Made by a program: the position numbers and the translations under genes. DNA of 62,670 nt, counting the filler, from Thermodesulfobacteriota bacterium (GTDB lineage: Bacteria; DASVDK01): NCBI GenBank assembly GCA_036381125.1. It is 6 parts of 6 records of this genome, joined end to end, with 100 filler letters (N's around TTAATTAATTAA, not from the genome) between each part and the next. Parts side by side here need not be neighbours in the genome. Positions count along the whole stretch, not along the records: positions 20,996 to 28,978 come from DASVDK010000342.1; 5 more parts are not named here. The stretch is one strand, 5' to 3'. The notes beneath the pieces were generated by a model that saw only the letters and a list, made by a program, of their open reading frames with translations, did not search any database and was not told where the DNA came from. How positions within the stretch are numbered: the first letter of the stretch is position 1; the number at the start of each line of letters is the position of its first letter. This document shows positions 1-62,670 of the stretch, one piece after another.

Positions 1-150
1 GGCCATCTCTCCGCGTGCGTCGGGGCATGATACCAGATCGGGGCCCCGCCGTCAGGCGTCCGCCGGGCCGGCGGGGGGTCGCCAGGGTGACAGGGCGTGC
101 GTCCGATGTCACCATGTCGGGGGAGCTGGCGCCAGCCGGAGGCCGCAGGG

Positions 151-933
151 ATGCGGGTCGTCACCATCCTCTACCTCGTCTACCTCTTCCTGCCGATGGC
201 GCTCCTGCTGCTCGGCTCGTTCGGGGAGAGCTGGACCAACACGCTCCTCCCCCACGGCGCCACGCTCCGCTGGTACGCGGACGTGCTCGGCGACCCGAGC
301 TTCCGCCGGGCCTTCCGCGTGAGCCTGACGGTGACGGCGGCCACCTGCGCGGCCGGGGCGGTCCTGGCCCTGCCCCTCGCCTACGCCATGTACCGGAGCC
401 GGGTGCGGGGCGTGGCCACGGCGGCCCGCGTGGCGGCCATCCTCCCGGTGGCGGTCCCGCCGCTCACCCTCGGGTTCGCCTACATCCTGGTCTTCTCGAG
501 CGACCAGCTGCCGTGGCTCGGCTCCATCTGGCTCCTCGTGGCCGGCCACGTGGTCCTCACGCTTCCGTACCTCCTCCAGACGCTCCTCGCCGACATGCGG
601 CACCTCGGGCTCGAACGGTTGGAGCAGGCGGCGGAATCGCTCGGCGCCGGGTTCTGGCGCAGGCTCGCCGACATCGTGCTGCCCTCGCTCCGCCACAGCC
701 TCGCCTCGGGCCTCGTCATGGTGGCGGCCCTCTCCATCGGGGAGTTCCAGCTGTCGAACCTCGTTGCCGGGTTCCTCGCTCGGCCGTACCCGGTGGTCCT
801 GCTCCAGGCCTTCTACGGGGCCACCGGCTTCGCCTGCGCGGCCACGGTCGTCCTCCTCGGGCTCGCCCTGGCCGCCGCCGCCGCCGGCGCGCTGACCGCC
901 AGGTCCGCGCAGGCCGTGAAGGCCGCGGCGTGA
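151..933 (+). CDS. ABC transporter permease (PotC/FbpB-like)
   Basis: Multiple TM helices; EAA loop 'LEQAAESLGA'; ATG at 151; stop overlaps next GTG. Confidence 0.85.
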   Translation: MRVVTILYLVYLFLPMALLLLGSFGESWTNTLLPHGATLRWYADVLGDPSFRRAFRVSLTVTAATCAAGAVLALPLAYAMYRSRVRGVATAARVAAILPVAVPPLTLGFAYILVFSSDQLPWLGSIWLLVAGHVVLTLPYLLQTLLADMRHLGLERLEQAAESLGAGFWRRLADIVLPSLRHSLASGLVMVAALSIGEFQLSNLVAGFLARPYPVVLLQAFYGATGFACAATVVLLGLALAAAAAGALTARSAQAVKAAA

Positions 934-1955
934 GCGTCCGGGTCGAGCGGGTCACGTACCGGTACCCTGGCGCGAAGGCCGGGGTCTTCGGCGTCGACCT
1001 CGAGATCGCCGACGGGGAGCTCGTGGCCTGCATCGGCCCCTCCGGCTCCGGCAAGACCACGCTCCTGCGGCTGATCGCCGGGTTCCTCCGCCCCGACGAA
1101 GGCCGCGTGCTCGTGGCCGGGGTCGACGTGACGGGGCTGAGGCCGCGCGAGCGCGACCTCGGCATCGTCTTCCAGTCCTACGCGCTCTTCCCGCACATGA
1201 CGGTCGCGGAGAACGTCGCCTACCCGCTCGCGCTCCGCAAGATGCCGCCGGCCGAGCGCCGGAAGGTGGCCCTCGACGCCCTCGCGCGCATGGGCCTCGA
1301 CCAGTTCGCGGATCGGCGGCCGGCGACGCTGTCGGGCGGCCAGCAGCAGCGGGTGGCCCTCGCGCGGGCGCTCGCCTTCCGGCCGAAGGCGCTGCTCCTC
1401 GACGAGCCGCTCTCGGCGCTCGACGCCGCGCTGCGCGTGACGATGCGTGACGAGATCCGGCGGATCCAGAAGGCGCAGGGGATCGCCGCGCTGCACATCA
1501 CGCACGATCAGGAGGAGGCGCTCTCCATCGCGGACCGCGTGGCGGTGCTCGACGCCGGCCGCATCCTCCAGGTGGCTCCGCCGCGAGAGCTCTACGACGC
1601 CCCGGCCTCCCGCGCGGTGGCCGCGTTCGTCGGCCACTCGAACCTCTGGCCCGCCCGCGTGACCGCCGAGGACGCGGTGCAGGCGGCCATCGGCCCGATC
1701 CGGACGGCGCGCCACGGCTTCCCGGCGGGCCGCGAGGTCTTCGTGCTCGTCAGGCCCGAGCGGATCGTGGTGGGGCCGCCCCCGGGCGCGCCGAACCGGT
1801 TCACCGGACGGCTCGCACGCGACCGGTTCCTCGGGGCAACGCGCCGCTTCGACTTCGAGGTCGAGGGCGGCATCATCCAGGGGGAGACCGGCGCCCGCGG
1901 CGAGATCGCGGCCGTCCAGATCCCGCCGGAGGCCGTCCAGCTCCTGCCGGAGTAG
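930..1955 (+). CDS. ABC transporter ATP-binding protein (PotA/FbpC-like, C-terminal TOBE-like)
   Basis: Walker A GPSGSGKT, signature LSGGQQQR, Walker B LLLDEP; GTGA overlap with upstream stop. Confidence 0.9.
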   Translation: MSVRVERVTYRYPGAKAGVFGVDLEIADGELVACIGPSGSGKTTLLRLIAGFLRPDEGRVLVAGVDVTGLRPRERDLGIVFQSYALFPHMTVAENVAYPLALRKMPPAERRKVALDALARMGLDQFADRRPATLSGGQQQRVALARALAFRPKALLLDEPLSALDAALRVTMRDEIRRIQKAQGIAALHITHDQEEALSIADRVAVLDAGRILQVAPPRELYDAPASRAVAAFVGHSNLWPARVTAEDAVQAAIGPIRTARHGFPAGREVFVLVRPERIVVGPPPGAPNRFTGRLARDRFLGATRRFDFEVEGGIIQGETGARGEIAAVQIPPEAVQLLPE

Positions 1956-1999
1956 CCGGCGCCGTATCAGGAGACGCACCGATTCAAGGAGGAAAGACC

Positions 2000-3067
2000 A
2001 TGCAGCTTCGCGTCGTCGCCGCCCTCCTGCTCGCGATGGCCCTCCCGGCCGCCGCGAGCGCGTTCGAGGGCCCCGAACTCTACCCGGGCGAGCGCGCCCT
2101 CTACGAAGCCGCTTCCGAGGAGGGCATCGTCGTCTCGTTCGACACCGGGCCCACCTGGGCCAACTGGGCGGCGCAGTTCGCGGCCTTCAAGAAGCGCTAC
2201 CCGAACGTCGAGATGACCTACAACGACCTCGGCTCGGCGGCCACGGTGGTCGCGCTCGAGAAGGCGCGCAACCGGCCGCAGGCCGACACGGCGTACTACT
2301 TCGCCGCCTCGGCGGTGGACGCGGCGGCCAAGGGCGTCGTGGCGCCCTTCAAGCCGGTGAACTTCGAGAAGCTCCCCGAGGTGTTCCGGCATCCCGACGG
2401 GCAGTGGTTCACCATCCACTCGCTCACGATCGCGTTCCTCGTGAACACGAAGCTCGTGCGGAACGTCCCGCGCTCCTGGGCGGACCTCCTGAAGCCCGAG
2501 TACCGCAACTCGGTCGTCTACCTCGACCCGCGCTCGACGGGGGTCGGCCAGGTGCTCACCTTCGCGGCGGCGTACGCGAACGGCGGCGACGTGAACAACG
2601 TGAAGCCGGGGATCGACTACCTCGCCCGGCTCCACCGCGCCGGCAACGTCCTGCGCGTCGAGGGCACGACCCCCTACGCCAAGTTCGTGAAGGGGGAGAT
2701 CCCCATCTGGATCTCCTACGAGAACGACGGGCTCAAGGCGAAGTACACGGACGGCATGGGCGACGCGGTGGCGGTCGTCATCCCCTCGGAGGCGTCGGTC
2801 GCGGCGCCGTACGCGATCAGCCTCGTGAAGAACGCCCCGCACCCGAACGCGGGCAAGCTCTGGCTCAACTTCATCATGACCGACACGGGCCAGGGGATCT
2901 TCGCGCAGGGCTTCGTGCGGCCGGCCGTGTCGGGCGTGAAGCTGCCGGAGGACGTCGCGGCGAAGCTGCCGGCGGCGCCGCAGGTGCGGCCGCTCGACGT
3001 GAAGGCCGCCGCGGCGAAGAAGGCGGAGATCGACGCCGGATGGGCGAAGGCGATCCTCGGGCGGTAG
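2000..3067 (+). CDS. ABC transporter substrate-binding protein (Fe3+/thiamine/phospho-compound family)
   Basis: RBS AGGAGG; signal peptide; motifs 'PRSWADLLKPEY', 'NAPHPNAGKLWLNFI'. Confidence 0.85.
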   Translation: MQLRVVAALLLAMALPAAASAFEGPELYPGERALYEAASEEGIVVSFDTGPTWANWAAQFAAFKKRYPNVEMTYNDLGSAATVVALEKARNRPQADTAYYFAASAVDAAAKGVVAPFKPVNFEKLPEVFRHPDGQWFTIHSLTIAFLVNTKLVRNVPRSWADLLKPEYRNSVVYLDPRSTGVGQVLTFAAAYANGGDVNNVKPGIDYLARLHRAGNVLRVEGTTPYAKFVKGEIPIWISYENDGLKAKYTDGMGDAVAVVIPSEASVAAPYAISLVKNAPHPNAGKLWLNFIMTDTGQGIFAQGFVRPAVSGVKLPEDVAAKLPAAPQVRPLDVKAAAAKKAEIDAGWAKAILGR

Positions 3068-3912
3068 GGACGGAGGCGATCGGTCGCGGGCGGGCCGCCG
3101 CGCTGGCCGCGCCCGCGACCCTCCTCCTCGCCCTCTTCTTCGCGCTGCCGCTGGGCCTCCTGGTCACGGAGGCCTTCACGGGCGGCGGGGTCGCCTTCGT
3201 GCGCCTCGCGGCGGACCCGCTCGTCTGGCGGGGCCTCGTGAACAGCCTTGCCCTCGGGGCGACGGCCGCCGGGATCTCCCTCGTCGTCGGCTTCGCCGTC
3301 GCCCTGCACCTCGCGCGGCTCGACGAGCGCGTCCGGGCGGGGCTCGTGTTCTGCATCTCGCTTCCCCTCACCTTCTCGGGGCTCATCGTCGCCTACGGAT
3401 TCATCCTCGCCTTCGGCCGCGCGGGGTTCGTGACGCTGCTCCTCGCCGAGGTGGGGGTCGATCCCGGTTCGTTCGCGAGTCTCGTCTACGGCCCGGGCGG
3501 GCTCGCGGTCGCCTACACGTACTACCTCGTGCCGCGGGTCGTGCTCCTCCTCCTGCCCGTCTTCGTGAACTTCGACGAGCGCCAGCTCCTCGCCGCGGAG
3601 TCGCTCGGCGCGACCCGCCTCAGGGCGCTCGCGGACGTGCTGATGCCGCAGGTGCTCCCGTCGGCCGTGGTCGCGTTCTGCCTCACGGCCGCGGTCGCGA
3701 TCGGGGCGTACGGGACGGCGCTCGCGCTCGTCGGCACGCAGGTGAACATTCTGCCGCTCCTCCTCTACAGCAAGGTCTCGGACGCCGGAAGCGACTTCCC
3801 GTCCGCGGCGGCGCTCTCGCTCGTCCTCCTCGCGATCTGCTCGCTCGTCATGGCGGCAGGCGAGACGTTCGCGGCCCGCCGGAAGGGAGCCACCGATGCC
3901 ACTCTGGCTTGA
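3040..3912 (+). CDS. ABC transporter permease (start uncertain)
   Basis: TM helices; EAA-like 'LAAESLGA'; in operon. Confidence 0.8.
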   Translation: MGEGDPRAVGTEAIGRGRAAALAAPATLLLALFFALPLGLLVTEAFTGGGVAFVRLAADPLVWRGLVNSLALGATAAGISLVVGFAVALHLARLDERVRAGLVFCISLPLTFSGLIVAYGFILAFGRAGFVTLLLAEVGVDPGSFASLVYGPGGLAVAYTYYLVPRVVLLLLPVFVNFDERQLLAAESLGATRLRALADVLMPQVLPSAVVAFCLTAAVAIGAYGTALALVGTQVNILPLLLYSKVSDAGSDFPSAAALSLVLLAICSLVMAAGETFAARRKGATDATLA

Positions 3913-4528
3913 CCGCGCCGCCGGCCGCCTTGCGACCGAGGACGGCCGCACGTTCGACCCTGCCGCCCGCGCCTGGCGCGCCGGCGGACCCGCGCCGGCC
4001 GGCGTGCCGGTGGAGCCGGCCGAGGCGGCCCGCTGGCTCCAGCGGGAGAGCGGGCACCCCTGCCGGCTTCCGGTGGCGGTCGTGGGCCCCCGCGAGGCCA
4101 CGCCCGACCAGCGCGCCGCCGCCGAGGACCTCGGGGTCCGCCTCGCACGCCTCGGCGTGGTGGTCCTCTGCGGGGGGCGCCAGGGGGTGATGGAGGCCGT
4201 CTGCCGGGGCGCGGCGGCGGCGGGGGGCGTCAGCGTCGGCCTCCTCCCCGACGACGACACCCGGCACGCCAACCCCTACGTGACGATCCCCATCGCCACC
4301 GGCATCGGCATCGCGCGCAACGCCCTCATCGCCCGCGCCGGCCTCTGCATGGTCGCCGTGGGAGGCGGCTACGGCACGCTCGCCGAGATCGCCTTCGCCC
4401 TCCAGTTCGGCAAGCCGGTGTTCGGGCTGGCGGGCGCGCCGGACGTCCCGGGCGTCCGTCACCTGCCCGATCTGCCGGCCGCGGAGTCCGCGGTGGCCGC
4501 CCTCCTGCTCGGGCTGCCGCCGGGCTAG
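3896..4528 (+). CDS. LOG/TIGR00725-family Rossmann-fold protein with N-terminal extension
   Basis: 'CGGRQGVMEA', 'ARNALIA', 'GGGYGTLAEIA' motifs. Confidence 0.8.
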   Translation: MPLWLDRAAGRLATEDGRTFDPAARAWRAGGPAPAGVPVEPAEAARWLQRESGHPCRLPVAVVGPREATPDQRAAAEDLGVRLARLGVVVLCGGRQGVMEAVCRGAAAAGGVSVGLLPDDDTRHANPYVTIPIATGIGIARNALIARAGLCMVAVGGGYGTLAEIAFALQFGKPVFGLAGAPDVPGVRHLPDLPAAESAVAALLLGLPPG

Positions 4529-5196
4529 CGGGCGTAGGCCTTCCCGAGCCGCCGCTCGTAGGCGCGAAGGCCCCGCACGATGAGCACGGTGACGACCCAG
4601 TAGATCAGCGCGACCTCGATGAGGACCGTGAACGGGTCGAACGTGCGCGCGTAGATGAGCATCCCCGCCCGCATCAGCTCGACGATCGTGATCACGGCGG
4701 CGAGCGACGTGTCCTTGAGCAGGGAGACGAACGTGTTGCCGATGGGCGGGATGGCGACGCGCAGCGCCTGCGGCACCACGACGTACCAGAGCATCTGCCC
4801 CGGGGAGAGGCCGGTCGAGAGCGCCGCCTCCCGCTGGCCGTGTGGGACGGCGAAGAAGGCGCCGCGGATCGTCTCCGACAGGTACGCGCCCGCGTTGAGC
4901 GTGAAGACGACGATGGCCGACGGGACCGGGTCGAGGGTGATGCCGAACTGCGGCAGCCCGTAGTAGACGAGGAAGATCTGCACGAGCAGCGGCGTGCCGC
5001 GGAAGAACGAGACGTAGAGGTCGAACGGCGCCCGGGCGAGGCGGCTGCCGCTCCCCCGCGCCACGGCCGCGACGAAGCCGCAGAGGAGCCCGAGCGCCAT
5101 CGAGACGAGCGTGAGGGTGACGGAGAGCCGCAGCCCCGCGAGCAGCTCCGGCAGGTAGCGGAGCCAGCTCGACAGCACTTCGCCGATCGCCGTCAC
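4525..5196 (-). CDS. Polar amino-acid ABC transporter permease
   Basis: 'FRGTPLLVQ', 'GQREAALSTG', 'LLKDTSL'. Confidence 0.9.
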   Translation of the reverse strand: MTAIGEVLSSWLRYLPELLAGLRLSVTLTLVSMALGLLCGFVAAVARGSGSRLARAPFDLYVSFFRGTPLLVQIFLVYYGLPQFGITLDPVPSAIVVFTLNAGAYLSETIRGAFFAVPHGQREAALSTGLSPGQMLWYVVVPQALRVAIPPIGNTFVSLLKDTSLAAVITIVELMRAGMLIYARTFDPFTVLIEVALIYWVVTVLIVRGLRAYERRLGKAYAR

Positions 5197-5242
5197 GGCG
5201 CGCCGGCTCTCCGGGCCGCGGCTCTCGGGGCCGCCCGGCCCG

Positions 5243-6031
5243 CTACTTCGTCACGTCGATGCCGAACCACTTGAGCGACATGGCGCGCAGCGAGCCGTCG
5301 GCCTTCATCTCCTCGAGCGCCTTGTTGATCGCGGCGAGCAGCTCGGGGTTGCCCTTCTTCACCGCGATCGCCTGGACCTCGCGCTCGATCGGGCCGCCAA
5401 CCTGCTTGAGGGGGAGCTTCTTCTCCCGGATGGCGATCGCCGGCGCCACGGCGTCGGTCATGGCGGCGTCGATCCGCTTCGCCGCCAGGTCGCTCAGGTA
5501 CTCGTTCATCCCCGGATAGGTCCGGACCTCGACCTCGATCCCTTCCTGCCTCCAGCCGTTGGCCCGCTTCTCGAAGTTGGTGCCGAGCGTGACGCCGAGC
5601 GTCTTGCCGTCGAGGTCCTTGTAGGACTTGATCGTCGTGTTGTCCTTGTGGACGATCAGCATCGGCCCGTAGATCGTGTAGGGCTCCGAGAAGTCGACCT
5701 GCTTCTTGCGCTCCTCGTTCACCGTCATCTGCGCGACGATGACGTCGTAGCGATCCGAGAGCAGGCCCGCGATGATGCCGGCCCACTCGGTCGCCACGAA
5801 CTCCGCCTTCACGCCGAGCTTCTTCGCGATGGCGTTGGCCACGTCCACGTCGTAGCCCTTGAACGCCCCGTCCCGGTCCTTGAAGTTGTAGGGCGGGTAG
5901 GTACCCTCGAAGCCGACGACGAGCTTCCCCTTCTGCTTCACCTCGGCCAGCCTGTCCGCGGCGAAGGCGGGCCGTCCGGCCACGAGACCGACGAGGAGCG
6001 CCAGCGCGAGCGCCCCGAACCGGATCCGCAT
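5243..6031 (-). CDS. Polar amino-acid (cystine-like) ABC substrate-binding protein
   Basis: Signal peptide; 'EGTYPPYNF', 'GYDVDVA', 'ERKKQVDFSEPY'; GGAGG RBS before ATG 6031. Confidence 0.88.
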   Translation of the reverse strand: MRIRFGALALALLVGLVAGRPAFAADRLAEVKQKGKLVVGFEGTYPPYNFKDRDGAFKGYDVDVANAIAKKLGVKAEFVATEWAGIIAGLLSDRYDVIVAQMTVNEERKKQVDFSEPYTIYGPMLIVHKDNTTIKSYKDLDGKTLGVTLGTNFEKRANGWRQEGIEVEVRTYPGMNEYLSDLAAKRIDAAMTDAVAPAIAIREKKLPLKQVGGPIEREVQAIAVKKGNPELLAAINKALEEMKADGSLRAMSLKWFGIDVTK

Positions 6032-6116
6032 GAGTCCCTCCATGGACGCGCCCGTCTTCCCCCCGACGCCGGGGGCGGGCGCCTCCATACGATCCTACCA
6101 GCGGGGGGCGCCGGCG

Positions 6117-6994
6117 TCAGCTTCGTCGTGCGTAGACGACGGCCACGCCCGCCACGGCGAGCGCCATGCCGAGCAGGGCCAGGGCGTCAGGGTCTCGCCG
6201 AAGACGGCGTAGGCCATGACGGCCGTCGTGGGCGGCGTGAGGTAGATCAGGCTCGACACGCGGGCGGCGCTCCCCCGCCGGATGAGGAAGTAGAGGAGCG
6301 ACACGGCGCCGAGGGAGAGCACGACGATGGACCAGCCGACGGCGAACGCGAAGGCCGCCGTCCAGCGGATCGGCCCCTCGCCGACGGCGAGGGCGATCGG
6401 GGCCGTGACGAGGGCCGCCGCGCCGAACTGGACGGCGTTGCCCGCGCGCATGTCGACCTGCCCGCCGAAGCGCTTCTGGTAGAACGTCCCGGCCGTGATC
6501 GCGAGCAGCGCGAGGACGTTGGCCGCCACGCCGGCCGGCGTGCCGAACCCCGACCCGAGCCTGTGCCAGACCGCGAGCGTCACCCCGCCGAAGCCGGCGA
6601 CGAGGCCGAGCCAGTCGAGGGGATCGAGGCGGTCGCCCGACAGCCGACCGGCGAGGAGCCCGACGAGGAGCGGCTGCAGGCCGACGACGAGCGCCGAGAC
6701 GCCCGCCGGCACGCCGGTCTCGATGGCGTAGAAGACGCCGCCGAGGTAGACGGCATGGACGAGCAGCCCCGTCACGGCCAGGTGGCCCACCAGGGCGCGG
6801 TCGCGCGGCCACGGCGCGCCGGTCGCGAGCGCGACGAGCGCGAGGAGCGCCGCCGTGACGGTGAAGCGGAACGCCAGGAAGCTGAAGGGTCCTGCGTACG
6901 GCAGGCCGAGCTTGGCCGCGATGAAGCCGGTGCTCCACATGGCCACGAAGAGCGCCGGCGCGGCCCTGGCGACGGCCGATGGCCTCTCGCTCAA
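6117..6994 (-). pseudogene. EamA/DMT family transporter with a 1-nt frameshift near 6183 (pseudogene or assembly error)
   Basis: 'WSTGFIAAK...YLTPPTTAVMAYAVFGETLTP' in one frame; last TM 'LALLGMALAVAGVAVV' in another; adding one C to the CCC run restores the frame. Confidence 0.75.
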
Positions 6995-8676
6995 AAGACC
7001 GGGGTCTCGACGTAGGTGCCGAACACGCCCCTGAGGCGCTCGACGATCTCCCCCATCGTCGCGCGCGCCTCGACCAGCTCGATCGTGACCGGCATCAGGT
7101 TGCGCGACGGGTCGCGCGCCTCGTCGGCCAGGCGGGCGAGGAGCGCATCGACCTTCGCCTGATCGCGCGTGGCGCGCACGCGCCGGGTGCGGGCGATCTG
7201 GCGCCGCTCGGCCTCGGGGTCGACGCGGTGGATCTCCACCGTCTCGGGCTCCCCGTTCGCCTCGACGTAGCGGTTCACGCCGATCACCGGCTGCTCGCCC
7301 GACGCGCGGCGACGCGCCGTCTCGTACGCCGAATCGGCGATCGCCTTCTGGAAGTAGCCCTCCTCGATCGCCCGGATCGTCCCGCCCATGGCGTCGACCT
7401 TCGCCAGGATCGCGTCGACCTCGCGCTCGATGGCGTTCGTGAGCGACTCGACGTACCAGGAGCCCCCGAGCGGGTCGATGACGTTCGGGACCCGCGTCTC
7501 CTCGGCGATGATCTGCTGCGTGCGGAGCGCCACCTTCATGGCGCGCTCCGAGGGGATGGCGTACGCCTCGTCGAGGCCGTTGGTGTGGAGCGACTGCGCC
7601 CCGCCGAGGACCGCCGAGAGGGCCTGGAACGCCGTCCGGACGATGTTGTTGAGCGGCTGGGCCTTCGTGAGGGTGGCCGCGGCGGTCTGGCAGTGGAAGC
7701 GCAGCCGCATCGACTCCGCCTTCGTGGCGCCGAAGCGCTCCTTGAGCAGACGCGCGTAGACGCGGCGGGCGGCGCGGAACTTGGCCACCTCCTCGAAGAA
7801 GTCCTGCTGCGCGACGAAGAAGAAGGCCAGCCGCGGCGCGAACTGGTCCACCGTGATCCCCGCCGCCGTCACCTCCTCCAGGTAGGCGACGGCGTTGCAC
7901 ATGGTGAACGCCACCTCCTGCACCGCGGTCGCGCCGGCCTCCGAGATGTGGTAGCCGCTGATGTTGATGGGGTTGTAGCGGCGCATCCGCTCCGAGCAGA
8001 AGACGATCATGTCGCGCACGAGGCGCATGGCCGGCCGGATCGGGAAGATCCACTCCTTCTGGGCGATGTACTCCTTGAGGATGTCGGCCTGGACGGTCCC
8101 CGACAGCTTGTGGAGGTCGTAGCCGCGCGACTCGGCCAGCGCCACGTACATGGCGAGGAGGATCCAGGCCGTCGGGTTGATGGTCATGGAGACCGACGTC
8201 GTCTCGAGGTCGATCCCCTCGAAGAGGGCGGCCATGTCCTCGATCGTGTCGATCGCCACTCCCTCGCGCCCCACCTCCCCCTCGGACCGCGGATGGTCCG
8301 AGTCGTAACCCATGAGGGTCGGCATGTCGAAGTCGACCGACAGCCCCGTCTGGCCCTGCTCGATGAGGTAGCGGAACCGCCGGTTGGTGTCCTCGCCCGT
8401 GCCGTAGCCCGCGATCTGCCGCATGGTCCAGAGGCGGCCCCGGTACATCGTCGGGTACGGCCCGCGGGTGAACGGGTATTGCCCCGGCAGCCCGATGTCC
8501 TCGAAGGGCGTCTCCGCCACGTCCTCCGGCGTGTAGACGCGCTCCACCTCGAGACCGGAGAGCGTCCGGTACTCCGGCTTCGCCTCGGGCTGCCGCGCGC
8601 GAAACTCCGCCAGCTCCTTCGCCTCCCACGCCTTCCGTTGCGCCGCCACCCGCTTGATCACGTCGGGGTCGAACAT
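6991..8676 (-). CDS. hcmA: B12-dependent acyl-CoA mutase large subunit, 2-hydroxyisobutyryl-CoA mutase type
   Basis: 'PGQYPFTRGPYPTMY', 'TMRQIAGYG' (Ile where MCM has Tyr), 'LSVDFDMPT', 'ISGYHISEAG'; C-terminus 'ETPVF'; no fused B12 domain. Confidence 0.85.
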   Translation of the reverse strand: MFDPDVIKRVAAQRKAWEAKELAEFRARQPEAKPEYRTLSGLEVERVYTPEDVAETPFEDIGLPGQYPFTRGPYPTMYRGRLWTMRQIAGYGTGEDTNRRFRYLIEQGQTGLSVDFDMPTLMGYDSDHPRSEGEVGREGVAIDTIEDMAALFEGIDLETTSVSMTINPTAWILLAMYVALAESRGYDLHKLSGTVQADILKEYIAQKEWIFPIRPAMRLVRDMIVFCSERMRRYNPINISGYHISEAGATAVQEVAFTMCNAVAYLEEVTAAGITVDQFAPRLAFFFVAQQDFFEEVAKFRAARRVYARLLKERFGATKAESMRLRFHCQTAAATLTKAQPLNNIVRTAFQALSAVLGGAQSLHTNGLDEAYAIPSERAMKVALRTQQIIAEETRVPNVIDPLGGSWYVESLTNAIEREVDAILAKVDAMGGTIRAIEEGYFQKAIADSAYETARRRASGEQPVIGVNRYVEANGEPETVEIHRVDPEAERRQIARTRRVRATRDQAKVDALLARLADEARDPSRNLMPVTIELVEARATMGEIVERLRGVFGTYVETPVF

Positions 8677-8701
8677 ACGGTCTCCTGCGCACTTACGACA
8701 G

Positions 8702-8763
8702 GGGGGCAGGCCTTTCCATTTTCCCGGCCGACACCGATGGAAAACGTTGAGGCCTGACCCCAT
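8702..8763. repeat. Inverted doublet of the 25-bp REP-like repeat
   Basis: 8702-8724 GGGGGCAGGCCTTTCCATTTTCC (21/23 match to reverse complement of the unit) and 8739-8763 GGAAAACGTTGAGGCCTGACCCCAT. Confidence 0.75.
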
Positions 8764-8765
8764 CG

Positions 8766-9395
8766 TCAGGACCTGATCCCCAGGAGGGGGAGGAGGCCGG
8801 TGAGGTCGGGGGCGTCGACGAGCGGCGGCGGGGCGCCCTGGGGCACCGGCAGCCGCGCGCGGTTCTGCCAGTAGACGGGCATCCCGACGGCCGGGGCGCC
8901 CTTCACGTCGTGTGCCGAGCCGGCCACGAAGAGGACCCGCCCGGCGGGCAGCCCGAGACGGTCGAGCAGCGCCCGGTACGACCGCGGATCGGTCTTGTAG
9001 ACGCCGGCCCGCTCGGCGGACAGCACCAGCTCGAACCGGCCGCCGGTGGCGGCGGCGGCGATGTCGGCGAGCCGCTGCGAGCAGTTGGTCAGCACGGCGA
9101 GCCGCCGGCCGGCGAGGCGCGCGAGGACGCCGGGGACCTCGGGCCACGGGCGGATCTCCCCCCACCTGGCGATCAGCTCGTCCGCCTTCGAGGGGGGCAG
9201 GCCCACCTCGGCCGCCGCCTCGTGCAGGACGTCCTCGTACGAGCGGTAGTTGCCGGCCGCGGTGACGATGCGCAGGGACGCGGTCCGCCACGCCCGCCCC
9301 ACCGCCTCGTCGCCCGCCACGGCCGCGTAGAGCGTCCAGGAGTCGACGAGCGCGGTCAGGAGGTCGAAGGCGACGGCGTCGTAGCGCGGCGTCAC
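8766..9395 (-). CDS. HAD-superfamily hydrolase (2-haloacid dehalogenase-like)
   Basis: 'AVAFDLLTALVDS', 'LTN', 'GVYKTDP', 'FVAGSAHDV'; GTG overlaps upstream stop. Confidence 0.8.
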   Translation of the reverse strand: MTPRYDAVAFDLLTALVDSWTLYAAVAGDEAVGRAWRTASLRIVTAAGNYRSYEDVLHEAAAEVGLPPSKADELIARWGEIRPWPEVPGVLARLAGRRLAVLTNCSQRLADIAAAATGGRFELVLSAERAGVYKTDPRSYRALLDRLGLPAGRVLFVAGSAHDVKGAPAVGMPVYWQNRARLPVPQGAPPPLVDAPDLTGLLPLLGIRS

Positions 9396-10828
9396 GAGGT
9401 CACCCCCTTGCGGTAGAGGTCCCGGTCGTCGACGACGCGGCGCGCCTTGAACTCGGTCCGCGGGAGCGTCCCCTCGGGCACGAGGTCGAGCCTCGGCCGG
9501 ACGCCGAGGCGCGCCTGCAGGCGCCGCCGTATCTCCACCTCGAGCGAGCGCCGCGCGTCCTCGGCCGCGTGCGAGGCGGCGTACTCCACCTGGACGAGCA
9601 GCTCGTCCATCCGCTCGCGCCGCGAGATGATCACCCGGAACTCGCCGCCGAAGCCGGCGATGCCGCGGAGCGTCTCCTCGATCGCCGCCGGGTAGATGTT
9701 CTCGCCACGGACGATGAACATGTCGTCGATCCGCCCGTAGATCCCGGCCGGCAGGCGCGGGTAGGTGCGGCCGCAGGGGCAGGGCTCGTCGGTCCAGCGC
9801 GTGAGGTCGCCGGAGACGAGCCGGATCATCGGCTGCGAGGTCCGCTCGAGGTGCGTGTAGACCGGCGTCCCCTCCTCGCCGTACGCGACCGGCTCGAAGC
9901 GCGTCGGGTCGCACACCTGCGTGTAGACGAGATCCTGCCAGAGGTGCATGCCGGTACGGTGGCGGCACTCGCCGTCGGTCATCCAGGGGGTCATCTCCGC
10001 CATGCTGCCGGTGTCGATGCAGAGCCCGCCGAAGGTCTCCTCGATGAGCCGCCTGGTCGTGGGAATCCCCGCCCCGGGCTCGCCGGAGAAGACGAGGACG
10101 CGGAAGCCGAAGCTCCGGGGGTCGATCCCCTCCTTGCGCGCCGTGTCGGCGAAGTGGAGGGCGTAGGACGGGGTGCCGTAGAAGGCGGTCGGCCGAAGCT
10201 CCCGGGCCCACTGCACGGCCATCAGCGTCTGTCCGGCGACGCCTGCGCCGAAGGGGAAGGCCGCCGCGCCGAGCCGCTCGCAGCCGGCGAGCATCCCCCA
10301 GGAGCCCATGTAGAGGCTGAAGAACGAGCAGATCATGACGCGATCGGACGGCCGGACGCCGGCCCCCCAGAGGATGCGCGCGTGCGCCTCGCCGATGCGC
10401 GCCCAGTCGCCGCGGCCCACGGCGAAGACCGTGGGACGGCCGGTCGTGCCGCTCGTCCCGTGGATCCGGGCGACCTCCGACTCGTCGACGCAGACGTAGT
10501 CGCCGAAGGGGGGGCTCGCGGCCTGCGCCTCGCGCAGCTCGGCCTTGGTGACGACGGGAAACCGGGCGAGATCGTCGAGCGAGCGGAGCGTGTCCGGGGA
10601 GACGCCGGCCGCCTCCCACTTGCGCCGGTAGAAGGGGCTCCGCTCCCACGCCCACGCGACCTGCCGCCTGAGCTTGAAGAGGACCAGGGCGTCGCGCTCG
10701 GCCGGCGGCGCGCACTCCACGGCCGGCAGCCAGTGCTCGGCCGTCTCGGCCGGTCGGAAGGCCGGGTCGTACCGGGGCGGCCAGACCGACAGGTCCACGC
10801 CCGGGTGGCGCGCGGCGAGGCCCGTCAC
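9392..10828 (-). CDS. hcl: Phenylacetate-CoA-ligase-family enzyme, probable 2-hydroxyisobutyrate-CoA ligase
   Basis: '[10 protein letters not shown]', 'YGTPSYA', 'FSGEPG', '[16 protein letters not shown]'; lies between the mutase subunits. Confidence 0.75.
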
Positions 10829-11241
10829 GGCCTTTGCCCACGGCGCGCCGCCACGAGGTCCTGCAGGCGGGCCACGATGGCGTCGGGCGGCGTGTCCTGC
10901 GGGAAGACCTCGGCGACGCCGAGCCGGCGCAGCGGCTCCACGTCCTCGTCGGGAACCACGCCCCCCACGACGACGAGGATGTCGTCCGCGGCGGCGGCCC
11001 TGAGCGAGTCCACGATCTTCGGCACGAGGGTCATGTGGGCACCGGACAGGAGGCTCACCCCGACGACGTCCACGTCCTCCTGCACGGCCGCGGCAACGAC
11101 CTCGTCCGGCGTGCGGTGCAGCCCCGTGTAGATCACCTCCATGCCGGCGTCGCGCAGCGTGCGCGCCACGACCTTGGCGCCACGGTCGTGGCCGTCGAGG
11201 CCGACCTTGGCGACCAGGACACGGATGGCAGCGGTCGACAT
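10825..11241 (-). CDS. hcmB: Cobalamin-binding small subunit of acyl-CoA mutase
   Basis: 'GLDGHDRGA...SLLSGAH...GG' (DxHxxG B12 motif). Confidence 0.88.
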
Positions 11242-11900
11242 CACGAGTCCTCCCCCTTCGAGGCGGCGAGCAGGTGGCGGCGCGCCGCCCTGGCGTGCTT
11301 GACCGCGATGGCGCGCGCGCGAGCCGGCTTGCGCCCGGCGATGGCCTCGACGAGCGCGGCGTGCTCGTCCCACGCCTGGACGCGATACCCGGCGCCGCCG
11401 AGCGTCATCGCCATGAGGCGCCGGACGTGGCTCCACTGGCCGCGCATGACCTCGGTCATCACCCGGTTGCCCGACGCCTCGTAGAGCGCCATGTGGAAGT
11501 CGAGATCGAGGTCGATCAGGCGCGGGAGCGAGCCGCCGCGGGCGGCGGCGCGGCCCCGGCCGACGATGTCCCGTAGCGGCGCGGGGTCGAAGTCGCGCCG
11601 GGCGGCCACCTTGGCGGCGACGAGCCCCTCGATGGCCTCGCGCAGCTCGTAGAGGTCGCGGATGGCCTGCCGGTCGAGCGGCGCGACGACGGCGCCGCGC
11701 CTGGGCGTGGCACGGACGAGCCCCTCGCGCTCGAGCAGCAGGAGCGCCTGGCGCACCGGCTCGCGCGAGACGCCGAGCTCGGCGGCGAGCGCCTCCTGCT
11801 TGATGCGCGTCCCCGGGGCGAGCACGCCGGCCAGGATGGCGGCGCGCATCTCGGCGGCGACCCGGGCAGGCAGCGGCGGCTCGGCGGCAAGGGGCTTCAT
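11241..11900 (-). CDS. GntR (FCD/FadR subfamily) transcriptional regulator
   Basis: '[25 protein letters not shown]', 'DLDFH', 'EH'. Confidence 0.9.
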
Positions 11901-11944
11901 GGATTCTGGATCCAAGACTACGACGACCGGCGCGCGCCGGTCAA
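11899..11944 (-). promoter_or_regulatory. Candidate sigma70 promoter (TTGACC-N18-TAGTCT) followed by candidate GntR operator TTGGATCCAGAATCCAT
   Basis: -35 at 11939-11944, -10 at 11915-11920 on minus strand; repeated ATCCA / TGGATCCA palindrome between -10 and ATG. Confidence 0.5.
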
Positions 11945-11979
11945 GCTAGACTGGCGGGACCCGCGACCCCGAGCCGGAG

Positions 11980-12789
11980 GTGATCGATCGAGTGCACCTG
12001 TCGCGCGTCCCCATCGTCCCCGTCCTCGCCCTGCTCCTCGTCCTCTCCGCCCCTCTGGTCCATGCCCAGGAGGGACCGACGCCCGCTCCGACGCCGGACG
12101 GCGCCGCGACGCCCGACGGCGCCGCGAAGCCCGATGCCGCCGCGCCGGCTCGCCGGTTCACGGCCGAATCGGAGCTGGGGGCGGTGCTCACCGAGGGCAA
12201 CACCCGAACGACGACCGCCAAGGCGCGCGTCGCCGCGTCCTACGCCGTCCGCCGGTTGCGCGTCAGCGCCGACGCCGACGCCCTCTACGCCGAGGATCGC
12301 GAGCGCACGACCGCCCAGCGCATCGCCGCCGCGCTCAAGACCGAGTACACGTTCACGGACCGGATGTACGCCTTCGCGACCGGACGGTACGAGGACGACC
12401 GCTTCAGCGGCTTCGACTACACGGTGACCGAGGCGGCCGGTATCGGCCGGAAGCTCATCGAGGGCCCACCCGTCTCGCTCGACATCGAGGCCGGCCCGGG
12501 CGGCCGGCACCGGCGCTTCGACGACGGCCGTCACGAGGACGACCTCATCGCGCGTGCCGCCAGCCGGCTCGCCTGGCAGATCGGCCAGAGCGCGACCGCG
12601 AGCGAGTCGGTCCGCGTGGAGGTCGGCGAGAAGGGCTCCGAGACCGAGTCGATCACCGCGCTCGAGACGCGGATCACCGGCAACCTCGCCCTCAAGCTGT
12701 CGTTCACGGTCACGCACCGCACGGAGGTGCCGTCCGACACCCGCAGCACCGACACGGTCACGGCCGTGACGCTCGTGTACCGGTACTAG
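11980..12789 (+). CDS. DUF481/YdiY-like outer-membrane beta-barrel protein
   Basis: Signal peptide, Pro/Ala linker, 'EGNT', 'YEDDRFSGFDY', C-terminal aromatic 'LVYRY'. Confidence 0.75.
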   Translation: MIDRVHLSRVPIVPVLALLLVLSAPLVHAQEGPTPAPTPDGAATPDGAAKPDAAAPARRFTAESELGAVLTEGNTRTTTAKARVAASYAVRRLRVSADADALYAEDRERTTAQRIAAALKTEYTFTDRMYAFATGRYEDDRFSGFDYTVTEAAGIGRKLIEGPPVSLDIEAGPGGRHRRFDDGRHEDDLIARAASRLAWQIGQSATASESVRVEVGEKGSETESITALETRITGNLALKLSFTVTHRTEVPSDTRSTDTVTAVTLVYRY

Positions 12790-12897
12790 GTCAGGGCCAC
12801 GCGGGCGAGCCTCGCATGCCGGCATACTGCGCGCCGGCGAGCGCCGCGCCGGCCGCCGCGAGGGGCGCGGCCGGCGCGGTCCGACCCCGGGGGTGAG

Positions 12898-14820
12898 TCA
12901 GAGGACCGGCTTCGCCCCCTGGGACAGCGTGAGGAGGAGGTCGGTCTTCACGATGATGCCGACGAGCCGGCGGGAACGGCGGTCGGCGACGACCGGCACG
13001 CGCTCGCCGTCGTGCCCCGCGAACCGCTCGAGCGCCTCCAGCAACGTGTCGTCCTCCGCCACCACCGGGAAGTCCTTGCGCACGAGGTCGGCCGCGCGCA
13101 CGAGGCCGCGGAGCGCCCCGTCGCCGAGGTGCCCCTTCACGTCGTGGAGCGCGATCGCCCCGAGGAAGCGGGAGTCGGCGTCCGTGACGTAGAGGTACTT
13201 GTAGGGCTCGCGCATGAAGGCGGCGATCACGGTCTCGAACGAGGCATCCGGCAGGAGGGTGGCCGGCGCGGCTCGCAGCAGGTCGCGCACCCGCAGGTCC
13301 GGGATCGACACGTCGGCGCCGAGCTGGCGGCGCTGTCGCGTGAGCGACGCGGTGTAGACGTTCTCCGGCTCGAGGCTCTGGGCCGTGTAGGTCGCGACGA
13401 CGCAGGCCACCATGAGCGGCGGGACGACGGCGTAGTCGAGCGTCATCTCGAAGATCATGACGATCGCCGTGAGCGGGGCGTGGGTGGTGGCCGACAGGAA
13501 CGCCCCCATGCCGACCAGGGCGTACTCGGCCGGCCCGGCGGTGATCGTCGGCGCCAGCCGGTGGAAGAGCGTCCCGAGGAGCGCGCCGCTGATCTCGCCC
13601 AGGAAGAGCGTCGGCGCGAAGATCCCCCCGACCGCACCCGACCCGGTGGTGACGGCGATCGCCAGGGCCTTCGTGAAGAGGACCAGCAGGAGCGTCGACC
13701 AGAGCCACTCCGTGTAGAGCACCGAGTTCTCGGTGTCGAGGCCGCTGCCCCACGCCTCCGGCACGACGACGGCGAGCGCGCCCACGCCGAGCCCGCCGAG
13801 GACGAACCGGACGACGCGCGGGCCCGGGACCAGGTCGAAGAGCCGCCGCACCGCCTTGAGGAAGTAGAGGAACCAGGGGCCGGCCACCCCGCCGACGAGG
13901 CCGAGCGCGAGATAGGGGAAGGCCTCCCAGAGCGAGACGACCTCGAAGCTCGCCGCGTGGAAGCGCGGCTCGTCGCCCGTCACCTGCTGCGTCACGAGCG
14001 CCGACACGACCGACGCGAGGAGGAGCGGCCCGAAGCTCTGCATGGCGACCGCGCCGAGGAGGATCTCCGCCACGAAGAGGGCGCCGCCGATCGGCGTGCC
14101 GTACGCGGACGCCACGCCGGCCGCCGCGCCGCAGGCGACGAGCAGCCGAAGCCGCGGGGTCGGCACGCCCCGCCAGCGGCCGACGAGCGAGGCGAGGAGG
14201 GCGCCGAGCTGCACGATCGGCCCCTCGCGCCCCACCGAGCCGCCCGAGGTGACGGTGGCGAACGAGGAGGCGGTGCGAAGGAGCGTCGGCCTGGCACGCA
14301 CGACGCCGTCTCCGACGGCGATCGCCTCGAGGTAATCGGCCCCGCGTCGGCCGCCGGCGAACCGGTCGCCGGCCGCGAGCACCAGGCCGGCCACGACGGC
14401 CCCGATCGGCGGCATGAGGAGGCGCTGCCACCAGTCGAGGTGGCGCGCGACCTCGGCGACGCTGCCCGTCCGGCCGGTGAGGAGCCACTTGACCCCGTCC
14501 ACCGCGCCGGAGAACGCGAGGCCGGCCGCGGCGCCGAGCAGGCCGATCAGGATGGCCCAGAGGAGGATCGCCTGCCGCTCGTCCGGGGCGAGCCACGCCG
14601 CGAACCACACGCGCGCCGAGAAGAGCCGCGCGACCGACGAGCGCCAGCCGGCCGAGCCGAGCCGGCCGCACGCGCGATCGAGCCGGCCGACGGCGACGGA
14701 CCGGGATCCGCTCTGCGGCCCGGACGATGGCAACGGTCGGCCGTCGCCCGACGGCTCCGGCGACCGCGACGAGCCGGCGGGCGCCTCCGGGCCCGGGCCG
14801 GCGAACCGCCGTGAGGTCAC
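12898..14820 (-). CDS. ClC-family chloride channel/antiporter with CBS pair (start uncertain)
   Basis: 'GGSVGREGP', '[14 protein letters not shown]', two C-terminal CBS domains. Confidence 0.85.
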
Positions 14821-16955
14821 CCGCCGTTGCCCTCCTCGCGGGCCAGGACGAGCATGGCGACCGAGCGGCCGCCGAGGTCGTACGTCTCGCCGCCCGGCCT
14901 GGTCGGCGCGGTCGGCCGCCCGCGCGGCACGCGCGTGTCGAGGATCGGCTCCCACTCCACGCCCGGCCGGTGCGCCGGCAGCACGAAGGGCACCGCCTCG
15001 TGGTGGGCGTTGACGAGGATCAGGAGCGTGTCGTCCACGACCCGCTCGCCCATCGCATCGACCTCGGGGATGGCGTCGCCCGCGAGCCGGAGGCCGAAGC
15101 AGCGGGTGTGCGGGTTGTTCCAGTCGGCCTCGGTCATCTCCCGACCGTCCGGCCGGAACCAGGAGAGGTCCTTCACCTCCGAGCCGCGGATCCGGCGGCC
15201 GAAGAAGAACTGCCGGCGCCGGAGCACCGGGTGCGCCTTGCGGAGCTGGATGACGTACCGCGTGAACGCGAGGAGGTCGCGACGGGCGCGGTCGAGGTCC
15301 CAGTCGACCCAGGTGAGCTCGTTGTCGTGGCAGTAGGCGTTGTTGTTCCCCTGCTGCGTCCGCGAGATCTCGTCGCCGGCGAGCAGCATGGGCACCCCCT
15401 GGGAGAGGAACAGCGTCGCGAGGAAGTTGCGCTTCTGCCGCTCCCTGAGGGCCGTGACCTCCGGGTCGTCCGTGGGGCCCTCCACGCCGCAGTTCCAGGA
15501 GAGGTTGTGGTCGTGGCCGTCGTGGTTGGCCTCGCCGTTGGCCTCGTTGTGCTTCTCGTTGTAGCTCACGAGGTCGTTGAGCGTGAAGCCGTCGTGCGCC
15601 GTCACGAAGTTGATGCTCGCGTAGGGCCGGCGGCCGCCGCGCCCGTAGAGGTCGCTGCTGCCGGTGAGCCGGTAGGCGAAGGAGCCCGCCTGACCCTCGT
15701 CGCCCTTGATGAAGCTCCGGACGGTGTCGCGGTAGACGCCGTTCCACTCGGCCCAGAGGACCGGGAAGTTCCCGACCTGATAGCCCCCCTCCCCCACGTC
15801 CCACGGCTCCGCGATGAGCTTCACCTGGGAGATGACCGGGTCCTGGTGGATGATGTCGAAGAACGCGCCGAGGCGGTCGACGTCGTGCAGCTCGCGGGCG
15901 AGCGCCGAGGCGAGGTCGAACCGGAAGCCGTCGACGTGCATCTCCAGGATCCAGTACCGGAGGCTGTCCATGAGGAGCTGGAGCGCCCGCGGGTGGGTCA
16001 TGTCGAGGGTGTTGCCCGTGCCGGTGTAGTCCGCGTAGTACCGGCGGTCGGGCATGAGGCGGTAGTAGGCGGCGTTGTCGATCCCCCGGAAGCAGAGGGT
16101 CGGCCCCAGGTGGTTGCCCTCGGCCGTGTGGTTGTAGACGACGTCGAGGATGACCTCGAGCCCGGCCTGGTGGAGCGTCTTCACCATCGCCTTGAACTCG
16201 GACACCTGCATGCCGGCGCGGTACTCGCTCGCGTAGCGGATGTCGGGCGCGAAGAAGCCGATGGAGTTGTAGCCCCAGTAGTTCGTGAGGCCCCGATCGA
16301 CCAGGTGCTTGTCGGGCACGCTGTGGTGGATCGGCATCAGCTCGACGGCGGTCACGCCGAGGCGGACGAGGTAGTCGACGACGGCCGGCGAGGCGAGCCC
16401 CGCGTAGGTCCCGCGCAGCTCGTCCGGCACGCCGGGGTGCCGCATGGTGAGGCCCTTCACGTGGGCCTCGTAGATGATCGTCTCGTTCCAGGGGATGCGC
16501 GGCGGCCGGTCGTCGCCCCAGGTGAACGCGGGGTCCACGACGACGCACTTCGGGACGTCGGCGGCGTTGTCGCGCTCGTCCCGGTGGAGGTCGCCGTCCG
16601 GATGCCCGATGGTGTAGCCGAACATGGCGTCGCTCCACCGGATCGTCCCGTCGATCGCCTTCGCGTACGGGTCGAGGACGACCTTGGCCGGGTTGAAGCG
16701 GTGGCCGCGTTGCGGGTCGTAGGGGCCGTAGACGCGGTAGCCGTAGCGCTGCCCGGGCCGGACGTGCGGCAGGTAGACGTGCCAGACGTGGTCGGTGTAC
16801 TCCGGCATCCACACCCGGGTCTCCTTCGGCGTGTCGCCCGGCTCGAAGAGGCAGAGCTCGACGCCGGTGGCGTTCTCGGAGAAGAGGGCGAAGTTGACGC
16901 CGGAGCCGTCCCACGTGGCACCGAGCGGATAGGGCTGGCCGGGCCGGACCTTCAT
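14817..16955 (-). CDS. glgX: Glycogen debranching enzyme (GH13)
   Basis: '[10 protein letters not shown]', 'NYWGYN', 'DVVYNH', 'DGFRFDLA', 'AEPWD', 'HDGFTL'. Confidence 0.95.
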
Positions 16956-19900
16956 CGACCCGGCGCTCCCCCCGCCGAGACGAGGGCCGCGACGGGGAAC
17001 TGCGAGAGGAGCCTCGCCAGCGGGAACCCGGCGCGACCGTTTCGCTCGTCCGCCTCGAGCCGCTCGCCGGTGAAGCGATCGACGAAGACCCGCGCCTCGA
17101 CCTCGGCCGGCAGCGGCAGGAACGTGTCGCCCCAGACGTCCGGGCCGACCGGCAGGCCGTCGGCCGAGCGGACGAGCCGCGTGGTCAGGCGAGGCACGAC
17201 CGCGAGCGCGGCGTCGAACGGCTCGCCGCCCCCCGGCCGATGCCGCGCGAAGCCGACGACGTGCTGGGCCTTCGCCCCCTCCGCGCCGAGCGGCAGGTAC
17301 GCGCCGGCCCGGAAGAGCTCGGGCGCCTCGCGCCGCATCTCGAGCGCGCGGTGCACGACGAAGAGCTTCGTCCGCGGGTCGGCGAGCCGGCCGGCCAGCT
17401 CGGCGGCGAGCTTCGCGAGGCCGTGCTCGGCGGCGGCCGCCGTGCGGATCTCCTCGAGCGACCGGACGCGCAGTCCGTAGTCCACCGGACGCCGGTTGTC
17501 GGGGTCCACCAGGCTGAAGTCCCAGCACTCCGTCCCCTGGTAGACGTCCGGGACGCCGGGCGAGAGCAGCTTCAGCACCGTCTGGGAGAGGCTGTTGAGG
17601 AGGCCGAAGCGCGCGACCCGGCCGACGAAGCCGACCAGCTCCGGCAGGAACCGGTTCTGCGGCGAGTCGTCGAGCAGCGCCGCCACGAACGTGCGCACCG
17701 CGTCGTCGTACCCCGGGTCGGGGTTGATCCAGCTCGTGTTGACCTTCGCCTCCCGCGTCGCCTTGGCCATGTACTGCTGGATGCGGTCACGATACGCGGC
17801 CAGCGCCTCGCCCGACGCCCCTTCGAGCGGCCAGCTCCCCACGAGCGTCTGGTAGAGGAGGTACTCGTCGTTGGCGTCCGGCGCCGGCCGCCCTTCGACC
17901 TCGACCTTGCGCCGCGCGTTCATCCGCCGCCAGAGGTTGACGGCGGCCCGCCAGTCGCGGGCCACCTCGGAGAGGACGGCGATGCGCGACCGGACGTCCT
18001 CGCTCCGCTTCGTGTCGTGCGTCGACGTGGTGGCGAGCGACCCGGGCCAGCGCGCGAGCCGCTCCTGGTTCATCCGGTGGAAGTCGGCCGGCTGCGTGCC
18101 GATGCGGTCGGGGTTGCCGCCCACCTCGTTGAGCGCGACCAGGCGATTGTAGCGATAGAAGGCGGTGTCCTCGACCCCCTTGGCCATCACCGGGCTCGTC
18201 ACCTGCTGGAACTTCATGACGAACTCGCGCTGCATCGCCCGGTCCTCCTCGGAGAGGCGCGAGGGGAAGCGCAGCAGGAGCACGTCGCGGATGAAGTCGA
18301 AGATCGAGGCGTCGATGGCCGGGTTGCGACGCTTGGCCGCGTGCACGGCCTGCTCGACGTACTGCCGGTCCCGGTCGGAGACCTCGTCCTTCCCGGCGCA
18401 GATGTAGGTGCGGTAGACCGGGAAGCAGGCGATGATCTCGCGCAGCGCCTGGGTCAGGCTGTAGAGCGTGAAGTCCCGGGACCAGCGGTTGCGCTCGGAG
18501 AGCACGTTGAGTTGGTGGCCGAGGACGTTCGTCTCGCTCGCCATGGAGACGTACATGTTGAGCTTCTTGCACTCGTAGACGAGGTCCCGGAAGTGGATGC
18601 GCCGGCCGATGATCCGCTCGTACAGCTCGTCGAGGCGCCGCGCCTCGTCCTGCGCCACGAAGAGGCCGCCGAGGACGTTCAGGAACTCGTAGCCGGTCGT
18701 GCCCCACACCGGCCACCGCTCGGGCAGCGGCTCGCCCGGTCCCAGGATCTTCTCGACGACGATGAAGAGCGGCCGCGCGACGGGGCTCGCAGGGTCCTCC
18801 GCGGCTCGCGCGTCGAGGTCGGCCATGAGGCGGTCGAGCAGGGCCGAGCGCCCCTGCCCGTCCGAGCCGGCCGCCACGCCGACCTCGGCCTCGACCACCT
18901 GCTGCCTCCGGGCCCGCTGGAGCGTCTGGAAGTACCCGAGCGGGTCGAAGAGGCCGTCGGGATGGTCGATCCTGAGCCCCTGCACCTTGCCGCTGCGCAG
19001 GAGGTCGAGGACGAGCCGGTGCGTCGCCTCGAAGACCCGCGGGTCGTTCATGCGCAGGGCGGCGAGGTCGTTCACGTCGAAGAAGCGGCGGTAGTTGATC
19101 TCCTCGGCGGCCACGCGCCAGTAGGCGAGCCGGTACGCCTGATCGGCGAGCAGCTCGTCGAGGAGGTCGAAGCTGCGCGGCTCCCCCTTCGTGCCGTTGA
19201 AGATCCGGACGTTGTCCCTGATGAACTGGAGGATCCGCGGCTCCTGCCGGCAGAGCACGATCAGGCGACGCTTGATGACCTCCTTCTCCCGGTGGCGCAG
19301 CGCGACCTTCGCCGGATCCCGCTCGCTCCGGGGGGGGAGGTTGTGGATCGCGGTGACGATGCTCTGGTACTCCGCGAAGGCCGGGCTGACCGCCACCGGG
19401 TCGGGCGGCGGCGCGCCTCCACCCACCGCGGCCGGCGCGCCGAGCGCCGCGGCGAGCTGGTCCATGCGGTGCTCGAGGATGCGCGCGACCGAGCGCGGTC
19501 CGACCGGGAAGCGCCGGTCGTAGTAGTGGATCCAGAAGCCGTGCTCGTCGAAGGTGAGCCGGAGCTCCTGGTTCTCGAGCACCTGGCCGTACTGGTCGCC
19601 GAGGACCGGCAGGAGGACCTTGTCCCTGAGCTCCGCCTTGAGCGGGCTCCAGTCGATGTCGAAGAACGGGGCGTACGGCGAGGACGGTCCGTTCTCGAGC
19701 ACGTCGAGCCACCAGCGGTTCGCCTCGTCGAGGATCCCCATGTGGTTCGGCACCATGTCGAGGATCTGGCCGAGGCCGTGCTCGCGCAGCGCCGACACCA
19801 TCGCGTCGTAGTCGGCCTCGCTGCCGATCTCGGGGTTCAGCACGCCGTGGTCGACGATGTCGTAGCCGTGCGTGCTGCCCGGCCTCGCCTTGAGGTAGGG

Positions 19901-20062
19901 CGAGGCGTAGAGGTGGCTCACCCCGAGCGCGGCCAGGTAGGGCGCGAGCGCCGCGGCGTCACGGAACGTGAAGCCGGCGTGGAACTGGATCCGATAGGTG
20001 GCCCGTGGCCGGGCCACCCCGGACTCGAGGGCCGCGAGCACGCGGCCCAGCGTCACGTCCAT
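16952..20062 (-). CDS. treY: Malto-oligosyltrehalose synthase
   Basis: 'RATYRIQ', 'STHGYD', 'NYRRFFDV', 'GLRIDHPDG', '[10 protein letters not shown]'. Confidence 0.95.
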
Positions 20063-20063
20063 G

Positions 20064-20895
20064 TCAGGACCGCCTCCGCCGGTAGACCCACGCGGTGTAG
20101 CCCGGCAGGCGGCCCTCGAGACGCCCCGACGGCTCGGCCGGCGCGGCCCCGCCCGGACCGGCGAAGCGGGCGTCGGCCGTGTCGAGCGCCAGCGCGAGGC
20201 GGGCGCCCCGCAGCGGCAGCCGCAGGTCCACCGGCGCCTCGCCGAGGTTCACGACGAAGAGGCCCTGCCCGCGCGCGGCCCGGCGGACGACCGCAACGGC
20301 GCGGTCGCCGACGGCCCTGGCCGTCACCCGGTCCTTGCCGCGGGCGCCGAACGCCGGCTCCTCGCGCCGCAGGTCGAGGAGGGCGCGGTAGCAAGCGCGC
20401 AGGCCCGCGTGCGGCTCCCGCTCCGCCAGCGTCCAGTCGAGGATCGACCGCTCGAAGGTCTCCGGGTCCTGGGGATCGGGCACCTCGCCCTGCCAGCCGA
20501 ACGCCTTGAACTCCTCCCGCCGCCCCCGGCTCACCGCCTCGGCCAGCGCGGGGTCCTCGTGGCTCGTGAAGTAGAGGAAGGGCGCCGGCTCGCCGTACTC
20601 CTCGCCCATGAAGAGGAGCGGCAGCGCGGGCGCGAGCAGATAGGCCGCCGCCACGGCCTTCAGCGCCTCGAAGGGGACGAGCGCCGTCAGCCGCTCGCCC
20701 CGCGCGCGGTTGCCGACCTGGTCGTGGTTCTGCGCGAAGACGACGAAGCGCTCCCCGGGGAGGTCGCGCGACGGCGTGCCGTGCACGCGGCCGCGGTGGA
20801 CCGAGCGCTCCCCGGTGTAGACGAAGCCCTCCGTGTAGGCCTTGACGAGCTGCTCGACGCGGCCGAAGTCGGCGTAGTAGCCGCTCCGCTCGCCG
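20064..20895 (-). CDS. treZ: Malto-oligosyltrehalose trehalohydrolase, 3' part (cut by contig end)
   Basis: 'QNHDQVGNRARGER', 'LLFMGEEY', 'PDPQ'. Confidence 0.9.
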
Positions 20896-20995
20896 NNNNN
20901 NNNNNNNNNNNNNNNNNNNNNNNNNNNNNNNNNNNNNNNTTAATTAATTAANNNNNNNNNNNNNNNNNNNNNNNNNNNNNNNNNNNNNNNNNNNN
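20896..20995. other. Artificial contig spacer
   Basis: N-run with TTAATTAATTAA (stops in all frames). Confidence 0.99.
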
Positions 20996-20996
20996 C

Positions 20997-21191
20997 CGTC
21001 GGCTCTACGCGACCGCGCTCGACGAGAACCGGGGCGGCTTCTCGCGCACCGGCCGCATCGACCCGCGCGCCGTCGACACCGTCGTCGCGACCTACCGGAC
21101 CTCGGGCGCGATTGCGCCGTCGCAGGCCGTCGACACGACCGTCCTCTACGACAACCGCTTCGTCGACCAGGCGCTGGCCGAGGAGCGGTAG
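20997..21191 (+). CDS. 3' end of probable SsuA/NMT1-type ABC substrate-binding protein (partial)
   Basis: Frame reads 'RRLYATALDENRGGFSRTGRIDPRAVD...VLYDNRFVDQALAEER*'; C-terminal YDNRFV is typical of the family. Confidence 0.5.
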   Translation, partial: RRLYATALDENRGGFSRTGRIDPRAVDTVVATYRTSGAIAPSQAVDTTVLYDNRFVDQALAEER

Positions 21192-21211
21192 TCCCCGATC
21201 GGGAGCACGCC

Positions 21212-22600
21212 ATGGATCATCGCGTCCGGATCGCCTTCGCCACCTGCGGCCCCACGGTGAACCGCCTCGAGCCGGTGAAGGCCCGCTTCGCCAGCGTCGC
21301 CGAGATCCTCCCCTTCCCCGCCGCCAACGACGGCAGCGACGCCGACGCCCTGGTTCCCGCGCTGAGGCGCGCGGCGCCCCACGCGGTCGTCGCCTTCCCG
21401 AAGGTGGCCGAGCGGCTCCTCCGCACAGGGCTCGCGGTGCCGGTCTTCCCGATGGAGATGCCGGCCGACGTGCTGGTCGGCCGCGTGACCGAGGCGCTCG
21501 AGCGCGCCGACTCGGTTGGGGTCCTGCCGCCGGCCGGCACGATCGCCCCCTCGACCTGCCGGCTGCTCAGGCGACTCGGCGGCGCGGTCCACATCCTGCC
21601 GTACGAGAACCACGACCACCTGCGCGACCTCGTCGCCCGCTGCCGACGCATGGGGATCCGCGCGCTCGTCGGCGGCGAGAGCCTGAAGGGCATCGCCGAG
21701 CCGCAGGGGCTTCGTCCCTTCTCGCTGGCGGACGAGGCCGACGAGGCGGCCGGCGCCATGGGCCAGGCGGTGATCAGGGCCGCCTCGCAGGCCGCACCGC
21801 GTCACGCGCCCCGCGGCGAGGCGCTGGCGCGCTACGGGCTCATCCTCGAGAAGATCGCCCAGGGAGCCATCGGTCCCGACGACCTCACGCTCTGCGTCGA
21901 TGACGGCGGCCGGGTCACGGCGGCCTTCGCCTCCCCGTGGGCCACCGGCGCCGGACGCGCCCTCGCGCCCGCGCGGCCCGGCGCCCTCTCGGTCCTCGAG
22001 GCCGTGACCACCGCGGCGGCCGTGGCGACGAGCGAGCCGGGCGAGTCGGTCTCCCCGGTCGCCCTCGACCTCTACCCCCTGGCCCCCGGCGACGGCGGCG
22101 GCTACCTGGCCGTCGTCCGCAGCTCGCGCCGGCCGGTCGCCGCCCTCCCGGCCGGCCCGGCCCCGCTCGCCGCCGACCCGGCGGCAGGCGACCTGCTCGC
22201 CCGTCTCGACACCCTGATCGCCCGCCTCGACACGCTCGTCCGCGCGAGGCGCGGCCGCCACGCCCCTCGCCGCTTCCTCGCCTCGCTGCGCCGGCGCACC
22301 TTCCTGATCGACTGGAGGCGGGTCCGCTACTTCGAGCTGCGTGCGGGACTGGTGTACGCCTCGCTGGTCACGGGCGAGACCTACGCGACCAACTACACCC
22401 TGGCCGACCTCGCCGCCCGGGTCGACGGGCGCGACTTCTTCCGCATCCACCGCCACGTCCTGGTCAACCTCAACTACGTCACGGAGCTGGAGCGCTACGG
22501 GGTGAGCCAGTTCCGCGTGGTCCTCGAGGGGCCCGACACCCCCGCCTTCGTCGTCAGCCGACCCGCCTCGGCCGCCCTCCGCAAGCTCCTCAAGTACTGA
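21212..22600 (+). CDS. LytTR-domain regulator with PrpR_N-like N-terminus and degenerate PAS-like linker
   Basis: C-terminal 'TLADLAARVDGRDFFRIHRHVLVNL...VSR'; N-terminal 'AVVA..VAERL...VPVFPME...MGIRALVGG' resembles PrpR_N; no REC acidic pocket seen. Confidence 0.75.
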   Translation: MDHRVRIAFATCGPTVNRLEPVKARFASVAEILPFPAANDGSDADALVPALRRAAPHAVVAFPKVAERLLRTGLAVPVFPMEMPADVLVGRVTEALERADSVGVLPPAGTIAPSTCRLLRRLGGAVHILPYENHDHLRDLVARCRRMGIRALVGGESLKGIAEPQGLRPFSLADEADEAAGAMGQAVIRAASQAAPRHAPRGEALARYGLILEKIAQGAIGPDDLTLCVDDGGRVTAAFASPWATGAGRALAPARPGALSVLEAVTTAAAVATSEPGESVSPVALDLYPLAPGDGGGYLAVVRSSRRPVAALPAGPAPLAADPAAGDLLARLDTLIARLDTLVRARRGRHAPRRFLASLRRRTFLIDWRRVRYFELRAGLVYASLVTGETYATNYTLADLAARVDGRDFFRIHRHVLVNLNYVTELERYGVSQFRVVLEGPDTPAFVVSRPASAALRKLLKY

Positions 22601-22610
22601 CGCTACTGAC

Positions 22611-22650
22611 GCTGCGGGACCCCGCTCGAGGGGTCCCGCGGCTTCCTTCC
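22611..22650 (+). terminator. GC hairpin after the first LytTR gene
   Basis: GCTGCGGGACCCC-GCTCGA-GGGGTCCCGCGGC followed by TTCCTTCC. Confidence 0.55.
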
Positions 22651-22819
22651 GGTCTGCTCACGCTCACCTTCCGCGCTCGCGGCCGCACGCGGCGCGAGCG
22701 CCCCGTCACGTCGCGCCTTCGGCAATGTGCTTCCGATTCGTCCGCACCCCACGTCCGGATCAGGCCGACGGCATGGGGCCGAGCCCCATGAACGACCGCC
22801 CTTGCGGCCGCGCCGGATC

Positions 22820-22849
22820 CGCATCGCCGCTTCATCCGCCTGCCCCGTC
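22820..22849 (+). promoter_or_regulatory. Conserved upstream motif CGCATCG-N10-CGCCTGCCCCGTC (copy A)
   Basis: Same two blocks and spacing recur on the minus strand at 24681-24710. Confidence 0.6.
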
Positions 22850-22875
22850 CGTCAGGGCTTTGCGGTCGCGGCGTC

Positions 22876-23505
22876 ATGGGGCAGGCTGGGGTCATGGTGA
22901 ACGGCGTGGAACTCGATCGACATGCGGCGACCGGAGACCTCGTGGTCCAGGTGGGCCCCGACGGCCGGGTCGCGTGGAGCGGCGGGGGCTCGCGCCTGGC
23001 CGGCCCCGCCCGCGGGACGGCCTTCCTCGAGTGGCTCGCGACGGCGCCCCCGGTGGTGGTCGCGGTCCGGCGCGACCCGGGCGGGGGGCTGCTCCTGACC
23101 GTACGGCCCGCCGGGCCTTCCGACACGCCGTCCGGCGAGCCGGCGGCCGCCCGCCGGACAGCCGGCGTCCCGAGGCGCCTCGTCGGCTTCAAGCGGAAGC
23201 GGACCTTCCTCTTCGACCCGTCGCGCGCCCTCGCCTTCGAGCTGCGCTCCGGCCTCGTCCACGCCTCCCTCGACGACGGCGAGAGCCTCGCGACGAACTA
23301 CTCGGTGCGCGAACTCACCGCACGCCTCGCGCCGCTCGGCTTCTTCCGCGTCCACCGCGACGTGATCGTGAACCTCAGGCGGGTGAGGGAGATCGAGCGG
23401 GTCGGCCAGGGGCGGGTGCGCCTCGTCCTCGACACGCCCGACGCGCACGGCTTCACCGTGAGCCGCCCCGCCTCCGCCCGCCTGCGGCGCCTCCTCCGCT
23501 TCTGA
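22876..23505 (+). CDS. Short LytTR-domain regulator (paralog of 21212-22600)
   Basis: 'FELRSGLVHASL..GESLATNYSVREL...FFRVHRDVIVNL...VSRPASARLRRLLRF'. Confidence 0.75.
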   Translation: MGQAGVMVNGVELDRHAATGDLVVQVGPDGRVAWSGGGSRLAGPARGTAFLEWLATAPPVVVAVRRDPGGGLLLTVRPAGPSDTPSGEPAAARRTAGVPRRLVGFKRKRTFLFDPSRALAFELRSGLVHASLDDGESLATNYSVRELTARLAPLGFFRVHRDVIVNLRRVREIERVGQGRVRLVLDTPDAHGFTVSRPASARLRRLLRF

Positions 23506-23511
23506 CCGCGC

Positions 23512-24576
23512 CTACCACCCCATCGCCGCCCGGAGCCGCCGCCCGACGTCGCGGCTGAGCACCAGCTCGGTCTTGGCGGCGTCCGCAAAGAGGAGCCGGT
23601 AGCGCTGGTGGGTCCAGGGGATCAGCTCCCCGATCCGCGTGAGGTTGACCAGGTGCGACTGGTCGAGCCTGAGGAACCGGCTCGCGTCGAGCCGCCGCTC
23701 GAGCTCCGCCAGGGTCTGGTTCGTCCAGTACCGTCCGCCGTCGGCGAAGGCCGTCACGACGCCGCCGAGCGAGGAGACGTAGACGATGCTCGCCTGGGGC
23801 ACGAGGACGAAGCGCCGGCCGGTTCGGAGCGCGACCACCTCCGGCGTCCCGGCCTCGTCGGGCCGCGGGGTTCCGGCCGGGAGCGCGCGACAGGTCGCAT
23901 GACCGTGGGCCGCCTCCGCGCCGAGGTGCGCCACCTGCCGCAGGCGCGCCAGGACGGCGCGCGACAGGACCCGCTCGACCGCGTGAACGACGGCGCACCC
24001 GCCCGACAGCTCGAGGCACGACTGCGCGGCAAGGCCCATGCCGCCGGCGATCGGGACGGCGGCCGGCTCGGTCAGGACCGACGCGACGCCGGCGCGCCGC
24101 GCGACGGCGAGCTGGGAGTGGAGGTGGTCGGCCGAGAGGAACGGCAGGTAGGCGTACCGATCGGGATGCTCGAGCATCGCGGCGGCGAGCACCGGCGAGA
24201 CGGCGGCCGGACGGAGCACGACCGCACCCGGCCCCTCGGCCGCTCGCCGCGGCGACGCGAGCAGACAGGCCGGCTCGATGACCACCGGCACGACGTGCGC
24301 GGGGCCGAGCGCCGGCTCGACCCCCCGGTGGCCGGGCGGAACGACGACGGCGTCCGGCCCCTCGACCCTGAGCCGCTCGACGACGCCGGGGGTGAGGGCG
24401 CTCTCCGGCTCCTCCAGGTGCGCCTCGGGCCGCTGCGACTCCGTCTCGCAGGCGACGACGAGCAGGTCGGCCAGGCCCGTGTAGCGGCGCGCGACCTCGG
24501 CCGCCGGCCCGGTGAAGTAGCGGCACCCCGCGACGGCGAGCCGGAGCCGTCCCGGGTGCGGCTCCCCGTCGCTCAC
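23512..24576 (-). CDS. LytTR-domain regulator with divergent PrpR_N-like N-terminus
   Basis: 'TLAELERRLDASRFLRLDQSHLVNL...ELIPW...LSRDVGRRLRAAMGW'. Confidence 0.75.
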   Translation of the reverse strand: MSDGEPHPGRLRLAVAGCRYFTGPAAEVARRYTGLADLLVVACETESQRPEAHLEEPESALTPGVVERLRVEGPDAVVVPPGHRGVEPALGPAHVVPVVIEPACLLASPRRAAEGPGAVVLRPAAVSPVLAAAMLEHPDRYAYLPFLSADHLHSQLAVARRAGVASVLTEPAAVPIAGGMGLAAQSCLELSGGCAVVHAVERVLSRAVLARLRQVAHLGAEAAHGHATCRALPAGTPRPDEAGTPEVVALRTGRRFVLVPQASIVYVSSLGGVVTAFADGGRYWTNQTLAELERRLDASRFLRLDQSHLVNLTRIGELIPWTHQRYRLLFADAAKTELVLSRDVGRRLRAAMGW

Positions 24577-24680
24577 CCGACGCCCGGATCACGGCGCGGT
24601 GCGCGGGCGTCCCGCACGACGACCCGCGCCGCCTGGCTGAAACGTCGCTTGCGCCCCATCGCGCACGATACAACCACCCC

Positions 24681-24710
24681 GACGGGGCAGGCGCAGACGG
24701 TTTCGATGCG
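24681..24710 (-). promoter_or_regulatory. Conserved upstream motif CGCATCG-N10-CGCCTGCCCCGTC (copy B), followed by -10-like TATCGT
   Basis: + strand GACGGGGCAGGCG-N10-CGATGCG; ACGATA at 24665-24670. Confidence 0.6.
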
Positions 24711-24819
24711 TTGCGGAGGCCGCGAACGGGCGACGCGGACGGCCGCGGACGCGATCCGCCGGCCGACGGGCCGATTCGCCGGCGCCGGGCCGCCCGGTTC
24801 GGAAGCCCGGACCGGACGC

Positions 24820-25947
24820 TCACCACCCGAGGATCGCGCGCAGGCGGCGGCCGACGTCGCGGCTGAGCACCAGCTCGGTGTTGGCGGCGTCGTCGAGGCG
24901 CAGCTTGTAGCGCTGGTGCGTCCAGGGGATGAGCTCGACGACCCGTGCCACGTTCACCAGGCGCGAGGCGTCGAGGCGGACGAAGCGCCGCGGGTCGAGC
25001 CGCGACTCGACCTCGGCGAGCGTGCGGTCGGACCAGAAGCTGCCGCGGTCGGTGTACGCGGTCACGAGGCCGCCCCGGGAGCTGATGTAGCTGATGCTGG
25101 CCGCCGGCACGAGGACGAAGCGCCGCGCGGTCCTGAGCGCGACGACGTCCCGAACCGGGTCGGGCCGGCGACCCGCCGGGTGCGACGGCGGCCAGCCCGA
25201 CGGCGCGGCCCAGGAGCCGGGCGCGGCCGCGGGGCCGTGCGCGAGGCCGGACAGGCGGGCGAGGCTCGCCTGGGCGAGGCCGCGCTCGAGGGCGTGGACG
25301 ACGAGGCAGCGGCCGGCGCCGTCGTAGATGGACCGGGCCTCGAGCCCCCGCCGGCGCGCGAGCGCCGCCGCGGCGGGATCGGCGAGGACGGGCGCGAGCC
25401 TCGATCGCGCGACGAGGTCGAGCTGGGCATGGAGGTGCTCGGCGCCGAGGTAGGTGAGGAGGACGGCGTCCGCAGCCTCGCGCGGCCACGCGGCGACAAG
25501 CAGGCGCGGGACGGCGTCGGCCGGCAGCACGAGCGCGGGGGTCGTACCCGGCCGCCGGGCCTCGCGCAGGAGCTCGACGACGCACGACGGCGCCAGCTCG
25601 ATCCGGACGACCGGCGGCTCGGCGGGGACGGGCGCGTGAGGGGCGGGCGGCAGCAGGACGGCGTCGGCGTGCCGCATCGCCTCGGCCGCGTGCGGCGGCG
25701 CGCCGCCCGGGGCCTCGTCGACGTGGCCGTCGAGGTCGTGCGGAGCGACGTCGCAGTGGACGACCTCGAACGTCGCGAGCCCGCGGTAGCCGTCCAGAAC
25801 GGGATCGACGCTCTCGGTGAGGAGCCGGCAGCCGACGACGAGCAGGCGAAGCGCGCGCGGTCCCGGCGGCGGCGCGACCGGCATCGGCGAGCCGGCCTCG
25901 CACACCAGCGAGGCGGCGAGCGCGGCCGAGCACCGCCAGGCCCCCAT
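24820..25947 (-). CDS. LytTR-domain regulator with divergent PrpR_N-like N-terminus (paralog of 23512-24576; alternative start 25884)
   Basis: 'TLAEVESRLDPRRFVRLDASRLVNV...ELIPWTHQRY...LSRDVGRRLRAILGW'; ATG overlaps the ImmA TGA (TGATG). Confidence 0.75.
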   Translation of the reverse strand: MGAWRCSAALAASLVCEAGSPMPVAPPPGPRALRLLVVGCRLLTESVDPVLDGYRGLATFEVVHCDVAPHDLDGHVDEAPGGAPPHAAEAMRHADAVLLPPAPHAPVPAEPPVVRIELAPSCVVELLREARRPGTTPALVLPADAVPRLLVAAWPREAADAVLLTYLGAEHLHAQLDLVARSRLAPVLADPAAAALARRRGLEARSIYDGAGRCLVVHALERGLAQASLARLSGLAHGPAAAPGSWAAPSGWPPSHPAGRRPDPVRDVVALRTARRFVLVPAASISYISSRGGLVTAYTDRGSFWSDRTLAEVESRLDPRRFVRLDASRLVNVARVVELIPWTHQRYKLRLDDAANTELVLSRDVGRRLRAILGW

Positions 25948-26630
25948 CAGTCCCCCCAGAGCCTGCCCTGGCGGCCGTCGGCCGGCTCTCGCAGGCAGCC
26001 GAGCTGGCCGAGGCGGACGGCAGCGGCCTCGGGCGAGACGCCGAAGGCGCGGGCGACGCGGTCGACGAGCCGGTCCCCCTCGCGCGTCCCGGCAAAGGGC
26101 GGGCGACCGCGGACGCGGACCCGAGGGGCCGGCACGAGGAGGGCCGCGGCCAGGTAGCCGGCCTGCCACTCGAGCCAGCCGACGGGGTCCTCGAGCGTCC
26201 GGCTGTGCGCCGCCTCGATCCGCGGCGCGACGTCGGGCAGGAGCGCCGGCTCGGCGAAGCGGCGGTCCCACAGCTCCCGGTGGAGGACCACGTGGGCCAG
26301 CTCGTGAGCCAGGGTGAAGCGGAGGCGGACCTCTCGCCGTGGGTCACCGGCGAGGCGCCGCTCGACGCGGACGATCGGCGCGACCCCGGGCCGGAACTCG
26401 GTCACCGCCTCGACGCCCGGCCCGAACTCCGCCTCGAGGTCGGCGTACAGGTCGAGGTCGCCCGCGTGCGCCTCGACGAGGACGAGGAGGGCGTCGGTGT
26501 CGAGCCGGCCGGTCCCGGCCCGGCGGCGGGTCCCCTCCCTCGCGAGCGCCGCGCCGAGGGCGTCGAGTTCGGCCGCCTCGTAGAAGGGCCTGGCCGGGAA
26601 GCGGCCGGAGGGATCGTCGATCCACCTCAC
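25947..26630 (-). CDS. ImmA/IrrE-family Zn metallo-endopeptidase
   Basis: 'RLRFTLAHELAH' (HExxH), 'EWQAGYLAAALLVP', C-terminal HTH 'VARAFGVSPEAAAVRL'; GTG overlaps XRE stop. Confidence 0.88.
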   Translation of the reverse strand: MRWIDDPSGRFPARPFYEAAELDALGAALAREGTRRRAGTGRLDTDALLVLVEAHAGDLDLYADLEAEFGPGVEAVTEFRPGVAPIVRVERRLAGDPRREVRLRFTLAHELAHVVLHRELWDRRFAEPALLPDVAPRIEAAHSRTLEDPVGWLEWQAGYLAAALLVPAPRVRVRGRPPFAGTREGDRLVDRVARAFGVSPEAAAVRLGQLGCLREPADGRQGRLWGD

Positions 26631-27040
26631 GACCGGCGCTCCCGCCTCCGTCCCGGTGACGGATCGGCGGACGCGAGCAGCCGCGTCCAGTCCTCGCGGG
26701 TCCACCCGCAGGCGCGGGCGCGGCGGAAGAGACGCCCCACCGGCTCGGCCGCCTCGGGACGCTCGCGCAGGTAGTCGACGACCGGCGCCGCGCCCCGGCC
26801 GGCCGCCGCCTCGATCGACGTGAGCGACAGTCCGAGCGCGGCCGCCAGCTCCGCGGCGAGCGCCGACGACGGCCGGCGCCGATCGTGCTCGATGTCGTTG
26901 ATGTACTGTGGCGAGACGCCCCGCGGCCGGTTCCCCCCGGCCGTGAGGCGCGCGCCGAGCTCGCGCAGGCTCAGCCCCCGCGCCCGGCGTGCCGTCGACA
27001 CGAGCCGCCCGAGCGACGGCTCCCCTCGCTTGCCGCCCAT
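26627..27040 (-). CDS. XRE-family HTH regulator (ImmR-like)
   Basis: 'ARRARGLSLRELG...VSPQYINDIEHDRRRPS'. Confidence 0.88.
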   Translation of the reverse strand: MGGKRGEPSLGRLVSTARRARGLSLRELGARLTAGGNRPRGVSPQYINDIEHDRRRPSSALAAELAAALGLSLTSIEAAAGRGAAPVVDYLRERPEAAEPVGRLFRRARACGWTREDWTRLLASADPSPGRRRERRS

Positions 27041-27095
27041 GCAGGTGTACCCTCCGCCTGCGGACGAGCGTATACCTGCACGTTCGAGCAGTCAA
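27040..27095 (-). promoter_or_regulatory. sigma70 promoter TTGACT-N17-TACGCT with GGAGG RBS, overlapped by an 11-bp inverted repeat (candidate XRE operator)
   Basis: -35 27090-27095, -10 27067-27072; TGCAGGTGTAC (27040-27050) / GTATACCTGCA (27070-27080), one mismatch. Confidence 0.65.
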
Positions 27096-27973
27096 GAGGC
27101 GAGGAACTCGATCAGCCGTCTCGCGTGTCCCGGCAGCGCATCGAAGCGGCGCACGCAGATGGTCAGGCGCCGCACCGCCCACGGGTCCGTGAGCCGCACG
27201 ACCCGGATCCGCATCGACCTCCGGTACCGGCGCGCGGCCACCTCGGGGACGATCGCCACGCCGACGCCCCGCTCCGCCATCCGGCAGACGGCGTCGAAGC
27301 CACGCACGCGGACCCGCACCTTGAGCGGCCGACCGGCGCTCGCGGCCTGCGCGTCGAGGTAGGCCTGCAGCGCGCTGCCGGTGCCGAGGCCGACGACGTC
27401 GTGGTCGAGCACCTCGCGGAAGGCGCGCGGCGGCCCGGCCGCGAGCGGGTGGGCCGGCGCGGCGACGACGACCAACCGGTCCGCGCGGAAGGGGAACGTC
27501 TCGAGGCCGGTGAGGTCCACGGAATCGGCCGCGACGCCGGCGTCGGCGATGCCCTCGGCGACGGCCCGCGCGATCTCCCGGCTCGGCCGCTCCTCGAGCT
27601 GGACGTCGACGTCGGGATGGGCGGCGAGGTAGCGGGCCAGCGCGCCGGGCAGGAACTCGGCCACCGCGGCGGTGTTGGCGAGGAGGCGGACCCGGCCCTT
27701 CAGGCCGCGCGCGTACTCGCCGATCTCGCCGCGCATCCGCTCGACCTGCTCGAGGAGCGTCCGCGCATGGCGCGCCAGCGCCTGGCCGGCCGGCGTCGTC
27801 CGCACGCCGCGGGACCCCCGCTCGAGCAGCGCGACGCCGAGCGACGCCTCCATGCCGCGGATGCGCGCGCTCGCCGCGGCCAGCGACAGGCCGGCTCGCC
27901 CGGCGCCGTGCGTGATGCTGCCGGCCTCGGTCACCTCGAGGAACAGGCGCAGGTCGGTCAGGTCTATGGACAT
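27092..27973 (-). CDS. LysR-family transcriptional regulator
   Basis: 'DLTDLRLF..V.EAGSIT.GA...LSLAAASARIRGME'. Confidence 0.92.
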   Translation of the reverse strand: MSIDLTDLRLFLEVTEAGSITHGAGRAGLSLAAASARIRGMEASLGVALLERGSRGVRTTPAGQALARHARTLLEQVERMRGEIGEYARGLKGRVRLLANTAAVAEFLPGALARYLAAHPDVDVQLEERPSREIARAVAEGIADAGVAADSVDLTGLETFPFRADRLVVVAAPAHPLAAGPPRAFREVLDHDVVGLGTGSALQAYLDAQAASAGRPLKVRVRVRGFDAVCRMAERGVGVAIVPEVAARRYRRSMRIRVVRLTDPWAVRRLTICVRRFDALPGHARRLIEFLAS

Positions 27974-27999
27974 CGGCCGCTCGCTCGGGTCACTCGCCC

Positions 28000-28020
28000 G
28001 CCTTCGTCCCGGCCGAAGGC
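28000..28020. promoter_or_regulatory. LysR recognition box (T-N11-A palindrome)
   Basis: GCCTTCG-N7-CGAAGGC between divergent lysR and tauE-like genes. Confidence 0.7.
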
Positions 28021-28075
28021 AGGCTCGACGACTGCCGCATTGTCCTTCGCCGCGGAGGCGGGCAGCATCGGGGGC

Positions 28076-28819
28076 ATGTCCGACGCGCTCCCACTCCTGG
28101 TCGCCGTCGCCTCCACGTTCCTCGTCGCCGGGGTCGTGAAGGGCGTGATCGGGCTCGGGCTGCCCACGGTGGCGATCGGCCTCCTCGGCCTGTACATGCC
28201 GCCGGCCGAGGCGGCCTCGCTCCTCGTCGCGCCGTCGCTCGTGACCAACCTCTGGCAGCTCGCCGCGCGTCCCGTCGCGCCGCTCCTCGGCCGCCTCTGG
28301 TCGATGATGCTCGGGATCTGTCTCGGGACGTGGGCCGGCTCCGGGCTCCTGGCCACGGACGAAAGCGGCCGCGCCGCCACGGCGCTCGGCGTCGTCCTGG
28401 CGCTCTACGCCGTAGCCGGGCTCGCGTCGGTGCGTCCCCGCGTCCCGCCACGCGCGGAGCCCTGGCTCTCGCCCCTGGTCGGCGCCGCCACGGGTCTCGT
28501 GACCGCGGCGACAGGGGTCTTCGTGGTCCCGGCCGTCCCGTACCTCGAGGCGCTCGGGCTGCAGAAGGAGGACCTGGTGCAGGCGCTCGGCCTCTCGTTC
28601 ACGGTCTCGACCCTCGCGCTGGCCGTCGGACTCGCCCGCGACGGGGTGCTCGACGCCTCGCTGGCCGGCGGCTCGGTCCTCGCGCTCGCGCCCGCCCTGG
28701 CCGGGATGTCGCTCGGCCGGCAGCTCAGGGCCCGGGCGAACCCGCGCGTCTTCCGGCTCTGCTTCTTCCTCGGCCTCCTGGTCCTCGGGGCCCACCTCGC
28801 CCTGCGGCGCGCGGTCTGA
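28076..28819 (+). CDS. TauE/SafE-family (sulfite exporter-like) membrane protein
   Basis: 'AGVVKGVIGLGLPT', about 8 TM helices. Confidence 0.85.
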   Translation: MSDALPLLVAVASTFLVAGVVKGVIGLGLPTVAIGLLGLYMPPAEAASLLVAPSLVTNLWQLAARPVAPLLGRLWSMMLGICLGTWAGSGLLATDESGRAATALGVVLALYAVAGLASVRPRVPPRAEPWLSPLVGAATGLVTAATGVFVVPAVPYLEALGLQKEDLVQALGLSFTVSTLALAVGLARDGVLDASLAGGSVLALAPALAGMSLGRQLRARANPRVFRLCFFLGLLVLGAHLALRRAV

Positions 28820-28978
28820 AGCGCGGCGCGTCAGTCCACGACGCCCGCCTGGAGGAGGGCTCGCACCTCCGAGACGGTGCAGCAGGCGACGGCGCGCCGC
28901 AAAAGCTCGGCGCACCGGTCGCGCCTGAGCCCGCCGAGGGCGCGCTTCACGCGCGGGATCGCCGCGGCCGCCATGGAC

Positions 28979-29078
28979 NNNNNNNNNNNNNNNNNNNNNN
29001 NNNNNNNNNNNNNNNNNNNNNNTTAATTAATTAANNNNNNNNNNNNNNNNNNNNNNNNNNNNNNNNNNNNNNNNNNNN
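28979..29078. other. Artificial contig spacer
   Basis: N-run with TTAATTAATTAA. Confidence 0.99.
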
Positions 29079-29107
29079 GTGCCCACCTCGTCCTCGAACT
29101 GGATCAT
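29079..29107 (-). CDS. ftsZ: Probable first codons of FtsZ (truncated)
   Basis: GGAGG RBS + 'MIQFEDEVG' directly downstream of ftsA; call rests on position. Confidence 0.55.
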
Positions 29108-29275
29108 CGGTGCCTCCTCCAACGGCTCGCAGCCAGCTTCCGCTCCGCGCGGGTGGAGCCCGCGCTCCGAACGTGGGTCCCGCCCACCTCCCGGGCTACG
29201 CCCCGGGTCCACGTCGGGAGGCTGCTCGCCTCCGCCGGCGCCTTCGCGCCGGCTGCCGGTGTTCGATCAATCCGC

Positions 29276-30514
29276 CTAGAAGTACTCCGAAAACCAGGAC
29301 TTCATTCGCTGCGCGACCTTGGCGAAGAGGCGGGGCTCCCCGACCCGGAAGCGCCGCGGCTCCCCCTGCTCGTGCTGGTGCTTGAGGCCGTAGAGCACGA
29401 GCCCGACGCCGGTCGCGTACATGGGGCTGTTGACCACGTCGACGAGCCCGCCGATCCCCATGGGGTAGCCCCGCCGGATCGGCAGGTTGAACGTCTGCTC
29501 CGCCAGCTCCGTCATCCCCTCCATGATGGTCGCGCCCCCGGTGATGACGACGCCCGACGCCAGGACGTCCTCGAAGCCGCTCTTGACGATCTCCCGCGCC
29601 GCGAGCTGGTAGATCTCCTCGACGCGGGGCTGGATGATCTCCGCGAGGATCTGCCGCGACAGGACCCGCGGCGGGCGGCCGCCGACCGACGGCACCTCGA
29701 CCGTGTCGTCGCGCCGCACGAGGCTCGTGAGCGCGCAGCCGTGCTTCTTCTTGAGCCGTTCCGCCTCCACGTCGGGCGTCCGCACGCCGAAGCCGATGTC
29801 CTTGGTGATCTGGTTGCCGCCCATCGCGATCACGGCGGTGTGCTTCACCCCCCCCTCGGCGAAGACCGCCACGTCGGTCGTCCCCCCGCCGACGTCGAGC
29901 AGCGCCACGCCGAGCTCGCGCTCGTCGGGCGTCAGCACCGCCTCGGCCGAGGCGAGCTGCTGGAGCACGATGTCGGACACCTCGAGGCCGGTGCGGTTCA
30001 CGCACTTCACGATGTTCTGCGCGCTCGTCACGGCCGCGGTCACGATGTGCACCTTGGCCTCGAGCCGCACGCCGCTCATGCCGACCGGGTCCTTGACGCC
30101 GTCCTGGTCGTCCACGACGAACTCCTGCGGGAGGATGTGGATGACCTCGCGGTCGAGCGGGATCGCGATCGCCTTGGCGGCGTCGATGACGCGCCGGACG
30201 TCCTGCGGGCTCACCTCCCGGTCCTTGACCGCCACGATGCCGTGGGAGTTGAAGCCCTTGATGTGGCCCCCCGCGATCCCGACGTAGACCGACTGGATCT
30301 GGCAGCCGGCCATGAGCTCCGCCTCCTCGATGGCCTTCTTGATCGAGGCGACGGTGGCGTCGATGTTGATCACGACGCCCTTGCTGAGCCCCTTCGACGG
30401 GTACGTCCCGATGCCGATGATGTCGATGCCGTCGGGGGTCGCCTCGCCGACGATGGCGCAGATCTTCGTCGTTCCGATGTCGAGGCCGACGATGAGGTTC
30501 CCCTGCTTGCTCAC
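29276..30514 (-). CDS. ftsA: Cell division protein FtsA
   Basis: 'GLDIGTTKI', 'DVGGGTTD', amphipathic C-terminus 'WFSEYF'. Confidence 0.97.
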   Translation of the reverse strand: MSKQGNLIVGLDIGTTKICAIVGEATPDGIDIIGIGTYPSKGLSKGVVINIDATVASIKKAIEEAELMAGCQIQSVYVGIAGGHIKGFNSHGIVAVKDREVSPQDVRRVIDAAKAIAIPLDREVIHILPQEFVVDDQDGVKDPVGMSGVRLEAKVHIVTAAVTSAQNIVKCVNRTGLEVSDIVLQQLASAEAVLTPDERELGVALLDVGGGTTDVAVFAEGGVKHTAVIAMGGNQITKDIGFGVRTPDVEAERLKKKHGCALTSLVRRDDTVEVPSVGGRPPRVLSRQILAEIIQPRVEEIYQLAAREIVKSGFEDVLASGVVITGGATIMEGMTELAEQTFNLPIRRGYPMGIGGLVDVVNSPMYATGVGLVLYGLKHQHEQGEPRRFRVGEPRLFAKVAQRMKSWFSEYF

Positions 30515-31497
30515 AGCTCGTGTCCCCCTCCGGAAGTGCCGGTGGACCGCGGCCCCTCCGCCCTCGCGCCGGACCTCGCGATCCGCCGGCCGTCCGAGCG
30601 GGTCTTCACCACGGCGCGATGCGCGAAGGTGAGGTCGATCCGCTCGGCCGCCTCGCCGGCGGCCGCGAGGTACGCGAGGACCCGAACGGCGCGCTCGAGC
30701 TTGGGCCCGAAGGGTCCGTCCCCGAGAACGATCGTCAGCCGACCGCCGGCGGAGGCCCGCTCCGCCGCGGTGCGCAGCACGAACCCCCGGACCGGGTCGA
30801 CGTGCAGCTCCGAGACCCGCGCCGGCAGCCGCGCGCCGGCGAGATCGAGGAGCCCGAGCGCCTCGACCAGGCGCGCCGCCGTCCCGGACGGGTCGGCGGC
30901 CACGGCCGCCGCGCTGAGCCCGGTGACCACCGGAAGGTCGGCCTCCTCCCCGTGCTCGACCGGCTTGATGATCCGGCCCGACGCGTCGGCGAAGTAGAGC
31001 CGATCGAGCTGGACGAGCAGGGCCGCCCGCCGCTCGGTCACCTCGAGCACGAGGCGCGAGGGGAGCTCGCGGCGCGCCACCACCCGGCCGACCCAGGGGT
31101 GCGCCTCCACGCGCTCCACCACGAGACCGAGGTCCAGCGCGAGGAGCGGCGCGCCGGGGGTCACCCGCGCGAGGCCGAGGACCGTCTGCCGCGTGAGGTG
31201 CCGCGCCGGCCGGGTGAAGCGCACCTCGACCTCCTCGATCGCGAAGGCCGGCAGGGACGAGAGCCAGCGCCCCGTGCCGACCGCCACGATCACCGCCGCG
31301 AGGCCGGCGGCCGCGCCGAGCGCCAGCCCGCGCCGCACGGTCGACCGCCGGGCGCGCCTGACCGCCCGCTGGGCCATCAGCACGCGGCTCACGCCGCTGC
31401 TCCTCGTCGGCGCCACCTTCCGCTCCGGCCAGGCAGAGCCTGGCCTCCGCTCGACCGGGGGCCGCAGGCCCCCGGACCCCACCCACCGGTGGCGCAT
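30511..31497 (-). CDS. ftsQ: Cell division protein FtsQ (start uncertain)
   Basis: Single TM + POTRA 'HPWV...RRELPSRL...ER'; upstream of ftsA. Confidence 0.85.
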   Translation of the reverse strand: MRHRWVGSGGLRPPVERRPGSAWPERKVAPTRSSGVSRVLMAQRAVRRARRSTVRRGLALGAAAGLAAVIVAVGTGRWLSSLPAFAIEEVEVRFTRPARHLTRQTVLGLARVTPGAPLLALDLGLVVERVEAHPWVGRVVARRELPSRLVLEVTERRAALLVQLDRLYFADASGRIIKPVEHGEEADLPVVTGLSAAAVAADPSGTAARLVEALGLLDLAGARLPARVSELHVDPVRGFVLRTAAERASAGGRLTIVLGDGPFGPKLERAVRVLAYLAAAGEAAERIDLTFAHRAVVKTRSDGRRIARSGARAEGPRSTGTSGGGHEL

Positions 31498-31510
31498 GAC
31501 CTTGTGCGGC

Positions 31511-32888
<1,378 letters not shown>

Positions 32889-32896
<8 letters not shown>

Positions 32897-34016
32897 GCAC
32901 GGCCCTCGCCGCCGCGGAGCCCGAGGGGCGCAGAAGGCGCATGAGCTCGTCCACGACCCGGTCGGCCGCCGCCGGCTCGCCGAGGCGGCCGGCCGCGGCC
33001 GCCATCTCGGCCCGCCGGCCGGGGTCGTCGAGAAGCCTGCCGACCTCGGCGGCCAGCCGCTCGCCGGTCAGCTCGGCGTCCCGGATCCGCACCGCGGCGC
33101 CCGCCGTCACGAGGGCGCGCGCGTTGGCCTCCTGGTGGTCGTCGGCCGCGAAGGGGTACGGCACGAGGATCGCGGGCCGACCGACCGCCGTCAGCTCCGC
33201 CACGGTGCTCGCGCCCGCCCGGCAGACCAGGAGGTCGGCCCATGCGTACTGCGCGGCCATGTCGTCGATGAAGGCGCGCACGTCGGCTCGATCCGGCCCC
33301 CACCCGGCCGCGCGGTAGCCCGCCTCGACCGCCGCCCGCGACGACTCGCCCGTCTGGTGCACGATCGCCAGCCGGTCGCCGAACCGGTCGAGGCCGGCCA
33401 GGGCGCCGAGCATCGCCTCGTTGATCCGGCGCGCGCCGGCGCTGCCGCCGAAGACGAGCAGGTGGAGCCGGCCGTCCTCCGAGGCGTCGCGCGGCGGCAC
33501 CGACCGGAAGGCGCGCCGGATCGGGTTTCCGGTGCGCACGACCTTGGCAGGCGGGAACGCCGCCGACCCGGACGGCGGCTCGAACGTCGTGAAGACCCGG
33601 TCGACCAGGCGGCCGAGCCACCGGTTCGTGAGACCGGGCACCGCGTTCTGCTCCATGATCGCCGTCGGCCGGCCGAGCAGCGCCGCGGCCGCGACGACCG
33701 GGCCGGAGGCGTAGCCGCCGACGCCGAGGACCAGGTCGGGCCGCTCGCGGCGCACGATCCTCGCCGCGGCGAGGAGGGCCGCCGGCAGGCCGAGGAGCGT
33801 GCGCGCGAGGCCCGCGACGCCCTGCCCCTTGAGCGTGCCGACCTCGATGAACTCGACCGGGAAGCCGGCCCGCGGCACCGCGCGCGCCTCGATGCCGCGC
33901 CGGGTCCCGACGAAGCGCACCTCCCCGCCCGGCGTGCGAGCGAGGAACGCCTCGGCCACTGCCAGGCCGGGGAAGAGGTGACCGCCGGTGCCGCCGCCCG
34001 CGACGAGGAGCCTCAT
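32889..34016 (-). CDS. murG: Undecaprenyl-PP-MurNAc-pentapeptide GlcNAc transferase
   Basis: '[10 protein letters not shown]', 'EQN', 'GGSAGA', 'RAGASTVAE', 'HQEANA'. Confidence 0.97.
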
Positions 34017-35216
34017 GGGCGTCCCCTGCGCGCGGCCGGCGACACGGGCCGGGCCGGCGAACGGCGGGCCACGCCTCGCGTCCCCGCGCCGCGCGTCAGG
34101 GGCGCGGGGGCGGCGCGAACGGCCCGCATCGGCGCGCCCGACCGCACCGCGGCCGACACGTTGAGGAGCAGCCCCGCGCAGGCGAGCGCCGCCACGAGGG
34201 CGCTGCCGCCGGCCGAGACGAACGGCAGCGGCAGCCCCTTGGTGGGCAGGCAGCCGAGGACGACGCCGAGGTTGACGACCGCCTGCAGGCCGATCGTCAG
34301 CGCCGCGCCGGCCGCGAGGAGCGCCGCGAAGGGGGTCGGCGCCCGGCGCGCCACCTCGAGGCCGCGCACCACGAGCAGCGCGAAGAGCGCCACCATCACC
34401 GAGAAGCCGACGAGGCCCAGCTCCTCCGCCACGACCGCCGCCACGAAGTCCGTATGCGGCTCCGGCAGGAAGAGGAGCTTCTGCTGCCCCTCGCCGAGCC
34501 CCCGCCCGAAGAGGCCGCCCGAGCCGACGGCGACGAACGACTGGATGACCTGCCAGCCGCTGCCGGTCGCGTGGCTCCAGGGGTCGAGGAAGGCCAGGAC
34601 GCGGGCGCGGCGGTACGGCACGCGCATGACGAGCAGGTAGAGCACCGGCAGCGCGGCGAGGACGAGGAGCCCGAGGTGCGAGATCCGCGCGCCGGCGACG
34701 AAGAGGAGCGCCGCCGCCACGGCGCCGAGGAGCACGGCGGTGCCGAAGTCCGGCTGTGCGACGACGAGGCCCACCGCCAGCCCCACCACGACGAGCCGCG
34801 GCAGCAGGCCGTCCCACCGGTCCACCCGGGCGTCGGGCCGCGCGAGGCGGGCGGCGAGCCAGAGCACGAGCGCAACCTTCATCGGCTCGGCCGGCTGGAG
34901 GCTCAGCCCCCCCACGGCGATCCACCGCGCCGTGCCGGCGACGCGGTGCGAAACCCCGGGCACGTGCGTCAGCGCGAGGAGGAGGAGGCCGACGAGGAGG
35001 GCCGGCCGGGCGAGACGCTCGAGGCGCGCGAGCGGCGTCGTGGCGGCGGCCGCCATCACCGCGAGGCCGATGGCCGCGTAGAGGAGCTGCCGCCGCAGGT
35101 AGTGCGCGCCGTCGCCGAACCGATCGGTGGCGAGCACGAACGACGCCGAGTAGACCATGACGATGCCGAGCGCGACGAGGGCCACGACCGGCAGCACGAT
35201 CTGCCGGTCGCCCCAG
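34013..35216 (-). CDS. ftsW: SEDS protein FtsW (5' end cut)
   Basis: 'MVYSAS', 'QPAE', 'QPDFG', 'LPEPHTDF', 'LPFVSAGGS'. Confidence 0.93.
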
Positions 35217-35316
35217 NNNNNNNNNNNNNNNNNNNNNNNNNNNNNNNNNNNNNNNNNNNNTTAATTAATTAANNNNNNNNNNNNNNNNNNNNNNNNNNNN
35301 NNNNNNNNNNNNNNNN
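35217..35316. other. Artificial contig spacer
   Basis: N-run with TTAATTAATTAA. Confidence 0.99.
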
Positions 35317-35718
35317 GTGGGGCCGGCCCAGCGGACGGAGGCGCTGCTCGGGCCGTACGAGCTGCACGACTTCGCCCTCTACTACATCCTCCGCTACGGC
35401 TACGCGCCGCCGAAGGTCGCCTTCATGTCCCACGGGGCGTGGGGCGACGTCGCGTGCGGCGCCTGGCCGGACGTCCCGCCCGAGCGGCGCCGGGCGTACG
35501 GGCTCGGCGAGATCAAGCGGACGCTCGCGGTCTTCCTGCGGCGCTTCTTCGAGACCAGTCAGTTCAAGCGGAGCTGCATCCCGGACGCCCCCAAGGTCGG
35601 CTCGGGCGGCTCCCTCTCGCCTCGCGGCGACTACCGCGCGCCGAGCGACGGCCGCGCCGCGCCCTGGCTCGCGCAGCTCGACCTCATCCCGGACGGCGAC
35701 CAGGACCTGTCTGCATAG
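35317..35718 (+). CDS. nadE: Glutamine-dependent NAD+ synthetase, 3' part
   Basis: '[11 protein letters not shown]', '[30 protein letters not shown]'. Confidence 0.9.
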
Positions 35719-36060
35719 GCCGGTTGCGGAACCAGCCGGGACACGCCGGCCGCCGGCACCGGAGCCCTGCCCCGAGGCTGTGCCGATACGGCCGAGAACC
35801 GGTGGAGCACGGCCCCGGCTCTCCGCGGCGTCGCGATCGGGCACGGGCACCGGTGACGCGGATCGCGTCTCTCGCGCAAAGTCTGCCGGGCCGCGGTCCC
35901 CGGGGACGAGCCGACCCGGAGCATCCGCTCCACTGAAACGCCCGTTAAGCGGGAGCTTTTCGACGCGCGGCGCGCTCGGTCCGGTGGTTGCAAAGCAGGA
36001 TGCGCCACCGGAGGCGCCGGGAGGAGCCCGGGGCCCGGAGGCCCGATGGGAGGAGCCCTC

Positions 36061-37059
36061 ATGTCGCGATCGATCGCTCTCGCCGCCGCGCTGGCGGCTG
36101 CGCTCGTCGCCGCGCCGCCGGCCGCCGTTCAGGCCGCCGCGCCGACGGAGCGCATCGTCCTCAAGTTCGGCCACATCACGCCTCCGGGCAGCCTGCACGA
36201 CCTTGCCGCCCAGGAGTTCGCCAGGCGGGTGAACGCCCAGCTCGAGGGTCGGGTCGAGGTCAGGGTCTACGGGAACTCGGCGCTCGGCACCGACGAGGAG
36301 ATGGTCAAAGGGATCCGCACCGGCGCGGTCGACATGTTCCTGCCGGGCGGCGTGATGAGCACCGTCGACCCGATCTTCGGCATCTTCGAGCTGCCCTACC
36401 TGATCGACGACCGCGACCACATGCGCCGGGCGACGGAGAACCGCGCCGTCCAGCACGCGCTCTACCCGAAGGCGCTCGCCAAGGGGATGCGGATCCTCGG
36501 CATCTGGGAGCACGGCTTCAAGCAGGTCACGAACAACACGCGGCCGATCGTCCGTCCGGCCGACCTGCGCGACCTGAAGATCCGGGTGCCGTCGGCCGTC
36601 TGGCGGCTGCGGACGTTCCAGGCCTTCGGCGCCTCGCCGGCCGCGGCCCCGTGGAAGGACGTGTACGACCTCCTCAAGACCGGCCGGATGGACGGCCAGG
36701 AGGCGGCGCTGACGCTCTTCATGTCGGCCGGCATCCAGCACGTGCAGAAGTACCTGTCCCTCACCGACCACGTCTACACGCCGGCCTACCTCGTGATCAA
36801 CGAGGACGTCTACCGGAAGCTGCCGAAGGACGCCCGGCGGGTGCTCACGAGGGTCGGCTACGAGATGGCGGAGTGGTCGCGCAAGGAGGGGGCCCGGCTC
36901 GACAGGGAGCTGATGGCCAGGCTGCCCCCCACGATTGAGGTCAACGAGGTCGACAAGGACGCCTTCTTCCGCGCCTCGATCCCGCTCTACGAGCAGTTCG
37001 CCAGCGAGGTGCCGGGCGGGACGATCCTCATCAAGACGATCCAGGGGCTTCGGCGGTAG
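36061..37059 (+). CDS. TRAP substrate-binding protein (DctP family)
   Basis: Signal peptide; 'FELPYL', '[10 protein letters not shown]', '[10 protein letters not shown]', '[12 protein letters not shown]'. Confidence 0.9.
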
Positions 37060-37085
37060 GTGCGTCCCGCGAGGGGGCGGCGGCG

Positions 37086-39224
37086 ATGGGGGCGCGGGTG
37101 ATCGCCTGGAGGGGGAGCCGCGGCGTGAAGGGGCGCCTCGGGCTGCGCGGCAAGGTCCTGGCGAGGGCGGCGGCGATCATCCTCGTCCTGCTGGCCGCCA
37201 ACACCTGGCTGAACGTGGCCTCCGCGCGGCAGTACCTCCTCCAGGAGATCGCGGCGCGAGCCGAGGCCCTGGCGCCGCGGCTGAGGACGCCGGTCGAGGG
37301 CTACCTGCGCAGCGGGCTCGGCATCGACATGCTCGAGTCCTTCTCGACCGACGCCCAGCAGATGGTGGTCGGCAGCAACGGGTACCTCCTCAGCGCCGCC
37401 TACCTCGACAGGGGCGGGGTGATCCGCGTGCACAACGACGCCGGCCGCATCGGCCGCCCCGAGCCGTCGAAGGCGGTGGCGGCGGCGCTCCCGAGCGTCG
37501 GGCGCGAGCCGATCCTGGTGAACGATTCGGCCGGCGGCGAGATCGTCGCGTTGATCGGCCTGACCGACGCCGCGGGGGGGCCGGCCGGCGCCCTGCGGCT
37601 CGGCTTCTCGCAGGCGACGCTCGACGCGGCCTTCGGCAAGGTCCTCCGCGAGCAGGGCCTCCTCCTCGTCCTCTCGCTCGCCCTCACGTTCGTCGCCTTC
37701 TCGATGCTGCTCGGCCGGTCGGTCCTGCGACCGCTCACCGCGATCGGCGACGCGGCGGCGGCGATCGCCTCGGGGACGCTGTCGCGCCGCGTCCCGGTCA
37801 CCGGCGACGACGAGATCGCGGAGCTCGGGCGGCGCTTCAACCAGATGGCCGACCAGCTCGAGGCGGTCCTCGCCCAGGTACGGAGCGCCTCGCAGTCGGT
37901 GGCCGGCGCCTCGGCCGAGGTCGCCCGCAGCCAGGGGGACGTGCGCGCCGGCGCCGAGTCCCAGCACGCCTCGCTCGGCCGGACCGCCACCGCCATCGGC
38001 GAACTCGACCGTGCCGCCGCCACCATCCAGGACCGCGTGGAAGGCCTGTCGAAGTCGGCGGAGGTTGCCTCGGCCACCAGCCTCGAGCTGGCCGCCTCGG
38101 CCGACGAGGTCACGGCGCACATCGACGAGCTGGCCCGGTCGGTCGAGACGACGACCGCGGGCGTCACCGAGATGGCCACCTCGCTCAAGCAGGTGGCGGC
38201 CACGGTGGAGCAGCTCGCCGGCGCGACCGACGTGACCGCCTCGACCATCGCCGAGATGGACGCCTCCATCGCGGAGATCGAGAAGATGGCGGGCGAGGCG
38301 GCGGCCGTTGCCGAGCAGACCGCGGCCGACGCCGAGGGCGGGCGCGCCGCCGTCGACGCCACGGTCGAGGGGATCGAGCGGATCCGCGCCGCGAGCCAGT
38401 CGGCCGCGCAGGTCCTGCGCGGATTCGAGGGGACCGCGACCGAGATCGGCAAGATCCTCCGGCTCATCGACGACGTGGCCGACCAGACGAACCTCCTCGC
38501 GCTGAACGCCGCGATCCTCGCCGCCCAGGCGGGGGAGCACGGCCGCGGCTTCGCGGTCGTGGCGGGCGAGATCAAGGGGCTCGCGGAGCGGACCGGCGTC
38601 TCGACGCGCGAGATCGCCGGGCTGATCGGCAAGGTGCAGCAGGGGGCGCGCGCCGCCGTGCAGGCCATGGAGGAAGGGGAGGGGGCGATCGCGGAGGGGG
38701 TCGAGCGCAGCCGGCGCGCCGGCGACGCCCTCGCGCAGATCCTGGCCGGGACGGGCCGCGCCCGCACCCTTGCCGCGCGCATCGCCCGGGCGACCGAGGA
38801 GCACGCCAGGGGGAGCCGTCAGGTGACCGACGCCGTAACGCAGATCTCCACCATGGCGAGCCAGCTCAAGGCCGCGGCCGACGAGCAGAGCCGCGGGGGG
38901 CTCGAGATGGCGCGCGCGGCCGAGGCCATGACCGAGGCGTCGCGGCGAGTCCGGCAGTCGGCCCACGAGCAGCGCGACGCCAGCAAGGCGATCGGCGCGA
39001 CGATGGAGCAGGTCGTCGAGGCGGTGAAGGTCATCGCCGCCGCCACGCAGCAGCAGAAGCGGGAGACGCGCGAGGTGGCGAGCGCCCTCGAGGCGATCCG
39101 CGGGCTCGCCGAGCGCACCACGGTCACCGCGACCGGGATGGACCGCGTCGTGGAGTCGCTCACGCGCGAGGCGGCCGTCCTCGAGTCGTCCCTCGCGAGG
39201 CTCCAGGGGGAGGCCGCGGCCTGA
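37086..39224 (+). CDS. Methyl-accepting chemotaxis protein (2 TM, periplasmic sensor, HAMP, extended coiled coil)
   Basis: HAMP '[13 protein letters not shown]'; hairpin '[26 protein letters not shown]'. Confidence 0.93.
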
Positions 39225-39327
39225 GTCGCCCCCGGCGGCGGGGCGGCTCCCGGCGCCTCGCCGGCCGGCGCGTGCCCGGCCGGCGAGCCGGCGGTACACT
39301 GGCCGCCGTGACCGCGCCGGCGACACC

Positions 39328-40518
39328 GTGACCCTTCCGTATCGCTACGCCGTCCTCGGACTGGTCCTGGCCATCCAGGCGTCCGCCACGATCGGCACCA
39401 TCGGCCTGCCGGCGCTCGCGCCGCTCATCAGGGCCGACCTCGGTCTCTCGCGCACCGAGGCGGGATCGCTCGTGTCCCCCTTCTACGTCGGGTCGCTCGT
39501 GATCGGCGTGCCGGCGGGGTATCTGGCCGACCGCCTCGGCGTGCGCTGGACGCTCGTCGCCGGCCAGGCGGTCATCGCCCTGTTCCTCTTCGCCCTCGCC
39601 GCGGTCGGCTCGGGGTGGCTCGTGCCGCTCGCGATCGGGGCGGCCGGCTTCGGCTTCGCCCTCGTCAACCCGACGACGACCAAGGCGGTCATCGCCTGGT
39701 TCCCGCTCGCCTCGCGCGCCACCGCGGTCGGCGTCAAGCAGACCGGGTTGCCGCTCGGCGGCGCCATCGGCGCCGCGGTGCTGCCGGGGCTCGCGCTCGC
39801 GGTCGGCTGGCGCGACGCCATCCGCGCCACCGCGCTCCTCGTCGCCCTCTGCGCCGTGGCGACCGCTCTCGTCTACCGGGAGCGTACGGACGAAGGGGGC
39901 GCGGCGGCGCCGAGGCCCGGATCGGCCTGGGCGGTGCTGCGCAACGGGGACCTCTGGCGGCTGTCGCTCGTGACGGTGCTCTTCGCCACGGTCCAGGTCT
40001 CCTGGACCGGCTACTTCGTCCTCTTCCTCACGGAGACGGCCGGCCGTTCCGTCGTGGAGGGGGGCGCGATGCTGGCGCTCGCCAACGTCGCCGGCATCGG
40101 CGGCCGGATCGCCTTCGGGCTCCTCTCGGACCGGGTCTTCGGAGGGCGCCGGCGGATCGTCCTCGTGATCGCGGGGGCCGGCTCGGGGCTCGTCGCCGCG
40201 GCGACGGCGCTGGTCGGCCCCGGCACGCCGTCGGTCGCCGTCGCGCTCCTCGCCGTCGTCTTCGGCATGCTCGGCATCGGCTGGAACGGCGTGCAGCTCA
40301 CGCTCCTCGTGGAGCTGGCCGGCAAGGCGCTGGCCGGCACGGCCGTGGGCCTCGGGCTCGCCGTGAGCGCGCTCGGCGTGATTCTCGGGCCGCCGGCCTT
40401 CGGGCGGCTCGTCTCCCTGGTCGGGGGCTACGGGCCGGCGTGGGTCGCGCTCGCGGGCGCCATGGCGCTCGCGCTGCTGCTGCTCGCGACGGTCCGGGAG
40501 CCCGCCCGCCGCGTCTAG
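39328..40518 (+). CDS. MFS transporter
   Basis: 12 TM; 'GYLADRLGVR', 'GLLSDRVFGGRR'. Confidence 0.9.
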   Translation: MTLPYRYAVLGLVLAIQASATIGTIGLPALAPLIRADLGLSRTEAGSLVSPFYVGSLVIGVPAGYLADRLGVRWTLVAGQAVIALFLFALAAVGSGWLVPLAIGAAGFGFALVNPTTTKAVIAWFPLASRATAVGVKQTGLPLGGAIGAAVLPGLALAVGWRDAIRATALLVALCAVATALVYRERTDEGGAAAPRPGSAWAVLRNGDLWRLSLVTVLFATVQVSWTGYFVLFLTETAGRSVVEGGAMLALANVAGIGGRIAFGLLSDRVFGGRRRIVLVIAGAGSGLVAAATALVGPGTPSVAVALLAVVFGMLGIGWNGVQLTLLVELAGKALAGTAVGLGLAVSALGVILGPPAFGRLVSLVGGYGPAWVALAGAMALALLLLATVREPARRV

Positions 40519-40652
40519 AGCACGTCGCGCTGCCGAGACGCGCGACCACGCCTCTCGGCGTGGCAGGAGCCAGGCCCTCGCGGGCTACGGGGGACGCCGT
40601 CGGCTCGTCTCACGGGCGCCCGGGGCTCGCGGCAGCGGCCGGGCCGAGGGGC

Positions 40653-40683
40653 GTGGAAAATGGAAAGACCTGACCCCATGGAA
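40653..40683 (+). repeat. Single copy of the 25-bp REP-like repeat
   Basis: GTGGAAAATGGAAAGACCTGACCCCATGGAA, identical to 58454-58484; lies between convergent genes. Confidence 0.85.
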
Positions 40684-41070
40684 CTAGGCGTCGGCCTCCT
40701 CCACGCGAAGCTCGGTCCGGCAGCGACGGCAGATCACCGGGCGTTTCAGCGGGAAGCGCCCGGCGGCCTCGAACGCCTGCTCGAGCCCGCAGCGGGCGCA
40801 GCGCCCCTCGAGCCGCACGAGCGAGCGGTGCTCGCCGAGCCGCCGGACGGCCAGCACCGGCCCGGCCACGAGCAACGCCGGCACGAGCACGAAGTGCGCG
40901 ACCGGGATGAGAACCGCCGCCACCGCGAGCCCCCAGCAGGCGCCGAGGGCGACGAGCGCCCGCCGCGCGCGCAGCCCCGGCGGGTTCAACGCCACGGCCG
41001 CGCGCGCGGGCGCGGCCTCGGCGCCGAACGCCTGCAAGCGGACCGGCACCTCGATCAGATCGGCCGCCAC
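40684..41070 (-). CDS. Hypothetical 2-TM membrane protein with CxxC...CxxC zinc ribbon
   Basis: 'IPVAHFVLVP', 'CARC', 'CRRC'. Confidence 0.6.
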   Translation of the reverse strand: MAADLIEVPVRLQAFGAEAAPARAAVALNPPGLRARRALVALGACWGLAVAAVLIPVAHFVLVPALLVAGPVLAVRRLGEHRSLVRLEGRCARCGLEQAFEAAGRFPLKRPVICRRCRTELRVEEADA

Positions 41071-41074
41071 GTCG

Positions 41075-41995
41075 TCAGCCCGGCAGCGTGACCGTGCCGT
41101 CGATGACCGGCTCCACGCGGCCGGCGACTCGCACCGTCATCGCCTCCGGCGTGTGCCCCTCGACCGACACGTCGAGCCGCGACGGCCGCCGCATCTCCAC
41201 CCCCTGGCGGACGGCGAGCCTGCCGCCGGGGAGCCGTCCGGCCGCAGCAAGGTAGGCGCCGAGACACCCGGCGGCCGAACCGGTCGCCGGGTCCTCGACC
41301 ATGCCGAGCGACGGGGCGAAGAAGCGGGCGCGGGCCTCGCCGCCGCCGGTCAGCGCGAAGGCGAAGACCCCGGCCGCGCCCCAGCGGTCGGCGAGCCGGC
41401 GGACCGCGGCGAGGTCGGGCGCCAGCGCGGCCACCGCCTCGGCGGACGCAAGCGGCACGAGGAGCTGATCGACCCCGGTCGAGACGAGGCGCGGCGGGAG
41501 GGCGGCGAGGCCGACGCCGCCGGCCGGCCGGCCGAGCGCGCTCGCCAGCTCGTCGGCGTCGCGCCCTTCGATCGTGCGCCCGAGGCGGGGACGCCCCTGC
41601 GTCATGACGACCCGCGCGACCCGCAGGCCGCCGGCGCCGTCCGGCTCGGTCTCGAGCGTCACCGGCAGGACGCCGGCCTGGACCTCGTGGCGGATCTCGG
41701 TGCGCGGCGCGACGAGCGGGAACGCCCCCTCGCGAGCCATGACCCAGGGGGTGCCGACCAGCGGGTGGCCTGCGAAGGGGAGCTCGCGGCCCGGCGTGAA
41801 GATGCGGACGCGGTAGGCGGCCGCCGGGCTCGACGGGGGGAGGACGAAGGTGGTCTCCGAGAGGTTCAGCTCGAGCGCCAGCGCCTGCATCTCGTCGTCC
41901 GTGAGCCCGCGGGCGTCCGGGAAGACGCCGAGGGGGTTCCCCTCGAGCGGCGCCTCGGCGAACACGTCAACCTGGTGGAAGCGCAACCGACGCAT
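41075..41995 (-). CDS. PhzF-family epimerase/isomerase
   Basis: 'VDVF...GNP', 'NLSETTF', 'ELPFAGHP', 'EDPATGSA'. Confidence 0.92.
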   Translation of the reverse strand: MRRLRFHQVDVFAEAPLEGNPLGVFPDARGLTDDEMQALALELNLSETTFVLPPSSPAAAYRVRIFTPGRELPFAGHPLVGTPWVMAREGAFPLVAPRTEIRHEVQAGVLPVTLETEPDGAGGLRVARVVMTQGRPRLGRTIEGRDADELASALGRPAGGVGLAALPPRLVSTGVDQLLVPLASAEAVAALAPDLAAVRRLADRWGAAGVFAFALTGGGEARARFFAPSLGMVEDPATGSAAGCLGAYLAAAGRLPGGRLAVRQGVEMRRPSRLDVSVEGHTPEAMTVRVAGRVEPVIDGTVTLPG

Positions 41996-42067
41996 GGCCT
42001 CTCGACTTCTACCCGATCGTCGCGTCTTTGGCAAATCGCGCTCCGACCGCTACCATGAACGCCGAAC

Positions 42068-42494
42068 ATGGACCGCGTGATCGTGAAGGGGCTGGTGGTC
42101 GAGGCGTCCGTCGGCGTGTCCGATGCCGAGCGAGCGGCGCCGCAGCGATGCCGGGTGGACGTCGAGCTCACGGCGGACCTCGAGGCGGCGGGCACGTCGG
42201 ACGACCTCGCGAAGACCATCCACTACGGTCACGTGATCGAGACGCTGCGCGAGGTGGCCGCCACGCAGACGACGCGCCTCGTCGAGGCGCTGGCCGGCCG
42301 CATGGTCGACGCCCTCTTCGAGCGCTTCGGACCCGAGCGGATCACGCAGCCGCCGCAGCCGGGCCGCGCGATCGCCGTCAAGCTGCGACTCGTCAAGCTC
42401 GACCCGCCGATCGACGCCCCCGTCGACGAGGTCGGCGTCGAGCTGGAGCGGACCGCCGCCCCGCGGCGCCCCGCCGGCGCCGGCCCCCTCGGGT
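42068..42494 (+). CDS. folB: Dihydroneopterin aldolase (no stop before contig end)
   Basis: 'G...ER...Q', 'SDDL.KTIHY', 'LVEALA'. Confidence 0.8.
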
Positions 42495-42594
42495 NNNNNN
42501 NNNNNNNNNNNNNNNNNNNNNNNNNNNNNNNNNNNNNNTTAATTAATTAANNNNNNNNNNNNNNNNNNNNNNNNNNNNNNNNNNNNNNNNNNNN
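42495..42594. other. Artificial contig spacer
   Basis: N-run with TTAATTAATTAA. Confidence 0.99.
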
Positions 42595-42682
42595 GAACGA
42601 GCCGCCGGGCTCGAGACCGCGCGCCCGGCGGTCGACGGCCGGGCGCTTGTGGGCGGCACGCCGCGTCGGCTAAGCTTCGTCC

Positions 42683-43837
42683 ATGTCCGACGATACGATC
42701 CAGCAGATCCGCGAGGCGGTGCGGGCGCTCTGCGAGCGCTTCCCCGGAGAGTACTGGCGCGACCTCGACCGCCGCCGCGCCTACCCCGACGCGTTCGTGA
42801 AGGCCCTGACGGAGGCGGGCTTCCTCGGCGCCCTCATCCCCGAGGCGTACGGCGGCAGCGGGCTGCCGATCGCGGCGGCCGCCGCCATCCTCGAGGAGAT
42901 CCACGCGAGCGGCGGCAACGGCGCCGCGTGCCACGCGCAGATGTACACGATGGGGACGCTCCTGCGACACGGCAGCGAGGCGCAGAAGCGCCGCTGGCTG
43001 CCGGCCATCGCCAGGGGGGAGCTCCGGCTCCAGGCGTTCGGCGTGACGGAGCCGACGAGCGGCACGGACACGCTGAGCATCCGGACGACCGCGGTGCGCC
43101 AGGGGGATCACTACGTCGTCCGGGGCCAGAAGGTCTTCATCTCCCGGGCCGAGCACTCGGACCTGATGCTCCTCCTCGCGCGGACGACGCCGAAGGAGCA
43201 GGCGGCGAAGCGGACGGAGGGGCTGTCGGTCTTCGTCGTCGACATGCGCGAGGCGCGCGGCCGCGGCCTCACGATCCGGCCGATCCGGACGATGCTCAAC
43301 CACGCCACGACGGAGGTCTTCTTCGACGACCTCCGCGTCCCGGCCGAGAACCTCGTCGGCGAGGAGGGCCAGGGGTTCCGGTACGTCCTCGACGGGATGA
43401 ACGCCGAGCGCATCCTCATCGCCGCCGAGTGCATCGGCGACGCCCGGTGGTTCATCCGGAAGGCGACCGCCTACGCCCGCGAGCGGGTGGTCTTCGGCCG
43501 TCCCATCGGCCAGAACCAGGGCATCCAGTTCCCGCTCGCCCGCGTCTACGCGCAGACCGAGGCGGCGGACCTCATGGTCCGGCGCGCGGCGGCGCTCTTC
43601 GACGCGGGCGAGCCGTGCGGCAAGGAGGCGAACATGGCGAAGCTGCTCGCGTCGGAGGCCTCCTGGGCCGCGGCCGACACCTGCCTGCAGACGCACGGCG
43701 GCTTCGGCTTCGCCGAGGAGTACGACGTGGAGCGGAAGTTCCGCGAGACGCGGCTCTACCAGGTGGCGCCGATCTCGACCAACCTGATCCTCGCCTACAT
43801 CGGCGAGCACGTCCTCGGCCTCCCCAGGTCCTACTGA
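42683..43837 (+). CDS. Acyl-CoA dehydrogenase
   Basis: 'IPEAYGGSG', 'VTEPTSGTD', 'QTHGGFG', 'APISTNLIL'. Confidence 0.93.
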   Translation: MSDDTIQQIREAVRALCERFPGEYWRDLDRRRAYPDAFVKALTEAGFLGALIPEAYGGSGLPIAAAAAILEEIHASGGNGAACHAQMYTMGTLLRHGSEAQKRRWLPAIARGELRLQAFGVTEPTSGTDTLSIRTTAVRQGDHYVVRGQKVFISRAEHSDLMLLLARTTPKEQAAKRTEGLSVFVVDMREARGRGLTIRPIRTMLNHATTEVFFDDLRVPAENLVGEEGQGFRYVLDGMNAERILIAAECIGDARWFIRKATAYARERVVFGRPIGQNQGIQFPLARVYAQTEAADLMVRRAAALFDAGEPCGKEANMAKLLASEASWAAADTCLQTHGGFGFAEEYDVERKFRETRLYQVAPISTNLILAYIGEHVLGLPRSY

Positions 43838-43838
43838 G

Positions 43839-44996
43839 ATGGGCGCGCTCGACGGGATCCTCGTCGTCGCGCTCGAGCAGGCGGTCGCGGCGCCGTTCGC
43901 CTCCTGCCGGCTGGCCGACGCCGGGGCGCGCGTCATCAAGATCGAGCGGGCCGAAGGCGACTTCGCGCGCGGATACGACCGGGCCGCGGCCGGCATGAGC
44001 AGCTACTTCGCGTGGCTGAACCGCGGCAAGGAGTCGGTGACGCTCGACATCAAGAACCCGGACGACGCCGACCTCCTCCACCGCCTCGTCGCCGCCGCCG
44101 ACGTCTTCATCCAGAACCTCGCGCCGGGGGCGGCCGCCCGGGCCGGCTTCGGATCGGCCGAGCTGCGCGCCCGCCACCCGAGGCTCGTCACCTGCGACAT
44201 CAGCGGCTACGGCGAGACGGGGGCCTACCGCGACATGAAGGCCTACGACCTCCTGATCCAGGCGGAGACGGGGCTCGCGTCGGTGACCGGCGCGCCGGAG
44301 GCGCCCGGGCGGGTGGGGGTCTCCGTCTGCGACATCGCCGCCGGCGCGACCGCCTACGCCGCCATCCTCGAGGCGCTCATCCGGCGCGAGCGCACCGGCG
44401 TCGGAGAGGGCCTGGCCGTGTCCCTCTTCGACGTCATCGCCGACTGGATGACGGTGCCGTTGCTCCACCACGACTACCTCGGCGCCGCGCCCCGGCGTAC
44501 GGGGCTCGCCCACCCCTCGATCGCGCCGTACGGCGTCTACCCGACGCGCGGCACGCCGGTGCTCATCGCGATCCAGAACGAGCGGGAGTGGGGGCGCTTC
44601 TGCGCGACCGTCCTCGGCGACCCGTCGCTGGCGTCGAAGCCGGAGTTCGCGGACAACGTCTCGCGCGTCGCCAATCGCGCCGCGCTCGACGAGACGATCG
44701 GCCGCGTCTTCACGAGCCTCGAGGTCGACGACCTGCGCGCCCGGCTGCGAGCGGCCGACATCGCCTTCGGGTCGGCCAACGGCGTGGCCGAGCTGTCGCG
44801 GCACCCGCACCTGCGCCGCGCGACCGTGGAGAGCCCGGTCGGCCCGATCCGCCTCGTGGCGCCGCCGGTGCGGCGGGGCTCCGAGCCCGACGGACCGCGG
44901 CTCCGGCCGGTCCCCGCGGTCGGCGCCGACACGGAGCGGGTGCGACGGGAGTTCGCGGCGGCGCCCGGCGAGGGGCGCGCGAGACCTCGTTCGTGA
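43839..44996 (+). CDS. CaiB/BaiF family III CoA-transferase
   Basis: 'EQAVAAPF...LADAGARVIKIE', 'NRGKES', 'KAYDLLIQ'. Confidence 0.93.
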   Translation: MGALDGILVVALEQAVAAPFASCRLADAGARVIKIERAEGDFARGYDRAAAGMSSYFAWLNRGKESVTLDIKNPDDADLLHRLVAAADVFIQNLAPGAAARAGFGSAELRARHPRLVTCDISGYGETGAYRDMKAYDLLIQAETGLASVTGAPEAPGRVGVSVCDIAAGATAYAAILEALIRRERTGVGEGLAVSLFDVIADWMTVPLLHHDYLGAAPRRTGLAHPSIAPYGVYPTRGTPVLIAIQNEREWGRFCATVLGDPSLASKPEFADNVSRVANRAALDETIGRVFTSLEVDDLRARLRAADIAFGSANGVAELSRHPHLRRATVESPVGPIRLVAPPVRRGSEPDGPRLRPVPAVGADTERVRREFAAAPGEGRARPRS

Positions 44997-45012
44997 CAGG
45001 AGAGGAGGAGCG

Positions 45013-45996
45013 ATGCGAGCCGCGTGGTACGAGAGCGTCGGTCCGGCGCGCGACGTGATCCGCGTCGGCGACCTGCCGGTGCCCGACCCGCAGCCGGGCG
45101 AGGTGCTCGTGCGGGTACGGGCCTCGGGGGTGAACCCGCACGACGTGAAGAAGCGGCTCGGCCGGCGAGCCCCCATGGAGTTCCCGCGGATCGTCCCGCA
45201 CAACGACGGGGCCGGGGTGATCGAGCGCGTCGGCCCCGGCGTCCCGGCCGCCCGGGTCGGGGAGCGGGTGTGGGTGCACAGCGCGCAGTGGCACCGGCCC
45301 TTCGGCACGGCCGCCGAGTACGCGGCCGTCCCGGCCGACGCGGCGTGGCCGCTGCCCGAGGGGACCGGCTTCGCCGAGGGGGCGGCGCTCGGCATCCCGG
45401 CCATGACGGCGCACCGGGCGGTCTTCGCCGACGAGAGCGTGTACGGGCGGCGGGTGCTCGTCCACGGCGGCGCGGGCGCGGTCGGGTACTATGCCATCCA
45501 GTTCGCGAAGACGGCCGGGGCGGAGGTCATCACGACCGTGAGCAGCCCGGAGAAGGCGGCCGTCGCCCGCGAGGCCGGGGCCGATCACGTGATCGACTAC
45601 CGGCGCGAGGACGTCGCCCGGCGCGTCCGGGACATCACGCGGGGCGCGGGCGTCGCGCGGATCGTCGAGGTGGACTTCGGCAAGAACCTCGAGGTGGACC
45701 GCGCCGTGCTGGAACCGAACGGGGTGATCGCCGCCTACGCGTCGGAGGGGGACCCGACGCCGGCCCTTCCCTTCTACCCCATGATGTTCGCCGGCATCAC
45801 CATCCGCCTCATCCTGGTCTTCGTCATGCCCGCCGAGGCGCTCCGCCGCGCGGCCGCGGACATCTCGGCGATGCTCGCGCGCGGCGCGCTGCGGCACCGG
45901 ATCGCCGAGCGGTTCCCGCTCGAGCGGATCGCCGACGCCCACGAGGCGGTGGAGCGCGGCGCCGCGATCGGCAAGGTCGTCGTCGAGGTCCCGTAG
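45013..45996 (+). CDS. NADPH:quinone reductase (MDR family)
   Basis: 'SGVNP.D', 'HGGAGAVG', 'ADHVIDY', 'GKVVV'. Confidence 0.9.
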   Translation: MRAAWYESVGPARDVIRVGDLPVPDPQPGEVLVRVRASGVNPHDVKKRLGRRAPMEFPRIVPHNDGAGVIERVGPGVPAARVGERVWVHSAQWHRPFGTAAEYAAVPADAAWPLPEGTGFAEGAALGIPAMTAHRAVFADESVYGRRVLVHGGAGAVGYYAIQFAKTAGAEVITTVSSPEKAAVAREAGADHVIDYRREDVARRVRDITRGAGVARIVEVDFGKNLEVDRAVLEPNGVIAAYASEGDPTPALPFYPMMFAGITIRLILVFVMPAEALRRAAADISAMLARGALRHRIAERFPLERIADAHEAVERGAAIGKVVVEVP

Positions 45997-46014
45997 CGCT
46001 CGGCGCCCCCGGAC

Positions 46015-47346
46015 CTACGGGGCGCCGCCGGCGCGGACGGCCGCGGTGCGACGCGCGGCGCGGCGACCGGCGAGCCAGCGAACGACCCCGGCGGCGACGA
46101 GGATCGGCGCGAGGACGCGTGCCGCCGCGACGGCGAGGTCGGCGTCCGGCTCGGGCCACGGCACCTCGGTGAGGACCTCCGCGCGCTCCATCATCCAGTG
46201 CCAGGCGGTGTGCCCGACGAGGACCGAGACGACGATCGGCGCGTAGCGGGCGGCGACCGGGCGGCGGCCGATCCAGACGAGCGCCGGCAGGAGCACCACG
46301 AGGACCAGGAGCTGGCCGATCTCGACGCCGAGGTTGAACGCGAAGAGCGAGAGCAGGAGGTGGCTCCCCGCGAACTGCAGCTCCTCGCCGAGGACGAACG
46401 AGAAGCCGAAGCCGTGGACGAGGCCGAAGAGGCCGGTGACGAGCCAGCGCCTCGAGAGGTTCGGGGCGAGGACGTTCTCGATGGCCATGTAGACGATCGA
46501 CGCGGCGATCAGGGTCTCCACGAGCGGCGGGAACCACGCGACCGACGGGACGAGCCCGTACGCCGCGGCGAGGAGCGTGATGGAGTGCGCCACGGTGAAG
46601 GCGGTGACGACCCCCACGAGGTCCCAGCCGAGCCGCCGGAAGGGGAGCACGAGGCAGACGAGGAAGAGCAGGTGATCGATCCCGCCGAGGATGTGGTGGA
46701 TGCCCGAGCCGACGAAGAACCAGGCGGCCTGGTACCACCGCGGGTCGAGCGAGAGGGTGCCCGCGCCGCCCTGCACGACGTAGATCCGCTCGCCGCCGTC
46801 CGGGGGGAGGAAGTGCACGTCGACCACCAGGCGGTTGCCGAGCCCCTGGCCGGTGTGCACCGTGAGGGTGAACTCGGCCCGATCGGACTCGATGGGGTAC
46901 TCGAGGTGGACGTCGAAGAACCCCTGGTTCCAGAAGACGTCGGTGTCCTCGGGCAGCTTCGGCCCCTCGATCAGCGCGAGCGCGCGGTCGTAGGACTCGA
47001 AGGCGCGGTCGGAGGACTGGCTGATGCGGCCGGCCACGCGCACGTGGTCGAGCCGCGTGCCGTCGGCGCGGACCTCGAAGTCCCTGGCCGCGGCCTCGGC
47101 CGCCGCGGCCAGTGGGCCGTCGACGTGCGCGAGATCGAGGTAGCCGGGGCCCCGCTTCGGCAGGTTGAGGTTGAGGAGCAGCGTCAGCGGTACGCGGACC
47201 AGGAGGTGGAGGCGGTTTCCCTCGGGCTTCACGAAGGCGTGCATCGAGATGCGATCGGGGATGTCGTGTGCCGCGGCCGGCAGGCTCCCGAGGACGAGGC
47301 CGGCGAGCGCCAGCGCCGCCAGGCGCGTGGAGTGTCGGAAGCGCAT
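46015..47346 (-). CDS. HupE/UreJ-type membrane protein with periplasmic N-terminal domain
   Basis: Signal peptide ending AAA-HD; 'HILGGIDHLLF', 'TAFTVAHSITL', 'FGLVHGFGF', 'FNLGVEIGQ'. Confidence 0.85.
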   Translation of the reverse strand: MRFRHSTRLAALALAGLVLGSLPAAAHDIPDRISMHAFVKPEGNRLHLLVRVPLTLLLNLNLPKRGPGYLDLAHVDGPLAAAAEAAARDFEVRADGTRLDHVRVAGRISQSSDRAFESYDRALALIEGPKLPEDTDVFWNQGFFDVHLEYPIESDRAEFTLTVHTGQGLGNRLVVDVHFLPPDGGERIYVVQGGAGTLSLDPRWYQAAWFFVGSGIHHILGGIDHLLFLVCLVLPFRRLGWDLVGVVTAFTVAHSITLLAAAYGLVPSVAWFPPLVETLIAASIVYMAIENVLAPNLSRRWLVTGLFGLVHGFGFSFVLGEELQFAGSHLLLSLFAFNLGVEIGQLLVLVVLLPALVWIGRRPVAARYAPIVVSVLVGHTAWHWMMERAEVLTEVPWPEPDADLAVAAARVLAPILVAAGVVRWLAGRRAARRTAAVRAGGAP

Positions 47347-47422
47347 CGGGATTCCTCGAGTGGAGGTGGCGAACACGACGGGGCCCCGCACGACGCCGTG
47401 CGGAGCCCCGCCTGCCGGGACC

Positions 47423-48640
47423 CTAACGGTCCTGCTTGCCGCGACCCTTCGGCACGAACTTCTGCGCCCGCTTCCCGGTGTCGACCTCGGCGGTGTAGAT
47501 GTTGCCCTTCGAGTCGACGGCCAGGTTGTGGACCCAGTGGAACTGCCCGGCGTACCGGCCGTTGCGGCCGAACGTGCCGAGGATCTCACCGCTCAGCCGT
47601 TCGAGGATCCAGACGTAGTTGTTCTCGCCATCCGGGTTGTAGAGGAACCTCTGGCGCCGGTCGGGCGAGAGGTCGACGTCCCACGTGGACCCGTTGCCGA
47701 GCGTGTCGCGCTCGACGAAGAACTCGGTCACGAACTCGCCGTTCTTCTGGAAGACCTGGATCCGGTTGTTGACCCGGTCGCAGACGTAGACGAGGCCGTC
47801 GTCGGCGATGCGCACGCAGTGGACCGGGTTGCGGAACTGCCGGGCGACCGGCGCGTTCGGATCGTAGGGCCCAAGGTCGTCGTCGCTCGGCGTCTCGCCG
47901 TACGCGCCCCAGTGCCGCTTGTAGAGGCCGGTCGAGGCGTCGACGACGATGACGCGCTTGTTCTGGTACCCGTCGGCGATGTAGGCCTCGTTCGTGACCG
48001 GGTCGACTTCGACGTCGGCCGGCCGGCCGAGGAGCGGGGTGCCGTTGGGGCCGCCCTCGGTCGCGTTGCTGCCGCCGGTCATGCCGCGCGCGCCGATCTG
48101 CATCACGAAGTCGCCGCGCCGCGTGAACTTGAGGACCATGTGGTCCCCGTTGTCCTGCGGGCCGCCGTTGCCGGCGATCCAGACGAAGTCGTTGTGGTCC
48201 ACGAAGATGCCGTGCTCGCCGGCCGGCCACTGGCACTCCGGCTCGACGCAGCGCGACTCGAGGAAGCCGGGGTCGAACGGACCGCCCCAGCCCTGGATGA
48301 AGTTCCCTCTGGAGTCGAACTCCATCACCGCCGGCGCGTAGCGGCAGCAGTCGGAGCGAGGCGGATCCTGCTCGGCGCCGGCCTCGTCCTCCGTGAGGGT
48401 CCGCTGCCGCTGGATGATCCAGATGTGGTCGCGCGAGTCGACGGCGATGCCGCCGACCTGCCCGATCTGCCAGTCGTTCGGGAACGGCTTCGGCCAGAAG
48501 GGATCGACCTCGAACCGGGGCGCGGAGTTCCCCCTGCCTCTTGCGTCGACCTCCTCGGGCGAGGGGCGCCAGACGCCGATGGCGACGACGAGGACCAGGG
48601 CCGTCGCACCAAGGTATGCGTACCGGACCCACCTGGGCAT
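47423..48640 (-). CDS. Exported NHL-repeat beta-propeller (PAL-like)
   Basis: 'FEVDPFWPKP', 'IADGYQNKRV', 'VCDRVNNRIQVF', 'FHWVHNLAVDS'. Confidence 0.85.
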   Translation of the reverse strand: MPRWVRYAYLGATALVLVVAIGVWRPSPEEVDARGRGNSAPRFEVDPFWPKPFPNDWQIGQVGGIAVDSRDHIWIIQRQRTLTEDEAGAEQDPPRSDCCRYAPAVMEFDSRGNFIQGWGGPFDPGFLESRCVEPECQWPAGEHGIFVDHNDFVWIAGNGGPQDNGDHMVLKFTRRGDFVMQIGARGMTGGSNATEGGPNGTPLLGRPADVEVDPVTNEAYIADGYQNKRVIVVDASTGLYKRHWGAYGETPSDDDLGPYDPNAPVARQFRNPVHCVRIADDGLVYVCDRVNNRIQVFQKNGEFVTEFFVERDTLGNGSTWDVDLSPDRRQRFLYNPDGENNYVWILERLSGEILGTFGRNGRYAGQFHWVHNLAVDSKGNIYTAEVDTGKRAQKFVPKGRGKQDR

Positions 48641-48724
48641 GACTCTCCTCCTCAAGAGACGTGGATGACCGTGCCGCCCGCCCCCCCTCGCGTCACGGCC
48701 TTCACGGGCGGCACAGGTAGCGCC

Positions 48725-48794
48725 ACTCTATGGGGTGCATCGGGCAGGTGTCAAGAAAATAACACGCTGTTTGATACTTGTAGACACCTTACAA
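48725..48794 (-). promoter_or_regulatory. sigma70 promoter TTGACA-N18-TAGAGT for the NHL gene, with upstream palindrome TTGTA-N7-TACAA
   Basis: TGTCAA 48749-48754, ACTCTA 48725-48730; palindrome 48778-48794; AT-rich island. Confidence 0.6.
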
Positions 48795-48977
48795 AATCAG
48801 ACGACTGATGTCGGACCATAATACCAGTGAGACAGCATGGTTGTCTGTGCAAACGGCCGTTCTATATGGAGGGCATGCGGTCTGCCGCCTCGAGGGGAGT
48901 GCCGGGGGGTCCCTCGGGCCGGCAGGTGGGAAGCGCCGCTCGGGCGTCTGGTACGATGATGCCGTGAGGTCCTTCGC

Positions 48978-50945
48978 GTGAAGCACGTCGTCCTCGGCAC
49001 CGCCGGTCACATCGACCACGGCAAGTCCTCCCTCGTCCGCGCCCTGACCGGGATCGACCCCGACCGCCTCAAGGAGGAGAAGGCGCGCGGCATCACGATC
49101 GAGCTCGGCTTCGGCCACCTCGATCTCCCCTCGGGGCTGCGGGTCGGCATCGTCGACGTGCCGGGCCACGAGCGCTTCGTGAAGACCATGGTGGCCGGCG
49201 CCGCGGGGGTCGATCTGGTGGCGCTCGTCGTCGCGGCCGACGAGGGGGTCATGCCCCAGACCCGGGAGCACCTCGACATCTGCCGTCTGCTCGAGGTGAA
49301 GAGCGGGCTCGTCGTGCTCACGAAGGCCGACCTCGTCGATCCGGACTGGCTCGAGCTGGTCGTCGAGGACGTGCGCGACTTCGTGGCCGGCTCCTTCCTC
49401 GAGGGCGCCGCCATCGTTCCGGTCTCCTCCGTCACGAGGGCCGGCATCCCCGAGCTGCTCGCCGAGATCGACCGCCTCGCCGCGGAGGTGCCGGCGCGCT
49501 CGCCGGACGGCCTCCTGCGCCTGCCCATCGACCGGGTCTTCTCGATGCGGGGCTTCGGGACGGTCGTGACCGGGACGCTCGTCGCCGGTCAGGTGGCCGT
49601 CGGCGACACCGTCCAGATCCTCCCCTCCGGCCGCACGGCCAAGGTGCGCGGCCTCCAGGTGCACGGGCGCCCGGTCGAGCGCACGCAGGCCGGCGTCCGC
49701 ACCGCCGTCAACCTGCAGGGCGTCGAGGTGGCCGAGGTGCACCGGGGCGAGGTGCTGACCCCGCCCGGCGAGGTCACCCCGGCGCGGCTCGTGGACGCGC
49801 AGTTCCATCACCTGCCCGGCGCCCCCAGGCCGCTCAGGCACCGGGCGGTCGTGCGCCTCCACATCGGGACGGCCGACGTGCCGGCCGCCGTCCACCTGCT
49901 CGACCGGGACGAGCTGGCGCCGGGCGAGACTGCCTTCGTGCAGCTCAGGCTCGCCGAGCCGCTCGTCACGCTCGCGCGGGACCGCTTCGTCGTCCGGGCG
50001 TACTCGCCGACGTACACGATCGGCGGCGGGGAGGTGCTCGACCCCCACCCGCCGCGCGCGAAGCGCTTCAACGCCCCGGTCCTCGAGGCGATCCGCCGCC
50101 TCAAGGAGGGCTCCGACGAGGAGCAGATCGCGCTGCACCTGCTGCGAGGCGGCGTGGCGGGCCGCTCGGTGTCCGAGCTGCACCAGCTCGTCCTCATCGG
50201 GGAGAAGAAGCTCTCGACCATCCTGCAGGCGCTGCTCACGCGGCGCGTGGCGGTCCAGTACGACAAGGAGGGCGGCCGCCTGGTCCACCGCGAGGTCTAC
50301 GACCAGGTGGCCATGCGGGTGCGCGAGGTCCTCTCGCGCTATCACGCGCAGTTCCCGCTACGCGAGGGGATGGGCCGTGAGGAGCTGAAGGGCCGCCTGC
50401 CGCGCGGCACCCCGGAGAAGCTCTTCGCGCGCGTGCTCGCCGACCTCGGACGCCCGGCCGCCGCCGGCTCGAGCCCGGAGGTCGTGGCCGAGCGCGACCT
50501 CGTCCGGCTCGGCGCGCACACGGTGTCGCTCGGCGGCGGCACCCAGGACCTGCGCGACCGCATCGAGGCCATCTACCGGGCGGCGGGCAGCGAGCCGCCG
50601 ATCTGGCAGGAGCTGCTCGATCAGCTCCAGGCGCCCGAGAAGACGGTGCGGGAGGTGATCGACTACCTGGTGAGACAGCGCGGGACGATCGTCAAGGTCA
50701 AGGACGGCTTCTACTTCCACAAGGAGGCGATCGACGCCATCCGGGCGAAGCTCGTCGACTTCATCCGGGCGAACGGCCCGGTCACGACGGCGCAGATCAA
50801 GGACCTCTGGGGCGTCTCCCGGAAGTTCCTGATCCCGCTCTGCGAGTACTTCGACGCGACGCGCGTCACGATGCGCGTCGGCGAGACCCGCGTCCTGCGC
50901 GGCCAGGCAGCCGCCGCCCAGCCCCGGCCGGACGCGGCGTCCTGA
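48978..50945 (+). CDS. selB: Selenocysteine-specific elongation factor
   Basis: '[11 protein letters not shown]', '[13 protein letters not shown]', 'DVPGHERFV'; C-terminal winged helix '[13 protein letters not shown]'. Confidence 0.96.
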
Positions 50946-51064
50946 CGGGCCCGACCGACAGCCACGTCGCCCATGTAGTCGTCCCGGCCCGGTTCCACCG
51001 CCCGTCACGGGGCCGCTCGCGCGCTCGAGACGCTCCATGAGCGCGACCTCCGAGCCGCATCTTC

Positions 51065-51529
51065 CTACCGCCGTCCGGGTGCCTCCGCAAGCTGCCACTC
51101 CACGACCTTTCCCTCGACGATCCTGAGGTAGAGGCAGCCGGGGCCGGCCGCCGGGTCTCCCGGCTTGACGCGCGCGGTGCCGACGCGGCCCACCCAGTAG
51201 GCCAGCCGGCGGTCCGGTGCGAACGGCCCCCCCTCGGTGGGCGGGCAGTCGGGCTCGCCGAGGAGCGCCCGGACGTCGGCCTCGGGCATCCCCGCCAGGC
51301 GGCCGGTCGCGAGGAGGCCCGGCACCATCAGGCCGCGCCGGCTCTCGACCTCGAGGCGCCCGGTCTCGGCGCGCCAGGCCACGGGGTCGAAGACCAGTGT
51401 CTTGCGGGGCGCCTCGCGCTGAATGGCCGACTGGCCGAAGATGACCAGGAGGGGGGCGATCGACGCGAGGCCGACCACCACGGCGAGCGTGATCCACTTG
51501 CGGGCACGAAGTGACAGGGTCTGGGGCAC
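51065..51529 (-). CDS. Hypothetical membrane-anchored protein (BamE/SmpA-like 'GM...VRALLGEPD' motif)
   Basis: N-terminal TM; 'FDPVAW...RGLM...GMPEADVRALLGEPD'. Confidence 0.5.
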   Translation of the reverse strand: MPQTLSLRARKWITLAVVVGLASIAPLLVIFGQSAIQREAPRKTLVFDPVAWRAETGRLEVESRRGLMVPGLLATGRLAGMPEADVRALLGEPDCPPTEGGPFAPDRRLAYWVGRVGTARVKPGDPAAGPGCLYLRIVEGKVVEWQLAEAPGRR

Positions 51530-51541
51530 GGGGATGCTCCG

Positions 51542-52486
51542 TCAGGGGTTGAGGGCGCGGCAGGCTTCGGCGAGACCGGCGTCGCAGGCGGCCTGCGCGT
51601 CGGCGAGCGCCGCCGCCATGTCGCCGCGCCGCGCGTGAATCTGCGCGCGGATCTGGAGGAACCGCGGATCGCGCGGCGCCAGATCCACTGCCTCGTCCGC
51701 GAACGCCAGCGCCTCGTCGAGCAGACCGTGATTGGCCGCGATGATGGCGCGGCTCGCGGCGTGCTCCGCCGCCTCGCCCGTGTACACCGGGCGGAACCCG
51801 GCGGCGCCGAGGACCACGATGAGCAGGCCGAGCGCGAGGTACGCGAGCCGCGAGCGGGTCCGGCGGCGCATGTTGCGCTCGATCCAGGCGGTCCCGAGGA
51901 GGAAGCCGGCGACGAGGCCGCCCACGTGCGCGTACATGTTGATGATCGGGATGACGAGGCCGAGCGCGAGGTTGAGCAGCAGGATGGGGATGATCGACAC
52001 CCGCGGGCGCCACCGGGGCCCCCCCTCGAGGGCGATCCGGCGGTACATCCGCCGCCGGGTCAACTCGTCGGCCAGGAGGAGCCCGGCCAGCCCGAAGACG
52101 GCGCCCGACGCGCCGACGCCGAGCGTGTCCTGGACGAAGACGAGCGTGGCGAGCCCGGAGACGAGGCCCGACACGAAGAAGAGGACGAGGTACCGCGGCA
52201 TGCCGAGCGTCGGCTCGATGACCCGCCCGAGGACGTAGAGCGAGAACCCGTTGGCGGCGAGGTGGACCGGCCCCGCGTGGAGGAAGACGGCCGTGACGAG
52301 CCGCCACCACTCGCCGTGCCAGATGCTCGGCGCGTCCTGGGCGCCGAGCCTGTAGAGGACGTCCGGGTCCTGGCTCCCCTCGAGCCCCCCGCCCATGACG
52401 ATGGACAGCAGGAACGTCGCCACCATGACGGCGATGAGCGCCATCGTGGCGGGGACGGCCGGGGCGCGGGGAGCGGGCGGGACCAC
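51542..52486 (-). CDS. Rhomboid intramembrane serine protease with C-terminal TPR
   Basis: 'WWRLVTAVFLH', 'GASGAVFG', 'AHVGG'; TPR-like tail. Confidence 0.9.
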   Translation of the reverse strand: MVPPAPRAPAVPATMALIAVMVATFLLSIVMGGGLEGSQDPDVLYRLGAQDAPSIWHGEWWRLVTAVFLHAGPVHLAANGFSLYVLGRVIEPTLGMPRYLVLFFVSGLVSGLATLVFVQDTLGVGASGAVFGLAGLLLADELTRRRMYRRIALEGGPRWRPRVSIIPILLLNLALGLVIPIINMYAHVGGLVAGFLLGTAWIERNMRRRTRSRLAYLALGLLIVVLGAAGFRPVYTGEAAEHAASRAIIAANHGLLDEALAFADEAVDLAPRDPRFLQIRAQIHARRGDMAAALADAQAACDAGLAEACRALNP

Positions 52487-52517
52487 GGGCGCCCTCGGCG
52501 CTTGCGCTCGCCGCCCC

Positions 52518-53996
52518 CTAGAAGAGGGCGGCGAGGCTCCGGCGCGCGAGGTCGAGGAACCAGCCGGGGAGGATGCCCATCCAGAGCGTGAGGACGGCGG
52601 AGACGCCGACGGCGACCTGCATGCCGGCCGGCGCGGGCTCGTCGAACGCCCGCTCCGGGTCCCGGAAGTACATGACCACGAGCACGTAGAGGTAGTAGTA
52701 GAGCGACAGGGCGCTGTTGAGGACGCCGATCACCGCGAGCGAGACCTGGCCCGCGTCGACGGCCGCCGCGAAGAGGGCGAACTTCCCGACGAATCCGGCC
52801 GTGGGCGGGATGCCCCCCAGGGCGAGCATGAAGATCGCCGTGGCGAGCGCGACGAGCGGCCGGCGGCTGCCGAGCCCGGCGTAGGACGCGATGGCGTCGC
52901 CGGCGCTCCCGGCGCGGGTGAGGAGCGCGACGATGCCGAAGGCGCCGACGTTCATGAACGCGTAGACGAGGAGGTAGAAGAGCGCGGCGCCGACGCCGCG
53001 CGGTCCCCCCGCCACGAAGCCGACCAGCACGTAGCCCGCGTGCGCGATGGACGAGTACGCGAGCATCCGCTTCATGTCGGTCTGGACGAGGGCGATGACG
53101 TTGCCCACCGTCATCGTGGCCACGGCGAGCCACCAGAGGATGGTCTGCCACGAGGGCTCGAGCGCCGGCAGCGCGTAGAAGAAGACCCGAAGGAAGGCCG
53201 CGAAGCCGGCCGCCTTGACGGCGGTGGCCATGTAGGCCGTCACCGAGGTCGGGGCCCCTTCGTAGACGTCCGGCGCCCACATGTGGAAGGGGACCGTCGC
53301 GACCTTGAAGCCGAAGCCGACCAGGAGCAGCGCCATGCCGGCCAAGAGGAGCACCGGCACGCCGGCGCCGCCCTGGATGCCGTTCGCGAGCGCCCTGAGG
53401 CCGGTCGTCCCGGTCTGGCCGTAGATCAGGGCGATGCCGTAGAGGAAGAACGCGCTCGAGAAGGAGCCGAGGAGGAAGTACTTGAGCGCCGACTCGTTCG
53501 ACTTGAGGTTCGCCCGGTTGAAGCCGGCCAGGACGTAGAGCGGGATGGAGAGCGTCTCGAGGCCGAGGAAGATCGTGATGAGGTCGGCCGACGCCGCCAT
53601 GATCATCCCGCCGACGGCGGAGAAGAGGAGCAGCGCGTAGTACTCGCCGTAGTGGATCCCCTCGACCTCGAGGTAGGAGAGCGAGAGGAGGATCGTGAGC
53701 GCGGTCGCCGCGAGGATGACGACGTGGAAGAAGAGCGCGAAGCCGTCCATGACGACCGCGTCGGCGAAGACGTACTGCTGGCTCTCCCCGACCGCGTCGT
53801 AGAAGACGAAGGCGAGGAGCATGGCGCAGAGCGTGCCGAAGAGCGACAGGTAGGCGACGTGCGCCTTCTTGCCGGCCGACGGGACGAGGTCGAGCCCGAG
53901 CGCGATGAGCGCCGTGAGCGTGACGATGAGCATCGGCCCGAGGATCGGGACGACGTCCCATCCGGCCGTCTGAATGCTCTGGAGGGTCGGGATCAC
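52518..53996 (-). CDS. nuoN: NADH-quinone oxidoreductase subunit N
   Basis: 'ESALKYF', 'FKVATVPFHMWAPDVYEGAP', 'KRMLAYSSIAH'. Confidence 0.96.
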   Translation of the reverse strand: MIPTLQSIQTAGWDVVPILGPMLIVTLTALIALGLDLVPSAGKKAHVAYLSLFGTLCAMLLAFVFYDAVGESQQYVFADAVVMDGFALFFHVVILAATALTILLSLSYLEVEGIHYGEYYALLLFSAVGGMIMAASADLITIFLGLETLSIPLYVLAGFNRANLKSNESALKYFLLGSFSSAFFLYGIALIYGQTGTTGLRALANGIQGGAGVPVLLLAGMALLLVGFGFKVATVPFHMWAPDVYEGAPTSVTAYMATAVKAAGFAAFLRVFFYALPALEPSWQTILWWLAVATMTVGNVIALVQTDMKRMLAYSSIAHAGYVLVGFVAGGPRGVGAALFYLLVYAFMNVGAFGIVALLTRAGSAGDAIASYAGLGSRRPLVALATAIFMLALGGIPPTAGFVGKFALFAAAVDAGQVSLAVIGVLNSALSLYYYLYVLVVMYFRDPERAFDEPAPAGMQVAVGVSAVLTLWMGILPGWFLDLARRSLAALF

Positions 53997-55528
53997 CTCG
54001 AGGCCTCCATGCCCGGCCCGGACGCGATCCGGCCCTGCTCGACCCGTGCGATGAAGGCGTCGACAGCCGGCGCCATCCGGCCGAGGAAGGTGTTCGGGTA
54101 GACGCCGATCCAGACGATGAAGAGCACGACCGGCACGAGGAGGGCCACCTCACGCCGGCCGAGGTCGGCGAGGCCCTTGTTCTCCGGCTTGTCGAGCGGC
54201 CCGAACATGACCCGCTGGAACAGCCACAGCATGTAGACCGCGCTCCAGATCATGCCGGTCGTCGCCACCGCCGCCACCCAGCGGCTCCCGGGCCAGTCGC
54301 TCGAGAAGGTGCCGACGAGCGTCAGGAACTCCCCCACGAAGCCGTTGAGCCCCGGAAGCCCGATGGACGACAGCGTCGCGATCATGAAGAAGACGGCGAA
54401 GACCGGCACGGCCTTCGTGAGGCCGCCGAAGGCGGCGATCTCGCGCGTGTGCCGCCGCTCGTAGATCATGCCGACCAGGAGGAAGAGCGCACCGGTCGAG
54501 AGGCCGTGGTTCACCATCTGGAGGATCGCGCCCTGCACCCCCATCGGCGTGAGCGAGAAGAGGCCCATCATGACGAACCCGAGGTGCGAGACGCTCGAGT
54601 AGGCGACGAGCTTCTTCCAGTCGGGCTGGACGGTGGCCACCCAGGCGCCGTAGACGATCCCGACGACCGACAGGACCATCACCGGCCACCAGAAGGCCTC
54701 CACCGCCTCGGGGAAGAGCGGCATCGCGAACCGGAGGAAGCCGTACGTCCCCATCTTGAGGAGCACGCCCGCCAGGATGACGCTCCCGGCCGTGGGCGCC
54801 TCGACGTGCGCGTCGGGCAGCCACGTGTGGAACGGGAACATCGGCACCTTGATGGCGAAGGCGAGGGCGAAGGCGGCGAAGAGCCAGAGCTGCGTCTCGC
54901 GCGGGATCTCGAGCCCGTAGATCGGCAGCAGGTCGAACGCGTACGCGCCGCCCGTGGCCTGCGCCTGGAGGTACACGAGCACCAGGATGGCGACCAGCAT
55001 GAGCAGGCTGCCGGTGATCGTGTAGAGGAAGAACTTGAGCGCGGCGTAGATCCGGCGCGCGCCGCCCCAGATCCCGATGAGGAAGTACATCGGGACCAGC
55101 ATCACCTCCCAGAAGACGTAGAAGAGGAACAGGTCGAGCGCGAGGAACGTGCCGACCATGCCCGTCTCGAGGAGGAGCATGCAGACGAAGAACTCCTTCA
55201 CGCGCGTCTCGATGGACGAGAAGGAGGCCGCGATGGCCACCGGCGTGATGAGCGTCGTCAGGAGCACGAGCCAGAGCGAGAGGCCGTCGACCCCGAGATG
55301 GTAGCGGATCTCCAGCACTCCCACGGTGATCCAGGAGACGTCCTCGACCAGCACGAAGCCGGCCCGGTCGGCCGGGACGGCCGGCACGATGGCGAGCGAC
55401 ACGAGGAACGTGGCGACGCTCGCGACGAGGGCGAACCACCGGATGGCGCTCTCCTGCCGCCGGGGGACGGCGAGCAGGACGAGGGCCGCGACGAGCGGCA
55501 GGAACGTGACGATCGAGAGGATCGGCAT
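53993..55528 (-). CDS. nuoM: NADH-quinone oxidoreductase subunit M
   Basis: 'FYVFWE', 'KVPMFPFHTWLPDAH', 'LLKMGTYG'. Confidence 0.96.
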   Translation of the reverse strand: MPILSIVTFLPLVAALVLLAVPRRQESAIRWFALVASVATFLVSLAIVPAVPADRAGFVLVEDVSWITVGVLEIRYHLGVDGLSLWLVLLTTLITPVAIAASFSSIETRVKEFFVCMLLLETGMVGTFLALDLFLFYVFWEVMLVPMYFLIGIWGGARRIYAALKFFLYTITGSLLMLVAILVLVYLQAQATGGAYAFDLLPIYGLEIPRETQLWLFAAFALAFAIKVPMFPFHTWLPDAHVEAPTAGSVILAGVLLKMGTYGFLRFAMPLFPEAVEAFWWPVMVLSVVGIVYGAWVATVQPDWKKLVAYSSVSHLGFVMMGLFSLTPMGVQGAILQMVNHGLSTGALFLLVGMIYERRHTREIAAFGGLTKAVPVFAVFFMIATLSSIGLPGLNGFVGEFLTLVGTFSSDWPGSRWVAAVATTGMIWSAVYMLWLFQRVMFGPLDKPENKGLADLGRREVALLVPVVLFIVWIGVYPNTFLGRMAPAVDAFIARVEQGRIASGPGMEASR

Positions 55529-55529
55529 C

Positions 55530-56608
55530 TTACGCCCGCCCCTGCGTGAGGACGTAGAGCAGCACGGCGACCGTCCCGAGGAGCACGTAGAACGCGTAGG
55601 ACTGCGCCTGACCCGACTGCGCGAGCCGGAGCACCGACGCCCCGCCGGTGAGGACGCGGCCGACGCCGTTCACGGCGCCGTCGATGATGCCCGCGTCCAC
55701 CGCCCGCCACAACCAGGTGCAGGTCGCCACGAAGGGCCTCACCACCACCCGGTCGTACAGCTCGTCGACCCAGTACTTGTTGAGGAGCGTCTCGTAGAGG
55801 CCCGGGAAGCGGGCGGCCAGGCGCCCGGCCGCGGTGGGGTCGAGGAGGTAGAGCCGGTAGGCGACGACCCAGCCGACGACCGCGACCGCCACCGAGAGCC
55901 CCATGAGCGCGAACTCGAGCGCGACGCTCGGCTCGCCGTGCTCCCCGGCGGCGGCGAGGACCGGCGACAGGAACGTCCCGAGGGCGGTGTGGCCGCCCAG
56001 CGCGTGCGGAACGTTGACGAAGCCGGCCACGACCGAGCCTGCGGCCAGGGCCATGAGCGGCACGGTCATCGGCGGCGGCGACTCGTGGAGGTGGTGCCGG
56101 ACGGCTTCGCTCATCCGCGGCTGTCCGTGGAACGTGAGGAAGACGAGCCGGAACATGTAGAAGCTCGTCATCGCGGCCGCCGCGATGCCGAGGGCCCAGA
56201 GCACCCGGCCGAGCCCGCCCCCGGTGAAGGCCGAGAAGAGGATCTCGTCCTTCGAGAAGAAGCCGGCGAGCGGCGGGATGCCGGCGATGGCGATCGTGCC
56301 GACGACGAAGGTCCAGTAGGTCGTCGGCAGCCAGGCCTTGAGGCCGCCCATCTTGCGCATGTCCTGCTCGCCGTCCATCGCGTGGATCACGCTGCCTGAG
56401 CCGAGGAACAAGCAGGCCTTGAAGAACGCGTGGGTGAAGACGTGAAAGATCGCCGCGCCGAAAGCGCCCAGGCCGACGGCCAGAAACATGTAGCCGAGCT
56501 GGCTCACCGTGGAATACGCGAGCACCTTCTTGATGTCGTTCTGGGCGAACGCGATGGTCGCCGCGACGAGCGCCGTGAGCGCGCCGACGAGCGCCATCGC
56601 GAACATCG
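55530..56608 (-). CDS. nuoL: NADH-quinone oxidoreductase subunit L, 3' part
   Basis: 'DIKKVLAYSTVSQLGYM', 'HAFFKA.LFL', 'GFFSKDEI'. Confidence 0.95.
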
Positions 56609-56708
56609 NNNNNNNNNNNNNNNNNNNNNNNNNNNNNNNNNNNNNNNNNNNNTTAATTAATTAANNNNNNNNNNNNNNNNNNNNNNNNNNNNNNNNNNNN
56701 NNNNNNNN
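56609..56708. other. Artificial contig spacer
   Basis: N-run with TTAATTAATTAA. Confidence 0.99.
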
Positions 56709-56830
56709 GCAGTGGGTGTTCCCGGCGTCCCGCGCGTCGTACGTCGACCCTCAGGATGATCTGGAGGGCATCAGCGCACATCGAGTACGCCTCGTCGATG
56801 GACGTAGGAGACGGGCTCGAACCGGCCGTC

Positions 56831-56883
56831 GCCTGACATCGCGTTGGAGCGGACGGGCCGGTCGCTCGACGTGGGTGTCAGGC
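56831..56883 (+). mobile_element. attC-like integron cassette recombination site (non-canonical GAC/GTC core)
   Basis: GCCTGACA...TGTCAGGC outer stem; inner GCGTT-G-GAGC-G-GAC / GTC-GCTC-GACGT with two unpaired G. Confidence 0.55.
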
Positions 56884-57041
56884 CGATGCAACTTTGCCAC
56901 ATACCTCGGCTCGGCCTCGCAGTCGCCGTGACGGGTCAGGCCGCCCTATGCGGACCGCCGGCGGGCACGGTGTCGTGGGATTGCTACGATCGCAACGTCG
57001 CCGTACCCGGGGAACGCCGTCCACCTCAGGAGGACCGTACG

Positions 57042-57398
57042 ATGGCGAGGCTGGCTGCACTGACGATCGACTGCGCGTCCTCCAGCACCCTCGCACCATT
57101 CTGGTGCGAGGCGCTCGGCTATAGAGTTCGCGGCGCGATCAACGAGTTCGTGGTACTCGGCCCCCAGGACGACGCGGACCAGCCTATCGTGTTCCTGCAA
57201 CGCGTGCCCGAGCCCAAGGTCGCAAAGAACCGCGTGCACGTCGACCTCCGCGCCAACGACCCCGTCGCGGAGGCCGAACGGCTGTGCGGGTTCGGTGCGA
57301 CCAGGCTGACCGACCTGCTGGAGCAGGACGGGTTCACGTGGCTCGTCATGGCGGATCCGGAGGGCAACGAGTTCTGCATCGGGAAGGAGCCGGCGTGA
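57042..57398 (+). CDS. VOC/glyoxalase-like protein
   Basis: 'TIDC....LA.FWCEALGY', 'KNRVHVDL', 'VMADPEGNEFCI'; AGGAGG RBS. Confidence 0.9.
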   Translation: MARLAALTIDCASSSTLAPFWCEALGYRVRGAINEFVVLGPQDDADQPIVFLQRVPEPKVAKNRVHVDLRANDPVAEAERLCGFGATRLTDLLEQDGFTWLVMADPEGNEFCIGKEPA

Positions 57399-57496
57399 GA
57401 GTCCCTCCCGAGGATCGACGGCGCGGGTGACCGGGCTGCGGCGCGTGGGGGCCCGCGCGTCGATGCAGAGGTCGGCGCGAGCCGAAGGCGCACCGG

Positions 57497-58341
57497 CGGC
57501 AGGTCATGAGAGACCCGACCGGTGCGCCCGACGAGGAGGTCGCGGCCGAGCGCGCGAACGTCGCGACGAAGGGGGGAGGCCCGGCGCGCGGTCGGCCGCG
57601 TCCGTGACAACGTGACGTGGTCCGTGACAACGTGACGTGGCAGGGCGTGCTGGCTCAGGACGCCGCCTGGCACGGCAAGCCCCTCTTTGCAGGCGAGGTC
57701 GAGCCGTGCATCAACGGAAGGGTCGTCGCCGTCGGCTCGTACTTCGGCGAGGACGTGCAGGGCGTCGTTGACCGACTCCTGGGCGAGCAGATGTCCGCCG
57801 GTCCTTCCACACCACGATCTGCGTTCTCGAGGGGCTCCTGGAGCACGAGCGGGCCACGGGCGGCTCGCCGGCCGTGACGGCCGCCCGCAAGCGGGGACAC
57901 GAATACCTCCTCGAGCGCCGCCTGCTCCGCCGCCGCTCCACCGGTGAAGTGATCGACCCGGCCTGGACCCGATTCTCGTTCCCGATCGGCTCTCACTACG
58001 ACGTTCTTCGCGCGCTCGAGTACCTGCGCTGCGCGGGAGTTGCGCCGGACGCGCGTATGGCCGAGGCGATCGACCTCGTCGCGTCGAAGCGCGACGCGAA
58101 TGGCCGATGGCCGCTCGAGTGCGTGCATCCCGACGAACTGGACGCCGAGCCGGGCGCGGCCTCGGGCCGTGCGAGCCGGTGGATCACGCTGCGCGCGTTA
58201 CGCGGGCTGGGCTGGTCTTCGGCACGAGACCGGGCTGTCGCTGCGAAGCCTTGGGGCGCGGCTCCGGCAGGTGCCTCCCGCCGCCCCACGGAGTCAGGTC
58301 GTTCGACCGCCCCGGTCGGCGGGCCGGTCCGACTCCGCTGA
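57497..58341 (+). pseudogene. Decayed gene of a prenyltransferase/squalene-cyclase-like hypothetical family
   Basis: Fragments in different frames: 'QVMRD..APDEEVAAERA.VAT', 'EVEPCINGR', 'SFHTTICVLEGLLEHE', 'EYLLERRL.RRRSTGEVIDP.W..FSFP...YDVLRALEY', 'SRWITLRALR'. Confidence 0.6.
57601..57640 (+). repeat. Perfect 20-bp tandem duplication
   Basis: TCCGTGACAACGTGACGTGG x2. Confidence 0.95.
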
Positions 58342-58354
58342 CATTCTTCCGCCT

Positions 58355-58484
58355 GGAAAATGGAAAGACCTGACCCCGTGGAAAACGAGCGGGGTCAGAC
58401 CCCCTGGAAAACGGAAAGACCTGACCCCGTGGAAAATGGAAAGACCTGACCCCGTGGAAAATGGAAAGACCTGACCCCATGGAA
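58355..58484 (+). repeat. Tandem array of 25-bp REP-like units (4 near-identical + 1 variant)
   Basis: GGAAAAYGGAAAGACCTGACCCCRT at 58355, 58406, 58431, 58456; variant GGAAAACGAGCGGGGTCAGACCCCCT at 58380. Confidence 0.92.
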
Positions 58485-58496
58485 GGAGGGGCGGCC

Positions 58497-59267
58497 TCAC
58501 GCGGGCAACAGCGGGAGGAGCACGCCGATCAGCGCGCTCGCGGCATCCATCAGGGCGTGCGCGATCGCGAACGGAACGAGCCGCCGAAGTCGAAGATACA
58601 GGAACGTTGCGAAGACCGAGAACGGCACCGGCGACAACAGCCGGAAGGCCACGAACTTCGCATCGAAGGTCAACGGCATGACGACGTGCTGCGACGACCA
58701 GGCGAACGCCACGACCGCGATCGCCAGGGTCGTGCTCCGGCAAAGGACCTGGAAGCGGGGCGCCAGGTAGCCGTTATAGGTCATCTGCTCGGTCAGCCCC
58801 CAGATGAACGGAAAGACCAGCACGCCGTAGAGAGCGGCCGGCAACGGCAGGCCCCCCAGGAGGTACGGCGGCGTGAGCGTCCCGTACACGATCCAGCCTG
58901 CCGCGGAGGTGCCGCCGAGGATGAACACGAGGCTCACGGGGATGAGCGCAAGGCCGAGCAGCGCATCGCGGGCGAGGCGTGCCCGCTCGACACCGACGAG
59001 GTCGACCAGCCGGATGCCCTCGCGGCGCGTGAGCCGCCACAGCAGCGCCAGGCATCCGGCGTCGATCAAGGTCCCGTACACCGGCAGCCATTGCCCGGCG
59101 GCGTGCCACGGGGCCGGCGACGATCGCAGGGCGAAGACGATCGCGACGAGCGCCTGCGCGCCAACGGCGCAAGCCGCGCGGGCAAACAGCATCAGCGCCG
59201 GGCCGCGCCACGTCAGCGTCGCCGCGCCGAGCCGCCGAAGGAGGGCCTCGTAGGAATTCGGGTCCAT
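58497..59267 (-). CDS. CPBP/Abi-like intramembrane metalloprotease-family protein
   Basis: Multi-TM; 'TEQMTYNGY' (EExxxR variant), 'SSQH', 'AHALMD'. Confidence 0.6.
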   Translation of the reverse strand: MDPNSYEALLRRLGAATLTWRGPALMLFARAACAVGAQALVAIVFALRSSPAPWHAAGQWLPVYGTLIDAGCLALLWRLTRREGIRLVDLVGVERARLARDALLGLALIPVSLVFILGGTSAAGWIVYGTLTPPYLLGGLPLPAALYGVLVFPFIWGLTEQMTYNGYLAPRFQVLCRSTTLAIAVVAFAWSSQHVVMPLTFDAKFVAFRLLSPVPFSVFATFLYLRLRRLVPFAIAHALMDAASALIGVLLPLLPA

Positions 59268-59508
59268 CTCACCACCGTGGCGATGGCGGCGGGCGTTGCC
59301 CACCGGCTCGAGCTGCCCCACGCGATGAGACCGTACCTCGTCACGCTCGTCACGCTCACGCTCTCGCCGCTCGCGGCAGCCGCGCACCGTCCTTGACTCC
59401 GTCGACCGCGCCGTGGTGATCATGGAGATGGGAAGAGAGCCGCACGGGCTCGCACGGCAAGCAACGAGTTGATCAGGCCGGCATCGAGCGCGGCTCGAGG
59501 GGGTCGAC

Positions 59509-60363
59509 ATGGAGCCGAAGCTCGACGAGGCCCGCGCGCGCAGCCGGCGCGTCTGGGACGACATGGCAGCCGGCTGGGAGACCGCGCGGCAGGACCTGTG
59601 GGAGGTCTCCCGCCCGGTGAGCGAGTGGCTGGTCGAACGGCTCGACCCGCGCGCGGGCGAGACGGTCCTCGACCTGGCCGCGGGGCTCGGGGACACCGGG
59701 TTCCTGGCGGCGCGCCGCGTGGGCGAGACGGGCCGGGTCCTGGTGACCGACTTCGCGCCGAGGATGCTGGCCGCGGCCAGGCGGCGCGCGGCCGAGCTTG
59801 GCATCGCCAACGTCGAGTTCCGCGAGCTCGATGCCGAGCGGATGGCGCTCGAGTCGGAATGCGTCGACGGCGTGGTCTGCCGGTGGGGCTACATGCTGAT
59901 GGCCGACCCGGCAGCGGCCTTCGGCGAGACCTACCGCATCCTCAGGCCGGGCGGCAGGCTCGCCTTCTCGGTCTTCGGTGCGCCCGAGCGCAACCCCTGG
60001 GCCTCGCTCGTCGGCGGGATCCTGGTCGCCGAGAAGCACGTCCCGCCTCCGGCGCCCGGGTCGCCGGGGATCTTCGCGCTGAGCGACCCGACGCGCATCC
60101 ATCGGCTGGTCACCGGCGCCGGCTTCGCCCCCCCGGAGGTGGCCGAGATCGGGATCGCGTGGCGGTTCCCGAGCCCCGACGCGTACTGGTGGTTCCTGAC
60201 GGAGATGGCGGGCGCGCTCTCGCCCGTCCTGCACCGTCTCGCGCCGGCGGACCAGGCGACGGTCCGCTCGCGCATCGACGAAGCGGCGCGGCCGTTCCGG
60301 GCCGGGGACGGCTACACGCTGCCGGCCGTCTGCGTGAACGTCGCCGCTCGCAAGCCGGCCTGA
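59509..60363 (+). CDS. Class I SAM-dependent methyltransferase
   Basis: 'VLDLAAGLGD', 'LDAE', 'RILRPGGRL'. Confidence 0.9.
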   Translation: MEPKLDEARARSRRVWDDMAAGWETARQDLWEVSRPVSEWLVERLDPRAGETVLDLAAGLGDTGFLAARRVGETGRVLVTDFAPRMLAAARRRAAELGIANVEFRELDAERMALESECVDGVVCRWGYMLMADPAAAFGETYRILRPGGRLAFSVFGAPERNPWASLVGGILVAEKHVPPPAPGSPGIFALSDPTRIHRLVTGAGFAPPEVAEIGIAWRFPSPDAYWWFLTEMAGALSPVLHRLAPADQATVRSRIDEAARPFRAGDGYTLPAVCVNVAARKPA

Positions 60364-62510
60364 CGGCCGGGCCCAACCAATCGCTCCACGACGTTCCGGA
60401 CGAGCCGCAGCCCCACCTCGTCCTCGAGCGTCATGATCGACTCCGGGTGGAACTGCACGGCCGCGAGCGGCAGGTCGTCGTGCTCGATCGCCATGACCGT
60501 CCCGTCCGCGGTCTCGGCCGTCACCCGAAGCTCCGGCGGCAGCGCGTCGCGCACCGCCACGATCGAGTGATAGCGGCCCGCCACGAACTCGCGCGGCAGG
60601 CCCTCGAAGAGCCGGCCGCCGAGCACGCGGACCCGCGACCCTCGCCCGTGAGCCGGCTCGGGAAGGAGCGCGAGCCGGTCGCCGAGCGCCTCCACCATCC
60701 CCTGCAGCCCGAGGCAGACCCCGAAGACCGGCAGGCCGCGCGCCATGGCGGCACGCACCGTGCCGGCCACGTCGAAGTCCGCCGGCCTCCCGGGGCCGGG
60801 CGAGAGGACGACCAGGTCGGGCGCGAACGTGTCGAGGTCGCCGTGCGGGAAGCCGGCCCTGAGGGTCACGACCTCGGCCCCCGTCTGCCGGAAGTAGTCG
60901 GCCAGCATGTGGACGAACGAGTCCTGGTGGTCCACGAGGAGCACGCGCCGGCCGAGACCGGGCCGCGGGTGCTCGCGCGCCGCCTCGCCCGGCGTGCCGC
61001 GCGGGCGCCGGATGGCGTCGAGCAGGGCCGACGCCTTGAGGCGCGTCTCGCGCTCCTCGGCGTCGGGATCGGAGTCGTGGAGCAGCGTGGCGCCGGCGCG
61101 CACGCGCGCGACGCCGTCGGCGATGTGGACGGTCCGCAGCGTGAGGCCGGTGTTGAGCCGGCCGTCGAAGCCGACGAAGCCGACCGCCCCGCCGTACCAG
61201 GCGCGGGCCGAGCGCTCGTGGTCCTCGATGAACTGCATGGCCCACGCCTTCGGCGCGCCGGTCACCGTGACGGCCCACGCGTGGGCCAGGAAGGCGTCGA
61301 GCGCGTCGTAGCCCTCGCGAAGCCGCCCTTCGACGTGGTCGACCGTGTGGATGAGGCGCGAGTACATCTCGATCTGCCGGCGGCCGATCACCCGCACGCT
61401 GCCCGGCTCGCAGATGCGCGCCTTGTCGTTGCGGTCGACGTCGGTGCACATCGTCAGCTCGGCCTCGTCCTTGGCCGAGTCGAGGAGGGCGCGGATCTGC
61501 GCCGCGTCGCCGATGGGGTCGCGCCCGCGGGCGATCGTGCCGGAGATGGGGCAGGTCTCGACGCGCCGGCCGTCCACCCGGACGTACATCTCGGGCGAGG
61601 CGCCGACGAGGTACTCGGCCTCGCCGAGGTTGATCAGGAAGCCGTACGGCGCCGGGTTTCGCTCCTTGAGCCGCCGGAAGACCTCCGAGGGGGGCGCGGG
61701 GCACGGCTCGAAGAAGGTCTGGCCGGGAACCACCTCGAAGAGGTCCCCCCGCCGGAAGGCCTCGCGCGCGACCCGTACCAGCGCGGCGTACTCGCCGGGG
61801 GCGTGGTCGCCCGGCGCGGGGACCGACGCGGCGCCGACGTAGGGTCGGGCGGCGCCCTCCCGCGGCAGCCCGGCCGTGGTTCGGCCGCCGGCCTCGATCT
61901 CGTAGCGCAGGCGGAAGGCCCGCTCCCGCCGGTGATCGACGACGACGATCTCGTCGGGGAGGTAGAGGACGAGGTCGCGCTGGCCGGCCGGTCGCGCCAG
62001 ACGCGTCCGGAGCGGCTCGAACTGGAGCGCCAGGTCGTACCCGAACGCGCCGTAGAGACCGAGGTGCGCGTCCTCCCGGCTCGCGAAGAGGTCGACCAGG
62101 GCGCGCAGCACCGAGAAGACCGACGGCTGGCGGCTTCGCTGCTCCTCCGGAAAGCGGCCGGCCGCCGCCTCGGCGTGCCCCTCGACGACCCCGTCGCCGG
62201 CGGCGGCGAGCCGGACGCTCGGCGTGGCGGCCACGCAGCGCACGATCGCCGGCAGGAGGACCTTCCCGCGGTCGTTCAGCGCCTCGACGCGGAAGTCGCG
62301 CCCTCGGGCGACGACCTGGACCATGGGGTCGACGAAGCCGATGTCCCAGCGCGTGTAGCGCCCGGGGACCTCGTAGCTCGAGGCGAGCAGGACCCCGCGG
62401 TGGCTGTCGAGCGCGTCGACGATGGGGTCGGTCGCCCCTTCGACGGGGAGCTTCTCCACGGAGCGGTGGACGAGGAGCCCGCCACGGGTATGGTAGGACG
62501 CTTCGGGCAT
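60312..62510 (-). CDS. trpE: Fused anthranilate synthase TrpE(G)
   Basis: 'NPAPY', 'ELTMCTDVDRNDK', 'TVTGAPK' + GATase 'DHQDSFVH', 'SPGPG', 'GVCLG', 'QFHPES'. Confidence 0.95.
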   Translation of the reverse strand: MPEASYHTRGGLLVHRSVEKLPVEGATDPIVDALDSHRGVLLASSYEVPGRYTRWDIGFVDPMVQVVARGRDFRVEALNDRGKVLLPAIVRCVAATPSVRLAAAGDGVVEGHAEAAAGRFPEEQRSRQPSVFSVLRALVDLFASREDAHLGLYGAFGYDLALQFEPLRTRLARPAGQRDLVLYLPDEIVVVDHRRERAFRLRYEIEAGGRTTAGLPREGAARPYVGAASVPAPGDHAPGEYAALVRVAREAFRRGDLFEVVPGQTFFEPCPAPPSEVFRRLKERNPAPYGFLINLGEAEYLVGASPEMYVRVDGRRVETCPISGTIARGRDPIGDAAQIRALLDSAKDEAELTMCTDVDRNDKARICEPGSVRVIGRRQIEMYSRLIHTVDHVEGRLREGYDALDAFLAHAWAVTVTGAPKAWAMQFIEDHERSARAWYGGAVGFVGFDGRLNTGLTLRTVHIADGVARVRAGATLLHDSDPDAEERETRLKASALLDAIRRPRGTPGEAAREHPRPGLGRRVLLVDHQDSFVHMLADYFRQTGAEVVTLRAGFPHGDLDTFAPDLVVLSPGPGRPADFDVAGTVRAAMARGLPVFGVCLGLQGMVEALGDRLALLPEPAHGRGSRVRVLGGRLFEGLPREFVAGRYHSIVAVRDALPPELRVTAETADGTVMAIEHDDLPLAAVQFHPESIMTLEDEVGLRLVRNVVERLVGPGRQAGLRAATFTQTAGSV

Positions 62511-62556
62511 CGGGGGCCTCCATCCGCCACGGCCGGCTCCGAGGCGGCGGTCCCCG

Positions 62557-62596
62557 AAAAACGGAGAAGCCGCCTCGTCGGGTCCGAGGCGGCTTC
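62557..62596 (-). terminator. trp attenuator terminator
   Basis: 12-bp stem GAAGCCGCCTCG/CGAGGCGGCTTC followed by TTTTT on the minus strand. Confidence 0.85.
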
Positions 62597-62629
62597 CGCA
62601 AGAGACGTGCGCGCGACGCGTGGAGCCGC

Positions 62630-62670
62630 CTAGGAGGGCGGCCACCACCAGCACGAGGTCAGAAGGCGCG
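62630..62670 (-). CDS. trpL: trp leader peptide (5' end outside window)
   Basis: ...RLLTSCWWWPPS*; three tandem TGG at 62642-62650. Confidence 0.85.
   Translation of the reverse strand, partial: RLLTSCWWWPPS

Follow-up and report, generated by a model that had tools for sequence, protein, structure and literature searches.

A CapH/CapP-like XRE-ImmA gene pair overlapping a one-component LytTR regulator gene in a Thermodesulfobacteriota bacterium: a candidate regulatory operon

CapH and CapP are the HTH repressor and the DNA-damage-activated M78 peptidase associated with CBASS. In ICEBs1, ImmR and ImmA share their transcript with a third gene, int. The genes for IrrE and DdrO are unlinked and control a regulon. 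Cleavage of CapH at F82|R83 and a general model of repressor cleavage are presented in bioRxiv 10.1101/2022.04.27.489752, and an ssDNA mechanism for CapP in 10.64898/2026.05.16.725639. In Deinococcus, the COG2856 peptidase IrrE is reported to cut the C-terminal dimerisation domain of the XRE repressor DdrO, inactivating it (PMC12828697, PMC6868357). Among LytTR proteins, RcoM (haem-PAS and LytTR) and CoxC (MHYT and LytTR) are described as one-component regulators without a receiver (PMC4257681, PMC11347149), and receiver-less LytTR regulators are also found in the LytTR regulatory systems of the HdrRM/BrsRM type (PMC6193735). The locus described here, from an uncultured bacterium, is a new combination of such known parts, for which the wiring between the parts is a proposal.

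The window, meaning the whole 62,670-nt stretch of DNA that was analysed, was put together artificially from at least six contigs, separated by five spacers of N44, 12 nt and N44, and the contig carrying all of the genes under study (20996-28978) is therefore just 7,983 bp long. Its gene content is fully assigned, consisting of a substrate-binding protein gene fragment, lyt1 to lyt4, immA, xre, lysR and tauE. The gene structure is established and agrees with the original prediction: LytTR domains lie at the C-terminal ends of four neighbouring ORFs (21212-22600 and 22876-23505 on the plus strand, 23512-24576 and 24820-25947 on the minus strand; Pfam PF04397 in 4/4), and these form two convergent paralogue pairs, Lyt1/Lyt2 and Lyt3/Lyt4, that meet at 23505/23512. 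The xre stop codon and immA GTG start overlap as GTGA (26627-26630), and the immA TGA and lyt4 ATG as TGATG (25945-25949), with one base common to both genes. Homologues support both starts, beginning at the same place with MRWIDDPSGRF or MKWVDDPSGRF for ImmA and with MGGWRY or MGTWRR for Lyt4. A terminator scan of the contig returned no terminator-like sites.

The xre gene (26627..27040, minus strand) encodes a 137-aa XRE/HTH_3 repressor (Pfam HTH_3, E 3.1e-9), and immA (25947..26630, minus strand) a 227-aa M78 (ImmA/IrrE) zinc metallopeptidase (Pfam Peptidase_M78, E 7.3e-10) with an intact HELAH motif and with H109, E110, H113 and E154 invariant in 31 sequences. The proposal that this pair is a proteolytic switch of a known type is supported by matches to the PADLOC profiles capH (XRE, E 4.3e-7) and capP (ImmA, E 7.6e-14, residues 96-210 on profile positions 60-153 of 242). 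As in CapH/CapP, the gene for an XRE-type HTH protein stands immediately before that for an M78 peptidase, and the C-terminal tail of the repressor carries an F-R dipeptide (F105-R106). ImmA differs from CapP in that ~95 conserved residues extend its N-terminus and no domain of GAF size is present at its C-terminus, the match to the CapP structure (PDB 7t5t) being confined to the peptidase core; the CapP ssDNA mechanism is not simply transferable, because this domain of CapP and IrrE is absent from ImmA. The locus shares an XRE repressor and a COG2856 peptidase with DdrO/IrrE; IrrE, however, contains a GAF domain, and its profile match is weak (E 0.051). In ICEBs1 and phage phi105, ImmR/ImmA likewise combine a repressor, a small single-domain M78 peptidase and a third gene, whereas the 8-kb contig lacks mobile-element genes such as an integrase or excisionase; in a phage collection, 0/2 matching records cover at least 80%, leaving no full-length homologue there.

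Full-length ImmA homologues with 34-39% identity are encoded on Nitrosospira, Rhizobium and Paraburkholderia plasmids, where an HTH gene, the ImmA homologue and same-strand cargo follow one another in 3/3 distinct loci examined, establishing the position of the cargo in these relatives. Separated from immA by 101-168 nt, the cargo is of defence type rather than a transcription factor, and consists of DUF3892, of DUF2188 with a ubiquitin-like E1/E2 set, or of a JAB/MPN set; these nearest annotated relatives carry exactly the cargo classes (DUF2188, DUF3892 and ubiquitin-like) that 10.1101/2022.04.27.489752 names for CapH/CapP-like pairs. According to that source the CapH/CapP pair is divergent from its operon, whereas pair and cargo point the same way in this locus and in all three on plasmids. 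XRE shares 38% and 34% identity with HTH proteins paired with ImmA on the plasmids, in which the F-R dipeptide is conserved, and with homology of the pair thus established, XRE/ImmA is, on sequence grounds, a member of the CapH/CapP-like family. XRE/zinc-metalloprotease pairs are also treated as toxin-antitoxin systems, for example in PMC10538038, and NCBIfam antitoxin-type HTH and spr1629-type repressor/antitoxin profiles gave weak matches far below cut-offs. However, the capP and capH matches are stronger and the homologous pairs head cargo operons, making it unlikely that the pair stands alone as a toxin-antitoxin-like or autoregulatory module without further output.

The cargo position is occupied here by lyt4 (24820..25947, minus strand), which encodes a 375-aa protein with a PrpR_N-fold sensor and LytTR (Pfam LytTR, E 7.3e-17); in contrast to CapH/CapP, the cargo is thus a transcription factor whose gene overlaps immA. 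Whatever the history of the locus, lyt4 is predicted to be expressed from the xre promoter because of the one-base stop/start overlap and the lack of a terminator-like structure. A regulatory link from XRE-ImmA to lyt4, and perhaps to lyt3, is plausible since lyt4 both holds the cargo position and overlaps immA. We favour, at a probability of roughly 0.4, a single xre-immA-lyt4 operon, perhaps reaching into lyt3, with a CapH/CapP-like head and a LytTR factor as cargo. If true, a LytTR transcription factor here replaces the usual cargo, a defence or mobile-element operon. Against this reading count the spacing and defence-type cargo of the plasmid loci, the missing GAF-sized domain of ImmA, the failure of the promoter in a consensus scan, two other readings of the leader repeat and the low-confidence LytTR part of the Lyt4 model. 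The lyt3 gene (23512..24576, minus strand; 354 aa; Pfam LytTR, E 2.4e-17) follows after a 243-bp gap (24577..24819, minus strand) containing 0 terminator-like sites and no Rfam match, and the RNA beyond the lyt4 stop folds no more stably than shuffled sequence (z -0.37); lyt3 may be reached by read-through or may have its own promoter.

It is also possible, though doubtful, that these genes are merely juxtaposed: an orphan XRE-ImmA head that lost its defence cargo, for example by deletion, would have landed upstream of lyt4, with co-transcription incidental and the lyt genes answering only to their own ligands. The one-base overlap without a terminator speaks against this, while the cargo of the relatives (DUF3892, DUF2188 or ubiquitin-like, with LytTR in 0/3 loci) speaks for it. 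A scan of genome contigs, which found one locus, L001, ending inside lyt3, gave no sign that xre-immA-lyt4 is conserved, and this counts against the operon that we favour. Elsewhere, the Lyt3/4, Lyt1 and ImmA families differ in their longest-contig values save for two coincidences, with no value in common between ImmA and Lyt3/4 homologues in a comparison prone to false negatives; Lyt3-clade members on contigs of 18.8, 10.2 and 193 kb have no listed ImmA homologue with a matching value. This comparison favours juxtaposition, but it is unreliable because the Lyt3 of the window, on a 7,983-bp contig, belongs to a cluster (P0011) listed with a 2,531-bp contig. An ImmA homologue with 73% identity (P0025) and a Lyt1/binding-protein remnant (P0087) share the value 20,073, which may indicate that one relative has kept the neighbourhood, and counts against juxtaposition.

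Lyt3 and Lyt4 share 47.6% identity over 357 aa and belong to a very rare family whose sensor has four invariant cysteines and three invariant histidines, in Lyt4 C40, C65, C122, C214, H75, H218 and H237 (19 sequences). This Cys4/His3 set is absent from the Lyt1 family, and as a candidate signature it suggests a metal, cluster (Fe-S) or redox site; the 'metabolite' originally named as the second input was a guess from which these residues point away. Lyt4 comprises the sensor (33-236), a linker predicted to be disordered (237-267) and LytTR (273-373). In its AlphaFold2 model the N-domain has a pLDDT of 77-96, save for one 10-residue block at 59, while the LytTR part is low-confidence, and the best Foldseek match is 2pju (E 8.8e-7, TMt 0.67-0.73). 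The disordered linker and the translational coupling of immA to lyt4 would suit a peptidase that acts on the LytTR protein, for example by cutting Lyt4 between sensor and LytTR, instead of or besides XRE. The M78 regulators described in 10.1101/2022.04.27.489752 cut their cognate XRE partner, however, and homologues with other cargo retain the N-terminal extension seen in ImmA, leaving this very improbable.

The same fold recurs in Lyt1 (21212..22600, plus strand), a 462-aa protein with PrpR_N (~1-197), a PAS-like region (~203-302, a lead only), a long helix (323-347) and LytTR (362-460; Pfam E 1.8e-16). Its Pfam PrpR_N score of 27.9 bits lies below the 29.1 cut-off, which the L001 orthologue passes at 29.2 bits; the Lyt1 family profile matches the E. 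coli PrpR N-domain 2pju (E 6.2e-7), and a fold search with the Lyt1 model returned 2pju (E 4.4e-9, TMt 0.67) and 3d6w (TMt 0.87). Alignments A1, in which Lyt3 falls in the second clade, and A2 match by hhalign with a probability of 99.1%, which we count as support for the PrpR_N fold. The domain folds are thus established: a sensor of PrpR_N fold, with 2pju as best PDB match, is present in Lyt1, Lyt3 and Lyt4, in keeping with the ligand-sensor-type N-termini first proposed. PrpR itself, the sigma54-dependent activator of propionate catabolism, has an AAA+ sigma54 module and a Fis-type HTH in place of LytTR; the PAS-like region that follows the sensor in Lyt1 is a further likeness to many PrpR-type activators, known from Atlas rows as a lead only.

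In line with the lack of receivers noted earlier, all four LytTR proteins belong to the one-component class and are not response regulators. One source names the homologue P0015 a 'LytR/AlgR family response regulator', and an ESM Atlas feature search placed the Lyt4 N-domain near receiver-like clusters at 0.79, below lead level, but Pfam Response_reg matches 0/4, the best folds are PrpR N-domains rather than CheY-like, and the homology to 2pju extends to sequence level. A receiver-fold identity is contradicted by these fold and profile results, and atypical response regulators with degenerate receivers and a kinase encoded elsewhere are extremely improbable. The absence of a kinase noted earlier holds for the contig, all of whose genes are assigned, but says little given the short length of that contig (7,983 bp); likewise, no LytTR-system membrane partner is among its Pfam-assigned genes. 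RcoM and CoxC share the sensor and C-terminal LytTR without a receiver but have other sensor domains, and HdrRM/BrsRM systems combine small LytTR-only proteins with a membrane inhibitor, whereas each of the PrpR_N proteins here has a large cytoplasmic sensor.

Upstream of xre, a promoter-like sequence read by eye (27067..27095, minus strand) consists of TTGACT (27095-27090, 5/6), 17 nt and TACGCT (27072-27067, 3/6), its -35 element overlapping the lysR stop codon. Described before as a clean sigma70 promoter, it is better called plausible, as a consensus scan of the contig yielded 0 promoter-like sites. The leader also contains an inverted repeat, GCAGGTATAC-19 nt-GTACACCTGC (27041..27079, minus strand), that shares bases with the -10-like hexamer and borders directly on the xre ATG. 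Its arms are the only two exact GCAGGTRTAC matches in the window; allowing up to 1 mismatch gives 9 matches against 1.76 expected, the other seven all off-contig. As RNA the repeat folds at -28.3 kcal/mol (z -4.1), and candidate roles for it are those of an XRE operator, a lysR 3′ hairpin or an RBS-masking RNA structure. In the operon that we favour, an XRE dimer would repress its own promoter through this 10-bp inverted repeat over the -10 and RBS. A stress signal would activate the M78 peptidase to cut the XRE C-terminal tail, with F105|R106 as candidate site, whereupon the derepressed operon would let Lyt4 build up. DNA binding by Lyt4, and by Lyt3, would then be set by the state of its own PrpR_N-fold sensor; we infer the repression, cleavage, signal, cofactor and all targets.

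The view that all four LytTR proteins are outputs of the switch stands as plausible for lyt4 and perhaps lyt3, but not for lyt1 and lyt2, for which such wiring is unsupported because they share a convergent operon, transcribed from the opposite strand, with a gene for an NMT1-like binding protein. An output spanning the whole cluster also fits poorly with the position of lyt3, 243 bp beyond lyt4, and with an operator-like repeat found only in the xre leader. The 3′ end of the NMT1/THI5-like periplasmic substrate-binding protein gene (20997..21191, plus strand), truncated by the contig edge, has a translated frame ending in DNRFVDQALAEER and a stop 20 nt ahead of lyt1; the fragment is identical at 60/64 residues to a 350-aa L001 protein that matches Pfam NMT1 (E 3e-25). 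Just 3′ of the lyt1 stop, a perfect 13-bp GC hairpin (22611..22642, plus strand; -36 kcal/mol, z -4.18), equalled by 1/200 shuffles and kept in L001, may be a terminator or RNA-stability element. Beyond it, lyt2 (22876..23505, plus strand) encodes a 209-aa protein with a PAS-like region and LytTR (Pfam E 1.1e-13) but no PrpR_N, a shortened Lyt1 paralogue (37.4% identity to Lyt1 residues 183-462) identical to its L001 orthologue at 195/209 positions. Neither Lyt1 nor Lyt2 matches Pfam PAS, even with the E limit raised to 10, and the middle region of the Lyt1 family has no invariant His, Met or Cys. We infer that lyt1 and lyt2 encode separate one-component regulators outside the XRE-ImmA switch.

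Two further genes are context only. A 293-aa lysR-family regulator gene (27092..27973, minus strand; Pfam HTH_1, E 2e-15, and LysR_substrate, E 6.5e-43) immediately precedes xre in the same orientation, and is probably paired with the divergent tauE/safE-like sulfite-exporter family gene (28076..28819, plus strand; 247 aa; Pfam TauE, E 1.9e-23).

The 62,670-nt window is interrupted by five spacers, each with a 12-nt linker flanked on both sides by 44 N (20896-20995, 28979-29078, 35217-35316, 42495-42594 and 56609-56708). It is therefore an artificial end-to-end join of at least six contigs and not one replicon, and linkage between these contigs is not given by their order. In one linker, the 11 nt examined read as overlapping stop codons. 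On the neighbouring contigs, ORF translations inspected by eye include glgX/treY/treZ-like genes at approximately 14.8-20.8 kb and ftsA/ftsQ/murC-like genes at 29.3-32.9 kb.

The genes of interest lie on the 7,983-bp contig at 20996-28978, which has a G+C content of 70-78% across its length. Its size agrees with that listed in the protein collection for the contig of the window's own Lyt4 and Lyt1. On the positive strand, the 3′ end of a gene encoding an NMT1/THI5-like periplasmic substrate-binding protein (SBP; 20997-21191, fragment) is followed by lyt1 (21212-22600, 462 aa) and lyt2 (22876-23505, 209 aa). The negative strand carries lyt3 (23512-24576, 354 aa), lyt4 (24820-25947, 375 aa), the M78 peptidase gene immA (25947-26630, 227 aa, GTG start), the HTH repressor gene xre (26627-27040, 137 aa) and a lysR-type regulator gene (27092-27973, 293 aa), and a tauE-like exporter gene (28076-28819, 247 aa) on the positive strand completes the contig. 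The GTGA overlap of xre with immA and the TGATG overlap of immA with lyt4 are present as first described, and the start codons of immA and lyt4 are supported by homologues of both proteins that begin at the same residues. The observations of the original prediction were largely right; however, its clean sigma70 promoter before xre was overstated, as a consensus scan of the contig returned no sites. The promoter-like TTGACT-17-TACGCT at this position was recognized by eye, and its -35 element lies over the lysR stop codon. Rfam gave no matches on the contig at E up to 1.

All four Lyt proteins carry a C-terminal LytTR domain (PF04397), scoring 51.6-63.4 bits where the Pfam gathering cut-off is 22.6 (E 1e-13 to 2e-17), and the Lyt1 model matches the LytTR structure 3d6w with a TMt of 0.87. 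Lyt3 and Lyt4 are paralogous over their full length (47.6% identity), Lyt2 is the counterpart of Lyt1 residues 183-462, and the N-terminus of Lyt1 shares approximately 26-31% identity with those of Lyt3 and Lyt4; no paralogues were found elsewhere in the window. The claim that none of the four has a receiver domain was borne out, with no Pfam Response_reg match in any of them and a fold search that leads to PrpR_N. NCBIfam LytR/BtsR models cover only the LytTR part and fall far below their cut-offs. The PrpR_N profile (PF06506) scores 27.9 bits on Lyt1, just below the Pfam cut-off of 29.1, and 29.2 bits, just above it, on the Lyt1 orthologue of L001, a related locus recovered by genome scan. 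A nine-member Lyt1-family profile matches 2pju, the E. coli PrpR N-domain structure, over positions 6-195 (E 6.2e-7). AlphaFold2 models of Lyt1 and Lyt4, built on family alignments, have confident N-domains, with a mean pLDDT of 73.6 for Lyt1 and values mostly of 77-96 for Lyt4 residues 33-236, apart from one block of ten at 59. The top Foldseek match of both models was 2pju (E 4.4e-9 for Lyt1 and 8.8e-7 for Lyt4; TM by target 0.67-0.73); next came 2q5c and 3d6w, a LytTR domain. For Lyt3 and Lyt4 the PrpR_N sequence evidence is sub-threshold (E 0.027), and is accompanied by a colinear hhalign match of their family to the Lyt1 family at 99.1% probability. This profile, model, fold and hhalign evidence identifies Lyt1, Lyt3 and Lyt4 not as response regulators but as one-component regulators whose sensor is a periplasmic-binding-protein-like PrpR_N domain, and the Response_reg result and the PrpR_N fold together rule out a two-component reading with a CheY-like receiver.

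Other class assignments were considered for these proteins. PrpR-type sigma54 enhancer-binding proteins require an AAA+ domain and a Fis-type HTH, and Pfam matched neither Sigma54_activat nor a Fis-type HTH in any of the four. Membership in a defence system was dropped, as PADLOC assigned none of the four to a defence family. LytTR regulatory systems (LRS) combine a small LytTR-only regulator with a co-transcribed membrane inhibitor, whereas the Lyt proteins are 209-462 aa long with extra domains. All genes of the 7,983-bp contig were identified and, as had been noted, none encodes an LRS-type membrane inhibitor of the DUF3021/DUF2154 type, although the contig is short and a distant partner is possible; in protein size, extra domains and the lack of an inhibitor gene on the contig, the four do not fit the LRS class. 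Receiver-less LytTR proteins are already common: according to the LRS paper (PMC6193735), response regulators make up less than half of the family, and RcoM (PMC4257681) and CoxC (PMC11347149) are known sensor-LytTR one-component regulators. The RcoM class is defined by a PAS domain that binds haem through conserved axial ligands. In the Lyt1-family alignment, no His, Met or Cys of the middle region of Lyt1 and Lyt2 is invariant. This region has an alpha/beta pattern in the model and the ESM Atlas places Lyt1 near PAS-LytTR clusters (score 0.86); Pfam found no PAS match in Lyt1 or Lyt2 even at E up to 10, and the label PAS-like is therefore a lead only.

The sensor shared by Lyt3 and Lyt4 belongs, by database searches, to a very rare family. 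A word-indexed search with Lyt4 returned 22 proteins at E up to 0.001, 19 of which cover at least 90% of Lyt4 (the window's own included) and three of which are ordinary receiver-LytTR regulators aligning over the last quarter only. A sensor-only profile of Lyt3 and Lyt4 run against 1.84 billion representatives retrieved five proteins at E up to 0.001, of which just three reach E up to 1e-10, one being a 154-aa fragment. ESM Atlas searches with the sensor of Lyt4 were uninformative, reaching a score of 0.79 and a TM of 0.41 at most, and tblastn of Lyt4 against plasmids gave 11 records, none covering at least 80% and all confined to the LytTR domain. In the 19-sequence alignment of the sensor, C40, C65, C122, C214, H75, H218 and H237 are invariant, a signature that is not present in the nine full-length sequences of the Lyt1 family. 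In the Lyt4 model C40 and C65 fall just after strands and C122 at a helix start, the usual ligand sites in such a fold, and the Cys4/His3 set may form a metal, Fe-S or redox site. Such a sensor, which may bind a metal or cluster, is of interest independently of how the locus is wired.

Upstream of lyt4, ImmA matches Peptidase_M78 (PF06114, COG2856) at 39.1 bits against a Pfam cut-off of 22, and PADLOC matches it to the capP profile (7.6e-14) and XRE to capH (4.3e-7). Across 31 homologues H109, E110 and H113 of the HExxH motif, H117 and E154 are invariant, and an N-terminal extension of approximately 95 aa is conserved. By its HExxH motif and downstream Glu, the ImmA sequence is that of an ImmA/IrrE-type M78 peptidase. 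Matches to the solved structures of CapP (7t5t, 90-197 of 291) and IrrE are limited to the peptidase core. The capP profile aligns over positions 60-153 of 242, and beyond the matched core ImmA has just 17 residues, so that the GAF domain of CapP and IrrE is absent from ImmA. The CapP/IrrE subtype, in which the peptidase is followed by an HTH-like and a GAF domain, was rejected on this core-only match. CapP is described in two preprints (10.1101/2022.04.27.489752; 10.64898/2026.05.16.725639) as a peptidase-HTH-GAF protein that is activated by ssDNA in a groove between its domains; the former places CapP cleavage of CapH at F82|R83. Repressors of the CapH/DdrO/ImmR type are cut by their cognate peptidase within the C-terminal oligomerisation region. 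The tail of XRE contains an F-R dipeptide (window 26715-26729, residues 105-109), common to its plasmid homologues, that resembles this published site and is a candidate cleavage site.

Homologues of the pair are found on plasmids. A tblastn search of annotated plasmids with ImmA gave 10 records. In seven of them, one from Nitrosospira and six near-identical ones from Rhizobium, a match spans at least 80% of ImmA with 34-38% identity, with a Paraburkholderia record covering 78% at 38.7% identity; the same search of phages gave two records, neither covering at least 80%. The Nitrosospira locus is arranged HTH - ImmA - DUF3892, that of Rhizobium HTH - ImmA - DUF2188 - multiubiquitin - E2 - ThiF - DUF6527, and that of Paraburkholderia HTH - ImmA - two hypothetical genes - JAB/MPN - hypothetical gene. 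The cargo is on the same strand and 101-168 nt 3′ of immA in all three distinct loci examined. XRE shares 38% and 34% identity with the plasmid HTH partners, and has ISPQYLNDIEHDRR and the C-terminal F-R in common with them. Section 12 of the CapH/CapP preprint (bioRxiv 10.1101/2022.04.27.489752) names the same cargo classes for CapH/CapP-like pairs; there, however, the pair is placed on the strand opposite its operon, whereas in these plasmid loci it is co-directional with the DUF3892, DUF2188 or ubiquitin-like cargo. Homology of both partners to the plasmid pairs indicates that XRE-ImmA belongs to a known, widely spread family of regulatory heads. Adjacency and homology of both partners are thus present at our locus, and by analogy with the three plasmid loci lyt4 appears to occupy the position where cargo normally sits.

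The original prediction had all four LytTR regulators as the output of this switch, which holds for one gene, perhaps two (lyt4 and lyt3), and not for four. lyt4 overlaps immA by one base, with no terminator-like site and with conserved start positions. The 243-bp gap between lyt4 and lyt3 contains no structure better than shuffles (z -0.37), and lyt3 could be expressed by read-through or from a separate promoter. Both lyt1 and lyt2 are on the strand opposite xre-immA, lyt1 starts 20 nt after the binding-protein gene in the window and in L001, and nothing at the locus was found to link either gene to the switch. A perfect 13-bp GC hairpin lies between them right after the lyt1 stop codon (22611-22642; z -4.18); it is kept in L001 and has no U-tract. 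The reading of the locus that we consider most likely, with a probability of about 40%, is a CapH/CapP-like head whose cargo is a LytTR one-component regulator, beside an unrelated operon of two other LytTR regulators. The main rival, which we hold to be somewhat unlikely, is that XRE-ImmA and lyt4 are juxtaposed incidentally, a reading that would fit the comparison of contig sizes described below and would have to accommodate the overlap of immA with lyt4.

The only operator-like element is an inverted repeat with 10-bp arms (27041-27079) in the 51-bp gap between lysR and xre, the arms of which are the only exact copies within the window. It overlaps the -10-like hexamer, abuts the xre ATG and folds as RNA at -28.3 kcal/mol (z -4.1); the repeat is a candidate operator and could equally form a hairpin at the 3′ end of lysR or an RNA structure that masks the RBS. 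A search of intergenic regions for LytTR-type direct repeats gave GC-rich repeats only, indistinguishable from chance.

More speculative, and distinctly unlikely in our estimation, is that the protease switch was recruited to control production of a PrpR_N-LytTR factor that senses through its Cys4/His3 set (Fe-S, metal or redox), giving a two-input cascade and a new sensor class. In such a cascade stress would free the regulator and the state of its cofactor or ligand would then decide its action, possibly as a Lyt4/Lyt3 heterodimer, and the PrpR_N-Cys4 sensor would represent a new class of cofactor-bearing sensor domain. CapH/CapP-like switches have until now been associated with defence, mobile elements and DNA repair; if lyt4 is indeed wired to the head, XRE/M78 switches would be general-purpose regulatory heads that also act over ordinary transcription factors, and stress signalling could be layered over ligand sensing. 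In the mainly open-access literature, supplementary tables aside, no paper was found that joins LytTR with ImmA, IrrE or COG2856, and no printed description of a PrpR_N-LytTR domain combination.

The source is uncultured and known only from short contigs, which limits both the evidence and its immediate usefulness. In the genome scan 36 stretches matched the pattern and one locus was confirmed, L001, a contig of 4,043 bp from the Thermodesulfobacteriota MAG of a near-identical relative. The lyt3-lyt2-lyt1-SBP order is retained in this single relative, with identities of 36/37 for the Lyt3 tail, 195/209 for Lyt2, 89% for Lyt1 and 60/64 for the binding protein. L001 is uninformative on xre-immA as it ends inside lyt3, and at approximately 89% identity the two sequences are too alike for footprinting. 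As a proxy for co-location, the longest listed contig of each homologue was compared across the Lyt3/4, ImmA and Lyt1 tables. No ImmA homologue had a contig of the same size as any Lyt3/4 homologue, a weak negative as genes that do lie together can escape this proxy: Lyt3 of the window is approximately 95% identical to P0011, a protein whose cluster lists a 2,531-bp contig. As weak hints from the same proxy, the Lyt4-clade protein P0006 and the Lyt3-clade protein P0016 have same-size contigs (5,263), as do P0025, an ImmA homologue with 73% identity, and P0087 (20,073). P0087 is a 401-aa database protein composed of binding-protein pieces, Lyt1 pieces and out-of-frame stretches, and represents the SBP-lyt1 locus in broken or misassembled form. 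L001 also supplies the binding-protein gene in full, along with an rpiR-type gene divergent from it (L001 2421-3473 and 3675-4043). With the NMT1/THI5-like binding-protein gene before lyt1 and lysR-tauE on the other flank, these neighbours hint at a possible sulfonate or sulfur setting.

Follow-up and report, generated by a model that had tools for sequence, protein, structure and literature searches.

The locus

The window analysed here is a stretch of 62,670 nucleotides from a Thermodesulfobacteriota genome (GCA_036381125.1). Only positions 20996–28978, a 7983-bp contig, represent a genuine neighbourhood, as the rest of the window consists of separate contigs joined via N spacers. The host is a rare, GC-rich soil bacterium. 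Four genes on this contig, termed A to D, encode proteins with a LytTR domain; the four open reading frames are as an earlier note described them, and the motifs it quoted are present in the translations. The features are:

20997..21191, + strand: 3′ end of an NMT1/THI5-like (SsuA-family-like) solute-binding protein (SBP) gene, truncated at the contig end
21212..22600, + strand: gene A, 462 aa, PrpR_N, PAS-like middle domain, long helix and LytTR
21221..21802, + strand: PrpR_N domain of A, residues 4–197 (Pfam, family profile, Foldseek, VIA; pLDDT 77–92)
21818..22126, + strand: PAS-like middle domain of A, residues 203–305 (DSSP, hhalign)
22178..22252, + strand: predicted long linker helix of A, residues 323–347 (DSSP of the model, low confidence, pLDDT 45–53)
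22265..22594, + strand: LytTR domain of A, residues 352–461 (PF04397, E 1.8e-16)
22876..23505, + strand: gene B, 209 aa, PAS-like domain and LytTR (residues 109–207, E 1.1e-13), without PrpR_N
23512..24576, − strand: gene C, 354 aa, divergent PrpR_N-fold domain with four cysteines (Cys4), disordered linker and LytTR
23515..23844, − strand: LytTR domain of C, residues 245–354 (PF04397, E 2.4e-17; 3d6w Z 16.1, rmsd 2.0)
23947..24549, − strand: predicted PrpR_N-fold domain of C, residues 10–210 (VIA, Foldseek, Atlas, hhalign)
24820..25947, − strand: gene D, 375 aa, built like its paralogue C but with an N-terminus extended by 21 aa
24829..25122, − strand: LytTR domain of D, residues 276–373 (PF04397, E 7.3e-17)
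25252..25857, − strand: putative PrpR_N-fold domain of D with the same four cysteines, residues ~31–232 (alignment)
25947..26642, − strand: M78 (ImmA/IrrE, CapP-like) metallopeptidase gene, immediately upstream of D (PF06114, E 1.5e-10; start uncertain)
26627..27040, − strand: XRE-type HTH (CapH-like) gene, next upstream after M78 (PF01381, E 3.1e-9)
27092..28018, − strand: LysR-family regulator (PF03466, 2.6e-43; PF00126, 6.9e-16), with no NCBIfam model above its cut-off
28085..28819, + strand: TauE/SafE-family anion (sulfite-type) exporter, transcribed divergently from LysR (PF01925, E 5.5e-25)

Comparison with homologues P0170 and P0171 makes a start at 22894 (203 aa) more likely for gene B, and the start of gene D agrees with homologue P0013. 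Full-length homologues (11 clusters for A, 9 for the C N-domain), dN/dS values of 0.41 for A against its sister orthologue and 0.23 for B, and colinear contigs of relatives indicate that these are real genes. The relatives' contigs, at 91–94% identity, retain the order SBP-A, B-C-D and D-M78-XRE-LysR-TauE (runs X2 and X5); this conservation is seen solely in relatives at least 91% identical and does not constitute independent evidence.

A LytTR output without a receiver

LytTR (PF04397) scores above the curated Pfam cut-off in all four proteins (E 1e-13 to 2e-17), and these are the only LytTR matches in the 96%-complete genome. Pfam gave no Response_reg match in A, B, C or D, and the 7983-bp contig holds no partner histidine kinase. 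Among LytTR ORFs from 80 metagenome loci, each of the 20 longest proved on scanning to be Response_reg plus LytTR, showing that the outgroup is ordinary and A–D are not.

In a tree of LytTR domains A and B form a clade (SH-aLRT 100), as do C and D (99), which share 46% identity. These clades support pairwise duplication, A with B and C with D. The tree does not join the two pairs, and a single A–D clade is not rejected (p-AU 0.30). The idea that the sensors had duplicated and diverged is therefore upheld for each pair, but the tree does not bear out one fusion ancestor of all four.

The sensor domains of A, C and D

The N-terminal ~195 residues of A are a PrpR_N domain. With hmmscan, PF06506 matches A at 27.9 bits (E 2.1e-6), slightly below the cut-off of 29.1, and a six-frame search of the genome scores the same region at 29.9 bits, above it. 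PrpR_N is detected at E ≤ 0.1 in eight of nine A-family members (best 8.1e-8), and the A-family profile matches PDB 2pju, the E. coli PrpR N-domain, over positions 6–195 (E 6.2e-7). Structure models were built from shallow alignments of 9 (A) and 12 (C) sequences, and only the best of five was good in each case (pLDDT 73.6 for A and 79.4 for C; others 59–67). Foldseek placed 2pju first for the A model (E 4.4e-9), and VIA gave Z 15.9 for 2pju (rmsd 3.6, 183 aligned) and 15.7 for 2q5c, with the next tier, at Z 10.4, consisting of periplasmic-binding-protein and LacI folds. The earlier assignment of PrpR_N plus LytTR to A is thus confirmed by sequence profile and by predicted fold.

Sequence searches say less about C and D: Pfam PrpR_N is weak in D (E 0.15), hmmscan finds none in C or B, and the C profile matched only LytTR in the PDB. 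Aligning N-domains only, hhalign related C/D to A at 98.3% (E 1.6e-14, 186 columns). For the C model 2pju was again the best VIA match (Z 16.8, rmsd 2.4 Å, 179 aligned), while the next fold that is neither LytTR nor PrpR_N reached Z 9.2. Foldseek returned 2pju at E 4e-7 (TMt 0.71–0.78); in both Foldseek and VIA-align, 2pju and 2q5c lead for A and C alike. With an independent Atlas model of C, all 10 rows were PrpR_N matches at TM 0.63–0.72. The profile alignment and the C models point to a strongly diverged PrpR_N fold in C and D, in line with the claim that the minus-strand pair carries a more divergent version.

A possible PAS domain in A and B

The N-terminal part of B aligns with the middle domain of A; just two clusters match it, one of them B itself. 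In the model of A this domain runs helix, two strands, two helices, two strands (DSSP; pLDDT 49–79). An hhalign comparison with 40 PAS domains from this genome gave a weak colinear match (19.4%, score 23.6, where 30 column shuffles scored at most 14.4), and Atlas structure rows gave TM 0.35–0.45 to PAS proteins. The motif LCVDDGGRV, previously read as the start of a PAS domain, indeed lines up with the first hairpin in genuine PAS domains, but the domain as a whole has no Pfam or PDB-profile match. Its identity as PAS, suggested by the colinear match and the predicted topology, is unproven. The invariant columns of the alignment are D27, G36, V38, V86, G100 and R106, and it contains no invariant His, Cys or Met able to bind heme.

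Neighbouring genes and candidate signals

The SBP gene stops 20 nt before the ATG of A, as its counterpart does in the sister genome. Its 64-aa fragment is 94% identical to the C-terminus of a 350-aa protein upstream of the A orthologue in the sister genome, and that protein matches PF09084 (3e-25). Together with the TauE/SafE exporter and its LysR partner, and with the gene order retained among relatives, this arrangement raises the possibility that the cluster serves organosulfonate or sulfite metabolism, with A sensing the substrate of an SsuA-like transporter and the cysteine-rich C and D sensing sulfite or sulfur redox. We consider this unlikely, though not far-fetched: the 350-aa SBP scores 93 bits against SsuA_fam, below the cut-off of 163.5, NMT1-type SBPs and TauE-family exporters have many substrates, the close relatives' gene order carries no independent weight, and the contig holds no sulfonate enzyme.

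The C/D family has its own signature. In C numbering, all 12 sequences carry C18, C43, H53, E56, C104, H151, C194 and H198, and nine of the 12 N-domains contain exactly four cysteines. H53 and E56 lie within a 12-residue insertion, a private His/Glu loop that the A family lacks, and the Cys4 signature is absent from A, from PrpR and from the aligned 2pju sequence. H151 probably does not bind metal, since it falls in a predicted dimer interface and occurs in the A family too. The pattern suggests a site of the metal, Fe-S or thiol kind rather than an organic-acid pocket, and C and D probably sense a signal different from that of A; the candidates are metal ions, Fe-S clusters and thiol chemistry. 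A rather improbable alternative is that the cysteines do not sense at all and form a structural Zn(Cys)4 site or are racemase/isomerase-like thiols left over from the ancestry of the fold. The second-tier VIA neighbours of C do include two-thiol Asp/Glu racemases (Z 8.1–9.2) and the class II chelatases CbiK, CbiX and SirB (Z 7.3–8.9), matches that may reflect just a common two-lobed arrangement. However, the cysteines are spaced by about 25, 61 and 90 residues, each follows a strand or starts a helix, which are the ligand-binding spots of such folds, and the private His/Glu loop would be superfluous for a purely structural site.

PrpR_N binds 2-methylcitrate in Salmonella, and the earlier note had proposed that the present proteins are likewise organic-acid sensors. 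Such sensing by all four proteins is improbable. A is homologous to PrpR_N, and five arginines in lobe 2 (R117, R120, R121, R143 and R146) are invariant in its family, so that its ligand is probably a small anionic molecule, an argument weakened by how common arginine is at 73% GC. The genome also has 15 MmgE/PrpD-family matches, so tricarboxylate-type chemistry is abundant. Yet the N-domains of A and C are merely 12–18% identical to that of PrpR, the invariant arginines are unmatched in the 2pju alignment, there is no prp or MmgE/PrpD gene on the contig, and in C and D cysteine and histidine stand in place of pocket residues, which points to another kind of signal.

The XRE and M78 genes match the PADLOC models capH (4.3e-7) and capP (7.8e-14), as in CapH/CapP defence pairs of an XRE repressor and an M78 protease. 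Both are co-oriented with D, the M78 stop and the ATG of D share one base (TGATG), and the order is kept in the X2 and X5 contigs of close relatives. That C and D form a stress or conflict module under this pair, and not metabolic sensors, nevertheless has a slim chance of being right, since none of the four LytTR proteins matches any PADLOC model, no relative turned up in viral contigs, XRE/M78 pairs adjoin very many unrelated genes, and the genes downstream here are transcription factors, with no known defence effector on the contig.

That the N-domains are degenerate receivers of ordinary LytR/AlgR response regulators can practically be dismissed: the closest LytTR domains outside the family are those of response regulators and full-length ComE is among the Foldseek and VIA matches of C, but that match has an rmsd of 14.5–18 and is carried by the LytTR part, Response_reg is found in none of the four, and the N-domain has ~200 residues in two lobes that superpose on 2pju at rmsd 2.4 (179 residues).

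A probable one-component regulator family

We favour, with a probability of about 0.72, the reading that A–D are four paralogous cytoplasmic one-component regulators with a LytTR output, in which a ligand-sensing module replaces the phospho-receiver. They share this output with the LytR, AlgR, AgrA and ComE response regulators (A and C match 3d6w at Z 16–17, with Z 17.2 and rmsd 1.6 for the LytTR domain of A, and AgrA 3bs1 at about 12, with Z 12.3 for A), and differ from them in lacking a receiver. The sensor fold of A and C is shared with sigma-54 regulators, namely E. coli PrpR and the Clostridium NtrC-family regulator 2q5c; in an excerpt of PMC6615313, PrpR_N is named as one of the regulatory domains that sigma-54 activators carry. 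The 10 Atlas structure clusters nearest to C comprise nine sigma-54 activators and one stand-alone PrpR_N cluster, as expected if PrpR_N normally sits on such activators, and in the PrpR-type fragments of Atlas clusters a PAS-type domain commonly comes after PrpR_N as well. In PrpR the output is AAA+ plus HTH_8, whereas A–D act through LytTR without sigma-54. The proposed exchange of output thus holds, with neither AAA+ nor receiver present; the organic-acid part of that proposal is by analogy only.

The closest parallel in logic is provided by the characterised one-component CO sensors RcoM (heme PAS-LytTR) and CoxC (MHYT-LytTR), which, in an excerpt of PMC11347149, likewise fuse the sensor straight to LytTR without phosphorylation. 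The PAS-LytTR layout of RcoM is resembled by B and by the C-terminal two thirds of A, while the sensor of A, C and D is PrpR_N-fold and soluble, unlike that of CoxC. Triple 8-bp direct repeats like those of RcoM and CoxC were not found for A–D, nor was any convincing LytTR operator.

By analogy with PrpR, RcoM and CoxC, the sensor module would dimerise. Two copies of C residues 1–222 gave a dimer model scoring 0.43, against 0.00 for the best of three controls, with contact agreement of at least 97% and partner pLDDT of at least 81; the score mark is attained by 20 of 30 solved homodimers and by 1 of 23 single chains. Three runs with the C N-domain scored 0.45, 0.03 and 0.43. The predicted interface is the lobe-2 helix 149–161, with invariant H151, Q155 and R161. 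Since the 2pju crystal structure of PrpR_N has several chains, a resemblance to it may account for this passing score.

We infer that the four proteins would be gated by ligand as dimers. In A, a two-lobed PrpR_N domain of periplasmic-binding-protein-like fold precedes a PAS-like domain of small size and the predicted long helix; B has just the PAS-like domain and helix before LytTR; in C and D a disordered linker connects the strongly diverged PrpR_N-fold domain to LytTR. Ligand bound in the cleft between the lobes would alter the presentation of both LytTR domains, and this in turn would change binding at direct-repeat operators.

The combination of a PrpR_N fold with LytTR is real and rare. 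We found no published paper on it, and the A and C/D families are tiny, with ~10 clusters each among 5.8 billion proteins. The genome itself contains 24 sigma-54 AAA+ matches and a single PrpR_N match, gene A, placing its one recognisable PrpR_N domain in what is probably a one-component LytTR regulator.

Four LytTR proteins on one contig

The four neighbouring regulator genes, called A to D here, lie on a single 7983-bp contig (20996–28978; G000:C342, where G000 is the genome under study) with a GC content of ~72–78%. Contigs in the window are joined by N44 + 12 bases + N44 at 20896–20995, 28979–29078, 35217–35316, 42495–42594 and 56609–56708, so genes separated by a spacer are not genomic neighbours and only those of the 20996–28978 contig count. 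The assembly comprises 4.33 Mb in 382 contigs and is estimated to be 96% complete. Only one of the 60 genomes compared with it belongs to the same genus and the other 59 share the domain only; among these genomes the lineage is therefore isolated, almost without sequenced kin. The genes of the contig are as follows.

Stop at 21191, upstream of A: 3' end of an NMT1/SsuA-like solute-binding protein gene
21212–22600, plus strand: A
22876 or 22894–23505, plus strand: B
23512–24576, minus strand: C
24820–25947, minus strand: D
25947–26642, minus strand: M78 peptidase gene, whose TGA shares one base with the ATG of D (TGATG)
26627–27040, minus strand: XRE HTH gene
27092–28018, minus strand: LysR gene
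28085–28819, plus strand: TauE/SafE exporter gene

A LytTR domain (PF04397) ends all four proteins, with scores of 51.6–63.4 bits (E 1.1e-13 to 2.4e-17) over a Pfam cut-off of 22.6, and a genome-wide search gave exactly four LytTR matches, all on this contig. The models of A and C match the LytTR structures 3d6w (Z 17.2 and 16.1, respectively) and AgrA 3bs1 (Z 12.3 and 11.9). The reported feature is real. PrpR-type sigma-54 activators carry AAA+ and HTH_8 domains, whereas A to D have a LytTR output instead; hmmscan found neither PF00158 (Sigma54_activat) nor HTH_8 in the four proteins. They also differ from LytR/AlgR response regulators, which have an N-terminal CheY-like receiver: PF00072 gave no match in any of the four, but was found in 20 of 20 outgroup LytTR ORFs (the 20 longest from metagenome loci).

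The gene for the SsuA-like binding protein is immediately 5' of A both here and in the sister genome, the one same-genus relative compared, and the LysR and TauE/SafE exporter genes share the contig with A to D. Directly 5' of D, on the same strand, is the adjacent XRE (PF01381) and M78 (PF06114) pair, which matches both PADLOC models of the CapH/CapP pair (capH, 4.3e-7; capP, 7.8e-14, respectively) and whose order is retained in related contigs from mangrove (run X2) and soil (run X5). The LytTR proteins themselves gave no PADLOC match. Gene A is the sole PrpR_N match in the genome. The genome also has 24 sigma-54 AAA+ matches, none of them on the locus contig, and 15 MmgE/PrpD-family matches; for 4.3 Mb, both counts are unusually high.

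Gene A carries a PrpR_N domain

PrpR_N is described as a regulatory domain of sigma-54 activators in the excerpted text of PMC6615313. The earlier note had read the locus as PrpR_N-(PAS)-LytTR regulators, and for A the family and structure evidence bears out PrpR_N joined to LytTR. By hmmscan, residues 68–187 of A match PF06506 at 27.9 bits (E 2.1e-6), just under the gathering score of 29.1, and A reaches 29.9 bits, above that score, in a six-frame search of the genome. The domain is therefore borderline by Pfam alone, but the evidence from the family resolves the question for A. Searching 5.8 billion proteins gave 11 A-family clusters, of which 7 have both PF06506 and PF04397 in their precomputed Pfam annotation and one, a fragment, has PF06506 alone. 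Nine of the 11 were aligned (alignment A2), leaving out P0009, a fragment, and the atypical P0011; PrpR_N is found at E <= 0.1 in eight of these nine (best 8.1e-8), and positions 6–195 of the A2 profile match 2pju, the N-domain of E. coli PrpR, at E 6.2e-7.

The AlphaFold model of A, with a mean pLDDT of 73.6 (77–92 in the N-domain), has 2pju as its first Foldseek match (E 4.4e-9), and 2q5c, a Clostridium NtrC-family regulator, at 1.2e-6. VIA-align places 2pju (Z 15.9, rmsd 3.6, 183 aligned) and 2q5c (Z 15.7) above the generic periplasmic-binding-protein/LacI tier (Z <= 10.4). Five arginines are invariant in lobe 2 of the A family (R117, R120, R121, R143 and R146) and are absent from the aligned 2pju sequence; they would fit an anionic ligand. 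2-Methylcitrate is the co-activator of Salmonella PrpR.

The excluded P0011 (401 aa) has an A-type LytTR segment that is 69% identical over 17% of A, a weak PrpR_N match (E 0.0011) and no more than an incomplete LytTR match; it may represent another variant of the architecture, or the gene may be broken.

C and D have a predicted, diverged PrpR_N fold with four invariant cysteines

PF06506 is barely detectable in D by hmmscan (E 0.15) and gave no match in C or B. An exhaustive HMMER search with C against 1.84 billion representatives returned 1617 proteins; among the 150 matches listed, P0012 and P0013 only were aligned from the N-terminus of C, the remainder starting at residue 97 or later, in the LytTR part. 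Restricting the search to the N-domain of C gave nine more 90%-identity clusters, and C, D and P0013 are among the 12 members of the C/D-family alignment (A3). Against the PDB the A3 profile matched LytTR only and no PrpR_N chain. When the N-domains only were aligned by hhalign, the C/D profile matched that of A with 98.3% probability (E 1.6e-14, 186 columns, 24% identity).

The model of C (pLDDT 79.4) has 2pju as its best non-LytTR match in Foldseek (E 4e-7, TMt 0.71–0.78) and as its top match overall in VIA (Z 16.8, rmsd 2.4, 179 aligned), followed by 2q5c (Z 13.4) and, as the next different fold, a match at 9.2. The separate ESM Atlas model of C has PrpR_N in all ten of its nearest clusters (TM by query 0.63–0.72 over ~190 residues), nine being sigma-54 activators and one a stand-alone PrpR_N. 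On these models A and C are both predicted to take the two-lobed alpha/beta fold of 2pju and 2q5c, and the alignment of D with C (46% identity) would extend it to D. The description of C and D as a more divergent version of PrpR_N was thus right, and a PrpR_N-fold sensor joined to LytTR is borne out for A, C and D.

Four cysteines (C18, C43, C104 and C194) are invariant in the N-domains of A3, and nine of the 12 sequences have exactly four. Also invariant are H53, E56, H151, H198 and E201, with H53 and E56 lying in a 12-residue insertion ('...PEAHLEEPE...') that is absent from the A family. There the first cysteine is kept in seven of nine members and H151 in eight of nine, but the other three cysteines are not kept. 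In the secondary structure of the model each C/D cysteine either directly follows a strand or opens the next helix. Two-lobed alpha/beta folds bind ligand in the cleft at such positions, and on the model the cysteines would accordingly be placed to line it. In its second tier of structural matches the model of C, but not that of A, has two-thiol racemases and class II metal chelatases among others (Z 7.3–9.2), a likeness of the model that we take as a lead only.

We suggest, at a probability of roughly 0.3 and so as a doubtful reading, that the PrpR_N fold of C and D was converted from a metabolite pocket to a metal or Fe-S site formed by the four cysteines and the His/Glu loop. C and D would then be a new redox- or metal-sensing class of one-component LytTR regulators, expressed in this lineage behind a CapH/CapP-like stress switch, and, together with a metabolite-type A and a PAS-only B, would make up the whole LytTR repertoire of the genome. 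The putative Cys4 sensor of C and D is the most interesting point of the locus.

Homodimer prediction for residues 1–222 of C, with A3, gave a score of 0.43, a value that 20 of 30 solved homodimers but just one of 23 single chains attained; the best of three controls scored 0.00. The three runs scored 0.45, 0.03 and 0.43, with a contact agreement of at least 97% and a partner pLDDT of at least 81. The predicted interface is symmetric and formed by the lobe-2 helix 149–161, including the invariant H151, Q155 and R161. The prediction supports, rather than shows, dimerisation of C via its sensor domain, and the score may stem from resemblance to PrpR_N crystal structures already solved.

Residues 1–21 of D (25885–25947, minus strand) form a hydrophobic extension, MG.WR...LAASLVCEA.SP, that is common to its orthologue P0013 and absent from C-type proteins. 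Its sequence looks like a signal or lipobox sequence, which would be odd for a DNA-binding protein; the called start of D may be wrong.

The middle domain of A and B

Residues ~203–305 of A are homologous to the N-terminal ~100 residues of B. This region had been labelled PAS. No Pfam family matched A 196–348, B 1–105 or the middle domain of the sister genome at E <= 10, and no PAS-clan family matched at E <= 0.1 in the nine full-length A-family members. A profile of ten middle domains (A4) found no PAS chain in the PDB, the best match being 3pl5 (E 0.09), and a middle-domain HMM run against 1649 ORFs from the collected loci matched only A and B of the sister genome. The PAS fold is a five-stranded sheet flanked by helices. 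By DSSP, the middle domain in the model of A (pLDDT 49–79, folded within full-length A) has a helix, two strands, two helices and two strands, four strands in all.

On the other side, hhalign of A4 against an alignment of 40 PAS_4/PAS matches from the same genome, though weak (19.4% probability, score 23.6), is colinear over 102 columns, setting 'D..LCVD..GRV' against the PAS A/B hairpin and 'PL....G.GYL.V.R' against the H/I one, and 30 column-shuffled controls scored at most 14.4. Atlas neighbours of the domain are PAS-LytTR and PrpR_N-PAS clusters, with a feature score of 0.87, which is a lead only, and a structure TM of 0.35–0.45. We consider the middle domain probably, if by no great distance, a degenerate PAS-like fold.

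The PAS domain of RcoM has His/Met as axial heme ligands. The middle domain of A and B differs from this heme PAS-LytTR protein in having no conserved heme ligands: the only invariant columns of its alignment are D, G, V, V, G and R.

Relatives and ancestry of the four genes

Gene A is present in one of the 60 relative genomes, that of the same genus, which has A and B without C or D on a contig that ends just past B. The order of binding protein gene, A and B is retained there, with an A-B spacer 87% identical; between the two genomes, dN/dS comes to 0.41 (A) and 0.23 (B). Copies of 21000–28900, near-identical or 91–94% identical, occur in X2 (mangrove), X5 (soil), X3 (sludge) and X20 (compost RNA). 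X2 contigs of a relative are colinear with 21000–22570, 22667–25170 (B, C and the end of D) and 25233–28900 (D, M78, XRE, LysR and TauE) and differ from the window by ~6–9%; X5 has the same pattern. X3 gave short contigs only, and 19 sequencing runs contain only 9–15% of the sampled words. The X20 RNA-library contigs (223–493 nt) fall on parts of every gene, but DNA carry-over is possible, so they are no proof of transcription.

Metagenome contigs yielded no A-family relatives and 122 C-family relatives, of which 80 were retained, all matching the LytTR part only, from query residue 161; the 20 longest ORFs among these 80 loci are all ordinary response regulators. A search of genome contigs returned only the sister MAG and one unrelated response regulator, and viral contigs no relatives.

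A LytTR-domain tree was built from 68 rows: 23 family members plus 45 outside proteins, taken in order from the 95 eligible ones of the HMMER search with C. It left out P0009, which is without a LytTR domain, P0011, in which too little of that domain is present, and the fragments P0014–P0023. A and B fall in one clade (SH-aLRT 100) and C and D in another (99), and these well-supported clades argue for pairwise duplication. The two are not joined in the tree (backbone support 55), and a constraint that groups all 23 members together lowers the log-likelihood by 5.3 units and is not rejected (p-AU 0.30). Of the proposed duplication and divergence, the pairwise part is therefore supported, but a single origin of all four is not seen in the tree. 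By sequence comparison, the N-domains of A and C/D are more similar to each other than either family's to classical PrpR, which favours a shared origin, and a single ancestral fusion for A to D is possible. B looks like an A-type gene without PrpR_N.

Regulatory DNA

LytTR operators are given as 8–9 bp direct repeats with a spacing of 10–13 bp in the excerpted text of PMC11347149. The D-C spacer (24577–24819) contains, at 24727–24794 on the minus strand, GCCGGCGAATCG and GCCGGCGGATCG 20 bp apart, and CGTCCGCGGCC and CGTTCGCGGCC 23 bp apart, both with LytTR-like spacing. In all, direct repeats in this spacer gave nine overlapping matches, against a mean of 0.8 and a maximum of 8 after shuffling, and 21-bp-period repeats were absent from the A-B, XRE-LysR and LysR-TauE spacers. 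A 30-nt element is common to the upstream regions of B (22820–22849, plus strand) and C (24681–24710, minus strand), where it sits 21–26 nt 5' of an ATGGGGC start; the two copies are 73% identical and share the exact 12-mer GCCTGCCCCGTC. This 12-mer occurs five times in the genome, with ~6.7 expected, and is not rare in the window either, so alone it is no proof. No Rfam match and no sigma-70-like promoter or terminator consensus was found in the regulatory DNA of the locus.

A perfect 8-bp GC hairpin, GGGACCCC ... GGGGTCCC, lies at 22616–22637 (plus strand), 16 nt past the stop of A, with no T-run after it. In the sister genome the stem is conserved and the loop differs; the hairpin may act as a terminator or as an RNA element between A and B. 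Before C there is a 28-codon ORF (24573–24659, minus strand) with its ATG at 24659 and a TGA that overlaps the GTG start of C (GTGA); a coupled leader peptide is one reading, a chance occurrence at this high GC content another.

A sensor module on a different output

Among bacterial DNA-binding output domains other than helix-turn-helix ones, LytTR is the main type. To our knowledge, nearly everything known about it comes from phosphorylated response regulators, and we know of only two characterised sensor-fused, one-component types, the CO sensors RcoM and CoxC. An excerpt of PMC11347149 gives their architectures as heme PAS-LytTR (RcoM) and MHYT-LytTR (CoxC).

A full-text search found no literature joining 'PrpR_N' or 'PrpR' with 'LytTR'. 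The combination is already implicit in databases via precomputed Pfam annotation, and one member is named 'LytTR family DNA-binding domain-containing protein'; looking up the clusters returned hardly any names. Both in size and in range the families are restricted, being very small and limited to uncultured bacteria. A PrpR_N fold on LytTR means that an input module ascribed to sigma-54 activators is able to drive an output of quite another kind, with implications for communication between sensor and output domains and for the construction of chimeric biosensors. The Cys4 variant in C and D, if it is true that it binds a metal or cluster, would be a new sensory chemistry for both families.
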